A stretch of 64,000 bases of DNA from positions 1,225,932 to 1,289,931 of the forward strand of contig RHPI01002090.1 of the NCBI GenBank assembly GCA_009103225.1. The letters run 5' to 3'. The notes beneath the pieces were generated by a model. That model did not search any database. It worked only from the letters and a program-made list of their open reading frames with translations, and was not told where the DNA came from. Source of the DNA: Chlorokybus atmophyticus (Eukaryota > Plantae > Mesostigma and Chlorokybus algae). The position numbers and the translations under genes are program-made. Below are positions 1 to 64,000 of the stretch, one piece after another. Within the stretch, counting starts at the first letter, position 1; each line of letters begins with the position of its first letter.

Positions 1-98
1 ATATACAAGATCAATATCGCGTTGGCATGGTTCTGCATTGGCATGGCTCTTGAAATGGCATAGCAACGCTTTGATCAAGGAAATCATATGATACATGC

Positions 99-650
99 AT
101 GGAACTGGTTGGACGGTGCAAAGCGTTGCCTAAAGCAGCATGCCACTCTTCAGCTTCCTCAATTGATGACCTGCGGCACGCCATACCCAACCGTGTGGAA
201 CTTCACAAGGTATTTCAGGTTTGGCAAAGCTCAACAGCAACCGTGGTTACAGTGCTGGAGTCACCACTCGTGAATTACATTGCAAGGCAAGGAAACACAT
301 CAACAACCAAGCCTGGTAAGAAAACATGACACAACAACCAGCAAGCTTGGTTCATTACGCAGCAACCCGGTACACTACTACGTTGGTGCTCAACAACAAG
401 CATGCAGCAAAATTACACAGCAACGTAATGGCAAAGTTGAGCCTGCCTTGGGCCGCCTTTCAGCCAACGAATGCTGCCTTGACGCAATGAGTTGCAGCTT
501 CATAGCAGCAGCAACTATTGGTTGGCTGGCTCGGCTAAGCCTCAGCGTGCACTGCTGCTTGCAAAATGGGCGCAGTTATCCAAAGGGCGTTTGCCGCAGC
601 GCTGTACATTTCTATAACAACAATAGACACCGTGATTAGGAGACGGTATG
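99..650 (+). pseudogene. Possible decayed spliced gene fragment, unknown product
   Basis: Protein-like frame TRYTTTLVLNNKHAAKLHSNVMAKLSLPWAAFQPTNAALTQ*VAAS*QQQLLVGWLG*ASA...IRRR, bounded by an AG acceptor (~353) and a CG|GTATGT donor (~645); stops are TGA/TAG/TAA. No family recognised. Confidence 0.3.
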
Positions 651-834
651 TGAGCGAGGCGTTCAGGGCGTGCAGACGGTCTCAGCCTGTTGTCGCTAAC
701 ATACTGACGCATGCTGGTTGCCCGTAAGCAATTTCGCGATGTCGATCTGATGCAATGCACTGCTGTCGGCGTTGCCTTGGTTGTGTCACCGGTGGACACC
801 AAAGCATGGGCACATTCCCGCATGCAGCTACCAA

Positions 835-1147
835 ATGCTGCTGTCTTTTACAACTTCAGGTGCCAATGTTCCTTGGGTTGTTACCGCTTGCACAGTGTTA
901 CAGTGATAACAATGTTCAAACCAGGTGGGGAACCATCCTGAAGGCCGGAGCATGCACAACACTTGCGGTCACATCACTCCTTTTGCTAATATTGCATTGG
1001 GCTTAAAGAAAAGCCGCTGTCTGCTGGCAACCTGGGGTCACTGCTAAAGAACTACTGTTCCTCGGTTGTTATCGCTTGCACAATGTTAGAGTGATCACAA
1101 TGAAGGAACTAGGTGGGGAACCATATTGAAGGCCTGAGCAAGCACAT
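835..1147. repeat. Diverged ~190-bp tandem repeat, left part
   Basis: ggttgttaccgcttgcacagtgttacagtgataacaatg...ggtggggaaccatcctgaaggccggagcatgcaca (~875-960) recurs as ggttgttatcgcttgcacaatgttagagtgatcacaatg...ggtggggaaccatattgaaggcctgagcaagcaca (~1064-1146). Confidence 0.85.
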
Positions 1148-2681
<1,534 letters not shown>

Positions 2682-2790
2682 ACGCACACTTGCAGTCACA
2701 TCACTCCTTCTGCTAGTATTGCATTGGGTTAAAAACCGCTGTCTGCTGGCAACATGTGGTCACTGCTACAGCTATTCCGGAACAACTATG
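2682..2790. repeat. Continuation of the ~190-bp repeat unit right of the TIR element
   Basis: cacttgcagtcacatcactccttctgctagtattgcattggg...ccgctgtctgctggcaac matches ~960-1031 cacttgcggtcacatcactccttttgctaatattgcattggg...ccgctgtctgctggcaac. Confidence 0.85.
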
Positions 2791-2978
2791 CTTTTTGTTT
2801 GCTTCGCGAGTGACAGCTTTGTGCTTCCAGCACGTGTAGTTGTGGGAAGTGTGTTCGTGGCAGGCAACATTGCTGCTTGTGCTGTGTCTCTGCGCCATCA
2901 CAACAAGCTGTTTCGTGCGCAACTGGTAGCACTATCGGTCCGCAGCCGAGTTCGTCAGCATTGTATGGACATGTGCAG

Positions 2979-4754
2979 GCCCTTGACATCTTTTTCATTG
3001 AAACGATTTGTGGTCGTGCCTGAGACCTGGCTTTGCGGTTGACAGAGAAGGGGCTGGAGATGTAGAGACGTTCGAGTCAAGGTGAGTTGTATTGCTCACG
3101 CACAGGTCGTAAAAGGTACACCTCGCAACTATTATATCTACGCTATACCGCCGTGGTGCTATCTGTCATCAGTGCATGGGTCATATCTTGCAGCTTCAGT
3201 AGTGGCAAGGTCGTGGCTTTCATCACGTTGCTGGTGCATTCGAGCAAATCCAAATATGCATGTACCCAGCTGAGCAAAGGGGGATCTTTATCGTGAACCG
3301 ATGTTGTGCAATCATTGCACAAAAGTTTTGTCGCACCACGTGGCAGGCAGTTACAGATTCGTACAATATTGTATTGCAATAGCGAAAGCAGCGGTATGTG
3401 CCTTGCATCAACAACTGCGCATTAACAATCGCAGTTGCGCTAATGTGCTGGTGACCAAGTGACATACGCCTGATGCAGTGCCACTGTAAAGCACATGCGC
3501 AAGGCGTTTCAATGATGTTTCGTTCCGCTATTCAAATGACCATTGAACAAAAATGCAAAGCAGATTGATGACAGTTGAGCCAGGAACGCACTATTAAGAC
3601 CATCAAGAGGTGGCAAAAGTTCTCTAGCAAAGCTTCGCTTGCAATTTTGCAGTCCAGATGCTAGTTTGCAACACTTGTTCCGCGCGAAAGAAACGGGTTG
3701 GCAGTGCATGTGTGATGCTGTCTATGATGCTAGGCGGTCTTTTCACCATGGCAGGTGTCGTGTGCAAAATTTGACTACTACGTGCCAGTTTTGACTCAAC
3801 AACCTGTGAGAGCATATGCAGCCAAATCTTATAAGTCACGGTGCATGGTAGCCTGCATTGCTATGCATCTGTCACCCATCAAAACTCAACGAGTCTGTTG
3901 ATTGCTGGCACGGTCAGTATCAAGCTAAAGAAATGGCTATAAAATTACCCTTGGTGCAACATGCACCACCCTCAACGGTGGGGCAGCGTCAGAAGGTCTA
4001 ATAGTTTGCTGTGTTGCATGATGAGTATCAAAGAAAACATCTTTGAAGCGCATAGTTGCCATTGCGACTGCCAGCAGCCAGCAACCTTTCGCAATGGTTT
4101 TTGCAGCAAAGCAACTTGCTTTGAACAATAGGACAAAGGCAGATGTGCAGCAGCGTTAGCCAGAGCAACAGCTGGAAGCACGGTAAGTAGCTCAGGCGTG
4201 ACATGATGTGAGTGCACGTGCCAGAGATGAAGAGGGATGAGCGGAAGCCACAGCCAGGTCTTAAGGTACGATGCAGTTGCTTGTACCCTCCACACCACCC
4301 AAAAATTGGTGCGTCTTATGCTCTCTTGTAATCATAGTCTTATGATGCCACCAGTGGTGCATGAGTTGCAGGACTCCATCACGCAACCCACGTATGCAGC
4401 GACTGAAACGCATATGCAGGCAGTTGATTGCACCAAAATGGGCTCATGCCGTACATATGCGGTCGCAAGGAACTATCAGTTGCTGCTGATGAATCGATGC
4501 TTGGTTTCTGCGCTCTTGGTGTTAAGTTGGGAAGAAGGCGTCTCGCTACTTCAAAATCGCATGGCTTTGGACCGACCTTCGTTATAGTCACATGGGTGGG
4601 TGACGGCACAACCATTCGCGCTCCAGCAATGGCTTCAACGGCCGACACCACACTCAACGCGTGGGGCTTGCCCAGCTATGTAACGAGCTCGGAGCTGGCT
4701 TTTTGCTACATGGCGAATGTCATGCCGCTATGCGCCTCAAGCGCCTCAGACTAA
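2979..4754 (+). pseudogene. Decayed multi-exon gene of unknown family
   Basis: Mostly phase-consistent GT-AG exons give ALDIFFIETICGRA*DLALRLTEKGLEM*RRSSQ / GRKRYTSQLLYLRYTA / LQ*WQGRGFHHVAGAFEQ... / ATVKHMRKAFQ*CFVPLFK*PLNK... / ...KELSVAADESMLGF...; every stop is TGA, TAG or TAA. Confidence 0.5.
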
Positions 4755-5602
4755 GTATGTTGTTGAAGCTATGCTAGAAAACACACATACATGGGGGTGT
4801 GGCATTAGTCACATGTGTGTTGAAGTTTCATTCAAAGCCATGCAATTTAGAAGAAGTCAAACGCTTGAACCTCAACGATGAATTGTAGACTTCGGCACAC
4901 TGTTGAACATTGTTAATTTGCTATGAGTAATTGTTTGATTCCTGTCCATTGCAATAATTGGAACCGGGATACCAAGCATGCAATTGGATTGCAAAGCGTC
5001 CATTTTAAGCCACGAGAGCAAGCATGCAATACACTTCGTAATTGATGGTAGTTATGCGATGTTGAAGTACCTTGCCTGTGGTGTTGCCTTGTGCAATCAT
5101 TGCACCATGTATGAACATCCCCTTATGCAACATCATGTGGGAGCTGTTGATGACGGGGTTGGTCATGAAAACATTGGCAATGAGTCGTAAAGGAAGGCTG
5201 GCCCGTTGTGATAACATACGTGCAAGATGTCTACCACAATGCCCTCGGAATGTGGGTGGGCGGCATCCGCGACACCTGCATGTGCCATCAATTATACAGG
5301 TTGGTCGATGTTGAAGTCGTGGTCGGTCGTGCTGACAGACCAACATGGCTAATGAACAACAGGCGACGCTGATACGATGCGTCTTTCAAGGCGGCCAACT
5401 AACCTCTGCTTGACTGCGCACTTCTATAGTACAACCATAAGCATGCACAGACGGGATGTGCTACTCGATCTTACTAGAATGGGATGCTTACATGTGCAGG
5501 GCTTGCTGTCAATGTACATGCTCTGCTGCACCAGAAACCTGCCAGTGTACACCAAAGTAACACCTTATTGTTCCGTTTCGCCTACTGCTTGTGCCGACAA
5601 GT

Positions 5603-8600
5603 CTAATGGTCATGGGCCTGGTGCTTGTTGGAGTTGACAACATAAGACCTGTAAGTTGTGCTGATCTCAGTGGCAGTCTTGCGAATGTTCTCAAAGGCGC
5701 CCTCTTGTCTAGCAACTTTCTGTACACTCCGGGATATTTTCCTCGCAAGCTTGGCGGCCAGTGCAGACCTTTGGCGCACCGACAACTTTGAAACCTGCCA
5801 ATGCCAACATTGTCAATTGTTGCTGTATTCCAGAAACATGTGACGCATCCATCTGTTTTGCGTACCTCATCTGTATCAAACGCTTCTAAGATGCCGCCCC
5901 CGCGCCGAGGGACCGCAAGCTCCCGCCAGTCCATCGGGTAAAAGCCAAACTCATTAGCTAGAGCCTGCACGGCGGTCGCATCAGGTTTCAATCGCAAATC
6001 ACACAACTGCTGGACCGCAACATTCAGCGTGCAAGCTGACAGAATGTGTTCTCCAAACAGCACCTGATGCAGTTGCGACCGCTGTGTGCCAATGACACCC
6101 TTGACTATCCCCCGATAATCCGCGCTAGCACCCTGTGAAACAATTGTGTTTCCTTGACGATCTACAAGCATCTGATCATGGACCGACATGCACACAACAT
6201 CAGCAACCTGCATGCCGTAGTACACACCTGACCGTGGATTTCTACAGTCGGGACACCGCGAGCCGCCTGGTCACTCAGAGCTTGTTATCAAGATGTCAAG
6301 CGCATGGCATCTCAAGACTTAAATACTGTGCAATAGCGTTTGCAGGTCGTGACGTATCAATCAGATGAAATACCTGAGCTGATATCCAATCAAGGTAATC
6401 GTCCCATTGCATAGTGGGAGCATCCCGATCGGGCCGCAGGACCCGCCAGCCGCTGGTGGAAAGCTGGGTCGTGACACGATTTGCCACCTGTGACAGCATC
6501 ACCAATGTCATAACGATATATCAAATGCCGTCAACAGCAACTACTCGGCTACAATGGTTGGAAAGGATCCCATGCATTGCTGATCTGCAATAACAAAAAG
6601 TGTATTGAGGGTCATCAGGAGCCGCTGACCTCCATGTTGAAGTTTCGCTCGCCTGGAGCACCAGTGTCATCCTCTGGGTCAATCCAGTGGCCGGGCACAA
6701 TGGCGACCATGTTGCGGGTGGCTTTGGTTCCGGCGGTTGCCATAATGTCCACATCATGGTACTCTTTGGCTTGTAACCTGAGAGCCTTGGCCGTGCGAAA
6801 CGTGCTGCCAGATCTGATCAAGTCCAACTTAAGGTCATGAGGGACTACCTCTCCTTCTAGTGTTGGCCTGCGCCCTGAGTAAGCAGTATACCCAAAATTT
6901 GATACATTATACTTGTAAGTGTTGTGATGCAGCGAACACTTCATGCATGTGAGAAGGCTTTCAGTCCCAATGACAATAAAGCCAGCACGAAGATGAATAA
7001 TGACCTGCAACAACTGGCAGCTCAATGTGGCCTCCGAACACTGCTGTCGTTCTGCGATCCACAGGGATGGGCTTTTCAAACTGCGACACCAGCTTCGGGT
7101 TGCCGGAGTTTCTGTACACGCGAAAGAACTCAACGGGCTGCCAGTCCACCTCCACCGAGAACAACGGTTTGTGGGCGTTGTCTCTGCTGATCTGCCACGA
7201 GCCGCGGAGCGTGATGCCCACCGGGCCAACGCGAACAACGCGCTTGATGGACACAACGGGGACAGGTAACAACTCCAGAACGGGCCGCACACCTGGTATG
7301 ATATAATGTTGGGTACCATGCACATGTTGATGATGTATGTAACCTGTACAGATAAAACAGGCATACCTATGTCCCCCATGCCCACCATGCGTTCAAACTT
7401 GATGCGTACTGAAGGATGAAAGCTTACTCCGCCCACACTAACAGTGCCAGCACCAGAACCGACAGCCACGTTCCCAAACGGTTTTGTCACAAACAGCGCG
7501 TTAGAATCTGTGTCATGGTGGTTTGTACTATGGCTGTTCCCGTTTAGAAGCAAATCGGAATCATGCTTGTCGCCCCCTCGCCAGTCCCGGAACGACGGGA
7601 ATCGCATGGATGCCATGCCGCCCACCTGCAAAGACACAGGGAGAAACGGCCATCGCCATGTACCGTTGGAATCTGCGGCCATGGCGTCATGAGTGCAGGC
7701 TGATGGCAGAGGACAGGTATGCATGCGTGCATGAAGTTTTGTACTTACTCAGGCCCAGTGCTTGAGGCAGCGACCACGATCTTCGCACGGTTAGCTGCGG
7801 TTGTGCGGGAGCCGTGACACCTTCTCGGCATCTGGCTGTCACCTTCCAGCGATACGCCTATACGCACAGAGGTGTCATACAAGCATGTTTCCAGGAGCAC
7901 TGTTCTGCTTAAACAGAACTGCAACGTTATTGCCACGAGTCAAGGCAAGCCCTTCCATGCATGCCACAACTGCGATACACGAGAGTCGAGATAAACATGG
8001 CTTGATAACGCAGGCATCGTAATGACGTTGACCACGAGCAACGTGTGGCAAGGGCTGTCATACACGAACACAGAGCACAGAGCACTTGCATGTGAAGAGA
8101 GCATGCATGGGCATCATGAAAAGAAGGACATCATGTCCGTCATACAGAGTGCGCAACGTACAGTGGCTGATGCAGGTGCTCATTGCAAGGTGGTGCAACT
8201 CATACAAGCATAGTTCACTGTAGACATCTGCTTAAGCAGCACACAAGCAGCCGAGCTCGCACGTCCCATGCACTTGACACCGTTCTGCATTGCAATGGGA
8301 AAGCTCTCAAGGCGGGAAGCAACAAAGCATAAAGAAGTTGTCACAAAAGAAGCAACCCCAACCAGCAAACAACGCAAGCAATCACGGCGATTGGTCTCGC
8401 TGTTGTAGTCTCTCACCCTGGGAGGCCCGTAGCCAATCTTCCTGTCGTTCTCGGCCTCAGGCTCGAGTCCTCTGCAGCGCACGCCAACGCAGAAGCCCTC
8501 GTCGTCGTAGCCGTCCCAGTGGGGGTCCCAGTTGCTGCGCTCCCGCTGCGCCATGCCCCTGTGCCCATGCCCGTGGGAGTGGCTGTGCCCGTGACTGTGC

Positions 8601-8611
8601 CCATGCTGCAT
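5603..8611 (-). CDS. His-rich N-terminus + beta-strand-rich domain + N-acetylmuramoyl-L-alanine amidase (Amidase_3-like) domain
   Basis: Phase-consistent GT-AG exons 8611-8417, 7625-7367, 7292-7005, 6874-6630, 6487-6374, 6266-6228, 6132 (or 6171)-6064, 6009-5866, 5785-5603. Motifs MVAIVPGH...DTGAPGERNFNMEVANRVTTQLSTSGWRVLR, VEIH and PRRGGGILE match the Amidase_3 H/E/H/E pattern. Confidence 0.75.
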
Positions 8612-8898
8612 TGGTGTTTGATCTAGCTAACTGATGAGCTGTGGTGCGCACAAGTCAGCTGTCACATCACCACCAAGCTCCACTTCAGCTGACGCCTCCG
8701 TTCACCAATGCCGCCCATGCATACACTACAGCATCAAAAGTGCCCCAGCTTTAGGGTTTTGTGTCGCTTCTGCGCGCGTGCTTATATTTGAATTTGAATG
8801 TTTTACCGGACGGTCCAGCTGGCGGAAGCGGAGGTTCAGGCAGGTTGGCAAGGGCTCCACATCGACGCCAACAGGAACAAGCAAAGACGAGGCTGGTC

Positions 8899-10262
8899 AT
8901 GGAGTCGCCTTTGCGGGTGATAGAACAGCAGCTGCAATGTTCTGTTTGGTGAGTGCTACCATTGCTCGCGTGCGCGGCCTGCTCTGCCTGCTTACTGGCC
9001 CTTAATCCGCGGACAGCTGATGTTGTTATGTTGCTGTTGTTTGCGTCGATTGCTTATGTTGCGGCTTACTTGACTTTCCGGAGTGGCTGATTGCTTGCCT
9101 CCTGCCTTAGCGCGCAACTGCTGGATGACCCGCAGTCGCTGCCCTGCGCGCACAACTTCTGCAGGTTCGTACTACACCGACCAGTCGTATACGTTCAGAG
9201 CTTTTCAGCATGCGATCCTCTTCAACATGTCGTACAGGTGTGCAGTTGCATTCACAGCTGCATTGACCAAGTCCCTTGCGCCAGGCATTGCATATTCACT
9301 GCGCTTCAATCAAGGTCCCAGTGTCCTCAGTGCATGCTGCCAGTCTGGCCGAAAGACGTTTGCAAAAACCCCACTTTGGCGAACATTGTCCAAGCATACA
9401 GCTCACTGCGCGCAACTTCTGCTCGCAACTGTAAGCACAACAGCGCGCACAGGTTCACACGCTTATTTGTGTAGGGAATTACTGCAAGTTACTGCAAGTG
9501 TGCTGTAGCGTGCATGCTCACTAGCTTATTGGTGTGTCTGTTTGCAGCAAGACACAAACAGAGTGGTTCAAGATCCCCTGAAAAGACACATGTACAGAAT
9601 CAACGCAGTGTCAATGCGCATGCTGCGGAACCCTTGTCAGTGTCAAGCCAGGAAAGGATGAGGCCAAGCCTGCAGTTGCAACCTGCAGCTGGTAGGATAG
9701 CAGTGTCCTCTCCCCAGCAGCCGTTGCACCAAAGCAGTCCAAAGGCCGAAGCGAGCAATGAATGGCACCGTGACACCCTTGTTGAAGAGTCTGCTCCAGG
9801 CCCTTCCAACCAGGTGCATGTCAGACAGCGGTGTGCAGCATTGCATAACGGCATGTGCTGATGTGTCAAGTGCAGGGATGGCCGCCAAGTGAGAGTGTTG
9901 CTGAGCAGAGAGCTGCACAAGAGGTTGACAGGCTACTAGCGGTTGAGGTAATGTGCCAATGACATTTGCAATGCTTGCCAACCTCAGCAGCGGCACTGGC
10001 CTTGATGGAGTGTTGCATTGCAGCATTTGACAGTACCGTCAAGCATTGTTTGTACTCTGCAGAGCTCGGAGGTGCGAAGGTTGATCAAGTTGATGTCTGA
10101 AGCAGATGCCATATTGATTCGACACGGCATAGGTAACCAACACAGCTCTCAATTTTGCATGCGATACGCCTATGTCTGTGTCTGATTCATGCACTGTTTG
10201 CAGATCCGTCATTGTCTAGCTTGCAGCGCCTTCTGCAAGGCGCTGCTCCCCTTCATTGCTGA
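8899..10262 (+). CDS. N-terminal C3HC4 RING-finger protein (BRCA1/BARD1-like RING); 3' end uncertain
   Basis: Spliced MESPLRVIEQQLQCSVC-AQLLDDPQSLPCAHNFCR-HCIFTALQSRSQCPQCMLPVWPKDVCKNPTLANIVQAY; further exons at ~9548-9813, ~9875-9946, 10062-10131 and 10204 onward reach TGA 10260-10262. No BRCT seen. Confidence 0.75.
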
Positions 10263-12631
10263 TGCACTGCACTACCAGAGTGTGCACATGTAACTCCCTC
10301 AAGCGGAGCTGGCAGCCATACGCATTTACTCGCAGAGGCACGACTATCTGGCCAGTCTGAGACACGTCCACATGCTCCGTCACTGTCTTTCAGGGACAGG
10401 GGCACCATGGTTGCAAAGTCCCCCCCNNNNNNNNNNNNNNNNNNNNNNNNNNNNNNNNNNNNNNNNNNNNNNNNNNNNNNNNNNNNNNNNNNNNNNNNNN
10501 NNNNNNNNNNNNNNNNNNNNNNNNNNNNNNNNNNNNNNNNNNNNNNNNNNNNNNNNNNNNNNNNNNNNNNNNNNNNNNNNNNNNNNNNNNNNNNNNNNNN
10601 NNNNNNNNNNNNNNNNNNNNNNNNNNNNNNNNNNNNNNNNNNNNNNNNNNNNNNNNNNNNNNNNNNNNNNNNNNNNNNNNNNNNNNNNNNNNNNNNNNNN
10701 NNNNNNNNNNNNNNNNNNNNNNNNNNNNNNNNNNNNNNNNNNNNNNNNNNNNNNNNNNNNNNNNNNNNNNNNNNNNNNNNNNNNNNNNNNNNNNNNNNNN
10801 NNNNNNNNNNNNNNNNCCCGGCGCGTCCACCCTGTGCGCGCGGGGAAGTGGAGGCACTGTCAACACCACAAAGGCTCACGTGGGCCTGGTTGGTTGATTG
10901 GTTGGTTGGTTGGTTGGATATGTGAATATATTGGGTTGTACCAAGGTGTGTGCACTGCCATGCACAGTTGTTGTCTTTGTTGTCGAGCAGCAGTATGACA
11001 AGCCCGTCTTACATAGCTCCAAACGTCTTACATATCTGTGCATGTGGTAAGCCACATCAGCCCGAGCACATCTGTCTCCTACCCCACCCCACTCACTCTA
11101 GTCTCACTAGTAAATTGCTTTGTTTGGGGCCATGGCAAATGGGCAACACGACAGCTATAAACACATGTGTAGCAGCAGTCGTTGGGGTAGCGACAGCACA
11201 CGATACCCGCAAGGGAGGGAGCACTAGATTGCTAGTCCTACACCCCTCGGGACATGTGTATTGTGTGTCATTGATCTTTTGAACCATTCCTCCTCCTTCG
11301 ACTATTCAATGTTGATGTTGGTCAAGTAGAGAGAGAGAGAGAGAGCGGAGAGAGAGAGAGAGAGAGATAGCTCTCAACCTGATAGTCCCCCCGCCGCGCG
11401 CTGTTAAAATATAATGTTAATGTTATAGCTGCTTTGCATGCTTTTTAAGGAGTCCAACGCGAGTGTCATCAATTGTTTTGTTCAAAATCAACACATACAA
11501 ATATTTGCACACCAGAGGGCTTGCAGAGAGCTTAATGCAGTGCAGAATATGGATTGTGGTGTGTTTAACAGCAAAGGTTTTGCGTACCGTGTCATACGCA
11601 ATGTCGTCGATGGTGTAAAAAAGGTCACCAAACACTATAATGTTTATGTTAACACTCACAATTAGTATTGTTGGTCTCCAAGTCCCAATAGCATGCAACG
11701 CAACACTGGATGTAACACCTAATCAAACATGTGCTCAAACCCAACCCATATTAGCTTGGTCTACTGGTGTTGTCTTGTGCTTGCCTGTTGTAATGGTTGC
11801 TTGCTTTGTGGGCCACAACTTGTGGTCCCTCCATTGCTCCATTGCTCGGATATGATTGTTATCATGTTCGCTGCCATGTCGTCACAATCACTGCGTCGAA
11901 TGTGTGACGTCACACATCGTGACGACACGCAAGTGCGTTACGCCATGCGCATGTCACGTTCGTCATACGGTGCAACGCATGATTATTCGACTTTTCATTT
12001 GCTCGTCTTCTTTTGTGACAGTTACATACACCGTGCTGAGGCGGAGACGAGGGCGGAGTGGGCGGGTAAGAGGTGGGACTGAGGAGGTGGGAGGGGACTC
12101 CTTGAAGGCGAGCGGAAGAGGACGAGCCGTGTGCTGTTGTGAACGCTGACTACCACTTCACCATTTAGGTGTTACAGGCTGTAACTTACAGCAGCAGGTT
12201 GCTTAGTGTGCTGCTTGCACACTTTCGGTCAGCCCTGCTGTTTTGCCGTTGCCCGGGAGGGGAGGACTAACGCTGCTGAGTTAGGGCACCCTGGTGCTCG
12301 AACGAGTTGAGGTAAGCTAGCGGAGAAGACTGTTCGTGTAAATGTCAGTAATAGAGTGAGTGAGTCAGTCAGTCAGTGAGCTCGTCTGTTGGTTGTTTGG
12401 AGTCTGAAGGAAGAATCTTGATGCTTCACAGCCACACACAGCAGCGATGTATTGTTGCAAAAGCGTTCGAACTTCAGCCACCTACGTCAACACCCGCCAC
12501 ACAGTAGTACTAAAATTCGCATACACATCAAGCTGCACGTTTTGTGCCTTTACTCGAAGCTCTTTGTTGCTGAAGTACTCACCTTTGTCAAGCCAATGCC
12601 ATTGCAATTGCTGCACCATTTTTTTACTTCT

Positions 12632-12771
<140 letters not shown>

Positions 12772-13003
12772 GCGCGCTTTTGAGCAACGAACTAGGCAAC
12801 GCAATCAGTGACTGCTGCAAACACTTCATGTAGCATTAACAACGGTGATGAGAACAGTCACAACAGTTGCAAGTGCTGCTTGTGCATGCAGGGCGCAACA
12901 GGCGCCACCGTAGTAGAGGAGCTGTAGGCTGGCCGTGTATTGGACACAGCTGCGAGGCAACCTATCATATAACAAGAAGCTGACACACACAAGCGGTCAA
13001 GAG

Positions 13004-13471
13004 ATGACGGGACAGTATCCAATATACACGGTGGAGGGGCTGGAACCTGAGGTAAGCACTGTGCACGAGGCGGCGGAGGCGGGAGATGTGAAGCTGATGC
13101 AGAAGCTGATGGGGGGCGGGAAGGCGGGAGGCAACTTCGACCCCAACACGCGCGACCGCCACGGCCGCACGCCCATCGTCTGGGCCGCAGAGGCCGGCCA
13201 CATCGATGCCGTCGAGCTTCTCATTCGCATGGGCGCTAATGTTGATGCTGCGGACATGCACACCAACAGGTGAGAGGAGTCACGCAGTGCTGTGAGGGTG
13301 TCGGGCTGTTCAGGGGTTGTGACACTCACTCACATGCTTTCATTATGTTATACAGGACAGCAATGCACTGGGCTGCGCGCGCTGGGCACTTGGAGATTGT
13401 GCGTATCCTTCTTTGTTCATGAATTGCTCTTGCAATGCTGCTTACTGTGTGCGCAACACATTCTATGTCAT

Positions 13472-13502
<31 letters not shown>

Positions 13503-13774
13503 CGTTGGTGTTGCTGTTATTGTCGGCATTGTTGCATTCCTTCAATCACGAGGTGACAATAGAGTTTTTGCGGGACAACGGGGCGGATGTGAATAAGGAG
13601 GACAAGTGGGGCCTCACGCCAGTGTACCTGGCGAAGCAGAAGGGCGCAGACGCGGAGTCCGTGTTCAAGTTCCTGCTCGGAGCTGGCGCTAACTACAACG
13701 ACATGACCGCCAGCGCCATCCCCAAGCACGACCCCGCCCTCACACAGCCGCAGACAGTCACAGCAGACACCTGA
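13004..13774 (+). CDS. Small ankyrin-repeat protein, 3 exons
   Basis: STVHEAAEAGD, GRTPIVWAAEAGHIDAVELLIRMGANVDAAD, RTAMHWAARAGHLEIV, GADVNKEDKWGLTPVYLA; GT-AG introns in phase. Confidence 0.9.
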
Positions 13775-15239
13775 GAGCTGTAATTGATAGCCAGCAGCTC
13801 TGTAAACACTTGTCCAGCCTACTGACTGCTGCTGTCTGAGCTCGTGTCAGTGTATGCTAGAGTTGTGCTGACCTGCACACCAGGCTTCTTCTCTGTTTCT
13901 TGCTGCTCGACCAGTTGCCTGCACAGGAGGTCAAAGCAGCATTTCGTGCAGACATGTCATGCAGGACATGTCTGCGCATACGCAGGTATTCGTTATTGTG
14001 CGCGCGTGGCGCGGAGGGGGAGCTTGCATGTTATCTGTTGCAAGTATGGTATACATGCCTTGCACTTGAATGTGTAAACCATATCCAGTACAACCGTTAT
14101 CGTCATGGATTATCATTGGTTCACGATTTTCCGTATACTGTGCCTACTGCCTGCTGCTGGCCTGCTGGCCTCTACTTGCTTTCGTATTGTGCTTGTTGCT
14201 GGGTTGTTACGGTTTAGGGTTTTGGGGGCCCGGGCCAGCCCATGGCTCGGGCCCTCAAATATTGCTTGCTTGTGTTGTTATAGCCATTGCTTGTGCTTGT
14301 GCTGCCTACACTGTGTGCTGTGTCCTGTGCATCACTGCATGCTTCACTCTGCTTGTTGTGCATGTATTGTATGGACTTGAACCGTTCCTTTTGAAAGTAA
14401 TGATGACGAAGTTCAAACCAGAAGTTTTATTACATGTTCAGGGTCAAAACCTTTAAGCAATGCGCTCCATTGATGTAGTGCTGTGACAGCAATTTCAAGA
14501 GGGAACTGATTGCAAAATAGATGCTTAATGCAGGGCGCGCATATGAACAGTTTGTGTCATTATATCAGCAAACTGACGTTGAAAAAGTACAAACGTGACC
14601 CATTTGCTTGAATGCTATATATATATATTTGTTATGAACATTGACGTGTTTGTTTGAAGGCAAAACAGCCATCATTAATTTACTCATAATAAGTGCATCA
14701 GATAAGAACGCTGTTGCGTCTGTTTTCGGAGCACCATGTCGTAACATATTTTCAATCGCATTTTTCATATATATATATTTATATATATCTATATATGAAT
14801 TTGCAACAGATAATGGTTGGGTACATATATACATTGAAATCGTATCTCAATCACATGCTTCATGTGCAGCGGTGATAGCTTTGTGTCCACAATTCGTTCA
14901 TAGCGGCACAACGGATTCACGTTCTGGCAACATTAACTCCATCAAAGCCCCTTCACACCTTTTCAATACGGTTTTCGGGTTGCAAGGTTGGCAGCCAACT
15001 CGTGCAAAAAGCTATCGACCCCCTCACTCGCTTACTCATGGACTTGAGCGTTTCGACTTGAGATTCATGGCTGCCAGTCAGCCACGTCACATTCGCATGA
15101 AGGAATAAGCAGCAATGGATGGGTGTATCTTCCAGGCATCCATGTCCAAACGGAAGATCTTTTGTCCGTGAGTTATCCGAAGTGTGCGCTGTGCATGAAC
15201 TGCAAGTCTGTGCTGCATTGTGCCAGCTGGCGGTTCAAC

Positions 15240-17497
15240 ATGGCGCAGACGGCGGCAGCAGCAGCGATGTCCGTGGCCTCGTCTTCTACCGCCGCTCTGT
15301 CTATAGTGGCACCCACGGCCTCATTGCCTACCAGCAGGAGACAATGCCGTGGCGTGGCCGGTGCTCACCGCGCCGCCCTTGCTGGAGGCGCTGAGTCTGC
15401 CAGGCTGCTTGCTTCCCTGCGCTCCGCCGCCTCCGCCGCCTCCAGCACACCCGCCGCCCATGGCAGGCGCCTGGTCACCAAGGCCGTTGCTGCCGTCGAG
15501 ATGCCCACGCAGAAGAAGAGCGCCTACGACATCGTCAGCCTGCCCACATGGCTGCTCCAGCAGGTACGGTTTAGCAGCATGCGCAATCCCAAATGCAGCT
15601 GTAGTACAATGTGGTAGAAGTGTCCAACTGCTAGATGATTCTACAAAGCCACCGGTGCAATGTGAACTGGGTGCAAGCGAGTTCACATTGCACAACGCCG
15701 TGTCCAGCAAGTCCGCATAGGACTATCGCACATGAACCAGCGAGCCTCCTTAATAGCACTAATGTCGCTGTCACGGAGCAATATATTGCGAAGGGCTGGC
15801 GTTGGTGCTGTTGCCAAGAAGTTTATTGCGCGTGCAGGAGCAACTAGGGGTCATTGACGGAGAGCTGGCCATCGTCCTCTCATCCATCACCCTCGCCTGC
15901 AAGCAGATCGCCTCCCTCGTTAACAGGGCAGGCATTTCCAACCTGACCGGTCTCCAGGGCTCCGCCAATATCCAGGGCGAGGATCAGAAGAAGCTGGATG
16001 TTGTGTCAAATGAGGTGAGCTGTTTCTGCTTCAGTGTCACTCTGCCAAAGGTCAAACAGCTCCTGCACAGTAGTGTTGCTTCATTTCTGTTGCGTAGAGT
16101 GTTGTACACTGTTCGACCACCCTTATCACCATTAGAAAAGCAATGTTGCTAGTCGCAGTTCTGCTGTAAGCATGAACTCTCATGCCAACACCTTCACTGG
16201 GGCAGGTGTTCAGCAACTGCCTGCGCAGCTCTGGCAGGACAGGCATCATTGCCAGCGAGGAGGAGGATGTCCCGGTGGCTGTGGAGGAGAGCTTCACCGG
16301 CAAGTATATTGCCGTGTTCGATCCCCTTGATGGATCGTCTAACATTGATGCTGCCGTGTCCACTGGCTCGATCTTCGGCATCTACAGCCCTGATGAGAGC
16401 TGCATGACCAACCTTGACGACGATGAGGACCTGGATGCCAAGCAGCAGGCTTGCATCACCCAGGTCACACATGGTTGATGTTGCTGGCTGCATATACTAT
16501 TAGCCTACCACAAAGTAGCACGCCATGGGAAGTTAATACTAGTAGCTACTTGCCTCTCATGTTTTGCTGTTTGCAGGTTTGCCAGCCGGGTGACAACCTT
16601 CTTTCCGCCGGCTACTGCATGTACTCCAGCTCCACCATCATGGTGCTCAGCATTGGCAAGGGTGTGTTTGGCTTCACCCTGGACCCCCTCATTGGCGAGT
16701 TCGTGCTCACCCACGACAACATAAAGATCCCCAAGTCTGGCAAGATCTACTCTTTCAACGAGGGCAATTACAAGCAGTGGGATCCCAAGCTCCAAGCATA
16801 CATGGACTCCCTCAAGGTGATGTCATAGGTGCAGCTTATGTCCTCAATATGGTTGTGCTTCAGCCACATGCAAGCTGAAACGTATGTTGATTATGTGCAG
16901 GGTGGAGATGGTGAGAAGCCATACACTGCGCGCTACATTGGTTCACTTGTCGGCGACTTCCATCGCACGCTGCTTTATGGTGGCATCTACGGCTACCCTG
17001 GTGACAGCAAGAACCCCACCGGCAAGCTGAGGCTGCTGTACGAGTGCGCGCCAATGAGCTACTTGGTTGAGCAGGCTGGTGGCAAGGGATCCGATGGACA
17101 CAGTCGCATCCTCAACATCATGCCAGAAAAGGTACGCTTGTGTACATGTGCATAACCTCCGAAACAGCTGCCTTTTCGATTTCCAGGTGCAACTGTCTGA
17201 GAATGCATAAACTATGTCTACAAGTGCACATGTTGCTCAATACTGATTGTTGATTTCCAACAATCAGTATTCTGCATTTATTGCCAGACGTGATTCAGTT
17301 ATTGAGTGTGGATGTAGTTGGGCATAGAGTCTTGCTCAATACTCTTGGTTAAAGCGCATCGGCTACAGGCCTGCTTGAGCGTGATGGCGCATATTGCTGA
17401 CGCTGTGTGCTACTGGCTGCAGGTACACCAACGTGTCCCGCTGTTCATTGGCAGCCCGGATGAGGTCAATAAGTTGGAGAAGTTTCTCAAAGAGTAG
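15240..17497 (+). CDS. FBP: Chloroplast fructose-1,6-bisphosphatase
   Basis: Ala/Ser-rich transit peptide; [68 protein letters not shown]; redox insert with Cys ([28 protein letters not shown]). Confidence 0.98.
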
Positions 17498-18907
17498 AAG
17501 GTAGTGAACTTGTATTCTTATGCTACTTAACTTTCCCTGCTGAGTGACATGTATGGTTGCACCAAGCACAGCATAGCTGTGTCTGGAAATTTTTCAACTT
17601 GAGATACATTCAAGTGAACAAGCTTCAGCTTTGCCATGGGTTGGGTTAAACATGCTTGCGTATTGTTGCACCCCTTGCACTGTGAGAAGCTGCAGGCATG
17701 CTGGTTGTGCTGCCAGCCGCCTGCGTGTAGCTGCATGGCAGAGCATGCGACCAAGAAATCATGCACCGCAAGTGCACAGTTCTTCTCAAGGAACTGATTG
17801 GATCCTCAGAGGCCGTCCCATCGAATGTGTTCAAGCTGTGGTTGCACACAAAATATGCACAGCATTGCATATTTTCTACACTACAGTATGATGTATGTGT
17901 ATGCATGGTTACCTCTGGTACATTTGCTTTTACAGAGTTTTGCTATATGCAACTCTTGTGTGTTATATAGGATGCAGGGATTGGCATGCATGAGAGTGTG
18001 AGCGCGCTGCAGCGGGCCCAGGGCATGGCCTTGCTGGACAGCTGCAGTGGCGGCAGCTCCGGGCTGGACCCCACTGCGATCGGTACATCCTACAGAGGAG
18101 GCGGACGTGGCCATGGCTGGAGCGGCTCAGATTGTCAGCTGCACTACCTGCGTAGTGGACCTTGGTGGTGCTGTGTGGTTGTAATATAGGCATGGATGCC
18201 GTGTATGTGGTGTTGTGGTGTTGGTTAATGTGAATAGTTGTTCGCGCGTGTGAGGCATGCAACGCCAGCCACACAGCACAGCACTCAGCACTTCAAGTCA
18301 CCACTGGGGGGTTCAACCTACTCACTGCCTACCTAACTTCACTACTAGCCCAACCCCGTTAGACATGCAGGCATGCATGCACACGCTATTACCTGCACAT
18401 GCGCCTTGATCAGCGGCCTTCTTGCAGCAGCAGCGGCCACACCAGCAGCAGGGCTCAACGGACTCCCCCTCCCGCTTCACCCACACCCCCGCCGCCATCT
18501 CCGCCAGCCTCCTGCAGTGACTATAGGGCAACAGTGGTGCTTGCGGGTGAGTTGACCTTCCAGAAAAGAGTGCAACAGCACTGTCAGTCCAAAATCACAT
18601 GCATGTCTAACGGGGTAGGTGAATAGTGTCGTACCTAGTGACTAGCAGTAGGTTAACATGCAGCCCAGTGATTGTATATGATAAACAGAATGCAAGGATT
18701 ATGTGAGAGTATAATGGCAATGGTGTGCTAACTGCATGTATGCCATGAATGCGGTGTGACTTGCATGCACAAGACCCGCCTTGCATGTTTTGTACACTGT
18801 AGACAAGCTGCATGCCCGTTGATGACTAGGGCAACACGCCAGTATGATGACCACCCCAGACGCAACAGGTTTTCCGTAAGCAACAGGAAGAAGGTTGCAT
18901 TGCATGC

Positions 18908-20665
18908 CTACGCTCTATCCTTCAGATTCAAACTGAAGATGAGTTTCCCATAACGATTGGGATCCGTGCGCCGCAGGTATTGCAGATGCTTACGTCGCTG
19001 GTTCAGCATGCCGTCCAGACCTCGTTTGGAATGCTTGTCCTGCCTGTTGCTTCGCAGATGGGTGGTCATCCTCGCAATGCGCTGCGTTAGCACCGCCACC
19101 TAAAAGGAACCACAGTTGCAGTTGAGGAATCAGCACATTAGTGCCTCAGTGACCTGCCAGAAATACTTGAGATGTGTGTGTCCCCTTCAATGGTTCACCT
19201 GCACTTCTGAAGAGCCGCAATCTGTTGAATGTCGTGCGTACTGCTGCATGACCTGCTGCTTGAGTACCTGAAAGCGCTCCGGAGCTGACATGTTGCCTTC
19301 ACCCAGATACTGCGAAGACAACAATTAGGTTGAGCACGTAATGACCTCAAAGAAATGCTTTTGTAGTCTCATACCAACAACATACCAGATCTACAAGGTC
19401 CGTCTGCGGCGGCGGGAGTGGCGGCTGGTAGTACCCATATGGGGAAAATCCTCGGTCACCTGCAACAACTCGTAATTGACAAAATTGCAAGATCTACGCA
19501 ACCACAGCAACGCATGCACGAGAAACCCCTTCCATATATACTAAATGCAGCCCATGGTGCGTGTAGACACCTGAATACTTTCCAATTCAACCACAAAACT
19601 CTCAACGATTGGTACAGCAATGGCAGCTGATGACACCCACAACATAGTGCAACCGTACGCTGTGATAACTTCATGCACGCACGATGGCAAACAATGCTGC
19701 ATGTGTTGCATGCAGTGCATGCATGCAGCACAGCACGCATGTGCAATAGCAGACAACCACAAGTTGTATATACCTGAGTCCTCCACAGGTCGCGCACCAG
19801 GCGCATCATCATCAGTGTCAGGCTTCACGTCGTCGACCTCATCGACACGCCCCGCTGCCGAAGCAGCATCACCACCTGTAGCCTCTCGGGGAGTGACGAT
19901 GGTGGCCGGTCCAGGCGCCTCGCCAGTAGATTGCGCAAGGTCATCCAACGCAGTGGCCGCAGCTGCGCGCTCAGGCTGTGCGTGCTCGTCCTGCTGCTGA
20001 CGACCATGCTGCTGCTCCTTAGAACTGGGGGACGGTTGCTCAGGCTGCTCAGCCTGCACTTGCTGCTGCTGCTGTTGCTCACTGCGCCCCTTCCCGAACC
20101 AATTGAACCTCGGCAATGCTGCGGCGGCGGCTGAGGCGAACCTGCCCCACGCCTCTGTGCTGATGCCTGGCGGAGAAGCAGCAGGAGAAGCGCTGGCTTC
20201 GATTGCCTCCGGCTGCTTCTTGCTGGTGCTTTCCACCTCCTTGGCTTTTGCATGCTTGGGCGTGCCCGACCTGCTCCTCTCCTGCCCCGCCTTGGCCTTC
20301 TGAGAGCCTGCTGACTTCACCTGGGAACCTGCAGCTGCAGAGGAGGGCGGCGGCGAAGCACTCCTGCCTCTGCCCTCTCCCCTCTTACTCCTGCTGCTGC
20401 CGCTGCCGCTGTTTCCATCCTTCTGCGCTGCATTGGAAATAGGAGCCTTCCCTGCTCCTTGCCCCTGCTTCTGCTTCTGCCTCTGGTTCTGTTGCTGCCG
20501 TCGTCCCCCTCGCTTTGCGGAAGCCGGCGCCTTAGTCGCGAGCCACCGCGTCAGCCACCCCACAGCAGCCTCCTCCCCAACCACAGATACCCCCGCCCCC
20601 GCCGCCTGCACGCCCCTCCTCCCCGCCACCGCCCACATCCTCGCCCACGCCTCCGCCCCGCCCAC
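18908..20665 (-). CDS. RPS15: Mitochondrial ribosomal protein uS15m with long N-terminal extension
   Basis: Spliced C-terminus NMSAPERFQVLKQQVMQQYARHSTDCGSSEVQVAVLTQRIARMTTHLRSNRQDKHSKRGLDGMLNQRRKHLQYLRRTD is a uS15 domain; in-phase splice from the ~300-codon first exon (donor ~19774). Start may be 20665 or 20638. Confidence 0.85.
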
Positions 20666-20673
20666 CGCCGCTC

Positions 20674-20700
20674 AAACCCTAACCCTAACCCTAACCCTAA
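20674..20700. promoter_or_regulatory. Telo-box / (CCCTAA)4 upstream of uS15m
   Basis: AAACCCTAACCCTAACCCTAACCCTAA about 10 bp upstream of the first ATG. Confidence 0.65.
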
Positions 20701-21125
20701 TGCATTGGCGTGGTCGATATCCGCTGCTGTAACGGCAGCGCCTGGCGTCTGTGGGACAAAAACTGCACCCATGATGGTGGTGGTCACGTGAGGCTGCCCC
20801 TGCCAAGTGGTGTGCCAACTGTGGGTGGGGGGGGGGCGGAGACACACCAGGCCAAGGCCAGGCCAGGCTCAAGGCCGAGGCCATGAGGGTGTAGCCTACA
20901 GCCTGTGAGGCCTAGGAGGGGAGAGGGAGGGAGGGAGAGAGCGAGGCTACAGCTGCTTCTGTCTTTGACACTGGGATTGTTTTGACGGCAATGGGTGATG
21001 CAGTCATCCACTCGCTGGCTTGACTTGAGAGGGAGTAGTTGAGAGAGAGTGCAAGGAGGAGGGAGGCTGTGTCTCTCTTCTCTCACGTCACGTGTGGGCA
21101 AGGAAGGAAGTGCACGCACGTAAAC

Positions 21126-23218
21126 ATGGCGCAGAATGGCTCAGTCGCCAATGTGGGCGGCGGGGTGGAGGCTCCCCGCGAGCTCAATGTGAAAGTGGCG
21201 CTGCGAGTCAGACCGCTCTCAGACAGGTGCGTGTGTCTGTTTTACCTTGTATAGCAGGAGTATAGCAGTAGCAGCTGAGTGAGCTCAAAATCTGTGGACA
21301 TGTGGACTTGGTCGGCTGTGTCTGCGGCGAGCGTGTTGTGGTGTTCGTTTGTAACACGGAGAGTGGAATGGGGTAATCAGTAATAAGTATTTCGCACACT
21401 GCACAAGCGCTAGCGTTTGGATCAATAGCTACAAACAGTCCAGGTACAATCCACCACCTGCGCGATACTATAAGAAACAGTCACAGAATCTACTTTTATA
21501 TATGGTAGTTGATGACCCATGCAACCCGCACATTTTAGGAACTCCAGATTTCACATGTCGTACCTATGCAATACAGACGCTTGCGAGTGTCCTATCAGTG
21601 GCGTGTTTGCACAATTTCACAGCTCTCAGCGCAAAAGCTGCACACACTGCTGTGCGACATTTGCTGAACTCGTGCGTGTTTGTATCATACAGGGAGGTGG
21701 ACAAGCAAGATGCGAGCAAAGTGGAGGTGGTGTTCGACGCCGCCAACCCGGGCCAAAAGTACAACACAACACGCACTGCATCTGCAAGAGCACTACTGTT
21801 CCACAATGAATGACTCACACACGTTGTCAACAGGGTGGTGGAGGTGCGGGGACCGCAGACCGCGGCATTCGCGTTCGACCTCGCATATGACCAGAACGCC
21901 TCACAAGCACATCTATATGAGGGTACGTGTTGTATATATTAATACAGGTACATTCAAGGAGATTGACATACATTATGTTGCTGAGCCTATGCGCTACACT
22001 CAGACATTGGGCGGCCGATCGTGGACAACGCGTTCGCGTGGTACAACAGCACCATTTTCGCCTACGGCCAGACAGGCAGGTCTTTTCTCCACTCACACCA
22101 TACCACATCTCCATTGCCTCCTTTAAGCTTTCATCCATCGTGCACGCCCAAACACACAGAAAGCGAGGGCCAAACACACGCACGCATGCGCGCATGCACG
22201 CATGCGCACGTACACGCACATGCACACTCTGATACGATGGTGTGCACGCAGGCAGCGGGAAGACGCACAGCATGCTGGGATACGATGAGAAAGACCCCGA
22301 GCAGCGCGGACTCATACCCAGGCAAGAAGTCAATCCATCACACACTCAATGCAGGACAGTCCAGTCATAGTCAGGCCCGGAGACAAACGTGTTGTAGATC
22401 TTGTGTGCCAAACAGAAAGTTTTTCTTTCTGCAGGATCATCCAGGAGGTGTTCTCGCGGGCAGCCAATCACCACGACCCCACCGGCTCCGAACACGTCTC
22501 CAGCGAAGTCTCCATTCGCTGCACCTACATTGAAGTCTACCAAGTACGCTACCCCCCCCACCCCCCCCCACNNNNNNNNNNNNNNNNNNNNNNNNNNNNN
22601 NNNNNNNNNNNNNNNNNNNNNNNNNNNNNNNNNNNNNNNNNNNNNNNNNNNNNNNNNNNNNNNNNNNNNNNNNNNNNNNNNCCCACACACCCACCCCCCA
22701 CACACCCACACTGTTGTGTCCCTGCAGGAGCGGTTGATCGACCTTCTCCAATCCGAGTCTCCGGGTCCGCCCGTCCCCGTGAGCGACATGGACAAGCTGA
22801 GGATACGGAACCTGCCGGAGCTGGGGGTCCACGTGCACAACGCACTCGAACCGGAGGTCAGGACGTACGAGGAGATGAGGGCGCTGATGCGCAAGGGAGA
22901 TGCAAGACGAAAAGTGGGGTAAGGGAGACATGGACTCTTATAACTCGAGGGCATTTGAACATTCACACGCCCACCCACCCACACTCTCTTTCTCTCTCTC
23001 AGTGCGCATCAGATGAACGAGCGCAGCTCCCGTTCCCACGCCATCTTCACGATCAAGGTGTACGAGGTGTACAACCTCAAGGGGCGGCGCATGACCAAGC
23101 GATTCGCAAAGATCAACCTCGTCGACCTCGCGGGATCCGAAAGACAGAAAATGACCCTCGCAGAAGGCAAGCATGAGAGGGGATTGAATGTGGTAATGTG
23201 TTCATGTGCGATGAGTGC

Positions 23219-23255
<37 letters not shown>

Positions 23256-26200
23256 GGTGTTAGGTTGCAGGAGTCGTCCAATATTAATAAGAGTCTCCAC
23301 ACGCTGCAGAAGGTGATCAAGGCGCTGGTGTTCAACACCACGTGCGACGAGGCCACACCACCCAAGGCGAGTGCGACAGACGAGATGAAGCGTGCGTGTG
23401 TCGTCGAGTATTTGACTGTATTGAAGGACGTGTGTGTTTGTTGTGTCGACAGGTGGTGCCATACAGAGAATCGAAGCTCACGCAGCTGCTGGCGGAGGGG
23501 CTCGGAGGCAACTCCATGTGCTGCATGCTCGCGTAAGTATGATAGTGTGTGTGTGTGTGTGTGTGCTTGGCGAACGAGTGTCATCAATACGTGTTGGACA
23601 TGTGTGTGACCAGGTGTGTGTCTCCTGCCGAGAGTTCTCTTGGCATGACGCTGAGCACGCTCAAGTACGCCGCGAGCGCGCGCGCGATCAAGCAGCGCGT
23701 GACCGCCAACCGCGAGATGACCGAAGTCGACAAGCTCAAGGACGAGGTGGACGAGCTGCGGCGCCAACTCGACGCAAAGAAGGCAAGCACAACAAGACAA
23801 CAGGTCCACATATGCACACGCACATATGCTCACATAACACTGTCTCATTCATCAGGGTGAGGAGAGGAAGCGGATGGCGCGTGAATACGAGGAGAAGATC
23901 TCTGGCTTGCTGTACATCATCGAGCAGTCTGATCTCGACCGCCATCACGAGCACCTCCGCGCGCGACAACAACGCCTCGACGTAAGCAATACTCACAATG
24001 TGGATGTCCGTGGTGTCGAGTACGTGAGTGACAACCCGCATTTCCGCACAGATGATGGAGAGGCTCACACTACCGGAGCGCGTGATGCTGATGATGCGTG
24101 AGGCAGGCTACGGCGAGCAGGCCAAGGTGTGCGTGGGTGGGTGGGTGGGCGGGCGGGCGCATGATGGTTATCATTTCACAATGACAGTGTTGTGTTACAT
24201 GACATGTTGTCTCTACGCGCTCAGGCTCTTGGCGTGGTTGAGGGTACTCTCCGTGCCGAGGAGGCCGAGTACCAGCGTCAGCGCCACTTCGTTCAGAACA
24301 TTGAGCGCGCCCTCATGGACCACCTGGCGCCCCTCGCCGACGCCCTCCAGGCCGCAGGCAAGCAGGGGGGAGGAGGAGGACTTGATGTGGGGATTCGTGT
24401 GATGATACGGGAGTTTTGTGATGAGGTGTGTGTGTACAGATGCTGTGCCGACGGAGGTGCTGCACGAGGTCGTCCTGGCGGACATGGTCACGCACCTCAA
24501 GACGCTGCAGCAGGAGTCGGGGAGGCTGCGCGAAGTCCGCACGCGCATTGCAGCAACCTACCAAGTGAGCATTGGATGACACACATGCACCCACGCCCAC
24601 CCACCCCCACTTACCCACACCCACACCCCCACACAGGATCTCTGCGACACTCTAGACCGTCAGCTCAAGGAGCTCTCCTCCACTTGGTCTGCATCGTCGC
24701 CTGTCCCCCACGGCCTGCTTAGCAACAGCCGGCCCCCGAGCCGGTCGGCGGTGCTGCTGCAGGAGATGAACAATGGCGGTGGTGATAACGAGCCCGACTG
24801 GTTTAATGGTAATAAGGACAACAGTGATAATAGGCCGACGAGTAGTGAGAGTGTGGCGTCGAGGATCAGTGCGGTGAGTGAAGCGCTAGTACGGCGAGAC
24901 TTGCTGCACGAACGCCAGGTAGGAGAGAAGTTGTACTCGCACGTGCATGTCGCATGGGCAATTGACGTAGTCGTAGTGGTTGTGGTGTTTACACCAAGCA
25001 TATGTGTGATACAGGTGCAGGAGGCGGCCGTGCAGGGGCTCGCGGAGCTGAGGCAGTATGCTGCTGAGGGCATGACAAGGCTCAGAGAGAGGTGAGGAGA
25101 AGAAGTGACCTTATGTTTGTACGTGAATGTGTGTACGCACGCGCGCGCGCATGCCAAAGCGTGAAGGGGGGGACATTAACATTGTGCGTGTGCAGTGGCG
25201 ACAAGAGCGAGAGCGAGGGTCTGGACCTCCCCCTCCTGATGTCCGTCGTCCAACGCCTCCCCGACCTCGACGACATCGCCTCCGACTCCCCCGACCCCAC
25301 CCACTCCACCCACGGTTCCGGCCAGGCCAGCCCATTATCGGGATCAGTGCGCGTCGGCTGGGGCGACACTCGCGCCATCTCCCTGGTGTCCCTCGCGACC
25401 GCGGCCGTCGGGGGGCAACTGGCCAGGGCGAGAACGAGGAACCAGGCGAGGATGTCGGATCTGATCGAGGAGAACCTGAGGGCGAGACAGGAGATATTCA
25501 GGCTGCAGGTGAGTGTGTGTGTGTGTGTGTTTGTGTGTGTGCGTATGCGCGTGCGTATCCGTGTGCGTGGTTGTGTGCAGATTTGACACATACCGTTGTT
25601 GTCACGTAAACGTGTGTCTTCACACTTCAGGAATTGCTTAAGCTGCGCGACGGTGAGCTCGAGGAGGCTCGTGCCGAGCTCGAGGAGACGACCGAGGCCG
25701 CCTCCGCCGCCGAGGAGGAGGCGCGTGTTGCTTCCGGATCAGCGGCGGACGAGAAGAAGGCTCGGACTGAGGCCGAAGAAGCCGCCGCCGCGCGCGAGAC
25801 ACGATTGCGCGCCGCGATCACGGAGGCGGAGGAGGCCGCTGCCGCCCGCGAGGCACGCTTACGCGCCTCGCTCAACGATGCTTTAGAACAGGCAGACAAG
25901 CGCGCCACAGCACTTTCCGCCATACTTGGAGACAAGGAGACCCTTGCGGGTGAGAATGCGGACTTGAGGGTCAGGCATAAAGCGGCGGAGACGTCGTCGG
26001 ACCTGCAGCAACAGGAGCTGGACAAGGTGAGCGTGTTATGCACTTGTGGTAAACACGCACGCGCGTATTGCTAGTGAGTGACGATGTTGTTCATGCCGCT
26101 TGCAGAGGGTGGGTGAGGTGCGTGCGGCGAAAGAGGCTGTTGAGGAGGCGCAGGCGGCGCTGGCAAAGCAGCGGGTGCGCGTCGTGGAGCTGGAGGCACA

Positions 26201-26581
26201 GGTCGACGCGCTACGGGGAGACAGAGTGGCCTCCAGAAGGTGGGATAGTGTGTGGGTTGGTGTACGTGTGCGTGCATGTAGTAGAATTACACGTAGCATG
26301 TATATAGTCGTACGCAACATTGAACCTCACACCTGAGTTGCAGCGCAAGCGATGTTGCCGATGCAATGCACCGCGAGCTGCGCGAGAAGCTGTCATTTGC
26401 CGAGGGCGAGCGTGCGCGCGCGGTCAAGTCATGGGAGGCGGAGATTGAGAAGTGCGCCACGCTCGAACGCACCGTCGCGGAGCTGCGAGCGCAGATTGAT
26501 GCCGCCGCGCGCGAAGAGCACGAACGGCACCTCGTGCCCGTCAAGCCACAGACCGAGAAGAAATGCTGCTGCATCATGTGA
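21126..26581 (+). CDS. N-terminal-motor kinesin with long coiled-coil tail and C-terminal CaaX (CCCIM)
   Basis: NVKVALRVRP, FAYGQTGSGKT, GLIPRI, MNERSSRSHAIFTI, KINLVDLAGSER, VPYRESKLTQLL; about 21 exons; Ala/Glu/Arg-rich coiled coil; ends EKKCCCIM-TGA. One intron contains an N gap. Confidence 0.93.
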
Positions 26582-27952
26582 TTGTTGTGTTGTGCTGGGG
26601 TGGAGGGGGGGGGGGGGGGGGGTTTNNNNNNNNNNNNNNNNNNNNNNNNNNNNNNNNNNNNNNNNNNNNNNNNNNNNNNNNNNNNNNNNNNNNNNNNNNN
26701 NNNNNNNNNNNNNNNNNNNNNNNNNNNNNNNNNNNNNNNNNNNNNNNNNNNNNNNNNNNNNNNNNNNNNNNNNNNNNNNNNNNNNNNNNNNNNNNNNNNN
26801 NNNNNNNNNNNNNNNNNNNNNNNNNNNNNNNNNNNNNNNNNNNNNNNNNNNNNNNNNNNNNNNNNNNNNNNNNNNNNNNNNNNNNNNNNNNNNNNNNNNN
26901 NNNNNNNNNNNNNNNNNNNNNNNNNNNNNGGGGGGGGGGGGATTTTGGAATTGTCCATATGCTATATCATACATGCGCATGTCGGTTTGTCCAGTTGTCA
27001 TGTTGAGTCCCGGCTATGTTGCCATCTTTGTTGCATGACTGAGCGGCAAGTGAGCTGCATTCACCTCATCATGCCAGGGAGACACGTGGCTGGGCCTTCG
27101 GGAGCTCATGCGTGCATGTGTGCACAATCTCCCAGACCTGCCTGTCCGTAAGTGTTTGCATGCTGCACTGTAACTTTGCGACCTTTACTTTTGGAAGCTC
27201 GTAAGGCAGTTATGTACATAAATCTCCAAAACTACCTATTGTAGGCATGCAATGTACTTGCATATGTGATAAGTGCAGCACGTTAGTTGTGCACATGCCC
27301 AATGTCACTCAGCAGGCAGCATTCCTCAACACATACCCTCATTCAACCAGCAGCAATACCGGGCATAGCCAACTCAACGACCCGTCTACTACTGCTAGCT
27401 ACCCCACGTGTGTGTAAAGCTAAAGAATGCAACATGCAATGTGCCACACGCACGCGCATGATGGGCACTTTGGTGTCGCAGCTGACATTTACTTGATACA
27501 ATAAGCTTAATAATGGTGTCAACGCATCCCACTGGCACAGGTCAGATGTTGTGGTCCAGAGAACATGTTTATCTGCCATACTCGCATTGCATTCGGCTTC
27601 TTCGCGCCTGAAGGTGAAGGCATGGCAGCAAAGTTAGGGCGCAGCACGAGGTGGCAGCAGTGAGTTGTTAGCAAGCTGGGGGTTTGGGTAGGCACATGGG
27701 TGTCCAGACATCGGCTGCTCCTGCCGTTGTCCAGTGATCAGCTTAGCACAGGGCATTGCTTCATCTGTGCAGCATCCTCCTCACTCGAGTGCAGGTTACG
27801 GTGTGCATATTTGAACTTTGCTTGGCGTCAACCAGGCCAAATGCTGACTGCTGACCAGCAAACCTGCCCATGGGTTGTTTGCACAGTCACGCAACCAGGC
27901 AAGCAAAAGCCAGACTGCAAATCTACACAGGACCACCAAATGTTATTGAGGC

Positions 27953-30204
27953 TCAAGCTACTCTCTGCTGTGCAAGAGTTGCTGCCAAAGAATATGTCCT
28001 GAACGTCAGATTCTCAGTCTTCTCGACAATTTGCTCGTAACTGCACAACAGTACATCAGTCAGCCGACACCAGACCACTTGGACGACACCAAACAAGGCA
28101 CCCCTTACATGTTCGGGTAGGTGGTGCCCATGATCACAGTGCCAGCTTTTGAATCAATCTTCGCATCCAGTCGCGCATTGCGTATGAGGTTCACGACCCA
28201 TCGCTCTGCTGACTCGTGATCCATGTCCAACTTCTCTGCCAACATCCTGCACAAACAGCACAAGGCCACGTGAACAATGGCCGATGCGCCCTAGTGTTGT
28301 AAATTGCAGCATCCACTTCCACTCACTTGATATCGATGCACTGGTGTATCCTGCAGTAAGTCTCGAACACAAAGAGCCGCGCATTCTCCATGAACTCCTC
28401 GCGGTAGCCATTGAGGAAAAAGTCGTTCCTCAACAACTGCGCCACAAAGCACCATGATGATGTCGTAGAAAACCCATGACTTAAAGACGCAGCGCGACGC
28501 AAGAATTCAAACATGCGCAATGTCACCCTGCTCACCTCATCGCATTCCCGCAGTTTCTGCTGTGCACCTTCAAAGTCGTAATCTACAAACAGGCACTCCA
28601 CAAAATCTGTCACTGGATCGCGATAAGAAAAGTGCTCTTGCTGGATCACCCGCACCAGGTCTTTGAGAACATTCCTTTTCCGCTTGTTAATCAAAACCGC
28701 CACCGCCAGATACCTCAACAGGTGGTGTGCGTTCGTCTGAATGGCATTCAAATACCTGAAGGACAATGCTAGTGTCGCTGACAGTTCTGATGGATGTGAC
28801 CAATGCTCACAAGAACTGTGCAAGGCACCGCCCTACCTGTCAGCAAAGAAGAGGTCGATGATGCCATTGCGGCCATTGTCATGGTTGAAAAACACGAACA
28901 AACTCCAGTGCAACAGCCACGTCCTTTGCTGCAACTGGTTTAGCGGAGATGCAAAGTTCTGTGGACATGGACAATGTGGTCAGGGAGGTGGGCCATGTGG
29001 ACCAAAGAATGTCATGCGGTAGCTGCTGCTCAAGAATAAAGCATTTGCACATGCATGCGCATCAACAATAGGAGCTGTCCCTGTACCTTAGCATCAATTG
29101 CCTCCTTCAACCTGTTCATGTCATCCAAAGCGTTGTCCCAGTTGTGCATAAGGATCTCAGCGCCAAACTTGCCCCAGAGTGCGCTAAAACTGGCATCAGG
29201 GTTGTTGCAGAGCGTGCGGTAGTGGTAGAGAAACTCAGCAGCAGCTGAATAGTTACCACAATCGTACTGAAATTTTGCGTTATGGTAGAGCGACTCAATC
29301 TCTTCTGTGCCAATCTGCACACAGGCACGATGATCTCATTCAGCTGCGGGCCACGCACACAGGAGCAAGCAAGAGAGGATGCGCACCTCGTACTGTTCCC
29401 GTAGGAAATGCAAGTTCCACTGCTTGTCTGGTCGCAGCTGCGACACCAGCTGCGGGTTGGACAAGAACTCCACCAGCTTCTTGGCTGCTTCTTGCAATTC
29501 GCCAAGCCGTGCTACGACGGCTGCGCGCTGTTCCTTCATTTCTGCAATGCCACCACAAAGGTGTAACAGTGCTTGCGCGCATGCAGGTTACAGCATTCCC
29601 CATTTGGACGCCACGGTGGCAACCAACTGCTGAGTCTCAGACGTCTTACCTTCGGGAACCTCTTCCGTATTGTGCAGCACTTTGTGAATTTCTGTGGCAA
29701 AGTCAACCATGTTTGTTTTTTGCAGTAGATCCAGCTTGGCTTTCATGATCTCCTCGTCGGGATAGATCTGCGCACATGCAATCAGTACATTGTCATTTTG
29801 AATGCCAGCAGTCAACAGTCACATACTACGACAAGTCGACAATGGTGTGCAACTCAACTGTGAAAGGCAAATCTAGCTTTTACAAGCGCTACCATGCATG
29901 CATGCCAGGTAGCAATGGTTAACATACGTGCTCGTTGTAACCTAGTAGCACTCCAACACATATGCCAAGCATAAATCTTCAACCCAAACTACTACATGAA
30001 CTGTGTTTGACGCAAGACAGCCGCGGGCATGTACTTACTGATGTCAAAGCTGCTGCTAAAGCAAGACTGTGTACACTAATACAACATGCACTGCACACAG
30101 ACAAACAAAATCACCTGCTGCTCCTGTACAAACTCCAGAAGCGGAAACACAAGATGGCGGTCCAGGTACCCGCCAACTGTGTGGGTAAGATCGTACTTCG
30201 CCAT
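27953..30204 (-). CDS. EIF3E: Eukaryotic translation initiation factor 3 subunit E
   Basis: [107 protein letters not shown]. Confidence 0.97.
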
Positions 30205-30346
30205 CGCTCTCCTTCAACCAATGCCGCCTAGCTTAGCGTGTAATACCCTCAACTACACCCCGACGCAGACGTCCAGCCCTGAGGACGATGAGCAGCACCA
30301 CACGGCGGCGGCGGAGGCGGCGGCGGAGGCCACTGTCTCGCCCAGC

Positions 30347-30497
30347 AACCCTAACCCTAAAATTGCATCGCCAACAAACCCTAAAGCGGCGGCCCTGTAC
30401 GTCGCTGCACACTTAATATGTCAGTGACCATCATTTGTTGCGCAGCGTTGTACTGTGGATGGAGGCCAGGTGGCGATTAGGGTTTGGAGATTAGGGT
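30347..30497. promoter_or_regulatory. Telo-box cluster in the eIF3e / gamma-CA bidirectional promoter
   Basis: AACCCTAACCCTAA (30347), AAACCCTA (30376), TAGGGTTT (30478), TTAGGGTT (~30491). Confidence 0.65.
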
Positions 30498-30677
30498 TCG
30501 GTTTGGCCTGGGCGGGCGGTGAGGAGGGCGGTGGTGTGGGCGGCGGCGACGGCGGCGGCGGAGGCCGCGTGCAGGGCATCGCCTGCCCTGCATGTGCATT
30601 GCACCAACGTGAAAAGCTAGCTAGATTGAATAGGGTCCGTTTGTGTGTCTGAGGGGCGGTGTGAGAGCGACGGCGCC

Positions 30678-32120
30678 ATGGCGGGCATCGGCAGGGCGCT
30701 GTACAGTGTGGGGTTCTGGGTGCGGGAGACAGGGCAGGCTCTGGACCGTCTGGGTTGCCGTATGCAAGGAAAATACGCTTTCAAAGAAGAACGTGCGTAC
30801 CCGTATGCTGTTGTTCTAATAACTCGCAGATCTGTAAAAGCCACACTAGAGCTTGATGGAAAAGAACTTGGTTGCAAAACTGATGGGTGACAGGTTAGTC
30901 TGCATGTTCTTCAGTACTGCAATACTGTAGGCATTGTGGTCATTTGTAACTGTTTACAGCAGCGCAGGGTCGCTTCTTGACAAGCACATTGCACTCAACA
31001 CAAATGCACCATGCTTAGTGGCGTGCTGGTTGCTCAAGGCTAGTCATGGTTGCTCTGTATGCAACAGCTCACATGGTTTCAATCATTAGGGCACTTACCG
31101 TTTGTGTTGAATGCGCAATATTCTACTGCGGATCGTTGCTGAGTGCATACATATACGTGCTCATGTCGCACACTGATTGTGTAATTTGCAGTATCACGGC
31201 ATCGAACAATTATGAATCTCTTCGATCAAAAGCCAGTTGTACCCAAAGACGCGTTCGTGGCTCCCAACGCAGCGGTCATTGGCGATGTCAGCATTGGCGC
31301 AAAGTCTTCTGTTTGGTATGGATGCGTGCTGCGAGGTACGCTTGGGTTTTTTGCCTCAGCCCTGAAGTAGGAGTCATACGCAGATCTCCAAATAACGCCA
31401 CTATTCCTTCACACAGGTGATGTAAACAAAATCACAGTTGGCAGCGAATCCAACATACAGGATGGCACTATTGTTCACGTAGCGAAGAACAGCATCGGCG
31501 GGCAGGTTCTGCCCACCATCATTGGCAACAAAGTCACTGTTGGTAAGCACGCTGCTCTTGCTGTTTTGACTGTTGAAGCTTGATGTGTTGGCTTATTCCA
31601 CCCCTTTGTACGTCAGGCCACAATGCCATCCTGCATGCATGCAAGTTGGAGGATGAGAGCTTCGTAGGTATGGGCGCCACAGTATGCGATGGAGCGGTTG
31701 TGGAGAAGGGTGCCATGGTCGCGGCTGGGGCCCTTGTTAAGCCCGGCACACGTGTTCCAACTGGTCAGGTGAGGCCACCTCAGACTGACAGTCACAGACC
31801 AATCCATTTGTATGCTGCCGTCCTGTCGTTTTCAAAGCCCATACTGGTTGCTCTGGACATATTCATTGCAGATTTGGGGCGGCAATCCGGCAAGGTTGCT
31901 GCGAGAGTTGTCATCTGCGGAGTCCGCATTCATTGCCACATCGGCAGAGAAGTATGCAGAGCTCGCTACACGGCATCTTGCTGAGACCAGCAAAAGCTTT
32001 GAGGAGATTGAAGAAGACAAGGCTATCAGAGAAGACAAGTTGGAGCGGGAGGAGGAAGAAGATATTGCCACGGCCATTGAAAGAACTGAGGCCTTGGCAG
32101 AAGCTACCAAGAAAAACTAG
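30678..32120 (+). CDS. GAMMA-CA: Mitochondrial complex I gamma-carbonic anhydrase
   Basis: MAGIGRALYSVGFWVRETGQALDRLGCRMQG, SSVWYGCVLRGD, NIQDGTIVHVAK, TVGHNAILHAC, IWGGNPARLLR; all three Zn-binding His retained. Confidence 0.96.
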
Positions 32121-32675
32121 GAGGGGACACACGTATGGTTGTTGTTGTCAAAGTCACGAATCTGATTCGGCCCGCTGGCTCTAGTTGGTGGTCAATGCCA
32201 CCTATTGTACCGGGTTAGTGCTGAATGATTGGCCTTGCACATGCAGTCAGGCTTGTGTGCACAGCATGTGCTGCAGCAGCTCACGTGCATGGAAGCTTCA
32301 TCGCGCTTATGTGAAACTGGGTCCACATTGGTGTATGGTCGATAGATACCTGTACGCCTGGACCATTATATACAGGTGTGTAATATGTTGGCATCGAGCT
32401 CCGATGCTGAGACACATGAGTGTGACACTGAACGAAGTTAATCTCACAACACAGACTTGGGTTGCATGCCAACGTATGGCTGCAATCAAGCTCTTGCCTC
32501 ACGTGCACAACCATTCAGAGTAATGTTGCATAACTGCATTTGTACGCAGCTTGTCACTTGGGCAGAGTGCCTGGTATGGCTGACATAATGCAGGCTAAGT
32601 ACTGCATAACAACACCCATCACATCATCATCAGGCGATCCTGTCTCGTAATCAAACTAGTGAATGTGCACATAGT

Positions 32676-34704
32676 TTATAAGACAGGAGCAAGCTTCAAC
32701 GCCGTCCACAAAGACTCGAATGTCTTGGAGACTCGTACCAACTCAAATTCTTCAAGTTTGGACAGGGCAGCTGACCTATGCCGGGGCACTTTGAGCCGCA
32801 AGTCCTCGAACTCTGGCAGCATGGAAGGAGGCAATGTCATGTGAAGCTTGAGAACTTCTCTGCTACGCAGTGCTTCATCTCTGCCCGCAGTCAGCTTTTC
32901 TCTTACACCCTTCAACAGACAACAACCATCAACCCTGCAAGCAAACACGTGCGTACGCAGCTTGCCTCAGTAGCTGGTCTGACTCTCACCTTGGCAGAAA
33001 CCTCGTCCAGCCGCGCTAACAAGCTGTCAAGACTGCCAAACTCCTTAATCAAGCGCAGTGCTGTGATGCGACCTACGCCAGCAACGCCTTTTATGTTATC
33101 TGCAGGATCTCCGGCCAACGCTTTCATATCCACGTGCTGCTCAGGCCGCAAACCGTCAAACTCTGCAAGGAAGTCGTCGCGGCAGTAGGATGTGTGTCGA
33201 CCGGAGTAGCGACCCTTCATGGTTTTGAGAACGGTCACATTATCGTCGTCCAACAACTGGTAGAAGTCGCTGTCACTGGACGCGATGTACACGTGGTAAT
33301 TGGGCTTTGCAATGGTGGTGAGGCCTTATCAAAAGTCAGTGTCAGCGCTGCTGCAACATCACCACAACAGCCCACCATGCGAGCACCTTGCATGGAGCAT
33401 ATAAACAAAGCTGATGCTTACTTCCAATGATGTCGTCCGCTTCTATCCCCGGGTACTCCAAGCAGCAGATGTCCATGGCACTCAGTATGTCACGAACATA
33501 TGGTCCAGCTTCATTGACTGAGGTTGGTGACTTTGGGCGATTTGCTTTGTAATCCTTGTAGATACTGTATCGAAAGTTCTTCACTGCACGCAATAAACAC
33601 GCTAAGGATGGACAACATTGGGAGGTCAGGCCTTGCATTGCAAACAATATCAAAATCTTCTTTTGTTGATGCTACTGTACTAAAGCTGAGCGAAAGACAG
33701 GTTCAGCTTACCACTCTCACTTACAGAGGGCTCCAATCCCGACCGTGTTGGGTTCCCACCTGCACAAGTTGAGTACTCAATGCAGGCTAACTCCTGCCTC
33801 CATCGCTGAGACATCGTGATGACTCTTATGCACAAGCAGCAAGCAAGCATGCGTCACCTCCAGCATCAAACACAACCTGCCAGGCACAGCTTGTGTAAAT
33901 GGCAAACTGGCAGTGCTTAACAAGCCTAAGAGAGACCTTATACTACACTGATGCTTACCGCTACATGTGTAGGCTTCAGTTGCAAAAGCGTCAACAACTG
34001 CCAACATGAAGTAATACATTGTTATTTTACACAAAAAAAGGCACTGCACACGCCTCTTCAGCATTGAAACATAAGCACAATCCGCATCAAGCATACGCTG
34101 GACAAGAAGCCGTGGATGACGCTTGTGTTCAAGCCGCTTGTTGTCTGCAGAGCCGGCGCACCTGTAAAGCAGACCCAACATGTAAACCTGGCCATACCTT
34201 GATCACAGAAACATTTGCACACAATGGTAGCGTGTAGCATGCACACCAGAGTGGTAGGTCTTATGCAGGATGTAGCTGGCATCAACCAGAAGCAAGGAGC
34301 CTTCAGGTCCATGAGTTAGTTTTGAGACCGGAACTTGTGGAGCAGCTGCAGGGGCCAACGAGCTGTCGGAGGTGGAAGGTGCAACCTCGAGCGGGACAGC
34401 GAGCTGGGTTTTCTTAGGGCGCGGGGTACGGGCAGCAGCTGAAGCCTGACAAAACCGAACAGGATGCCACCTCTGCGAGACAGCTGCTCATTGATGTTTG
34501 AGGGCTGCATGTTGTGAACCAGACATGCATTCCATGATGTTGCAAGCCAAGCTAGCCAACATTGAGGTGTTGTTCGACCTGTGTGCTGCGTGCGCATGTC
34601 TGGTTGTTGAGCCACAGTTGTTTACTTAAGTATTGAGAATAGGGCTTGGCAGCCCAACATGCTGCAGCCACGTGCCGCAACAGCACGGTTGTCGTGGGCA
34701 GCAT
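32676..34704 (-). CDS. Organellar 5'-3' exonuclease / flap endonuclease (Pol I N-terminal type, OEX-like)
   Basis: LLLVDASYILHKTYH, TSVIHGF, VVFDAG, FRYSIYKDYKANR, GIEADDIIG, IASSDSDFYQLL, H3TH motif LAGDPADNIKGVAGVGRITALRLIKEFGSLDSL. Start at 34704 is inferred from a presequence-like stretch. Confidence 0.9.
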
Positions 34705-35713
34705 GTCGGGTGCAGCGCCAGGCAGCTGTATGTTACACAATCCTTGCTTTGCCAACGCTGTCCTGCATACAGACATAGCTTCTGAGTGCACCGCTGCCTT
34801 CATCGTGCTTCTGCTTTGCTGCCAACATTCGCTCACACCGTCGTTGTACAAAACTGCATGCAATGCTGCAAGCACTAACAACCAGTGGCCCGACCCGCAC
34901 TGCAAACAACAGCATGCCCAGGCACACCTAATGACACGAGACGTGAAGGTGAACACCTGCAAACAGCACCGCAATCTCATGATCCATAGCTAACGAGTAC
35001 TGTGAAGCCCTATTGCTTTAACGAGAGAACACTAGCTTGGCAAACATGTAGGTTATCGAATTCAAGCCAGTAGCTCAAAGATGAACGGTGATCAGTTAAG
35101 TCTGCTTTCCACAACACAGTTACCTTCTTAGTTGCTGTGCCGAGCACCACTTCACACAGTCACCTCATCATACGCAGATGTTTTGATCTGCTTTACGCAG
35201 CGACAGAGTTGCTATATCGCTAAGCCTGCCCACCTCTTCCGCTGTCGCCCACTGTGCATGCGCCATGTCATGTCAGTCCCACACACACGCGCTTGCAACC
35301 TCAGAACTAGGCAATTGCTTGGCGGCACATGCGACGACGTGCACTACACGAACAAAGGCGAGAACAACAACAACAACAACGACAACAACGACAACAACGA
35401 CAACAGGCATGCGTACATCCGCGCTGACACCACGACCGCTGCCGCCTCGATCCACCGCCTGGGCTCCAACTGAGGAGACAAAACATTTTACGATTGTTCT
35501 ACGCTAAGGCATGTGTGGGCGTGAAGTCTGGCTCCGGCGGCAGCGGCAGGCGGTGAAGCAGCTGGTGGCTGCGCACAAGGGAGACGAGCGCAAGGAAGGA
35601 GAGCTGCTTGGGCGTCAGCTGAGCCGGTGTTGGACTAGCTAAGTTTACTCCAACTTAGGCCACGGACCAGTCACTCAGCTTGTTGCGAGCAACGGGAGCG
35701 TTGGGTTTATAAC

Positions 35714-37327
35714 ATGGAGAAGGCGTTGTGCTTAGCCGCCTGCTACTGCTTGAGCTTGCTTGCCGCCGTAACCGCGAGGTGAGTGGGGCAAGTCGGTGGT
35801 CTTGCAAATGGGTGGTAGTTGGTTTGTGTGGCAGGGGCACGCCGTGTGATGCTTCAAACGATGTTGTGCTCGTTGTGGAAGGTTGATTGTTTCGTCCCTA
35901 TAAACATTGCTGTCGACTAGCTGCATTAGCTTCATCCACGCAGCAATGTCGATAGTTTGTGCTTGCTGCCGCCTTCACGAGTTGATTGCATTGTTTTGGC
36001 GTATCTAGAGTTGTGCTTGCGTGCTGCTTTGACTGCTTTTTGAGACTAAGAAAAGCATCGCCTAGAGTAAGTGGATGCAATACATTTGACGTTGTTTGGC
36101 GCTCGCCTGGCAAGACTTGCATAGCATGCTTGCGTGTGGCCAATTTGCTTGTAGTTCAGCATGGCCTTTGCCGGGTTATGAGCACTGCAACCAACATTTT
36201 GACAAAATGTTGGCATTGATGTCCTTCGCATCGAGCAGTTGCACGGGCATGGTTTTGGAAAGCAACTGACCATGCTCCTCGCATAGCGACATTGCAGTGC
36301 CTCAGCAAGCTACAGAGAAAGCCACCAATATTGAAGGCCGCATCGTGCTTCATGGTGAGTCGCGTGCGCCTGCCTTTGGTGGTATGCGGTCAACTGTGCG
36401 CAGTAGTGTGGCGCATGCACCATGACGCAAAGCTGCTTTCTGCGCAGGAACAACGCTTGGACCGTCTGAGGTGCGCTTGCTGCTGAATGGTGGACAGCAA
36501 GTTGCTTACGTCAAGGAAGACGGGTCGTTCACTTTGTATCCAGCACTTTGCCATTTTTGCAATGTGCTTGGCGTTGATCATGCTGCAGCATCCACGTTTG
36601 TGTTGTATGCAGTCGAGTGTGTTTTAGTGTTGCAAGCCTGATCTGTCAAACTTTCAACGCTTGTGAAACCTTGACTGAATGTCAGTCTGAGCATCCCTCC
36701 TGGTACTTACCTGATGGAAGCTGTTGCTATTGGCTATATTTACCCTGCGGTGAGTGTCAACCTGTTGGTTACTTTCTCAGTGCTTTTGGTGGTCATGCAT
36801 GCGGAGCACCTGCTGTTATTGTCGTGTACGACCCCTGCTCACACATTTTGGTGTCACTCAGTTGCGAGTGGATGTAAGTGCGCGGGTGCCCGGCAAGGTG
36901 CAAGTTGCCTACGCAGAAGAACCACAGCGCATTCTATCATACCCAATTGTGTTGGAGCACATCAAACAAATCTCGTTCTTTGAGGTGATACAATGCTGGG
37001 TTTTGCCTGTGACATCCGCCCTGCTTTCAACACGCCTGGTTATGACATGCCTGGTTCCTTGCAGAAAAGGGAAGAGTTCAATCCTGCATCACTGCTGCGC
37101 CAACCAGCTGTCATCATGATGTTGTTGACGCTTGGTGCTGTCTTCCTCATTCCCAAGATGATGGAGAGCATTGGTAAGCAGTGCACTGCCAATTTGCCAA
37201 CCTTTGTTTGCATACTTGAGCCAACACTGTTTTTCGTGCAGACCCGGAAGAGATGAAGAAAGTGCAACAGGATATGGCACAGACGCAAGCGAACAACCCG
37301 CTCTCTCGGTTTTTGACACCGCAGTAG
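35714..37327 (+). CDS. EMC7: ER membrane protein complex subunit 7
   Basis: Signal peptide; VRLLLNGGQQVAYVKEDGSFT, IPPGTYLMEAVAIGYIYP, LRVDVSAR, FFEKREEFNPASLLRQPAVIMMLLTLGAVFLIPKMM, DPEEMK. Confidence 0.9.
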
Positions 37328-39226
37328 GCAGTGTCCAGCGTGTGCCTAGCTAAGAAGTAGCCGTCTCAGTTGTTGCGTTGCAAGGCAGCATCATCAGAGG
37401 TGTGAGTTGGGTCTTGCAGACATGTCATAGCTGTCACAGCATGCAGATGCAGCACTTTGAATTCGTGGGTCGGCAGGCGGNNNNNNNNNNNNNNNNNNNN
37501 NNNNNNNNNNNNNNNNNNNNNNNNNNNNNNNNNNNNNNNNNNNNNNNNNNNNNNNNNNNNNNNNNNNNNNNNNNNNNNNNNNNNNNNNNNNNNNNNNNNN
37601 NNNNNNNNNNNNNNNNNNNNNNNNNNNNNNNNNNNNNNNNNNNNNNNNNNNNNNNNNNNNNNNNNNNNNNNNNNNNNNNNNNNNNNNNNNNNNNNNNNNN
37701 NNNNNNNNNNNNNNNNNNNNNNNNNNNNNNNNNNNNNNNNNNNNNNNNNNNNNNNNNNNNNNNNNNNNNNNNNNNNNNNNNNNNNNNNNNNNNNNNNNGG
37801 GGGGCAGCAAAGAAGCACACATGGTGGGTGGTGAGATGCTTGAGCTTGCACCTTTGTTGTGCCTGGACGGCTGTGCACGCTTTGTGCATGCAATGTAGCA
37901 TTTTGTGGCGTCTCAGCTTTGATTTGATTGATGCTTGCTGATCGCCTCGAGTGACAAGACCGGTCCCCAATCATTGATGTTGGACAATGACGTTGGCATC
38001 AGGGATTGATGTTAAGGGCAACAAGAGGCATGTCTACCAAGTGCTTATGATACACTGCGCACTGCAGATTTACTTGCTTGAAACATAGGCTCAAACTGAT
38101 GTGGTATGGTCTGGTTGCTCATCACAAGTTTCCATGTCCCAGCAGCAATTCGTTGTGATCATGATCATTGAAACCCTTTCTGGTTCGCGTAATGTTCAAT
38201 GTGCGCGAATGTCGTGCATGCTGCTGGTGGTTGTGTCCGGGCCTGACCTTTCTTCTCCCTCCCGCTCTGCAGGCTGACCTGCTGCCTTGCCTGCTGTCCC
38301 ACCCTGCTTGCTACTGCATCGGCTTGAGGGTCTAGGGTCTATTGTGTTGGTGTCGTCATAGGTGTAACTCTGTCTTAGCCCCCATTTGATCTTGTGTTTG
38401 CTTGCTGACTGGCTGGTGCACGGCTCCATATACTATTCTTGGAAGTTTGCTACATGCAGCTCTTGTGTGTTATGTATAAATTCTTGTGTGTTATGTATGA
38501 GTTAACATAACATACCTGATTTTTGACATTTATATCCCTCCTTACATCTTGGAGCCTTTGATGCAAAAGCTTGAATCATCAATAAGTTGTTACGACATCT
38601 GTGGCAATCAATCATCGCAAAAGCTGTCGCGTTTTTCAACCTGCAAAATTCCAGTTAACATCCTATGGACCAAGCAGACTGTAAAGTTTCAGTATGTGTC
38701 GTGTATTGCAATAATCTTTCGCATTGTATTTCACCATGTGGGACAGCTGACTCAGCTGAGATGTTCCACTCTTTCCAGTATGTTAAATCCGGTAACACAT
38801 TCCATTTCTCACGCTGAAAATGAATTGGAAGGAAGTTCCAGCTGCTGACACGCAGGCACAGGTCTGGCGCCAAAACGTTTCCGCAGACGAGACGCGGGCA
38901 ACCGTATCCCGGTCACTCTGCGAGGCACACCCCGCCCCGTACCGCGTTACGCAGCTGATCGCGGGCAGCAGTGTGCAGTAAATCCTACGGCGCCATAAAT
39001 CATCACATCACGACCAAAGTGCTGCAAGCTGCCTCATCTCAGCGGCGGTTGAGCAGCGTCGGCGGCGGAGGTGCTGGTGTGGTAGTTGTTGCGGGGCTTG
39101 TGCTCGTCCGTGGAGTCAGGTTCTGAGGCGTCGTGAGGGCGAGTCTTCTCCGCGCGTTGCGCCGAGGCTTAGCCTGCGAGAGTTTGAGTGCTGCTGCTGC
39201 TTGCTGACCTAGGGCGCCTGCCAGCC

Positions 39227-40549
39227 ATGACGGTGAAGAAGGTCAAGTTGAAGTCCTCGGACGATGAGCTCTTTGAGGTGGACGAGGAGGTGGCCTTTGA
39301 GTCTCAGACCGTGAAGAACATGATCGAAGGTGAGTTGTCACTCCACTGCTACAAAGCGCCGTTGTTTTTGTGCTTTTACTGCTAGGAGCAAAATTACACT
39401 CTGCCCTTGCCCGAATGACTGCTGGCAAAGCAGTCTGTCTGCGTCAGTGTGACTGTGTCGCTGCGCATGTGACATCTGCTGCCTTGGCTGTTGTTTGCCG
39501 TCGCTCTCGCCATCTATTCGGGTGAATTGTGTTCTGCATGAGGTGCACCTGCTGCCTACATTGAGGCAGTCGGCATTGGTTCCCCACAATACGTCTCATC
39601 CCATGCTCACAACAATTGTTTGACGCGGTCATCACCATTCGCACTCGTCGTGTTAACACCCCCTGCGCGGTCAAGCTGCTTCAATAAGCACTAGGCAGAC
39701 TGGGCAGCGTTTTGCTGTGCATGTGGCATATGATGAGGGCTGTTTTCATTATTGCAGTGTTGGCAGAGTTTGTTTCTCTGCTGTGCGGCACTTGCTGTAC
39801 GTCATGCAACGTTGTGTTGCAGACACTGGCGCGGACGCCCCTGTGCCTTTGCCCAATGTTACCAGCAAAATCCTTGTGAAGGTCATCGAATACTGCAAGT
39901 ATCACGTAGAGTCGAGGCCCGGTGAAGAGAAGAACGCCCCCACCGAAGAGGAGATCAAGAACTGGGATCAGGAGTTTGTGAAAGTGGACCAAGGCACGCT
40001 ATTTGAGTTGATCCTGGTAAGCGTGAGTTTTGAAGCTGAAGTAAATACAATTCGCCATTCCAATCTGCTGCAGAAGCATGCGTACTCACCAATGCTTATG
40101 GCAAACCCTTTGGGTATTTCTCGCGTTGCAATGTTGTGAATCCAGTATGCAGAACAGCAATTGCAGTCAGGGTGTCCCCCTTTGCGTTGCATAATCATTG
40201 GGCATCATGCAGGCTGCAAACTATCTGAATATCAAGAGCTTGCTGGATTTGACATGCAGTACCGTGGCCGCCATGATCAAAGGTTGGTGCCAGAATGCTA
40301 TTAGTACAGCCCATTGCATGGAGTACTTACATGCTGACTGCAGGCAAAACACCTGAGGAGATCAGAAAAACGTTCAACATAAAGAATGACTTCACACCCG
40401 AGGAAGAAGAGGAAGTCCGACGCGAAAACCAATGGTAAGTTTGCCCAGGACATCACACTGACTGAACATCTCAAGGGTCCAGTTGGTAACATGTTTTATT
40501 CAGTTTTGAAACTTCTTATTTGCCTATCTGTTGCAGGGCGTTCGAGTGA
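39227..40549 (+). CDS. SKP1: SKP1 (SCF adaptor)
   Basis: [84 protein letters not shown]. Confidence 0.98.
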
Positions 40550-41335
40550 ACTGCTCCACTACAGCTAAAGTAGCTAGGCCGGATGCTGTACAGTTGTTGT
40601 AGCCCACTTCTCCTCTCGTTGACCCAGCTGCCAATCTCATGCTTGCCCGCGTTGTTGACGTTGCATTTTGGCTAATTCAGAATTGGTTTTGATATTGGTA
40701 TGCGCTGTTGGTCATCAAGTAGTAGTCTAGACTATGAGGTTCGTCTGGCGACCTAGTGTTGCCAGTTGCTGCAGCTCAGTGCCGTTAGCTGCATGGGCAA
40801 TACACCTGCAGCTTGTCTGCGGCAAATGTCTGCATGCATGTTAAAATGCAAAGTATGCACATGTGGCATGAAATATGATTTCAGTAGCTGCTCGCTGTGC
40901 TTCTGTGCAGTGACTATTTGCGCTGTTGTTCGCCAACACAGGCAGAGGAAACTGCAGCCTAACTGAGTGAATGCTGCCATGTTGAGTGGCATGGGCATCT
41001 GCAGCTAGCAGCGAATTGCGAGGTTGCTGATGGGTGTAGTTAGCTGCGTATGGCTTGTGAGACGATGCATCCAACATAGGCCTATGTATGCGGTGCCACG
41101 CTAACCCTTGCTGCTACATCCAAGCACACGTCACAACCCGCACGTGAAGCAGCCAATTCGCTGGCAGGGATTCACACCTTATCAAAACCATTACAGCAAT
41201 GCGCTTCTATTTCGGTTGTGTGAGTGGCGCTGCCATCTCCCTTTCTCTACCTTTGGCTTGGCTGTTCGTGCGTGTTTCAACCTTTTTGCTTCTGCTTGCG
41301 TGCCACCTTGTACGTTGCACATAGCCCCAAACACG

Positions 41336-41994
<659 letters not shown>

Positions 41995-42711
41995 CAACAA
42001 GCTGCACATGACAGTGCCAATTTGAAGCCCCCAAGTCAGGAGTGGTGGCAGATGAACCCAGCTGCGAGGGTGACGCTGATGGCGCGCTTGGGCATGCTCT
42101 CCTTATGTCCGTCGTATCTGTGTACAGCAATGGCAAGCGTACGTTGCAGAATACGCATTGTGTTACGCACACAGGCACCGAGTAGGAGTAAGGGACTGCA
42201 TGTATGCGTGATGCTCCAGGCAGGCAATACGAGACCGCCCATCGCATGGCTTCGCTGCTGCAACGAAGCTGCACCACTGCGCAACTGCCTGCTCGAATTG
42301 CTTACTGTGCCTGCGTGCAGCTGTCTACTGCGCCGCTGTGCGCGACTGACACTTGCACAAGGTGTGTCTTGTCTGAGTGGCTGCATGCGCAGGTGTGTGG
42401 TATGCTCTACGATTTGCAGAGCATACGCAACCTCCCATTGCAGATGCACTATCGCACTTCAGCTTTGGGCAGCACTGGACACTCGACAATGTTGGGTCAA
42501 CAGTTGCATGCACAGTAACACCGTTGTGACTGAAGCGAGCCTGTGGCGGTGCGGGGCACACCGTCTTATCAAGCTGGCGGCGGCGCCAAAGAGGTGGCCT
42601 GCAGGTGACTCAGGCAGAGAGCAGGAGAACGTAAGGTGGGAATTCACCAGCTGTGGGAGCGTCTCCTTGGCGTTGCTTGCTGTTCACACAATCACGCACG
42701 CATACCCATAC

Positions 42712-43902
42712 ATGGCCTTGGAGCTGGCGTCGTGGCCTGCTGTCGTGGCCGCCCTTGCCGCCGCCGCCATCCTCGCCGCACTGCTCGCTTTGCTTCTGCC
42801 CGGCTCAGGCAAGATCAGTGGGGCTTGCGCTGTCGTCTGCTTGCCTCGTCCTTGTTCTACCCCAATTGTCATGCACAGCGGACCAGCAGAACCATGCAGC
42901 GTGCCTTGTTCAGTGTGCAGCAGCTTGCATGTCTCGTCTGCATCTGCAAGACGAAGTTACAGCAATTAGAGAACAACAACGAGATCTTGAAGCACTTCCC
43001 TTCTCAAGCTGAGTCGCAAGCTGATTGTTGTTACTTTTCAACTGCTGCTGCTGATCAACATCTCTACCCTTGTTGTTCTCGTCGTGTCACTGTAAGCACC
43101 GCTTCGAGTTCATAAATATTGAGTTCATAAATAGATCACACAATAATGCTATCGCGTGAAAAGCTAGTACCATGACACACTGAGCAATGGCTTCTCTCTT
43201 GTTGCGTTCTTTCATGCCAAAGGTACCTGATCCAAAGTGCGTTGTGTAACGCCATTGCCATCCACAGGCAAGCCCGCACAGAAGCTCGCTGCGTCCTCGG
43301 TAAAGCGTGCAGAGCAAGCTGCCAAGGTGCGTAACCGAATTCGCGGACACGCACAAACACATACGTTGATGCGTATGCCATCACAGGCAGGCATTCAGTG
43401 TAGCTGATTTGCGATCAATCTCACTGTGCACAGCCGTTGAAGAAGTACACGGTTGCGGAGGTGGCGCAGCACAACAAAGAGAATGATTGCTGGCTTATAG
43501 TGGACGGCAAGGTGCGTGCGTTGATTGTTGCTCAGTGCTTAGCGTGCATGTATCGGTCAGCATCCCAGACAATCACAGCTCAATGGGAGCATGCAATGCT
43601 GGGCCTTACCTAGCAAGTATTGTCTTGCAGGTGTATGATGTCACAGCTTTTGTTGAAATCCATCCAGGTGGGGACGCAATACTCAACAATGCAGGCGCAG
43701 ACTCCTCAAAGGGTTTCCATGGGTATGTGGATCTGCCAGGCTCACGTCCAACGTTGGCATAGTCAGCACAATTGCAAGTGCCTTAAGGGTATCGCATTTC
43801 TTGTCTTGTCGCTGTTGCTTGATATGAACTCTGTGCAGGCCGCAGCATCCGTCGAGCACGCTGGACTTGATTGAGGAGTACCTCATCGGGGAGCTGCAAT
43901 GA
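42712..43902 (+). CDS. N-terminally anchored cytochrome b5-like heme protein
   Basis: N-terminal hydrophobic helix; KYTVAEVAQHNKENDCWLIVDGKVYDVTAFVEIHPGGDAIL...AGADSSKGFHGPQH...EEYLIGEL with both heme His; the first intron requires a GC donor at 42809. Confidence 0.92.
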
Positions 43903-44874
43903 TTCTTGAGCTGCTTCACAGTGTGGCAGAAGTATTTGTCAGCGAACAGAAACACACATGCATATGGCGGCTATAGCCAGAACACAAGGAGGAACTGTTG
44001 CAGCACACAGTGGCCGATTAGGCTATTTGCAACAGCAAACCAGCGCCAACAACAGCAGCTACAACGTGTCAAAGTAGTAGCTGTACATTATGACGAAGCA
44101 TTACAAGTGTCTGCAGATGTGGGATGTTGCCATTCAAAGAACGGTCCAAAACTCATGCAATTGTTTGACTTTTTGCGGATTAGAGCAGCGAGTGGCCACC
44201 CAACAGCTGTTTGTCGCCAAGTTTGCTGGGTTTGCTGCCTCAGCTCGCATTGAACATGACACAATTTGCAAACAAAAAATTGATCCAGCGAGTGCGCACG
44301 CCCTTGCCTCACCAAACACATCCTCAACTGCAGCAACTACCCACCATGGCAGTGCTGCATCTGCGTCCATCTGGTTGTCAAAAGTCCGGTTGTCTCTGCA
44401 AATGGACGCCCCGCAGCAGCTGTCACTGCAGTGGGAGTTCAGCATATGCTGGGCCTGAGTGTTCATGTCAAGGCAGGCTCGTGAGGTTGCATGCACTACC
44501 CAGTCCTGCATTCCAAGGATGCACAGTTCAGATAAAAAGACAGATGCATACAAGCTGTCGAACTTATGTAAACCAGGTGTTTGCAATCAATGAGTTGGTA
44601 GCGCAGCAACAAGAAACAGTGCATACAGCCCTGCTTAGCCACAAAATCCCACCAGATATACTCGGGCTGTGCAAAAGTTCAGGTACTCGAGCCTGTGCCC
44701 TGCCTCGGCTCGTGCATTGCACAGTACCATCGAAACCCAGCACTTCGCGCGGCTGATTTCACATCACTACATAGAGTCCAAAAACAGCTACCTAGGATAC
44801 GCAAAACCTTACTCCAGTATACCGCCATATATATGTACACGTAGTCCGCACGGTTGAAGCCGCGCACTGCTTAC

Positions 44875-46697
44875 TTATACATCCATATCGGCGACTAGGT
44901 CTCCATCCCAGTCGCTTTCCATGCCGCTGGATCCCGTTGAGTCATCAACTGCGACCTTGCTGCAGACAAATAACTCATGAGAACAGAGACTTGCCATGGA
45001 CATAAGCCAGCAGCTGTGGCAGCATCCACCAGTATTACCTTATAGAGCGGCAGCTGAAGTAAAGGATGCGCTTCAGTTTCTTGTTGTAGAAGAAAAAGTT
45101 GAAGGACCATCTGAACAGTACAGCGGTGACAGTTAGAAAGGGTTGTGCTGAACACCACAGGGTTTGGGTGACTGAAGAAAATGACCAAACTCTGCACTCA
45201 CATGCTGCCTTCTTCGCCGAATGGATCACCATCCCTGTCGCAGTTGTAGCTGTAGACATCGCAGTCAACAACATCAATGACCTGAGAGTGTCGAGTTGTT
45301 GATTAGTCACCGCATCAAGATGTACACCACGGACAAGCCAGGGTGTTGCAAAGGGCAAACCTGGTCGACGGCAGTCCAAAGAACTTCAAGAAGCGGCTGC
45401 TCGCAATCTCCTCGCGATGCATCCCACACCTGTGCATGGCCTCAACTTGCATCAGGGGACTGTGCACGATGCCTACTGTTGACAGAGTTGCTCTTGTGTC
45501 ATCAGCGCACCTTGGCTGTTTCCAACAGCAGCTGGTCTACCGTTTGTTTGGCAGCAGCAATGGACCCCAGCTTGACAAAGTGATGCGCTCGGAGGTTGCT
45601 GTTGGCAGGCAGCAATCACGGTGCATGCATGACGGTTAGCTGTTTGAAGTGCTTGGTGGCAAAGCTGCACTCAAGCCTACCAAGACTCTAGTGACAAGGC
45701 GACCAGCAGACAAATGCTGTATGGCAATAACTACATGCTATGACCCAAGTGGGAAGTGGAGAGGATCGAACTCCCGACTCCAAAGGAGTAACGGTCCAAG
45801 ACCGTCTGTCATCCGCGTGACAGCACTTCCACTCGACACTAACTGCGTTGACAAGCAAAGCAAATGGCCGCACAGCATTGTTGCGCAAGCGCTGCTGCGT
45901 TGGGCCTGCCTTGCTGGACAAGCAACGACTGCCCCTATGTAGGTGTGCAGACCATGGGCCTCGAGCCAGCCCGGGCTGACACACCTGCCTACGTACAAGA
46001 TGCAGACCCCAGCGTGCACTCAGGCAGAGACCGACTAGCCAGCAAACAGCCTTAGACCAGAGTGGAAGCCATGCTGGGTTTGGCAATACCCACCTGAAGT
46101 CATAGTCCGGATACATGTGATTGAGCGTCAGGATAAGGTAAATGAGAGTTCTGCGGCTGCAAGGGAGCACGCAAAGCTTTAGTTCAATGCAGGGAACAGT
46201 TGCTGCTGGCTGCGGAACCTACACCGGCACCACTCAAGCCTCCTCGGAGTGTGCGGCAGAGGCTTCCTTGCACAACCTGCAGGAGGTGCCCTGGCTGAAT
46301 GCAAGCTCACCTAGAGGACTCCGTGAGAGGCCCTAGCGGTGAACAGGCCATCTCCTGCGGTGACGCTGACGACATTGAGTCCATAACCTGCACGACACAA
46401 CAGAACCACCACTCAGCTTGGGCAGACGGTCACAAGGCAGTGAGGCTTCAACCACAAGACAAGCAGCCCACCTCTTGCTCCAGACTCCGCGAAAGTTTCT
46501 TGTCAATGCCCGCAAGCTTGCCTGCAGCACAATATATCAGCTTGCCACAGAAGGCAAGCACTGCAGCTGCTTGCGTTCATCCAACTGCGCTTACATGAGT
46601 AGGCTTCCAGGCCGCCTTCAATGAGGCAGTCGCCCACGTCGACGCTCTTCAAGAAAGCGTCCAACTTGGAAAGAGGAGTATACTCCAAGAACTTCAT
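44875..46697 (-). CDS. MAF1: RNA polymerase III repressor Maf1
   Basis: MKFLEYTPL...LEAYSCK, LIYLILTLNHMYPDYDF, WSFNFFFYNKKLKRI, acidic tail ending ADMDV. Confidence 0.96.
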
Positions 46698-47469
46698 GGC
46701 TTTCCGTACCAAGGCGGTCGGCTGCTGCAGCTAAGCTGTCGAAGGGGGCGGGAAACACGGCACTAACACACACAAACTCTAGCTTGTACCACCAGCTCAA
46801 CAACTTAAGCGTTGACCTCCAGCCAGCCAGTGAGAGGGAGGGGCAGACCTACTACAGCACTCGCAGCTTGACGAAACCCCGGACTGCCTGAACTGCAGCC
46901 TTCGCAGACCCATTCCACACGGCAAAGCCACCAGCACACAGACCCTGTCACCCCTCTCACCCGGCTCGCTCGTCTGCTCCCACCCGCGCCCAGCCCCACA
47001 GCCACGCCCACGCCCACGACGCCCGCAACTACACCCACAGCTCAACCCTCGCCTGCAGGGCTCAGCCTGCCAACTTGCCGACCCGTACCGATCCGCAGCT
47101 AGCAAACCGAAAATGCGAGCCGACTAACGTGGGGAGCGCGCAGGCCGCTCAAACCGGACAAAACGAGGCGATTCCTGTTGCAATGTTTGTTTCGGGAGCA
47201 TCAAACTGAATGTTGATACTTGAGTGTTGGCGAATACTTTCAGCTCACGGCATTCCATGGAGAGTTCCCGTCATATTTGGGGCGGTCGGATTTTGGCAAC
47301 TTTTGCCCAAAAGAGGAGCGTGCGCGCGAGCGGCGCGAGCGGCGTGAGCGCACTGGTGGCGCACTGGTGCGCAGTCTGATCCCTATTGTCGCGATTCGGG
47401 TTCCGTGGATCCTTGCAAGTTTTTGGACCGAGCGCAGTGTTCTGTTCTGTTTGCAGCCTGCAACCTTGA

Positions 47470-49100
<1,631 letters not shown>

Positions 49101-49322
49101 CACTACTGCTTGCAAACATTTAGTACATAGTGTTGTATAACGATTCACGATTGGCCGTCCTACTGTCGTTCGAAGTCCAATCCAATACAGATCGGACGGC
49201 TCGAACAGGATCCGTTGAGGCCGAGGTCCCTCGGCTGCGATGAGGAAGCCGCGCTGCGCTGCGCGGTTGCCGTCAACGGTTAGGGTTGTTGTAGCGCAGT
49301 GTCCCGCGCAGCGACGGCGGCG

Positions 49323-51450
49323 ATGACGATGGCGACAGGTCTCCGCCAGGAACGCAGGAGCAGGGTGCTTATCGCCTTGCTGCTTGCTGTGCTCCTGACT
49401 GCCGGCTGCTTCTTCGCTCGTAAGCGCTGCGCCCGCGCATTTGTGCATGTCTGCGTGCACCTTGCTTTTCTTGCTGCGTGATGCTGTCGTCGGCTTTGAG
49501 CACTATGTGCTTGCGCTTTTCTTGCATTGTCTAGTGTGTCAAGCTCCCTGAAGCCTGCAGTTCCACTACAAGCCCGTGTCCATGGTTCATGCAATCGTCG
49601 CTGCGCATTGTGCTTCGCAAGTGCTGCTCCCTTGCTCACATTGCCTGTTGTGTGTGCTGCTGGCAAAGCTTGGCACGCCGTTCATGGTTGATCGTGCGTC
49701 GTCATGCTATTGCAGCCGCCCGTGCGGAAGTTGACGACGAGGATGAGATCATCACCCCCGGCGCAGCTGCCGCTGCCGCAGCAGCAGGGTCTCAGGTGCC
49801 CCCTGCACGGCCTCAGCCGAGATACCCGCTGGAGTATGAGCTGCCGCCAGCCAAAGAAGGCATTGACACGGTTGCTATCTTCCCAAACAACCCCAATAAG
49901 TGTAAGCAGTTGAAAATGGTGTGCCAATTGTACAGCACGCCCTTGCATGCTGGCAAAATTGCATGTCACACTTGACAGCACGTACTCCTTTTGGCGCACG
50001 CTGGTATAGTGCTTCCAATGTGTATCTCTGGATTAAAAAGTGATAAAAACAAAACAATCGTGTTGCGACGACGATGCGCATGCTCGGCTCTCCACCACCA
50101 CTACATTGTTTCCATGCAATTGCATGGGATGAAGCTACGTGAGTTTCCAGCTGACAAGTGACTTGCTTGCAGACGCTCCAGCTGGATCACCAGTGGAAAT
50201 GGTTGTAGGCGTTCACAACGGAGGTGAGAGTTGGGCAATGGGCTTATGCACATTGCACGCTTCATCCAGTCCAGCAACAGGACGTTCCGCGTGCACTACT
50301 TTGTTCAGTGCCATGCACGCTGAGTTTTGCTGCAAACCCATTCTGATTAGCACATGCACAGATCATGTACAGCCTCATTCTTCAACACGATGTTGACCGT
50401 CCACCAGCATGAAATGCCTGTGCGATGCAGGTGATGAATCGGTTCTCCTTCACATTATCGCTGCAGCGCTTAAGCATCCAATGGACCAGAGGGTCATGAT
50501 TCAAAACTTCACCGTGCGGGTGAGTCATTCCCGCTCATCGTTGTCGATGTGTGTGAAGGTCTGCAGGTGTATGTAATGTGGCGAGTGCATGCTGATGTGT
50601 TTCTTTTCCCAGAACTACAGTGTGGAAGTGGGCCCTGGGGAGCAGACATCTCTTAGCTACAACTTTGCTGTGGACGCAAACCTGCAGGTGTGTGCGCATT
50701 ACAGATCTGGGAGTTGGTTTATGCATGCAAACATTCCTTACAACCGCTTGTCTTCAGCCGCGAGTGTTCCCGCTACAAGCAACACTTTTCTACACTGGCG
50801 AGGTAACTTGGCATGGCACACAAAGCCAGCTTTGCCACTTTTGGCTGCAATACGAGCTCCTACATGGTTTCCAACATATGTGCATTACTTGCGCAGGACG
50901 GAACGCCATATACTTCAACGTTTTTCAATAACACCATTGAAGTGATTGAGCCGGAAGGCCTCTTCGACACACAGACGTTCTTCCTTTATGTCATGGCGGC
51001 GGGTGTTGGAGCCTTGATCGCGTCATATCTGTGGGGTTGGGCACAGAAGTTCAGGAGTTTGGGAGGAAGGGTATGCAGTCTCAGAATATGCCTGTTCTCA
51101 CATGCATGCGCAGATGGTTGTAAAGTTGGGCTTACACTCCAATTGCCGCATATACAGAAACATAGGACGAAGCCTGCAACAAGTCAGAAAACAGTGGAGA
51201 CTGGCACTGGCAGCAGGTCAGAAGACCTGGACAACGAGTGGCTACAGGTAACCAAAGCTTCGCTGTTGTGTCAGCTGTTGGCAGCTCGAGTTGCTTACTC
51301 ATGCAAACACAAGCAGCATGCAAGAATGAAGTGAATTGAAGGGCTATCGGACACATGCCATACACTACTGATATGGGTGTGTGACAGGGCACATCACTTG
51401 ACAAGAAGTTGCAAGCAGCAGCTAGCGCCAAGAAGAAGAAGAGCAAGTAG
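49323..51450 (+). CDS. SSR1: Translocon-associated protein alpha
   Basis: Signal peptide, acidic stretch, FPAGSPVEMVVGVHNGG, IQNFTVRNYSVEVGPGEQTSLSYNF, TFFNNTIEVIEPEGLFDTQTFFLY + TM helix, VETGT...DNEWLQG, basic tail. Confidence 0.93.
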
Positions 51451-52511
51451 GTGCATACGGAGGTTGGATGGGGATGGGGATGTAGTCTTTCACATTGTGT
51501 TTTGCACAGCTCGTGGGTAGCTGCACGGACGGCAAGTCAACTAGTCACTAGATCTCCACCAGGGCGCTTGTGGAAGCGCAACCTGTACATGTGATGCCGT
51601 GTTGGTTGTTTGCATGTTTGGGAAAAGAGTGAAATGTTCTCTTGGCAACTGCAATCCGTGGTTGCTGTGACAATTTGCAAAGCATGCGGCAGTCGAGCGC
51701 CGCATTGCACACGCATGTGATTACACAAGGCGGCAACAGCTGATCAAAATTTTGTACATGTGCTACTGGCAGTTGTGCATGCACCATCACTCACCTAGCG
51801 GGCTGTAGTTGTCTGATTGTATAGTTCAAACTAGGAACCATTAGGTCTAGTCTACCAACCGCCGGTTTGTGTTTGGGTCTGTGAGTCCTATGTGCTACTG
51901 CAGATGCCCTAAGCACAGCCACCAGCACATTCTAGCATACCATCTCTGGTACACATGCAGCTTGCATGTAATTGCAACGCTCTGTAATTGCCACCAGCAC
52001 ATGAAGGATGTGCAACAAAGGTTCTCCAGCATCACAACGAGCTGGCAAGAATCCTGTACCTCTCCTTGCAGCATGGCCTCAATGTTGCACTGTTCACGGC
52101 AGTATATGTAAAAAGACTTTTGAATATGCTCATGAGACGGTTGATTGAGTATGGTTCTTGCAATGTGAAGTGGGGTGTTGCCAGTGGCCTCCCTGCATAC
52201 CAGAGTGTCATACTGAAGCAAGCAGCGTTCAAGCAACATTTGACGACCGGGAGCCTTCTGTTGAACGTGCTTCCACTCTCTTAACAGCCGTCATCGCCTA
52301 CACCGCCATCGGGCACATGTACCGCACTGTGTCACCGTGGTTGCCGCCAAAGCAGTGACAGGTACATCGTCACAACCTCAATTGTACTGGTAAGGCACGG
52401 CAGTCACAACCATAAAAGGACTTCATTAATGATGGCATCACAGCGCCCACGTAAGCTGTGACATGGTCTCTTTGTGCTACCAAGGGTGCCTCAAGCCTGT
52501 TCTGTCAATGC

Positions 52512-55775
<3,264 letters not shown>

Positions 55776-56364
55776 TGCCGTTGGCACCACCAGCACAAGC
55801 ACTCAGCAAGCTGACCACGGGCGTCATTCAGTCGCTTGATCTTAGTGTTTGGATCTATATGTAGAGGCAGAAGCAGCGGTCAGTGCGAGGCTCAGTATTG
55901 TGCTGTACCGAGCAGTGAGTGAAGCGCAGTCTGCACATCCTCGTAAAGGCATGCCAGGCCTACAAAGGCCTACTGGCATGCGCTTGCATGAACAGCGACA
56001 AGCGCCAGATGAAGGCTGCTCGCTTGGTTGTTCAGTGCGTCAATGCATGCGTGTGCCATTTCCCCATGTTTTGGCAAGCAGACTACATCGTTCACCAACT
56101 ACACCAGCAACCGTTGCAGCCGCATGTCTACACCGAGACATTGAGAACCAAAGCACTTGCAAGTGTGTTTTTTTTATTGATGTGCTTACTTGCTTGTGTT
56201 GACAGCTTTCATTGTAATAATAGTGACTATTACAACACTTTACAACAAGGAGTCAAAGCGCCTTTTGCTCACATGGCCTAATGGACATTACTTGTCGTCA
56301 TTCGGTTCGTTTGATGGCTCGAGGCACTAAGCAAGCTACTGTGCATTGACGAGTTGTTCAAGGG

Positions 56365-56940
56365 TCATATCACAAGTCTTTTACATTCGTTAAGCTCGTC
56401 TTGAACCTTCTTCAACTGCGGGTTCGCCATGGTTGCAAGTTTTTTACCATCCGCAATCAGCCGCCACCTAGTCTCCTCTGTTTTTCTCAGCACCCTTTGC
56501 AAGCGGTTCCTCTCATCATCCAAGGAGTTTCTGCCCTCCTGCTGCTTTTTCGTGGCCTCCTCGGCTTCGCGCAGGCGCTCAAGCAGGTTGGCATTCTGCT
56601 TTCATAGGCGGTTCGCCTCCTCAAGCGCCTTCTGCTGTATAGAGGCCATTTGCTGAAGCTGGCCTTGGAGCTTCTGCGCAGCGTCGTGCTCCTTTTGAGC
56701 GGCCTCCTTAGCTTTGCGCACGCGCTCACGCAAGCTCAGCATCACCTCCAAGCGTGCAACGGCTTTGCTGCTGCTTATCTCGCGCCGCAGCCTGTCTGGG
56801 GAGAGTGCTCCCTCCTCCCTTTAATTCCCTACCCCAACACCGCCACCAACCACGACGCCGCTACCGCCGCCGCCAGGGCAGCTGCCGAAGCAGAAGATGC
56901 CCTGGCTATGGCGGCCGCTGCGTTAGCAGCGCTGCCATGC
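56365..56940 (-). pseudogene. Decayed coiled-coil ORF
   Basis: ...VARLEVMLSLRERVRKAKEAAQKEHDAAQKLQGQLQQMASIQQKALEEANRL*KQNANLLERLREAEEATKKQQ...; internal TGA at about 56603-56605. Confidence 0.55.
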
Positions 56941-56942
56941 GG

Positions 56943-56989
56943 CTGATATCGACATGGGACTCGTGTCTCATGTCTCATGTCGATATCAG
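56943..56989. repeat. 18-bp inverted repeat hairpin
   Basis: CTGATATCGACATGGGAC / GTCTCATGTCGATATCAG with one mismatch; the 11-nt loop contains a duplicated GTCTCAT. Confidence 0.9.
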
Positions 56990-57149
56990 TGTTACAGATA
57001 AGTAGCACTACATTAGGGCCTTAACATAGGTTAACGGCCCCAATATGGCTTAATAGGCTGTATAATCCCGTTGGGACCCTTATTTAATCCTAAATAAGGG
57101 CGGGGAACCTCTATGGAGGTAGCACACCGTTACACAGCCTCACATTCTC

Positions 57150-58420
57150 GTTTTCTAGGCGTATCCTCTCTGAATTGATCCAGGACCACAAGTGCTGAAG
57201 CGCGTCCTCGCTCATCTTCTGAGTGGAGTCTTTTTTTGCCTGCCAAAGTCTTGCATTAAAGACGTCAACCTGTGCTTGGAGCTTTTGTGCTTATTCGGAG
57301 GGCTGCTGCTTCAACTGGTCAAGAACAATCTGCGATTTTTTTTGGCCTCTTCGGCGGTCGTATACTACTAACGTAGGCAGTCCTGCTCAGCAGTGGTGGC
57401 AACCAACTCTTCTGCTGCATCCTTACGCTGCTTGAGTGGAAGCGGCCAGTAGCTGTGCATTGGTGGTCTGTTGCGCCAGTGCACCCTTACCCCGCTTTGC
57501 AGCAGCCTGCTCCTCCAAGGCCAGCACCAAGTCTTCATCCAACTCGCTGATCCTGGTGAAGGCGGCCTTAGCGTAATCATCAATCCGCTTGCAGCGGGTG
57601 AGGTGCGCTTTCAAGGCAGGGTGTTTACCGCGCAGATGTTCAGCTTCTTCTCTCGCCAGCTTTGCACGCCGAGCATTAATTTCTCCCAGCTTTTGCAAAG
57701 TTTGTTGCAGCCGAAGTACGTGCTGGCTGTCATGCATTATAGCCCAATCCTGCTGCCTTTGTCGCTCAGCATTGGCTTCATTCAGAGCACCCTGCAGCTG
57801 TGGTATGCGCCCCCCGGCCTCCTCTCTCGCCTCCTTTTTCTGTGCAAGAGCCGCCTCCAGCTCTTGTATGCGCCCCCCGGCCTCCCTTTCGGCCATGCGC
57901 TCCTTTTCCAGCAACTTTGCATGCTCTTTGCTGGCCTTGGCAGCAACTGATAATTTCGCTATGTGGATGCATTTGACATCAGCGTTGGCGGATGCAACGT
58001 CCTGTGTGCTGGTAGATGCCTCTTGTAGGTGTTGTTTTTTTTAACATACCAAGTCAGAGCACAAACATGATAATGCGGCCTATGACACACACATAGCCAT
58101 ATATCGACTAATGCTGACTTGGGCCAAAAGTTACCTAAAATTGGAGTATTTGCTGTAGGAGGTTCTGAAGAACGCCTTCAGCCAACTTGGCTATGTTGCT
58201 GGCATTGGCGACTCCTAAACGTGCAGCAGCGATACCGTCTTTCAACTTTTGACATTGCTGCCTTTATGATCGCTGCTTTCATAATCGTTGGGTTTAACAC
58301 TGCCGTCTTCGTAATGATCGCCTCCCACAAATTTTTCACCACTGCCGCTTATATGATGACCATCAGCAGCACCTCCTGGAGTCCCTCCAACAGTTTAATG
58401 GCCACAGTCTAAGACATTTC
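57150..58420 (-). pseudogene. Decayed spliced coiled-coil gene
   Basis: MLEKERMAEREAGGRIQELEAALAQKKEAREEAGGRIPQLQGALNEAN... then AEQDCLR**YTT and QQPSE*AQKLQAQ; internal repeat EAGGRI; frameshifts. Confidence 0.55.
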
Positions 58421-58632
58421 TCTGCACTTCTTTGTGGTGGCTTGTCCGGAAAGATTAGAGGAACAGCAGGTCGCCCCGAAATCCCTCCCAATGCAACAGA
58501 GGCAAGAGCAGCATTAAAAGCAGCTTGAGAAGGATTGCTAGAGGTAGCCGTACCACCATAAGCAGCAGCAGCACTAGGAGGAGACGGACCAGGAGCAACA
58601 GCTAGAATGGATGGTCAAGGATGGTTGCACTC

Positions 58633-61391
58633 CTACTTGTGGATGAGGTATGCGCTCAAGGACTTGTAATTCTCAGCCCACTTTGGATTCTGAAAATGGA
58701 TGGTCTTCATCTGCTCTTCCGGCCAAACTTCTCAATTCTGTTTCCGCTAAGTAGCAATAGCGTTGATGCATAGCCGGCGTGCCTTCTAATCCTCCTTGTT
58801 CCGTCGCTGCAGTTGTTCAGTCGTTTTACAGCTTTGGCCATCCTATTGCTCAGCCTGCCACTATGCAGTCGTATCTCGAGCGTTTTTAACATTGGTGCGC
58901 ACTGCAGCTAACTGTTCTTCAGTCAAAGAATGCCATTGCTCTCCTTTTAACCATAAAGCAGCATGAACATCATCGTCTTTGCAAGTTTTGGCTGATAATC
59001 CTGCTCCTTCAGCCTTTGTTGAATTGCAGCCCGTGTCACCATGGCGCCCTCAGCGGCAATCTCTTAAACGCCTTGGCAAATTGCAGTCTTTGCCTTACGA
59101 AACACTGATAATTTTGCGGTTATAACCACCACTTAAAACAAGTTTAACACCCAAACTATGTCACTTTCTTAACACAAACATACCATGTGTACGTTGTTCT
59201 GAACTCTATCTGTTTTTACATCAAGAGTTATCTATCTAGCACGCGTGTAAGCTCAACGCACTTGCTTTCAGCTGAGTCAAACATCCCTTTCAAAAAGGTA
59301 CGTACAGATGCCTCTTTGACAGCCTGCTTGACTGTGTCGTTCTGATCACATGATACAGGTTGGGTCTAGGAATGCATGATATGTACGAGCATGCACTGAC
59401 GAAGCCTTCTCAACACTTACATTCCGTCTTTAAACTTGTGCAACTTTGTAGTCGTTTCAGCACCCTTCATGTCAGGGCGCCTGAAAATTCACCAACTTGT
59501 CGCAATGCAGTGCAAGCGGCGAGGTACGCGCCGTCTTCGAGTGCAACGCCATGGCGAGCTGCCATCTCTATTGCCTCCTTAATCACCTTCTCTAGCCGCC
59601 TCAAAGGACTACTCCATGATTTGAGGTAAGATGGTGATCAACACATTGTCTGCAATGCTGAATGATAATGTTATAGACCGCATAGATCTCACAGATGCGG
59701 TTCATGACAGCAAGAGCAAGTGTTTGGCAGATCAAATGATATCTGTCGGCATGAGCCATAGGCTGCATATACTCACAATGTCTTTATGTTGCTCGTTTGA
59801 AGGTGGAGAGAAGGGATCATATTCCATGCGCAGCTCTTCCCCAGCGGCAATGTCACTCTAACTCCTGACCGCAGCTGCCTGCACCGCAGCCTCATCAACG
59901 AAGTTCATGATGTGGTAGTTGAGTTTGTGCTGCATATTGCGGCTCGAGTTGAGGAAGCCAGCTATGTTCTTATATCGAGGGTGGCCATCGATGGCAGGGC
60001 TCTGAGGGCGTGGCATGTCATTGATGATGTGCAAGTGGGATTGCGATGGTGGTGCTGGTGCTCCCTCGAAGAAAATGTCTTCTGAATCTCTTGATAGGAA
60101 TACCACTTGCCGTCAAAGACCATGATGCGTTCACCATTCATACCAGGCTAGCAGGTGAACAAGCCCAGCCTCGCGCCAAGAATGTTGGAAGGCTTGATGA
60201 CAAACTCTTTGCCAGCGAGATGGAAAAGTCCACCTATGGGAATTGGACCATTCGTCCACAGCTGCCATGGGTCGCCGATTGCTCTATTTATGCGCTTGCG
60301 GTTGGGAAGCTCCCTGTCACTCTGCAAACAAGTGACGGTATGTTGATGTGAATTGTCATTGGCTGCAGCTGAACAGTGCATGCAGCATGGCGCCCATGGC
60401 ATGTGATCTGCATGCATAATACCATGGGAACAACGACGCACCCACATATGTTCTTCTGCTGGCGGTGGCAACTCCACAGTATCCACGTCCCCGTCTTGGT
60501 AAATGGATTGACTACGGCTGCAGCATTGGTCACAGCCACTTCACGGGCCTGCGCTGATCGGTGTTGCCTTGACGTATCGGGCTTGGTAGCATGTGGGGCA
60601 TCGGCTACAAGTTGGTTCACCCCGCCACCCTGTGTGTAAGAAAAATGGTAAAAATATCATATACATAAATTGACTTACACACTGTCTCGGCCTATAACAT
60701 AAGACACACATATAATAACCTAAGTAGTTGTATGATTACTCACAGGTGTTTTGGGAGAGCCGGGTGCCGATGACGTTCATATATTTATGCCTCGCCGGCT
60801 GGCATGCCTCGGCTTCTTTGCAAGTGGCACCATTTCTGCCTCCTCACACTGCTCCGCCAATTTCAACATCTCCTCCGCAGCCTTCTGCGCCAACTCCTCC
60901 GTCCCCTCCTGCATCACATCCTCAAGCTGTTCCTCGAGCTTCTTTGGCTCCCTAGTCTCTGTCGCAGCAAAGCCGAACTTGGTTTTCTCCGCTATTGACG
61001 CTGTCGACGCTACACCTGCAGCGGCAACACCCAAACGTTGCTGCCGCTGACGCTTTGTCTGCTTTGATGTGGCTTACTTTTTGGGGTAGAGATAGATGTT
61101 GTTGTGATTGTGCTTAGCGCTATCCCAGCACATCTTGTTCCGAGTAACAAGCAACAAGGTTAGCAATCAAGGAGTTACAATGGCATTTTTTGCTACCCAT
61201 TGCATGCTGCATGTGCTTACAAATGCAAAGGCTCCAGTGTGATACTTTCTTTGATATTCTTTGGTGGCTCTCCGCATGTTGTCAATGGAAACTCTGCTCT
61301 ATGTTGGATGATTCAGGTCATGCACGCCCACATATGCTTCATGTCGCAAAATGTTTCCCCTGACGGCAGATTAAATACTGGTAGCGGCCAT
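58633..61391 (-). pseudogene. Decayed multi-exon SET-domain gene with upstream Cys-rich (Zn-finger-like) segment
   Basis: FVIKPSNILGARLGLFTC*PGMNGERIMVFDG, IDGHPRYKNIAGFLNSS, AVRS*SDIAAGEELRMEY; upstream CSRCPTC...CDQCC; many TAG/TGA/TAA stops and at least two frameshifts. Ends approximate. Confidence 0.75.
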
Positions 61392-61504
61392 GCACCTGAG
61401 AATACTCATTTGGACTGTCGTGGCTTAGTCTACCTGTCATCTCGATACAAAGATCTGAGTATAACGGCCGTCCCGGCCGTTTACACAAAGGGACTGACCT
61501 AGAC

Positions 61505-61725
61505 GGACAGGTACCTGTCAGGTACTTATCAGTCAAGCAAAAGGGACTTGATCTAACTAACCGGTACCTATAAGATACCTATCAGTCAAGCAAAGGTGAC
61601 TTAGCCTAATTAACAGGTATCTGACCGGTACTTATCAATAAGGTACCGGCAACTTTCCCTAACTGCCAGGTACCTAGTTATGACTAATGGTATCTTAGAG
61701 TACCGTCAGTGATGAGTAGGTACCG
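61505..61725. repeat. Array of about 11 GGTACC-core motifs including two ~53-bp tandem units
   Basis: Exact GGTACC at 61510, 61563, 61642, 61669 and 61719, plus GGTACT x2, GGTATC x2, GATACC and AGTACC; TATCAGTCAAGCAAA repeated; perfect palindrome GACAGGTACCTGTC at 61506-61519. Confidence 0.85.
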
Positions 61726-62603
61726 GGTTATCGTTTATGTGACATCGACTGTGCAAGACGGCAATCATATATCACAACTTGATTACATCACAGTCATATA
61801 CATGTCACCTACACAGTACAAGCCCCACTACTAACATACTACGGTATACTACTACACTACTACACTACAATCTGCCGCCGCTAAGTCTTGTGCTGCCGCT
61901 TGCCTGCTGCTTCCGCCCTATTGAGGGAAGAGGGGCGGTCAGCTAGGGCGGCGCAACACATTATATACACACCACCACCACAACAACAACAACAACAACA
62001 ACAGCGCACCTGCTGGCGGCCGCCTGGCCTGGTGGCCGCCGTGCAACACGAAGGGTGGAACACCGGTAGAATTGGCCCCCTAACAGTTTGGCTTGGACCA
62101 CAACTTGGTTTAAGATCCAGCTGTAACTTATTTGGATATCTAGTAGCAACCGAGTACTGATTTCTACCTCTTTTCTTGCCTTAGTCACAACTTAATTTTG
62201 TATCCAGCTGCCATTTAGATGAAACAGAATGCGTACATTAAAGTCGGTATCCGTCTTTTCTTGAACTTAATAATGGCCAAATCCTGCACTAATTGCTGGA
62301 TAGATCATGCATTAAGAACATTGATCTTAATGCTATGCAGTGGTTGTTTTCCTCTGCATCCTCAATAATGTTGTAACCTTGGTGGGCACTTTGCAGTGGA
62401 TCAGGTGTCATTATTTGTTTAAATCAGTTGTTTCGTCCACATCCGTATCTTTGTGATTGATCTGGTTAGCATTAAGTTTGTGATCAGCTTACACTTTCAC
62501 ATTATGTGCTGTCTGAATCCGTAAAACTTTTAGCGCATAAAGCTTTTAGCCGTAGTTTATACGAAGAGTTTCATTTGCTCAGATCACAGTCTTTAACATT
62601 CAT

Positions 62604-62782
62604 GCCAGATCCTGAACAAAGTTTCGGTTGCGGTGTGCACGAAGTGTGGCAGTTGCACACAAACTGAGTCCCAAAGTTTCATGCAAGATCATGAACAAAG
62701 TGTGGGTTGCGGTATGCACGAAGTGTCGCAGTTGCACACAATCCGAGTCCCATAGTTTCAAGCCAGATCTTGAACAAAGTGT
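62604..62782. repeat. 79-bp minisatellite, about 2.3 copies
   Basis: Units start at 62604, 62683 and 62762 (gccagatcctgaacaaagt...gcacgaagtgt...gcagttgcacacaa...gagtccca). Confidence 0.9.
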
Positions 62783-63031
62783 TGTATGCATCTGTTGATA
62801 ATGCATGGTTGCGTGCGTACACAATGCATGTGGTGACAATGGTAGATGATGTGCAATGCTGAAATTCAAATGCAGAATCAACCAGTTCTAGGCTAGCATC
62901 TAGCTAACTCAGCATTGCAATCAGCAACAATGCTGCTACTGAAGAGACTCCTGTGGCTAACAATGTGCTAGCCCAACAACCTCCGGACCATGCTCCCTTT
63001 TACCCCTCCGCAACGCCACCTCCTCGCTCAC

Positions 63032-63959
63032 CTACCTCTTCCGATTCTGGCTGCTGCTCTTTTGCTTGCCACCTCCCGCCTTCTTTGCAGCAGCCTTCTT
63101 GCTCTCATCTCCAACCAGGTTGGCAGGCCAGCGCAACTCATCTCCTGCCTCAACTTTTGCACGTCCACAAGATCACGTCATCACTCCATGCGTGGCCCAC
63201 ATTTGCACCAGCAGTTAGCTTCAGCAAGCTCTTACCTTGCACCATTGTCACCAGCTCATCACCACCGCGCTTGAATGATATTGGCAGACTCGCTGCTGGA
63301 GGTGTGTTAACCTTTCCATCTACCACGCGCGGCGCTTGGGTGATGATGTGGTGCACCTGCACCACAACATTGCCCTTCCCAATGTTGGTGTCCTGGAACT
63401 CTGCGTCGGGGTCTACCAGGTTCACGGTTGCGTGGGCTACCGGATAGATGATGTCCTCCACGAACAACCTCACCGACTTCCTGCTGTCAAGTAGCTTCCC
63501 GTGCATGTCGACTACCTGCAAATGAAGACTAGCTCGAGTCAGTTTACGCCTTTGCACACACCAGCTTGCCAGCGCCCTTACCTCTTCGCAGTCCTCATTC
63601 TCCGCGTCATTGTTGTCGTCTTCGCTGCTGGCCTCCTTGTCGCTCTCGCTGCTTTCTTTGTCGTCGCTGCGGTCTCTCTCTTGTTCATCGCAGGAGCTGC
63701 CGCTGGCTGCTGAAAACTCAGACTGGATCACACAAGTTGTGTATGTAAGTGCGTGCGCCCGCGCGCGTGTGGGAGTCAGCAGCTGTGCGGCATCAGTGCG
63801 AGCTCACATCACTGCGCTGACTCTTCTTGCGTTTCTTGCTTTTCTTTGGAGCCTTGCCCTTCATACGCCTCTCCTCACTCCTTTTCTTCATCTTCTTCCT
63901 CCTCTCCTCCTCCTCCTGCTGCTGTTTGTTCTTCTTCTCCCTTGCAGCCTGCTCTGAGA
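63032..63959 (-). mobile_element. Transposon-associated gene with Tnp1/En/Spm-like (Transposase_23/DUF8039-like) domain; 5' part runs off the window
   Basis: Spliced basic/acidic low-complexity exons, then VRLFVEDIIYPVAHATVNLVDPDAEFQDTNIGKGNVVVQVHHI...ASLPISF...VTMVQ-VEAGDELRWPANLV, which fits the VA.G...DP...LG...V.V...LP...WP..LV pattern from memory. TAG at 63032-63034. Confidence 0.6.
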
Positions 63960-64000
63960 TGTAAGTGATTTTTTTTAGCAGACTATTCAGTTTCAGTTTC

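What the first reader, a model, noticed from the sequence alone, without database searches (positions are those of the whole stretch)
5603..6720. Intron-containing peptidoglycan amidase (Amidase_3) with a complete catalytic set in an algal nuclear gene
Seen: the domain only appears after manual splicing of six or so short exons. It reads MVAIVPGH(6687-6689)WIDPEDDTGAPGE(6648-6650)RNFNMEVANRVTTQLSTSGWRVLR...VEIH(6234-6236)GQ...LANEFGFYPMDWRELAVPRRGGGILE(5884-5886)AFDTDE...LAAKLARKISRSV. Established: Amidase_3 enzymes (AmiA/B/C, CwlC) use His, Glu, His for Zn plus a catalytic Glu, with this IDPGH / G..E..NL..A..L...G..V..R / SIH / LVE order. Plastid peptidoglycan is known in glaucophytes and Physcomitrium, and Mur/PBP genes occur in several green algae. 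Inference: this is a host-encoded septal-type hydrolase for a plastid peptidoglycan layer, or an antibacterial enzyme. The LA.EFG.YP...PRRG..ILE stretch recalls cyanobacterial amidase-like proteins from memory only.
Basis: partly seen in the sequence, partly recalled or inferred. Interest (0 to 1): 0.9.

Follow-up and report, generated by a model that had tools for sequence, protein, structure and literature searches.

The report
Barrel-anchored peptidoglycan amidase, green algal gene
This is a real, expressed, nine-intron nuclear gene of the alga Chlorokybus that joins a predicted 12-stranded membrane beta-barrel to a very divergent bacterial-type cell-wall amidase domain with all four catalytic residues intact, which makes it a testable candidate for the enzyme that trims the peptidoglycan layer around plastids.

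Summary
Transcript contigs from two studies show nine GT-AG introns. The spliced CDS (8611..5603, minus strand, 551 aa) equals the JGI Chlorokybus model Chlat1/4018.

The C-terminal 168 residues model confidently (pLDDT 91). They match only Amidase_3 MurNAc-L-Ala amidases at the top: VIA Z 11.9-14.4 for 23 entries, next fold 8.7. A global profile alignment places the four residues on the canonical Zn-ligand and catalytic columns. They are invariant in 36 eukaryotic and 5 prokaryote-type homologues. Pfam PF01520 scores only 15-17 bits against a cut-off of 27, so this is an unannotated sister family, not a formal member.

Distant prokaryotic and phage relatives fuse the domain to M23, LysM, SLT, glucosaminidase or phage-lysozyme domains. 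Named eukaryotic members are green algae, bryophytes, lycophytes, ferns and Ginkgo, with no angiosperm. This resembles the distribution of plastid peptidoglycan.

The N-terminal half models as a 12-stranded outer-membrane-type beta-barrel, including a match to chloroplast OEP21.

"Septal-type" and "cyanobacterial" are not supported. Enzyme activity, location and topology are inferred, not shown.

The parts
5512..8713 (-). Transcribed region: 10 exons and 9 GT-AG introns, as covered by one 1860-nt RNA contig
5603..8611 (-). CDS span including introns. It encodes 551 aa and is identical to P0001 (jgi/Chlat1/4018). ATG at 8611-8609, TAG at 5605-5603.
8417..8713 (-). Exon 1: 102-nt 5'UTR plus residues 1-65, including the His-Gly/Ser repeat at residues 2-17
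7749..7857 (-). Exon 2 (residues 66-101): first barrel strands
7367..7672 (-). Exon 3 (residues 102-203): barrel strand 3, a low-confidence loop and strand 4
7005..7292 (-). Exon 4 (residues 204-299): barrel strands 5-11
6630..6874 (-). Exon 5 (residues 300-381): last barrel strand, linker and start of the amidase domain, with H362 (6687-6689) and E375 (6648-6650)
6374..6487 (-). Exon 6 (residues 382-419): helix 1, strand 2 and helix 2 of the amidase domain
6228..6266 (-). Exon 7 (residues 420-432): strand carrying the EIHGQ motif, with H430 (6234-6236)
6064..6132 (-). Exon 8 (residues 433-455): GVIG strand and the following helix
5866..5964 (-). Exon 9 (residues 456-488): VPRRGG..ILE strand with the catalytic E482 (5884-5886)
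5512..5794 (-). Exon 10 (residues 489-551, stop, 91-nt 3'UTR): last helix of the domain and the C-terminal tail
6795..7854 (-). Coding span, with introns, of the predicted 12-stranded transmembrane beta-barrel (residues about 67-326)
   Evidence: Model pLDDT 73. VIA Z 10-12 to 12-stranded outer-membrane barrels, including OEP21. Alternating hydrophobic/polar pattern in 11 of 12 strands. Coordinates.
5714..6710 (-). Coding span, with introns, of the Amidase_3-like catalytic domain (residues about 355-515)
   Evidence: Model pLDDT 91, fold matches, coordinates.

Best explanation
The gene encodes a two-domain protein. Residues about 67-326 form a 12-stranded transmembrane beta-barrel. Residues about 355-515 form a compact zinc amidase of the Amidase_3 (MurNAc-L-alanine amidase) fold. 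In that domain H362, E375 and H430 would hold the zinc and E482 would act as the general base.

Shown: the gene is nuclear, spliced and expressed. The fold assignments are confident for the amidase domain and moderate for the barrel. The four residues are invariant and align to the canonical columns.

Inferred: the barrel sits in the plastid outer envelope, since organelle outer membranes are the only eukaryotic membranes known to hold such barrels. It would hold the amidase in the intermembrane space, much as OmpA holds its peptidoglycan-binding domain. There the amidase would cut stem peptides off the glycan strands of the plastid peptidoglycan layer, allowing the wall to be remodelled or split as the plastid grows and divides. 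Because the autoinhibitory insert of AmiA/B/C is absent, control would come from placement or expression rather than from an EnvC/NlpD-type activator.
For: Splicing and expression: two studies, nine joints; exact match to P0001.

Fold: the AF2 model has pLDDT 91.2 and pTM 0.88. The top 32 Foldseek PDB matches are all Amidase_3 amidases; the best is Nostoc AmiC2 5emi, E 3e-6, TM 0.63. VIA-align gives Z 11.9-14.4 over 141-156 of 168 residues for 23 Amidase_3 entries, then drops to 8.7. In a language-model feature search, 97 of 100 named hits are Amidase_3.

Residues: hhalign against phage Amidase_3 domains gives E 1.6e-4. The global alignment puts H/E/H/E on the GH, EK, S-x-H and L-x-E columns. 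The residues are invariant in 36/36 family members and in 12/12 sequences that include prokaryote-type ones.

Substrate: distant relatives carry the domain together with Glucosaminidase, LysM, Peptidase_M23, SLT or Phage_lysozyme2. One sits on a phage contig with a terminase, and another lies next to an M23 gene.

Distribution: named members are Mesostigma, Closterium, Spirogloea, Mesotaenium, Marchantia, Riccia, Calypogeia, Selaginella, Diphasiastrum, Adiantum, Ceratopteris, Ginkgo, Pycnococcus, Chloropicon, Tetraselmis and Picocystis, with no angiosperm. Chloropicon, Micromonas, streptophyte algae, bryophytes and lycophytes are reported to keep the peptidoglycan toolkit (PMC10784329, PMC13519894).

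Barrel: (all 50 top VIA rows are membrane barrels; OEP21 7bgh scores Z 10.3).

No hidden presequence: there is an in-frame stop upstream of the ATG.
Against: Pfam PF01520 is below its cut-off in every member. Profile-profile probability is only 22-50%. The tools do not return model coordinates, so I could not measure whether the four side chains converge on one metal site. The barrel model is only moderate (pLDDT 73; Foldseek TM at most 0.46), and I could not verify that it closes. Location (plastid or mitochondrion), the side of the membrane that the amidase faces, and enzyme activity are all untested. The match between this family's distribution and peptidoglycan retention is by inspection of named hits, not a formal profile. 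I did not confirm Mur genes in this genome myself.
Confidence: 0.6

Rival explanations
1. The domain has the Amidase_3 fold but acts on a different amide substrate, or the protein works in another membrane such as the mitochondrial outer membrane. In that case it has nothing to do with plastid peptidoglycan.
For: The Pfam score is below threshold and the family has its own motifs (GHWIDPG, EIHGQG, GVIG), which shows strong divergence. The wider fold also includes poly-gamma-glutamate hydrolase, N-formylglutamate amidohydrolase and desuccinylases. Beta-barrels also occur in mitochondrial outer membranes.
Against: Those other families score far lower (Z at most 8.7, against 12-14). Prokaryotic and phage relatives of this exact subfamily are fused to classic peptidoglycan-degrading or peptidoglycan-binding domains. 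The distribution resembles that of plastid peptidoglycan (PMC10784329).
Confidence: 0.17
2. It is a non-catalytic tether. The barrel plus a peptidoglycan-binding, enzymatically silent amidase-like domain would link the outer envelope to the wall, in the manner of OmpA or Pal.
For: The architecture mirrors OmpA, with an N-terminal barrel and a C-terminal wall-binding domain. Inactive amidase-fold binding modules are known in bacteria (my own knowledge).
Against: All four catalytic positions are invariant across Chlorophyta, Streptophyta and prokaryote-type homologues. That is not expected of a pure binding module.
Confidence: 0.1
3. It is an antibacterial or defence lysin aimed at bacteria around or inside the alga.
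For: Relatives occur in phage lysins. Other eukaryotes have acquired amidases for defence (my own knowledge).
Against: There is no signal peptide and an in-frame stop lies upstream of the ATG. The N-terminal half is a predicted membrane barrel. In its resolved parts the gene tree follows the species tree: Chlorokybus with Mesostigma, and liverworts, ferns and land plants each together. That points to an old housekeeping gene. The family is absent from named angiosperm proteins.
Confidence: 0.06
4. It is an artefact: bacterial contamination or a chance frame assembled by over-eager manual splicing.
For: None beyond the general prior for hand-spliced models.
Against: Nine spliceosomal introns are confirmed by RNA contigs from two studies. 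The JGI model is identical. Orthologues at 40-70% identity occur across green plants.
Confidence: 0.01

Closest known systems
Compact Amidase_3 (PF01520) MurNAc-L-Ala amidases: Nostoc AmiC2 catalytic domain (5EMI), CwlV (1JWQ), M. tuberculosis Rv3717 (4M6H), PlyPSA (1XOV)
   Same: Same alpha/beta fold (Z 13-14.4, rmsd about 3 A over about 150 residues). Same order and secondary-structure placement of His, Glu, His and the catalytic Glu. Same compact size with no regulatory insert.
   Different: Sequence identity is only 13-24%. The Pfam HMM is not passed. The first motif reads V-P-G-H-W-I-D-P-G rather than D-x-G-H-G-G-x-D-x-G. The protein is eukaryotic, intron-bearing and fused to a membrane barrel.
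E. coli septal amidases AmiA/AmiB/AmiC
   Same: Same catalytic fold (Z 12.3-12.9). The local profile alignment matches the first His and Glu to AmiC H196 and E211.
   Different: There is no autoinhibitory insert: His-to-Glu spacing is 52 residues against 108. There is no AMIN domain and no export signal. An EnvC/NlpD-type activation step is therefore not expected.
OmpA-type architecture (N-terminal outer-membrane barrel plus C-terminal periplasmic peptidoglycan-associated domain)
   Same: A barrel followed by a wall-directed soluble domain. OmpA's barrel is among the Foldseek matches.
   Different: Twelve strands rather than eight. The soluble domain is a predicted enzyme, not an OmpA_C binding domain. 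There is no sequence relationship.
Chloroplast outer envelope channel OEP21 (7BGH) and other 12-stranded barrels (KdgM, NanC, FapF, autotransporter beta-domains)
   Same: The N-terminal domain model aligns at Z 10.3-11.9 over 148-185 residues.
   Different: Sequence identity is 5-10%. No Pfam family matches. The barrel carries a C-terminal enzyme domain. Membrane insertion is untested.
DipM (LysM + LytM/M23), the known nucleus-encoded plastid peptidoglycan hydrolase of Cyanophora and Physcomitrium (PMC4015805)
   Same: Proposed role: a host-encoded hydrolase of plastid peptidoglycan, restricted to lineages that keep the wall.
   Different: The fold and the bond cleaved are unrelated. That study found Ami-type amidase homologues only in cyanobacteria, not in photosynthetic eukaryotes.

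Membership tests
Amidase_3 (Pfam PF01520, MurNAc-LAA) | Scores above the Pfam gathering threshold (27 bits) | tested here: not met
   P0001 scores 14.9 bits as the full protein and 16.7 bits as the domain. 22 of 36 family members match weakly, with a best E of 8e-4. None reaches 27 bits.
Amidase_3 (Pfam PF01520, MurNAc-LAA) | Three-layer alpha/beta fold of the MurNAc-L-Ala amidases | tested here: met
   AF2 model pLDDT 91. The top 32 Foldseek matches are all Amidase_3. VIA Z is 11.9-14.4 for 23 entries, and the next fold scores 8.7.
Amidase_3 (Pfam PF01520, MurNAc-LAA) | Zn ligands His (end of strand 1), Glu (start of helix 1) and His (end of strand 3), in that order | tested here: met
   The global hhalign alignment to six phage Amidase_3 domains places H362, E375 and H430 on the GH, EK and S-x-H columns. 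DSSP positions fit. The residues are invariant.
Amidase_3 (Pfam PF01520, MurNAc-LAA) | Catalytic Glu on the last core strand | tested here: met
   E482 aligns to the L-x-E Glu of the endolysins. It lies in model strand 135-141. It is invariant.
Amidase_3 (Pfam PF01520, MurNAc-LAA) | The four side chains converge on one metal site in 3D | not testable with these tools
   The tools do not return model coordinates.
Amidase_3 (Pfam PF01520, MurNAc-LAA) | Cleaves the MurNAc-L-Ala amide bond | not testable with these tools
   This needs a biochemical assay. The only indirect support is fusion of distant relatives to other peptidoglycan-acting domains.
Septal amidases AmiA/B/C | Autoinhibitory helix inserted between the third ligand His and the catalytic Glu | tested here: not met
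   The spacing is 52 residues here, 108 in E. coli AmiC and 61 in phage endolysins.
Septal amidases AmiA/B/C | AMIN targeting domain or a Tat/Sec signal at the N-terminus | tested here: not met
   Pfam finds no AMIN domain. The N-terminal domain models as a 12-stranded barrel. The N-terminus is a His-rich tail.
Transmembrane beta-barrel of organelle or bacterial outer membranes | An even number of long antiparallel strands with alternating hydrophobic and polar residues, forming a barrel | tested here: inconclusive
   The model has 12 strands. 11 of 12 show the alternating pattern. All 50 top VIA rows are membrane barrels at Z 8-12. However, pLDDT is 73, Foldseek TM is at most 0.46, and I could not check barrel closure without coordinates.
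Transmembrane beta-barrel of organelle or bacterial outer membranes | Resides in the plastid outer envelope | not testable with these tools
   This needs localisation and protease-protection experiments.

The most novel reading that the evidence does not exclude
This unannotated family would be the 'missing' amidase of green-lineage plastids. A 12-stranded outer-envelope beta-barrel would present a constitutively open Amidase_3-type enzyme to the intermembrane space, where it strips or splits plastid peptidoglycan during plastid growth and division. On this reading the family was inherited vertically from the common ancestor of Chlorophyta and Streptophyta and was lost when the wall was lost in most seed plants. 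No barrel-enzyme fusion of this kind has been described for any organelle.
Probability: 0.45. Interest if true: 0.85.

Novelty: new variant of a known kind. Interest (0 to 1): 0.7.

Why it matters
Plastids of streptophyte algae, bryophytes, lycophytes, ferns and some green picoalgae keep a peptidoglycan layer that is needed for division. The known host-encoded hydrolases for it are DipM and, from my memory of a paper I could not open, a few moss enzymes. A dedicated search reported Ami-type amidases only in cyanobacteria (PMC4015805).

This family escapes Pfam and NCBIfam and is labelled 'hypothetical' everywhere. Yet it is conserved with an intact catalytic set in the lineages thought to keep the wall.

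If it is the plastid amidase, three things follow:
- It gives a directly testable gene for how the wall is opened from the outside. Mp4g21500 in Marchantia, and a 471-aa relative in AlphaFold DB that may be from Physcomitrium, are tractable targets.
- It gives a new marker for the presence of plastid peptidoglycan.
- It gives a first example of an organelle outer-membrane barrel carrying an enzyme domain.

Tried and rejected
- Pfam on single exons gave nothing; the pieces are too short.
- phmmer and a family profile against PDB sequences gave only chance hits.
- hhalign against E. coli AmiA/B/C aligned only the first 48 columns, because the E. coli enzymes carry a long insert. I therefore fetched six compact phage Amidase_3 domains and repeated the comparison.
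- tblastn of the domain against 50,697 phage records gave no match.
- Scans of 185,579 bacterial and archaeal species genomes with eukaryote-type and prokaryote-type motifs found no confirmed relative. A scan of IMG/VR found none.
- NCBIfam has no model for the family.
- The Utsunomiya et al. 2021 paper on moss peptidoglycan hydrolases is not held. My recollection is that it lists MltB, NagZ, LdcA and a DD-carboxypeptidase but no amidase. That is memory only.
- Paper searches for a plant or algal plastid Amidase_3, or for Mp4g21500, found nothing relevant.
- The domain tree resolves only shallow clades. Its backbone is open, so it cannot show that the green sequences form one clade separate from the short prokaryote-type ones.
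- I rejected contamination (introns, RNA, orthologues) and intron retention ending at the TGA at 6615-6617 (no contig shows it).
Full report
**What is there.** Reading the minus strand of 5000-7400 shows short open stretches bounded by AG and GT. Joining seven of them by hand gave one open frame.

RNA-library contigs from two separate studies (X1 from 2021, X2 from 2013) were laid on 5300-8900. They show nine joints, all CT..AC on the + strand, which is GT..AG on the gene's strand. One 1860-nt contig runs from 5512 to 8713.

Rebuilding the mRNA from these joints gives a 551-codon CDS from 8611 to 5603, with an in-frame stop in the 102-nt leader. The product is identical to P0001, the JGI model Chlat1/4018 of Chlorokybus. 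The TGA at 6615-6617 is inside intron 6629-6488.

**Is it an Amidase_3?** By sequence, only marginally:
- Pfam gives PF01520 as the only hit, at 14.9-16.7 bits against a cut-off of 27.
- 22 of 36 family members show the same weak hit, with a best E of 8e-4.
- Neither the protein nor a 36-sequence profile finds any solved structure by sequence.
- NCBIfam has nothing.

By structure the answer is clear:
- The 168-residue domain, modelled with the family alignment, has pLDDT 91.2 and pTM 0.88.
- Its top 32 Foldseek matches in the PDB are all MurNAc-L-Ala amidases of the Amidase_3 family. Nostoc AmiC2 is first (E 3e-6, TM 0.63).
- VIA-align gives Z 11.9-14.4 over 141-156 residues for 23 such entries. 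There is then a gap to 8.7 (poly-gamma-glutamate hydrolase) and about 7 for other zinc hydrolases of the wider fold.
- A language-model feature search agrees: 97 of 100 named hits are Amidase_3.

**The catalytic set.** I fetched E. coli AmiA/B/C and six compact phage endolysin Amidase_3 domains. Profile-profile comparison with the E. coli enzymes aligns only the first 48 columns. It pairs H362 with AmiC H196 and E375 with AmiC E211.

Against the phage domains the local score is E 1.6e-4 (probability 50%). The global alignment is colinear over 154 columns. It puts H362 on the G-H of D-x-G-H-G-G, E375 on the E-K glutamate, H430 on S-x-H, and E482 on the L-x-E glutamate.

In the model these residues sit just after strand 1, at the start of helix 1, in strand 3 and in the last core strand. 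All four are invariant in the 36 eukaryotic sequences and in a 12-sequence set that includes five prokaryote-type homologues. I could not measure the metal-site geometry because the tools return no coordinates.

**What kind of amidase.** The spacing from the third-ligand His to the catalytic Glu is 52 residues. It is 61 in the phage endolysins and 108 in E. coli AmiC. The autoinhibitory insert that makes AmiA/B/C depend on EnvC/NlpD is therefore absent. There is also no AMIN domain. 'Septal-type' is not supported. The domain is of the compact, constitutively open kind.

**The family.** A word-indexed search with the domain found 50 proteins. An exhaustive profile search of 1.84 billion cluster representatives found only 130 at E of 1e-3 or better, many of them fragments.

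Every hit that carries an organism name is from Viridiplantae outside the angiosperms:
- Streptophyte algae: Mesostigma, Closterium, Spirogloea, Mesotaenium.
- Liverworts: Marchantia, Riccia, Calypogeia.
- Lycophytes: Selaginella, Diphasiastrum.
- Ferns: Adiantum, Ceratopteris.
- Gymnosperm: Ginkgo.
- Chlorophytes: Pycnococcus, Chloropicon, Tetraselmis, Picocystis.

A 471-aa AlphaFold DB entry matches at 52% identity. Its accession style suggests Physcomitrium, but the tool masks the organism. The marine metagenome members sit among eukaryote-type neighbours such as U-box and nucleotide-sugar transporter genes.

In its resolved parts the domain tree follows the species tree: Chlorokybus with Mesostigma (SH-aLRT 96), liverworts together, ferns together, and land plants with zygnematophytes nearby. 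The backbone is unresolved.

This range resembles the reported range of the plastid peptidoglycan toolkit: streptophyte algae, bryophytes, lycophytes, ferns, some gymnosperms, and Chloropicon and Micromonas (PMC10784329; PMC13519894). I did not test that correlation formally.

**Substrate evidence from distant relatives.** The weaker full-domain hits are prokaryotic or viral, and they place the domain beside classic wall-acting modules:
- Glucosaminidase (P0092)
- two LysM domains (P0101)
- SLT plus M23 (P0110)
- M23 (P0131, P0147)
- Phage_lysozyme2 plus M23 (P0150)

P0150 lies on a contig with a terminase. P0092 lies next to an M23 gene in a mobile-element-like neighbourhood. P0101 is in a bacterial metagenome-assembled genome. 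This is guilt by association, but it points consistently to peptidoglycan.

I found no member in INPHARED phages, in GTDB species genomes or in IMG/VR. The source of the green-lineage gene is therefore open, and nothing supports a cyanobacterial origin.

**The other half of the protein.** Residues 58-344 were modelled with 34 homologues. The model gives 12 long antiparallel strands (pLDDT 73, pTM 0.66), plus one disordered loop at about residues 142-172.

- Foldseek returns almost only bacterial outer-membrane barrels, with low TM scores of at most 0.46.
- The ESM Atlas search returns porin-like families at TM about 0.5.
- VIA-align gives Z 10-12 over 150-185 residues to 12-stranded barrels: FapF, KdgM, NanC, autotransporter beta-domains and a designed 12-strand barrel. 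It also matches the chloroplast outer-envelope channel OEP21 (7bgh, Z 10.3). All 50 top rows are membrane barrels.
- Eleven of the twelve strands alternate hydrophobic and polar residues.

The N-terminus is a His-Gly/Ser repeat without signal-peptide or transit-peptide character. The in-frame stop upstream excludes a longer N-terminus in this transcript. This agrees with another first-stage note on the same window (s1-186499) and extends it.

**Mechanism proposed.** In eukaryotes, transmembrane beta-barrels are known only from the outer membranes of plastids and mitochondria, and they are imported without cleavable presequences (established knowledge). Peptidoglycan lies in the plastid intermembrane space (PMC4015805).

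I therefore infer an OmpA-like arrangement. The barrel would sit in the plastid outer envelope. A linker of about 30 residues would follow. The amidase would sit in the intermembrane space and remove stem peptides from the glycan strands, so the wall can be thinned or split as the outer envelope constricts.

The steps that are shown are the gene structure, expression, the two folds, and conservation of the catalytic residues. The steps that are inferred are substrate, compartment, topology and timing.

**Rivals.**
- A non-peptidoglycan substrate or a mitochondrial location (0.17).
- A non-catalytic wall tether (0.10). Invariance of the catalytic residues argues against it.
- A defence lysin (0.06). 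The lack of a signal peptide, the barrel and the vertical inheritance argue against it.
- An artefact (0.01). This is refuted.

**Known or new.** The DipM study searched for Ami-type amidases and found them only in cyanobacteria, not in photosynthetic eukaryotes. Reviews of plastid peptidoglycan do not mention an amidase. Searches for a plant or algal plastid amidase, or for the Marchantia gene identifier, found nothing. The one paper on moss peptidoglycan hydrolases that I could not open lists, as far as I remember, no amidase.

All database members are 'hypothetical' or mislabelled 'CheA'. I rate this a new variant of a known kind: a known catalytic fold in a previously unrecognised, lineage-restricted sister family with a new barrel-enzyme architecture.

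Other first-stage notes on this genome mention further intron-bearing peptidoglycan enzymes, including GH73, NamZ, NlpC/P60 and VanY. I did not check them, and they count only as leads.

Noticed in passing
window 8555-8611 (-): The protein starts with a His-Gly/His-Ser repeat (residues 2-17). It is absent from the Marchantia and Chloropicon orthologues. It could be a metal-binding tail or low-complexity drift.
   Followed up: partly
window 41338-41993: A pure (GA)n microsatellite of about 328 copies (656 bp, 99% matches). It explains the extreme GC and AT skew of the 40-42 kb bin.
   Followed up: partly
AlphaFold DB entry A8I9G7: The best AlphaFold DB cluster match of the N-terminal barrel model (E 9e-7) is residues 137-371 of an unnamed 371-aa protein. 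This may be a barrel-only relative without the amidase domain. The tool masks the organism.
   Followed up: no
P0052, P0054, P0055, P0036, P0037: Marine metagenome members of the family are 720-1180 aa long, with the amidase-like domain at the extreme C-terminus. Their long N-terminal parts were not examined. They could be fused gene calls or a different anchoring domain in picoalgae.
   Followed up: no
L004:6266-8454: On a 17.8-kb metagenomic contig, a Glucosaminidase + amidase-like protein follows an M23 peptidase gene. FtsK/SpoIIIE-like, RusA-like and SNase genes lie nearby, which looks like a mobile element or phage lysis/entry module.
   Followed up: partly
window 5866-6874 (-): All five introns inside the amidase-coding part (after exons 5-9) are phase 0 and 71-142 nt long. 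Exon 7 is only 39 nt and carries the third-ligand His.
   Followed up: partly

What the first reader, a model, noticed from the sequence alone, without database searches (positions are those of the whole stretch)
6720..8611. Unusual N-terminal half of the amidase: His-repeat plus amphipathic beta-strand domain, no transit peptide
Seen: the protein starts MQHGHSHGHSHSHGHGH, then an acidic W/Y/C segment (WDGYDDEGFCVGVRC), then about 150 residues of alternating hydrophobic/polar strands (HPSVRIKFERM, VVSIKRVVRVGPVGITLRGSWQIS, LFSVEVDWQPVEFFRVY, VFGGHIELP). There is no Ser/Thr/Ala-rich transit peptide, and the divergent RING gene leaves little room for an upstream exon. Established: most plastid outer-envelope beta-barrels lack cleavable transit peptides. 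Inference: an envelope-anchored beta-barrel/AMIN-like module could place the amidase in the intermembrane space where plastid peptidoglycan lies, and the His tract may bind metal. I do not recognise this architecture.
Basis: partly seen in the sequence, partly recalled or inferred. Interest (0 to 1): 0.7.

Follow-up and report, generated by a model that had tools for sequence, protein, structure and literature searches.

The report
Beta-barrel-anchored plastid peptidoglycan amidase candidate
The front half of this Chlorokybus gene is a conserved domain of twelve beta strands that models as a membrane barrel, fused to a divergent cell-wall amidase, which suggests how algae and mosses place a wall-cutting enzyme beside the peptidoglycan layer around their chloroplasts.

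Summary
The gene equals the stored JGI Chlorokybus model Chlat1/4018 (P0001, 551 aa, 10 exons).

This N-terminal half is conserved in about 20 orthologues. They come from Mesostigma, zygnematophytes, mosses, a fern, Pycnococcus and unnamed picoalgae, and some are transcript-derived. The fusion to the amidase is therefore real.

AlphaFold2 models of the Chlorokybus protein and of the Physcomitrium N-terminal half each give 12 long antiparallel amphipathic strands, at moderate confidence (pLDDT 60-78). Their best structural analogues are membrane beta-barrels. Connections on the side of the termini are fixed in length and conserved; those on the other side are variable, as in bacterial outer-membrane proteins.

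The C-terminal half has an Amidase_3 fold with invariant H/E/H/E, but it falls below Pfam's threshold.

No orthologue has a transit-peptide-like N-terminus. The His repeat occurs only in Chlorokybus and may lie upstream of the real start. AMIN-like kinship is not supported.

The best reading is an outer-envelope barrel holding an amidase in the intermembrane space. Localisation and activity are untested, and I found no paper describing the family.

The parts
8417..8611 (-). CDS exon 1 (aa 1-65): Met1, His/Gly/Ser repeat, acidic segment with Cys-x4-Cys motif. Modelled as disordered.
   Evidence: pLDDT below 50 for residues 1-65.
8561..8605 (-). His/Gly/Ser repeat (aa 3-17), found only in Chlorokybus.
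   Evidence: Absent from all orthologues in A1. TRF finds a 12-bp unit in 2 copies at 8579-8602.
8552..8554 (-). In-frame Met20, an alternative start. Its distance to the Cys motif matches the orthologues' starts.
   Evidence: Which start is used is not resolved.
8474..8518 (-). Acidic W/Y segment ending in Cys-x-Gly-x-x-Cys (aa 32-46). This is the conserved N-terminal family motif, acidic then C-x-G-x-x-C-F.
   Evidence: C46 nearly invariant. Forms a small beta hairpin in the Physcomitrium model.
7749..7857 (-). CDS exon 2 (aa 66-101 plus 1 base): strands S1 and S2 (Y-R-W-K-V motif).
   Evidence: Present in P0001. AG acceptor and GTAAGT donor. W69 and P96 nearly invariant.
7367..7672 (-). CDS exon 3 (aa 102-203): the invariant-length 18-residue S2-S3 connection (G-x-W-R-W), strand S3, a variable disordered loop (aa 126-182) and strand S4.
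7005..7292 (-). CDS exon 4 (aa 204-299): strands S5-S11 of the barrel-like module.
6630..6874 (-). CDS exon 5 (aa 300-381): strand S12 (aa 313-325, 6798-6836), a low-confidence linker, and the start of the amidase domain with His362 (6687-6689) and Glu375 (6648-6650).
6374..6487 (-). CDS exon 6 (aa 382-419), amidase domain.
6228..6266 (-). CDS exon 7 (aa 420-432), with the invariant E-I-H-G-Q motif. His430 is at 6234-6236.
6064..6132 (-). CDS exon 8 (aa 433-455), amidase domain.
5866..5964 (-). CDS exon 9 (aa 456-488), with invariant Glu482 (5884-5886).
5603..5794 (-). CDS exon 10 (aa 489-551 plus stop): long C-terminal helix.

Best explanation
The gene encodes a two-module protein.

**Barrel module.** Residues 66-325 form a 12-stranded antiparallel amphipathic beta-barrel. 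I propose that it sits in the plastid outer envelope membrane.

**Amidase module.** Residues about 355-500 are a divergent zinc amidase of the Amidase_3 (MurNAc-L-alanine amidase) fold, followed by a long helix.

**Topology.** With an even number of strands, both termini lie on the same side of the barrel. That side also carries the short, conserved turns, and I take it to be the intermembrane space, where plastid peptidoglycan lies. The long, variable loops would face the cytosol.

**Delivery.** The barrel would replace a transit peptide. Outer-envelope barrels are taken through TOC into the intermembrane space and inserted from there by OEP80. The attached amidase would be left next to its substrate, much as OmpA leaves its peptidoglycan-binding domain in the periplasm.

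**Function.** The enzyme would cleave stem peptides from the glycan during plastid growth or division, perhaps together with the LytM protein DipM.

**Shown here:** the gene structure, conservation of the fusion, the 12-strand amphipathic pattern, the loop asymmetry, the Amidase_3 fold, the invariant H/E/H/E, and the lack of a transit-peptide-like N-terminus.

**Inferred:** barrel closure, membrane insertion, orientation, substrate, and the link to division.

The His repeat is a Chlorokybus-specific low-complexity extension and is probably not functional.
For: **Gene and fusion**
- The stored model P0001 is identical to the window's exons.
- About 20 orthologues of 430-650 aa share both halves. 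They include a TRINITY ORF from Netrium and proteins on transcript-sized Logan contigs.

**Fold of the N-terminal half**
- AF2 of P0001 gives 12 strands of 6-13 residues (ten of them 9 or more) at pLDDT 60-78.
- AF2 of the Physcomitrium N-terminal half again gives 12 strands.
- Foldseek places both models with membrane barrels. The full-length model hits OmpU, OprB, OmpC, a designed 12-strand transmembrane barrel (TMt 0.57), VhGalP, Omp33 and FapF.
- The N-terminal-only model hits a barrel chain of the Chlamydomonas TOC-TIC complex (probability 1.0), VDAC1, OMPLA, FapF, Tom40 and the designed barrel.

**Sequence pattern**
- Dyad hydrophobic/charged alternation is conserved in all 12 strands.
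- Connections on the terminus side have fixed lengths (18, 9, 2, 5, 4) and are conserved. Four of the six on the opposite side vary widely in length (2-23, 10-57, 2-13, 10-35) and are poorly conserved.

**Amidase half**
- Foldseek gives probability 1.0 and TMt 0.55-0.63 to AmiC2, CwlD, Rv3717 and AmiB.
- 9 of 17 family members give weak Amidase_3 hits.
- H362, E375, H430 and E482 are invariant.

**Context**
- N-termini are acidic.
- Barrel import through an intermembrane-space intermediate and OEP80 is described in PMC8836251.
- Moss peptidoglycan is reported in the intermembrane space (PMC12681378).
- Named orthologues come from lineages reported to keep plastid peptidoglycan (PMC9434261 abstract; PMC4815162). 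No seed-plant hit appeared.
Against: - Model confidence is moderate (mean pLDDT about 62, pTM 0.41).
- Foldseek E-values for the N-terminal-only model are weak (0.04-0.3), with TM-scores of 0.3-0.44.
- I could not read model coordinates, so barrel closure and a hydrophobic belt were not checked.
- Alternating strands alone do not separate a membrane barrel from a soluble one.
- The N-terminal half matches no Pfam or NCBIfam barrel family.
- The amidase scores below Pfam's gathering threshold, and profile searches of PDB sequences find nothing.
- Localisation, processing and activity are unknown.
- The two structure models share one family alignment, so they are not fully independent.
Confidence: 0.5

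Rival explanations
1. The 12-strand module is a soluble beta-barrel or beta-rich domain that binds peptidoglycan or regulates the amidase. The protein would reach the intermembrane space by some other non-canonical route, or would act in the cytosol on released muropeptides.
For: - Amphipathic alternation fits soluble barrels too.
- Model confidence and TM-scores are modest.
- Moss DipM1 also lacks a predicted targeting peptide yet is found at the chloroplast surface and is processed (PMC4015805). Non-canonical routes therefore exist.
- The most conserved piece is an 18-residue connection on the amidase side, which could be an interaction site.
Against: - High-probability structural analogues are membrane barrels. 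Soluble folds such as propellers score a probability below 0.3.
- A 12-strand barrel with charged inward positions has no conserved helix to fill it.
- The loop-length asymmetry is typical of membrane barrels.
- No known peptidoglycan-binding family (AMIN, LysM, SPOR, PG_binding) is detected.
Confidence: 0.3
2. Inverse-autotransporter-like topology. The N-terminal 12-strand barrel would pass the C-terminal amidase through its own pore to the opposite face, as intimin and invasin do with their passengers.
For: The order of parts is the same: an N-terminal 12-strand barrel, a linker of about 30 low-confidence residues, then a C-terminal soluble domain.
Against: - No intimin or invasin structure is among the top 50 Foldseek matches of either model.
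- No helix or linker was modelled inside the barrel.
- This topology would put the amidase on the cytosolic face, away from peptidoglycan (inference).
Confidence: 0.05
3. The N-terminal half is an AMIN-like septal-targeting domain, as in bacterial AmiC.
For: Foldseek's top match for the full-length model is E. coli AmiC, which carries an AMIN domain. AMIN binds peptidoglycan around chloroplasts when expressed in plants (PMC9954125).
Against: - There is no Pfam AMIN hit even at E<=10.
- The AmiC alignment has rmsd 13.9 and TMt 0.36, and the match is explained by the amidase domain.
- The N-terminal-only model does not retrieve AmiC.
- The module has 12 long strands over 260 residues. AMIN, from my own knowledge, is a sandwich of about 100 residues.
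Confidence: 0.03
4. Gene-model artefact: the 5' exons and the amidase exons belong to separate genes.
For: No transcript data for Chlorokybus were available here. The Mesostigma model P0003 is N-terminally shorter.
Against: - The same two-part architecture occurs in about 20 orthologues.
- It is seen in complete ORFs from transcriptome assemblies and in 467-aa proteins on contigs of about 1.6 kb.
- All exon borders are canonical and in phase.
Confidence: 0.02
5. The His repeat is a functional metal-binding tract that supplies or senses zinc or nickel for the amidase.
For: It contains eight His in 15 residues at the very N-terminus, and the enzyme fold is zinc-dependent.
Against: - It is absent from every orthologue.
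- It is encoded by a short imperfect DNA repeat.
- It is modelled as disordered.
- It lies upstream of Met20, which matches the orthologues' start spacing, so it may not be translated.
Confidence: 0.1

Closest known systems
Bacterial cell-division amidases AmiC / AmiC2 (AMIN + Amidase_3) and minimal Amidase_3 enzymes (CwlD, Rv3717)
   Same: The catalytic fold matches by Foldseek (probability 1.0, TMt 0.55-0.63). His/Glu/His plus Glu are invariant at the expected order and spacing. An N-terminal non-catalytic module precedes the enzyme.
   Different: - Sequence is so divergent that Pfam scores 15-17 bits against a threshold of 27, and PDB profile searches find nothing.
- No bacterial or archaeal species genome holds a close relative.
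- The N-terminal module is a 12-strand barrel rather than AMIN.
- There is no signal peptide.
OmpA-type architecture (N-terminal outer-membrane barrel + C-terminal periplasmic peptidoglycan-binding domain)
   Same: The order of parts is the same, and so is the proposed logic: the barrel anchors in the outer membrane and the soluble C-terminal domain stays on the peptidoglycan side. The OmpA barrel is among the Foldseek matches.
   Different: The barrel has 12 strands rather than 8. The C-terminal domain is a hydrolase fold rather than an OmpA_C binder. The protein is eukaryotic and nucleus-encoded. No sequence kinship is detected.
Chloroplast outer-envelope barrels (OEP21/24/37, TOC-associated barrels such as those in 7xzi)
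   Same: It has a barrel-like fold without a transit-peptide-like N-terminus. The top N-terminal-only Foldseek match is a barrel chain of the Chlamydomonas TOC-TIC complex. The biogenesis route through the intermembrane space and OEP80 (PMC8836251) would fit.
   Different: No sequence match to any Pfam barrel family was found. It carries a large enzymatic domain. It is not among the categories discussed in the main text of the 2026 chloroplast-barrel survey, which mentions neither amidase nor peptidoglycan.
DipM (LysM + LytM), the plastid peptidoglycan hydrolase known from Cyanophora and moss
   Same: It is a nucleus-encoded putative peptidoglycan hydrolase with no predicted targeting peptide in moss. 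DipM sits at the chloroplast surface or in the intermembrane space (PMC4015805). The phyletic pattern is similar.
   Different: The catalytic fold and the targeting module both differ. That study found no Ami-type amidase in photosynthetic eukaryotes by motif search.
Inverse autotransporters (intimin / invasin)
   Same: An N-terminal 12-strand barrel is followed by a C-terminal soluble domain.
   Different: They are not retrieved by Foldseek. Export of the passenger to the far side would take the amidase away from peptidoglycan.

Membership tests
Amidase_3 (PF01520, N-acetylmuramoyl-L-alanine amidase) | Pfam profile match above the gathering score | tested here: not met
   Scores are 14.9-17.3 bits against a cut-off of 27 (E 0.005-0.03). 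9 of 17 family members give similar sub-threshold hits.
Amidase_3 (PF01520, N-acetylmuramoyl-L-alanine amidase) | Alpha/beta Amidase_3 fold | tested here: met
   In the AF2 model, pLDDT block means over residues 351-500 are 69-93, mostly above 80. Foldseek gives probability 1.0 and TMt 0.55-0.63 to 5emi, 7rag, 4m6i, 3czx and 8c0j.
Amidase_3 (PF01520, N-acetylmuramoyl-L-alanine amidase) | Zinc ligands His, Glu, His plus a catalytic Glu | tested here: inconclusive
   H362, E375, H430 and E482 are invariant in 21 sequences, in the expected order and spacing. Their equivalence to the ligands was not checked by superposition, because model coordinates could not be read.
Amidase_3 (PF01520, N-acetylmuramoyl-L-alanine amidase) | Cleaves the MurNAc-L-Ala bond of peptidoglycan | not testable with these tools
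   Requires an enzyme assay.
Transmembrane beta-barrel of an outer membrane or outer envelope | An even number of long antiparallel amphipathic strands joined as neighbouring hairpins | tested here: met
   12 strands in each of two orthologue models: 6-13 residues in P0001 and 7-14 in the Physcomitrium model, most of them 9 or more. Dyad alternation is conserved in all 12.
Transmembrane beta-barrel of an outer membrane or outer envelope | Closed barrel with an outward hydrophobic belt | tested here: inconclusive
   The best structural analogues are membrane barrels. TM-scores are only 0.3-0.57, pLDDT is 60-78, and coordinates could not be inspected.
Transmembrane beta-barrel of an outer membrane or outer envelope | Short turns on the side of the termini and long variable loops on the other side | tested here: met
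   Terminus-side connections are fixed in length and conserved. Four of six opposite-side connections vary 2-23, 10-57, 2-13 and 10-35 residues.
Transmembrane beta-barrel of an outer membrane or outer envelope | Sequence membership in a known barrel family (OEP, porin, Omp85, and so on) | tested here: not met
   No Pfam or NCBIfam hit to the N-terminal half. A phmmer search of 1.8 billion representative proteins finds only Chlorokybus and Mesostigma.
Transmembrane beta-barrel of an outer membrane or outer envelope | Integral membrane localisation | not testable with these tools
   Requires fractionation and protease protection.
AMIN domain (PF11741) | Profile match, or an AMIN-type beta sandwich of about 100 residues | tested here: not met
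   No hit at E<=10. The module has 12 long strands over about 260 residues. The N-terminal-only model does not retrieve AmiC.
Cleavable chloroplast transit peptide | N-terminus rich in Ser/Thr and nearly free of acidic residues | tested here: not met
   The first 50 residues of nearly all orthologues hold 4-9 Asp/Glu and begin with an acidic run and a conserved Cys motif. No dedicated predictor was available.

The most novel reading that the evidence does not exclude
A eukaryote-specific family, kept in green lineages that retain plastid peptidoglycan, joins an outer-envelope beta-barrel to a highly divergent Amidase_3 enzyme. It would be the missing plastid peptidoglycan amidase. It would also be the first case of a barrel used as the delivery and anchoring device for an intermembrane-space enzyme, and it may be the partner of DipM in chloroplast division.
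Probability: 0.4. Interest if true: 0.8.

Novelty: new variant of a known kind. Interest (0 to 1): 0.7.

Why it matters
Plastid peptidoglycan is now accepted in streptophyte algae, mosses and ferns. Its turnover enzymes and the way they reach the intermembrane space are poorly known. A 2014 motif search found no Ami-type amidase in photosynthetic eukaryotes (PMC4015805).

This family offers three things. It is a concrete amidase candidate. Its architecture explains the missing transit peptide. It also has a moss orthologue (XP_024400487.1) that can be knocked out and localised directly. If the barrel is confirmed, it adds a new class to the small list of chloroplast outer-envelope barrels.

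Tried and rejected
**Searches that found nothing useful**
- Pfam on single exons gave nothing.
- My first hand-built model of the amidase exons was wrong. I had read one long exon at 6207-5866, and the stored model and the orthologues corrected it.
- A word-based search with the N-terminal region found only the protein itself.
- A phmmer search of the N-terminal region against 1.8 billion representatives found only Mesostigma plus one stray hit in a 2447-aa protein that I did not follow up. The module therefore evolves too fast for single-sequence searches.
- Profile searches of PDB sequences with the whole family and with the amidase domain found nothing meaningful.
- NCBIfam gave nothing.
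- A scan of bacterial and archaeal genomes with the N-terminal profile could not run, because no stretch was conserved enough.
- The same scan with the amidase profile found no relative.

**Literature**
- Searches for a plastid amidase or a barrel-amidase fusion found nothing.
- Utsunomiya et al. 2021 on moss peptidoglycan hydrolases is not held in the library. From memory only, it does not treat an Amidase_3 protein.

**Readings rejected**
- AMIN-like module.
- Functional His tract.
- Two separate genes.

I used the stored database model P0001 instead.
Full report
**What is in the window**

The gene lies on the minus strand. The ATG is at 8611, with only five open codons upstream before an in-frame stop. 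It is followed by a His/Gly/Ser repeat, an acidic W/Y segment ending in a Cys-x4-Cys motif, and then stop-free pieces with alternating hydrophobic and polar residues.

I searched the longest natural stop-free piece by reference, restricted to the exon that begins the amidase. This returned the stored JGI model Chlat1/4018 of Chlorokybus (P0001, 551 aa) at 100% identity. The window is therefore Chlorokybus nuclear DNA.

Mapping P0001 back onto the three reading frames gives ten exons:

| Exon | Window coordinates |
|---|---|
| 1 | 8611-8417 |
| 2 | 7857-7749 |
| 3 | 7672-7367 |
| 4 | 7292-7005 |
| 5 | 6874-6630 |
| 6 | 6487-6374 |
| 7 | 6266-6228 |
| 8 | 6132-6064 |
| 9 | 5964-5866 |
| 10 | 5794-5606 |

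All borders are GT-AG and in phase. I did not build a joined sequence myself. All later work used P0001 and other stored proteins.

**Corrections to the observation**

Both are real coding sequence, because they carry some of the best-conserved residues of the N-terminal half. These are a Y-R-W-K-V strand, an L-P-Q-x-L-G-L segment and a G-x-W-R-W turn. W69, P96, W107, W109 and P113 are nearly invariant in 21 orthologues. The beta-rich module therefore runs from residue 66 to 325, about 260 residues, not about 150.

**The family**

A search with the amidase region found 22 proteins. Named sources are:
- Mesostigma
- three Closterium strains
- Netrium
- Spirogloea
- Mesotaenium
- Physcomitrium
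- Sphagnum
- the fern Adiantum
- the prasinophyte Pycnococcus

The rest are unnamed transcript-sized or metagenomic contigs. None is annotated beyond 'uncharacterized' or 'hypothetical', and none has a precomputed Pfam domain.

All but one share the N-terminal half as well. The fusion is therefore ancient and is not a gene-model artefact. It occurs in complete transcriptome ORFs and in 467-aa proteins on contigs of about 1.6 kb.

Two apparent exceptions were examined:
- A short metagenomic protein (P0002) looked like a stand-alone amidase. It is probably a truncated gene call, because an upstream ORF in another frame of the same contig matches strands S6-S9 of the family profile (hhalign E 5e-5, probability 67%).
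- P0023 has a Lys/Glu/Arg/Ala-rich N-terminal region instead of the barrel module.

No seed-plant protein appeared, although the amidase motifs are strongly conserved. The named taxa are lineages reported to retain plastid peptidoglycan (PMC9434261 abstract; PMC4815162). That the distribution tracks peptidoglycan is my inference from this limited list.

**The N-terminal half**

No Pfam, NCBIfam or PDB-sequence match exists. A phmmer search of 1.8 billion representative proteins with residues 118-290 finds only Mesostigma.

AlphaFold2 with the 21-sequence family alignment models residues 66-325 as 12 antiparallel strands at pLDDT 60-78. The strands are 6-13 residues long, ten of them 9 or more. 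Residues 1-65 and 135-180 are disordered. A second model, of the Physcomitrium N-terminal half alone, again gives 12 long strands plus a small hairpin at the Cys motif.

Foldseek results for the two models:
- **Full-length model.** It matches two classes of structure, Amidase_3 enzymes and outer-membrane barrels. The barrels are OmpU, OprB, OmpC, a designed 12-strand transmembrane barrel at TMt 0.57, VhGalP, Omp33, FapF and OmpA.
- **N-terminal-only model.** E-values are weak (0.04-0.3), but every high-probability match is a membrane barrel. The list is a barrel chain of the Chlamydomonas TOC-TIC supercomplex, VDAC1, OMPLA, FapF, Tom40, VhGalP and the designed barrel. Soluble propellers score a probability below 0.3.

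Two sequence-level tests agree with a membrane-barrel reading:
- All 12 strands keep a dyad alternation of strongly hydrophobic and mostly charged positions across the family.
- The connections on the side of the termini have fixed lengths (18, 9, 2, 5, 4) and are conserved. Four of the six on the other side vary widely (2-23, 10-57, 2-13, 10-35) and are poorly conserved. This is the asymmetry of bacterial outer-membrane proteins.

I could not read model coordinates, so barrel closure and the direction of the hydrophobic face remain unverified.

**The C-terminal half**

Pfam's Amidase_3 profile matches only below threshold. The modelled fold is nonetheless clearly Amidase_3. H362, E375, H430 and E482 are invariant, in the order and spacing expected for the three zinc ligands and the catalytic Glu. 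No bacterial or archaeal species genome holds a close relative of this divergent form.

**N-terminus and His repeat**

Family N-termini are acidic and carry a conserved Cys-x-Gly-x-x-Cys-Phe motif directly after the start. Most are followed by a Pro/Tyr-rich stretch, which Chlorokybus lacks. This is the opposite of a transit peptide as described in PMC8836251.

The His repeat exists only in Chlorokybus, is encoded by a short 12-bp repeat, and is modelled as disordered. It precedes an in-frame Met20 whose distance to the Cys motif matches the orthologues. It may not be translated, and I see no support for a conserved metal-binding role.

**Mechanism proposed**

The module is a 12-strand barrel in the plastid outer envelope. 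With an even strand number, both termini lie on one side, the side with the short conserved turns. The amidase hangs from that side.

Outer-envelope barrels are reported to pass through TOC into the intermembrane space and to be inserted by OEP80 (PMC8836251). A barrel-first protein would therefore leave its C-terminal enzyme in the intermembrane space, where moss peptidoglycan is reported (PMC12681378). This works like OmpA with a hydrolase in place of the binding domain.

DipM is the known plastid LytM hydrolase. It also lacks a predicted targeting peptide in moss (PMC4015805), and it is a plausible partner by analogy with NlpD and EnvC activating Ami enzymes. That link is speculation.

The main rival is that the module is a soluble barrel or binding domain and that targeting works in another way. 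I put the proposal at 0.5 and this rival at 0.3.

**Novelty**

PMC4015805 found no Ami-type amidase in photosynthetic eukaryotes. PMC4815162 lists no amidase. The main text of the 2026 survey of chloroplast barrels mentions neither amidase nor peptidoglycan. My other searches found nothing. One relevant paper, Utsunomiya et al. 2021, could not be read.

I rate the finding a new variant of known kinds: an Amidase_3 enzyme with a new, barrel-type N-terminal module. It belongs to an uncharacterised family restricted to green algae and non-seed plants.

Noticed in passing
window 8552-8554 (minus strand): An in-frame Met20 follows the His repeat. Its spacing to the conserved Cys motif matches the orthologues' start codons, so the annotated Met1 may not be the start used.
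   Followed up: partly
orthologues P0004-P0021, residues about 20-35 (alignment A1): A conserved Pro/Tyr-rich stretch of the type Y-x-P-P-P-x-Y follows the Cys motif in most orthologues but is missing in Chlorokybus. It resembles a PPxY ligand motif.
   Followed up: no
L001:26-700 (+), metagenome contig Ga0255779_1085919: The 226-aa 'stand-alone' amidase P0002 is probably a truncated gene call. An upstream ORF in another frame matches barrel strands S6-S9 of the family profile (hhalign E 5e-5, probability 67%).
   Followed up: partly
P0023 (723 aa, JGI metagenome): The same divergent amidase domain is preceded by a long Lys/Glu/Arg/Ala-rich, probably coiled-coil region instead of the barrel module. 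The organism is unknown.
   Followed up: no
P0003 (Mesostigma model, 466 aa): The model starts inside the S2-S3 connection and lacks the Cys motif and strands S1-S2. It is likely an N-terminally truncated gene model.
   Followed up: no
Its exon structure was not worked out.
   Followed up: partly
window 41338-41993: A (GA) dinucleotide microsatellite of about 327 copies explains the strong GC and AT skew in this stretch.
   Followed up: yes
window about 1640-1830: A long (CA)n/(TG)n microsatellite containing an ambiguous base.
   Followed up: no
window about 10300-10800: A run of N, an assembly gap, just beyond the neighbouring gene.
   Followed up: no
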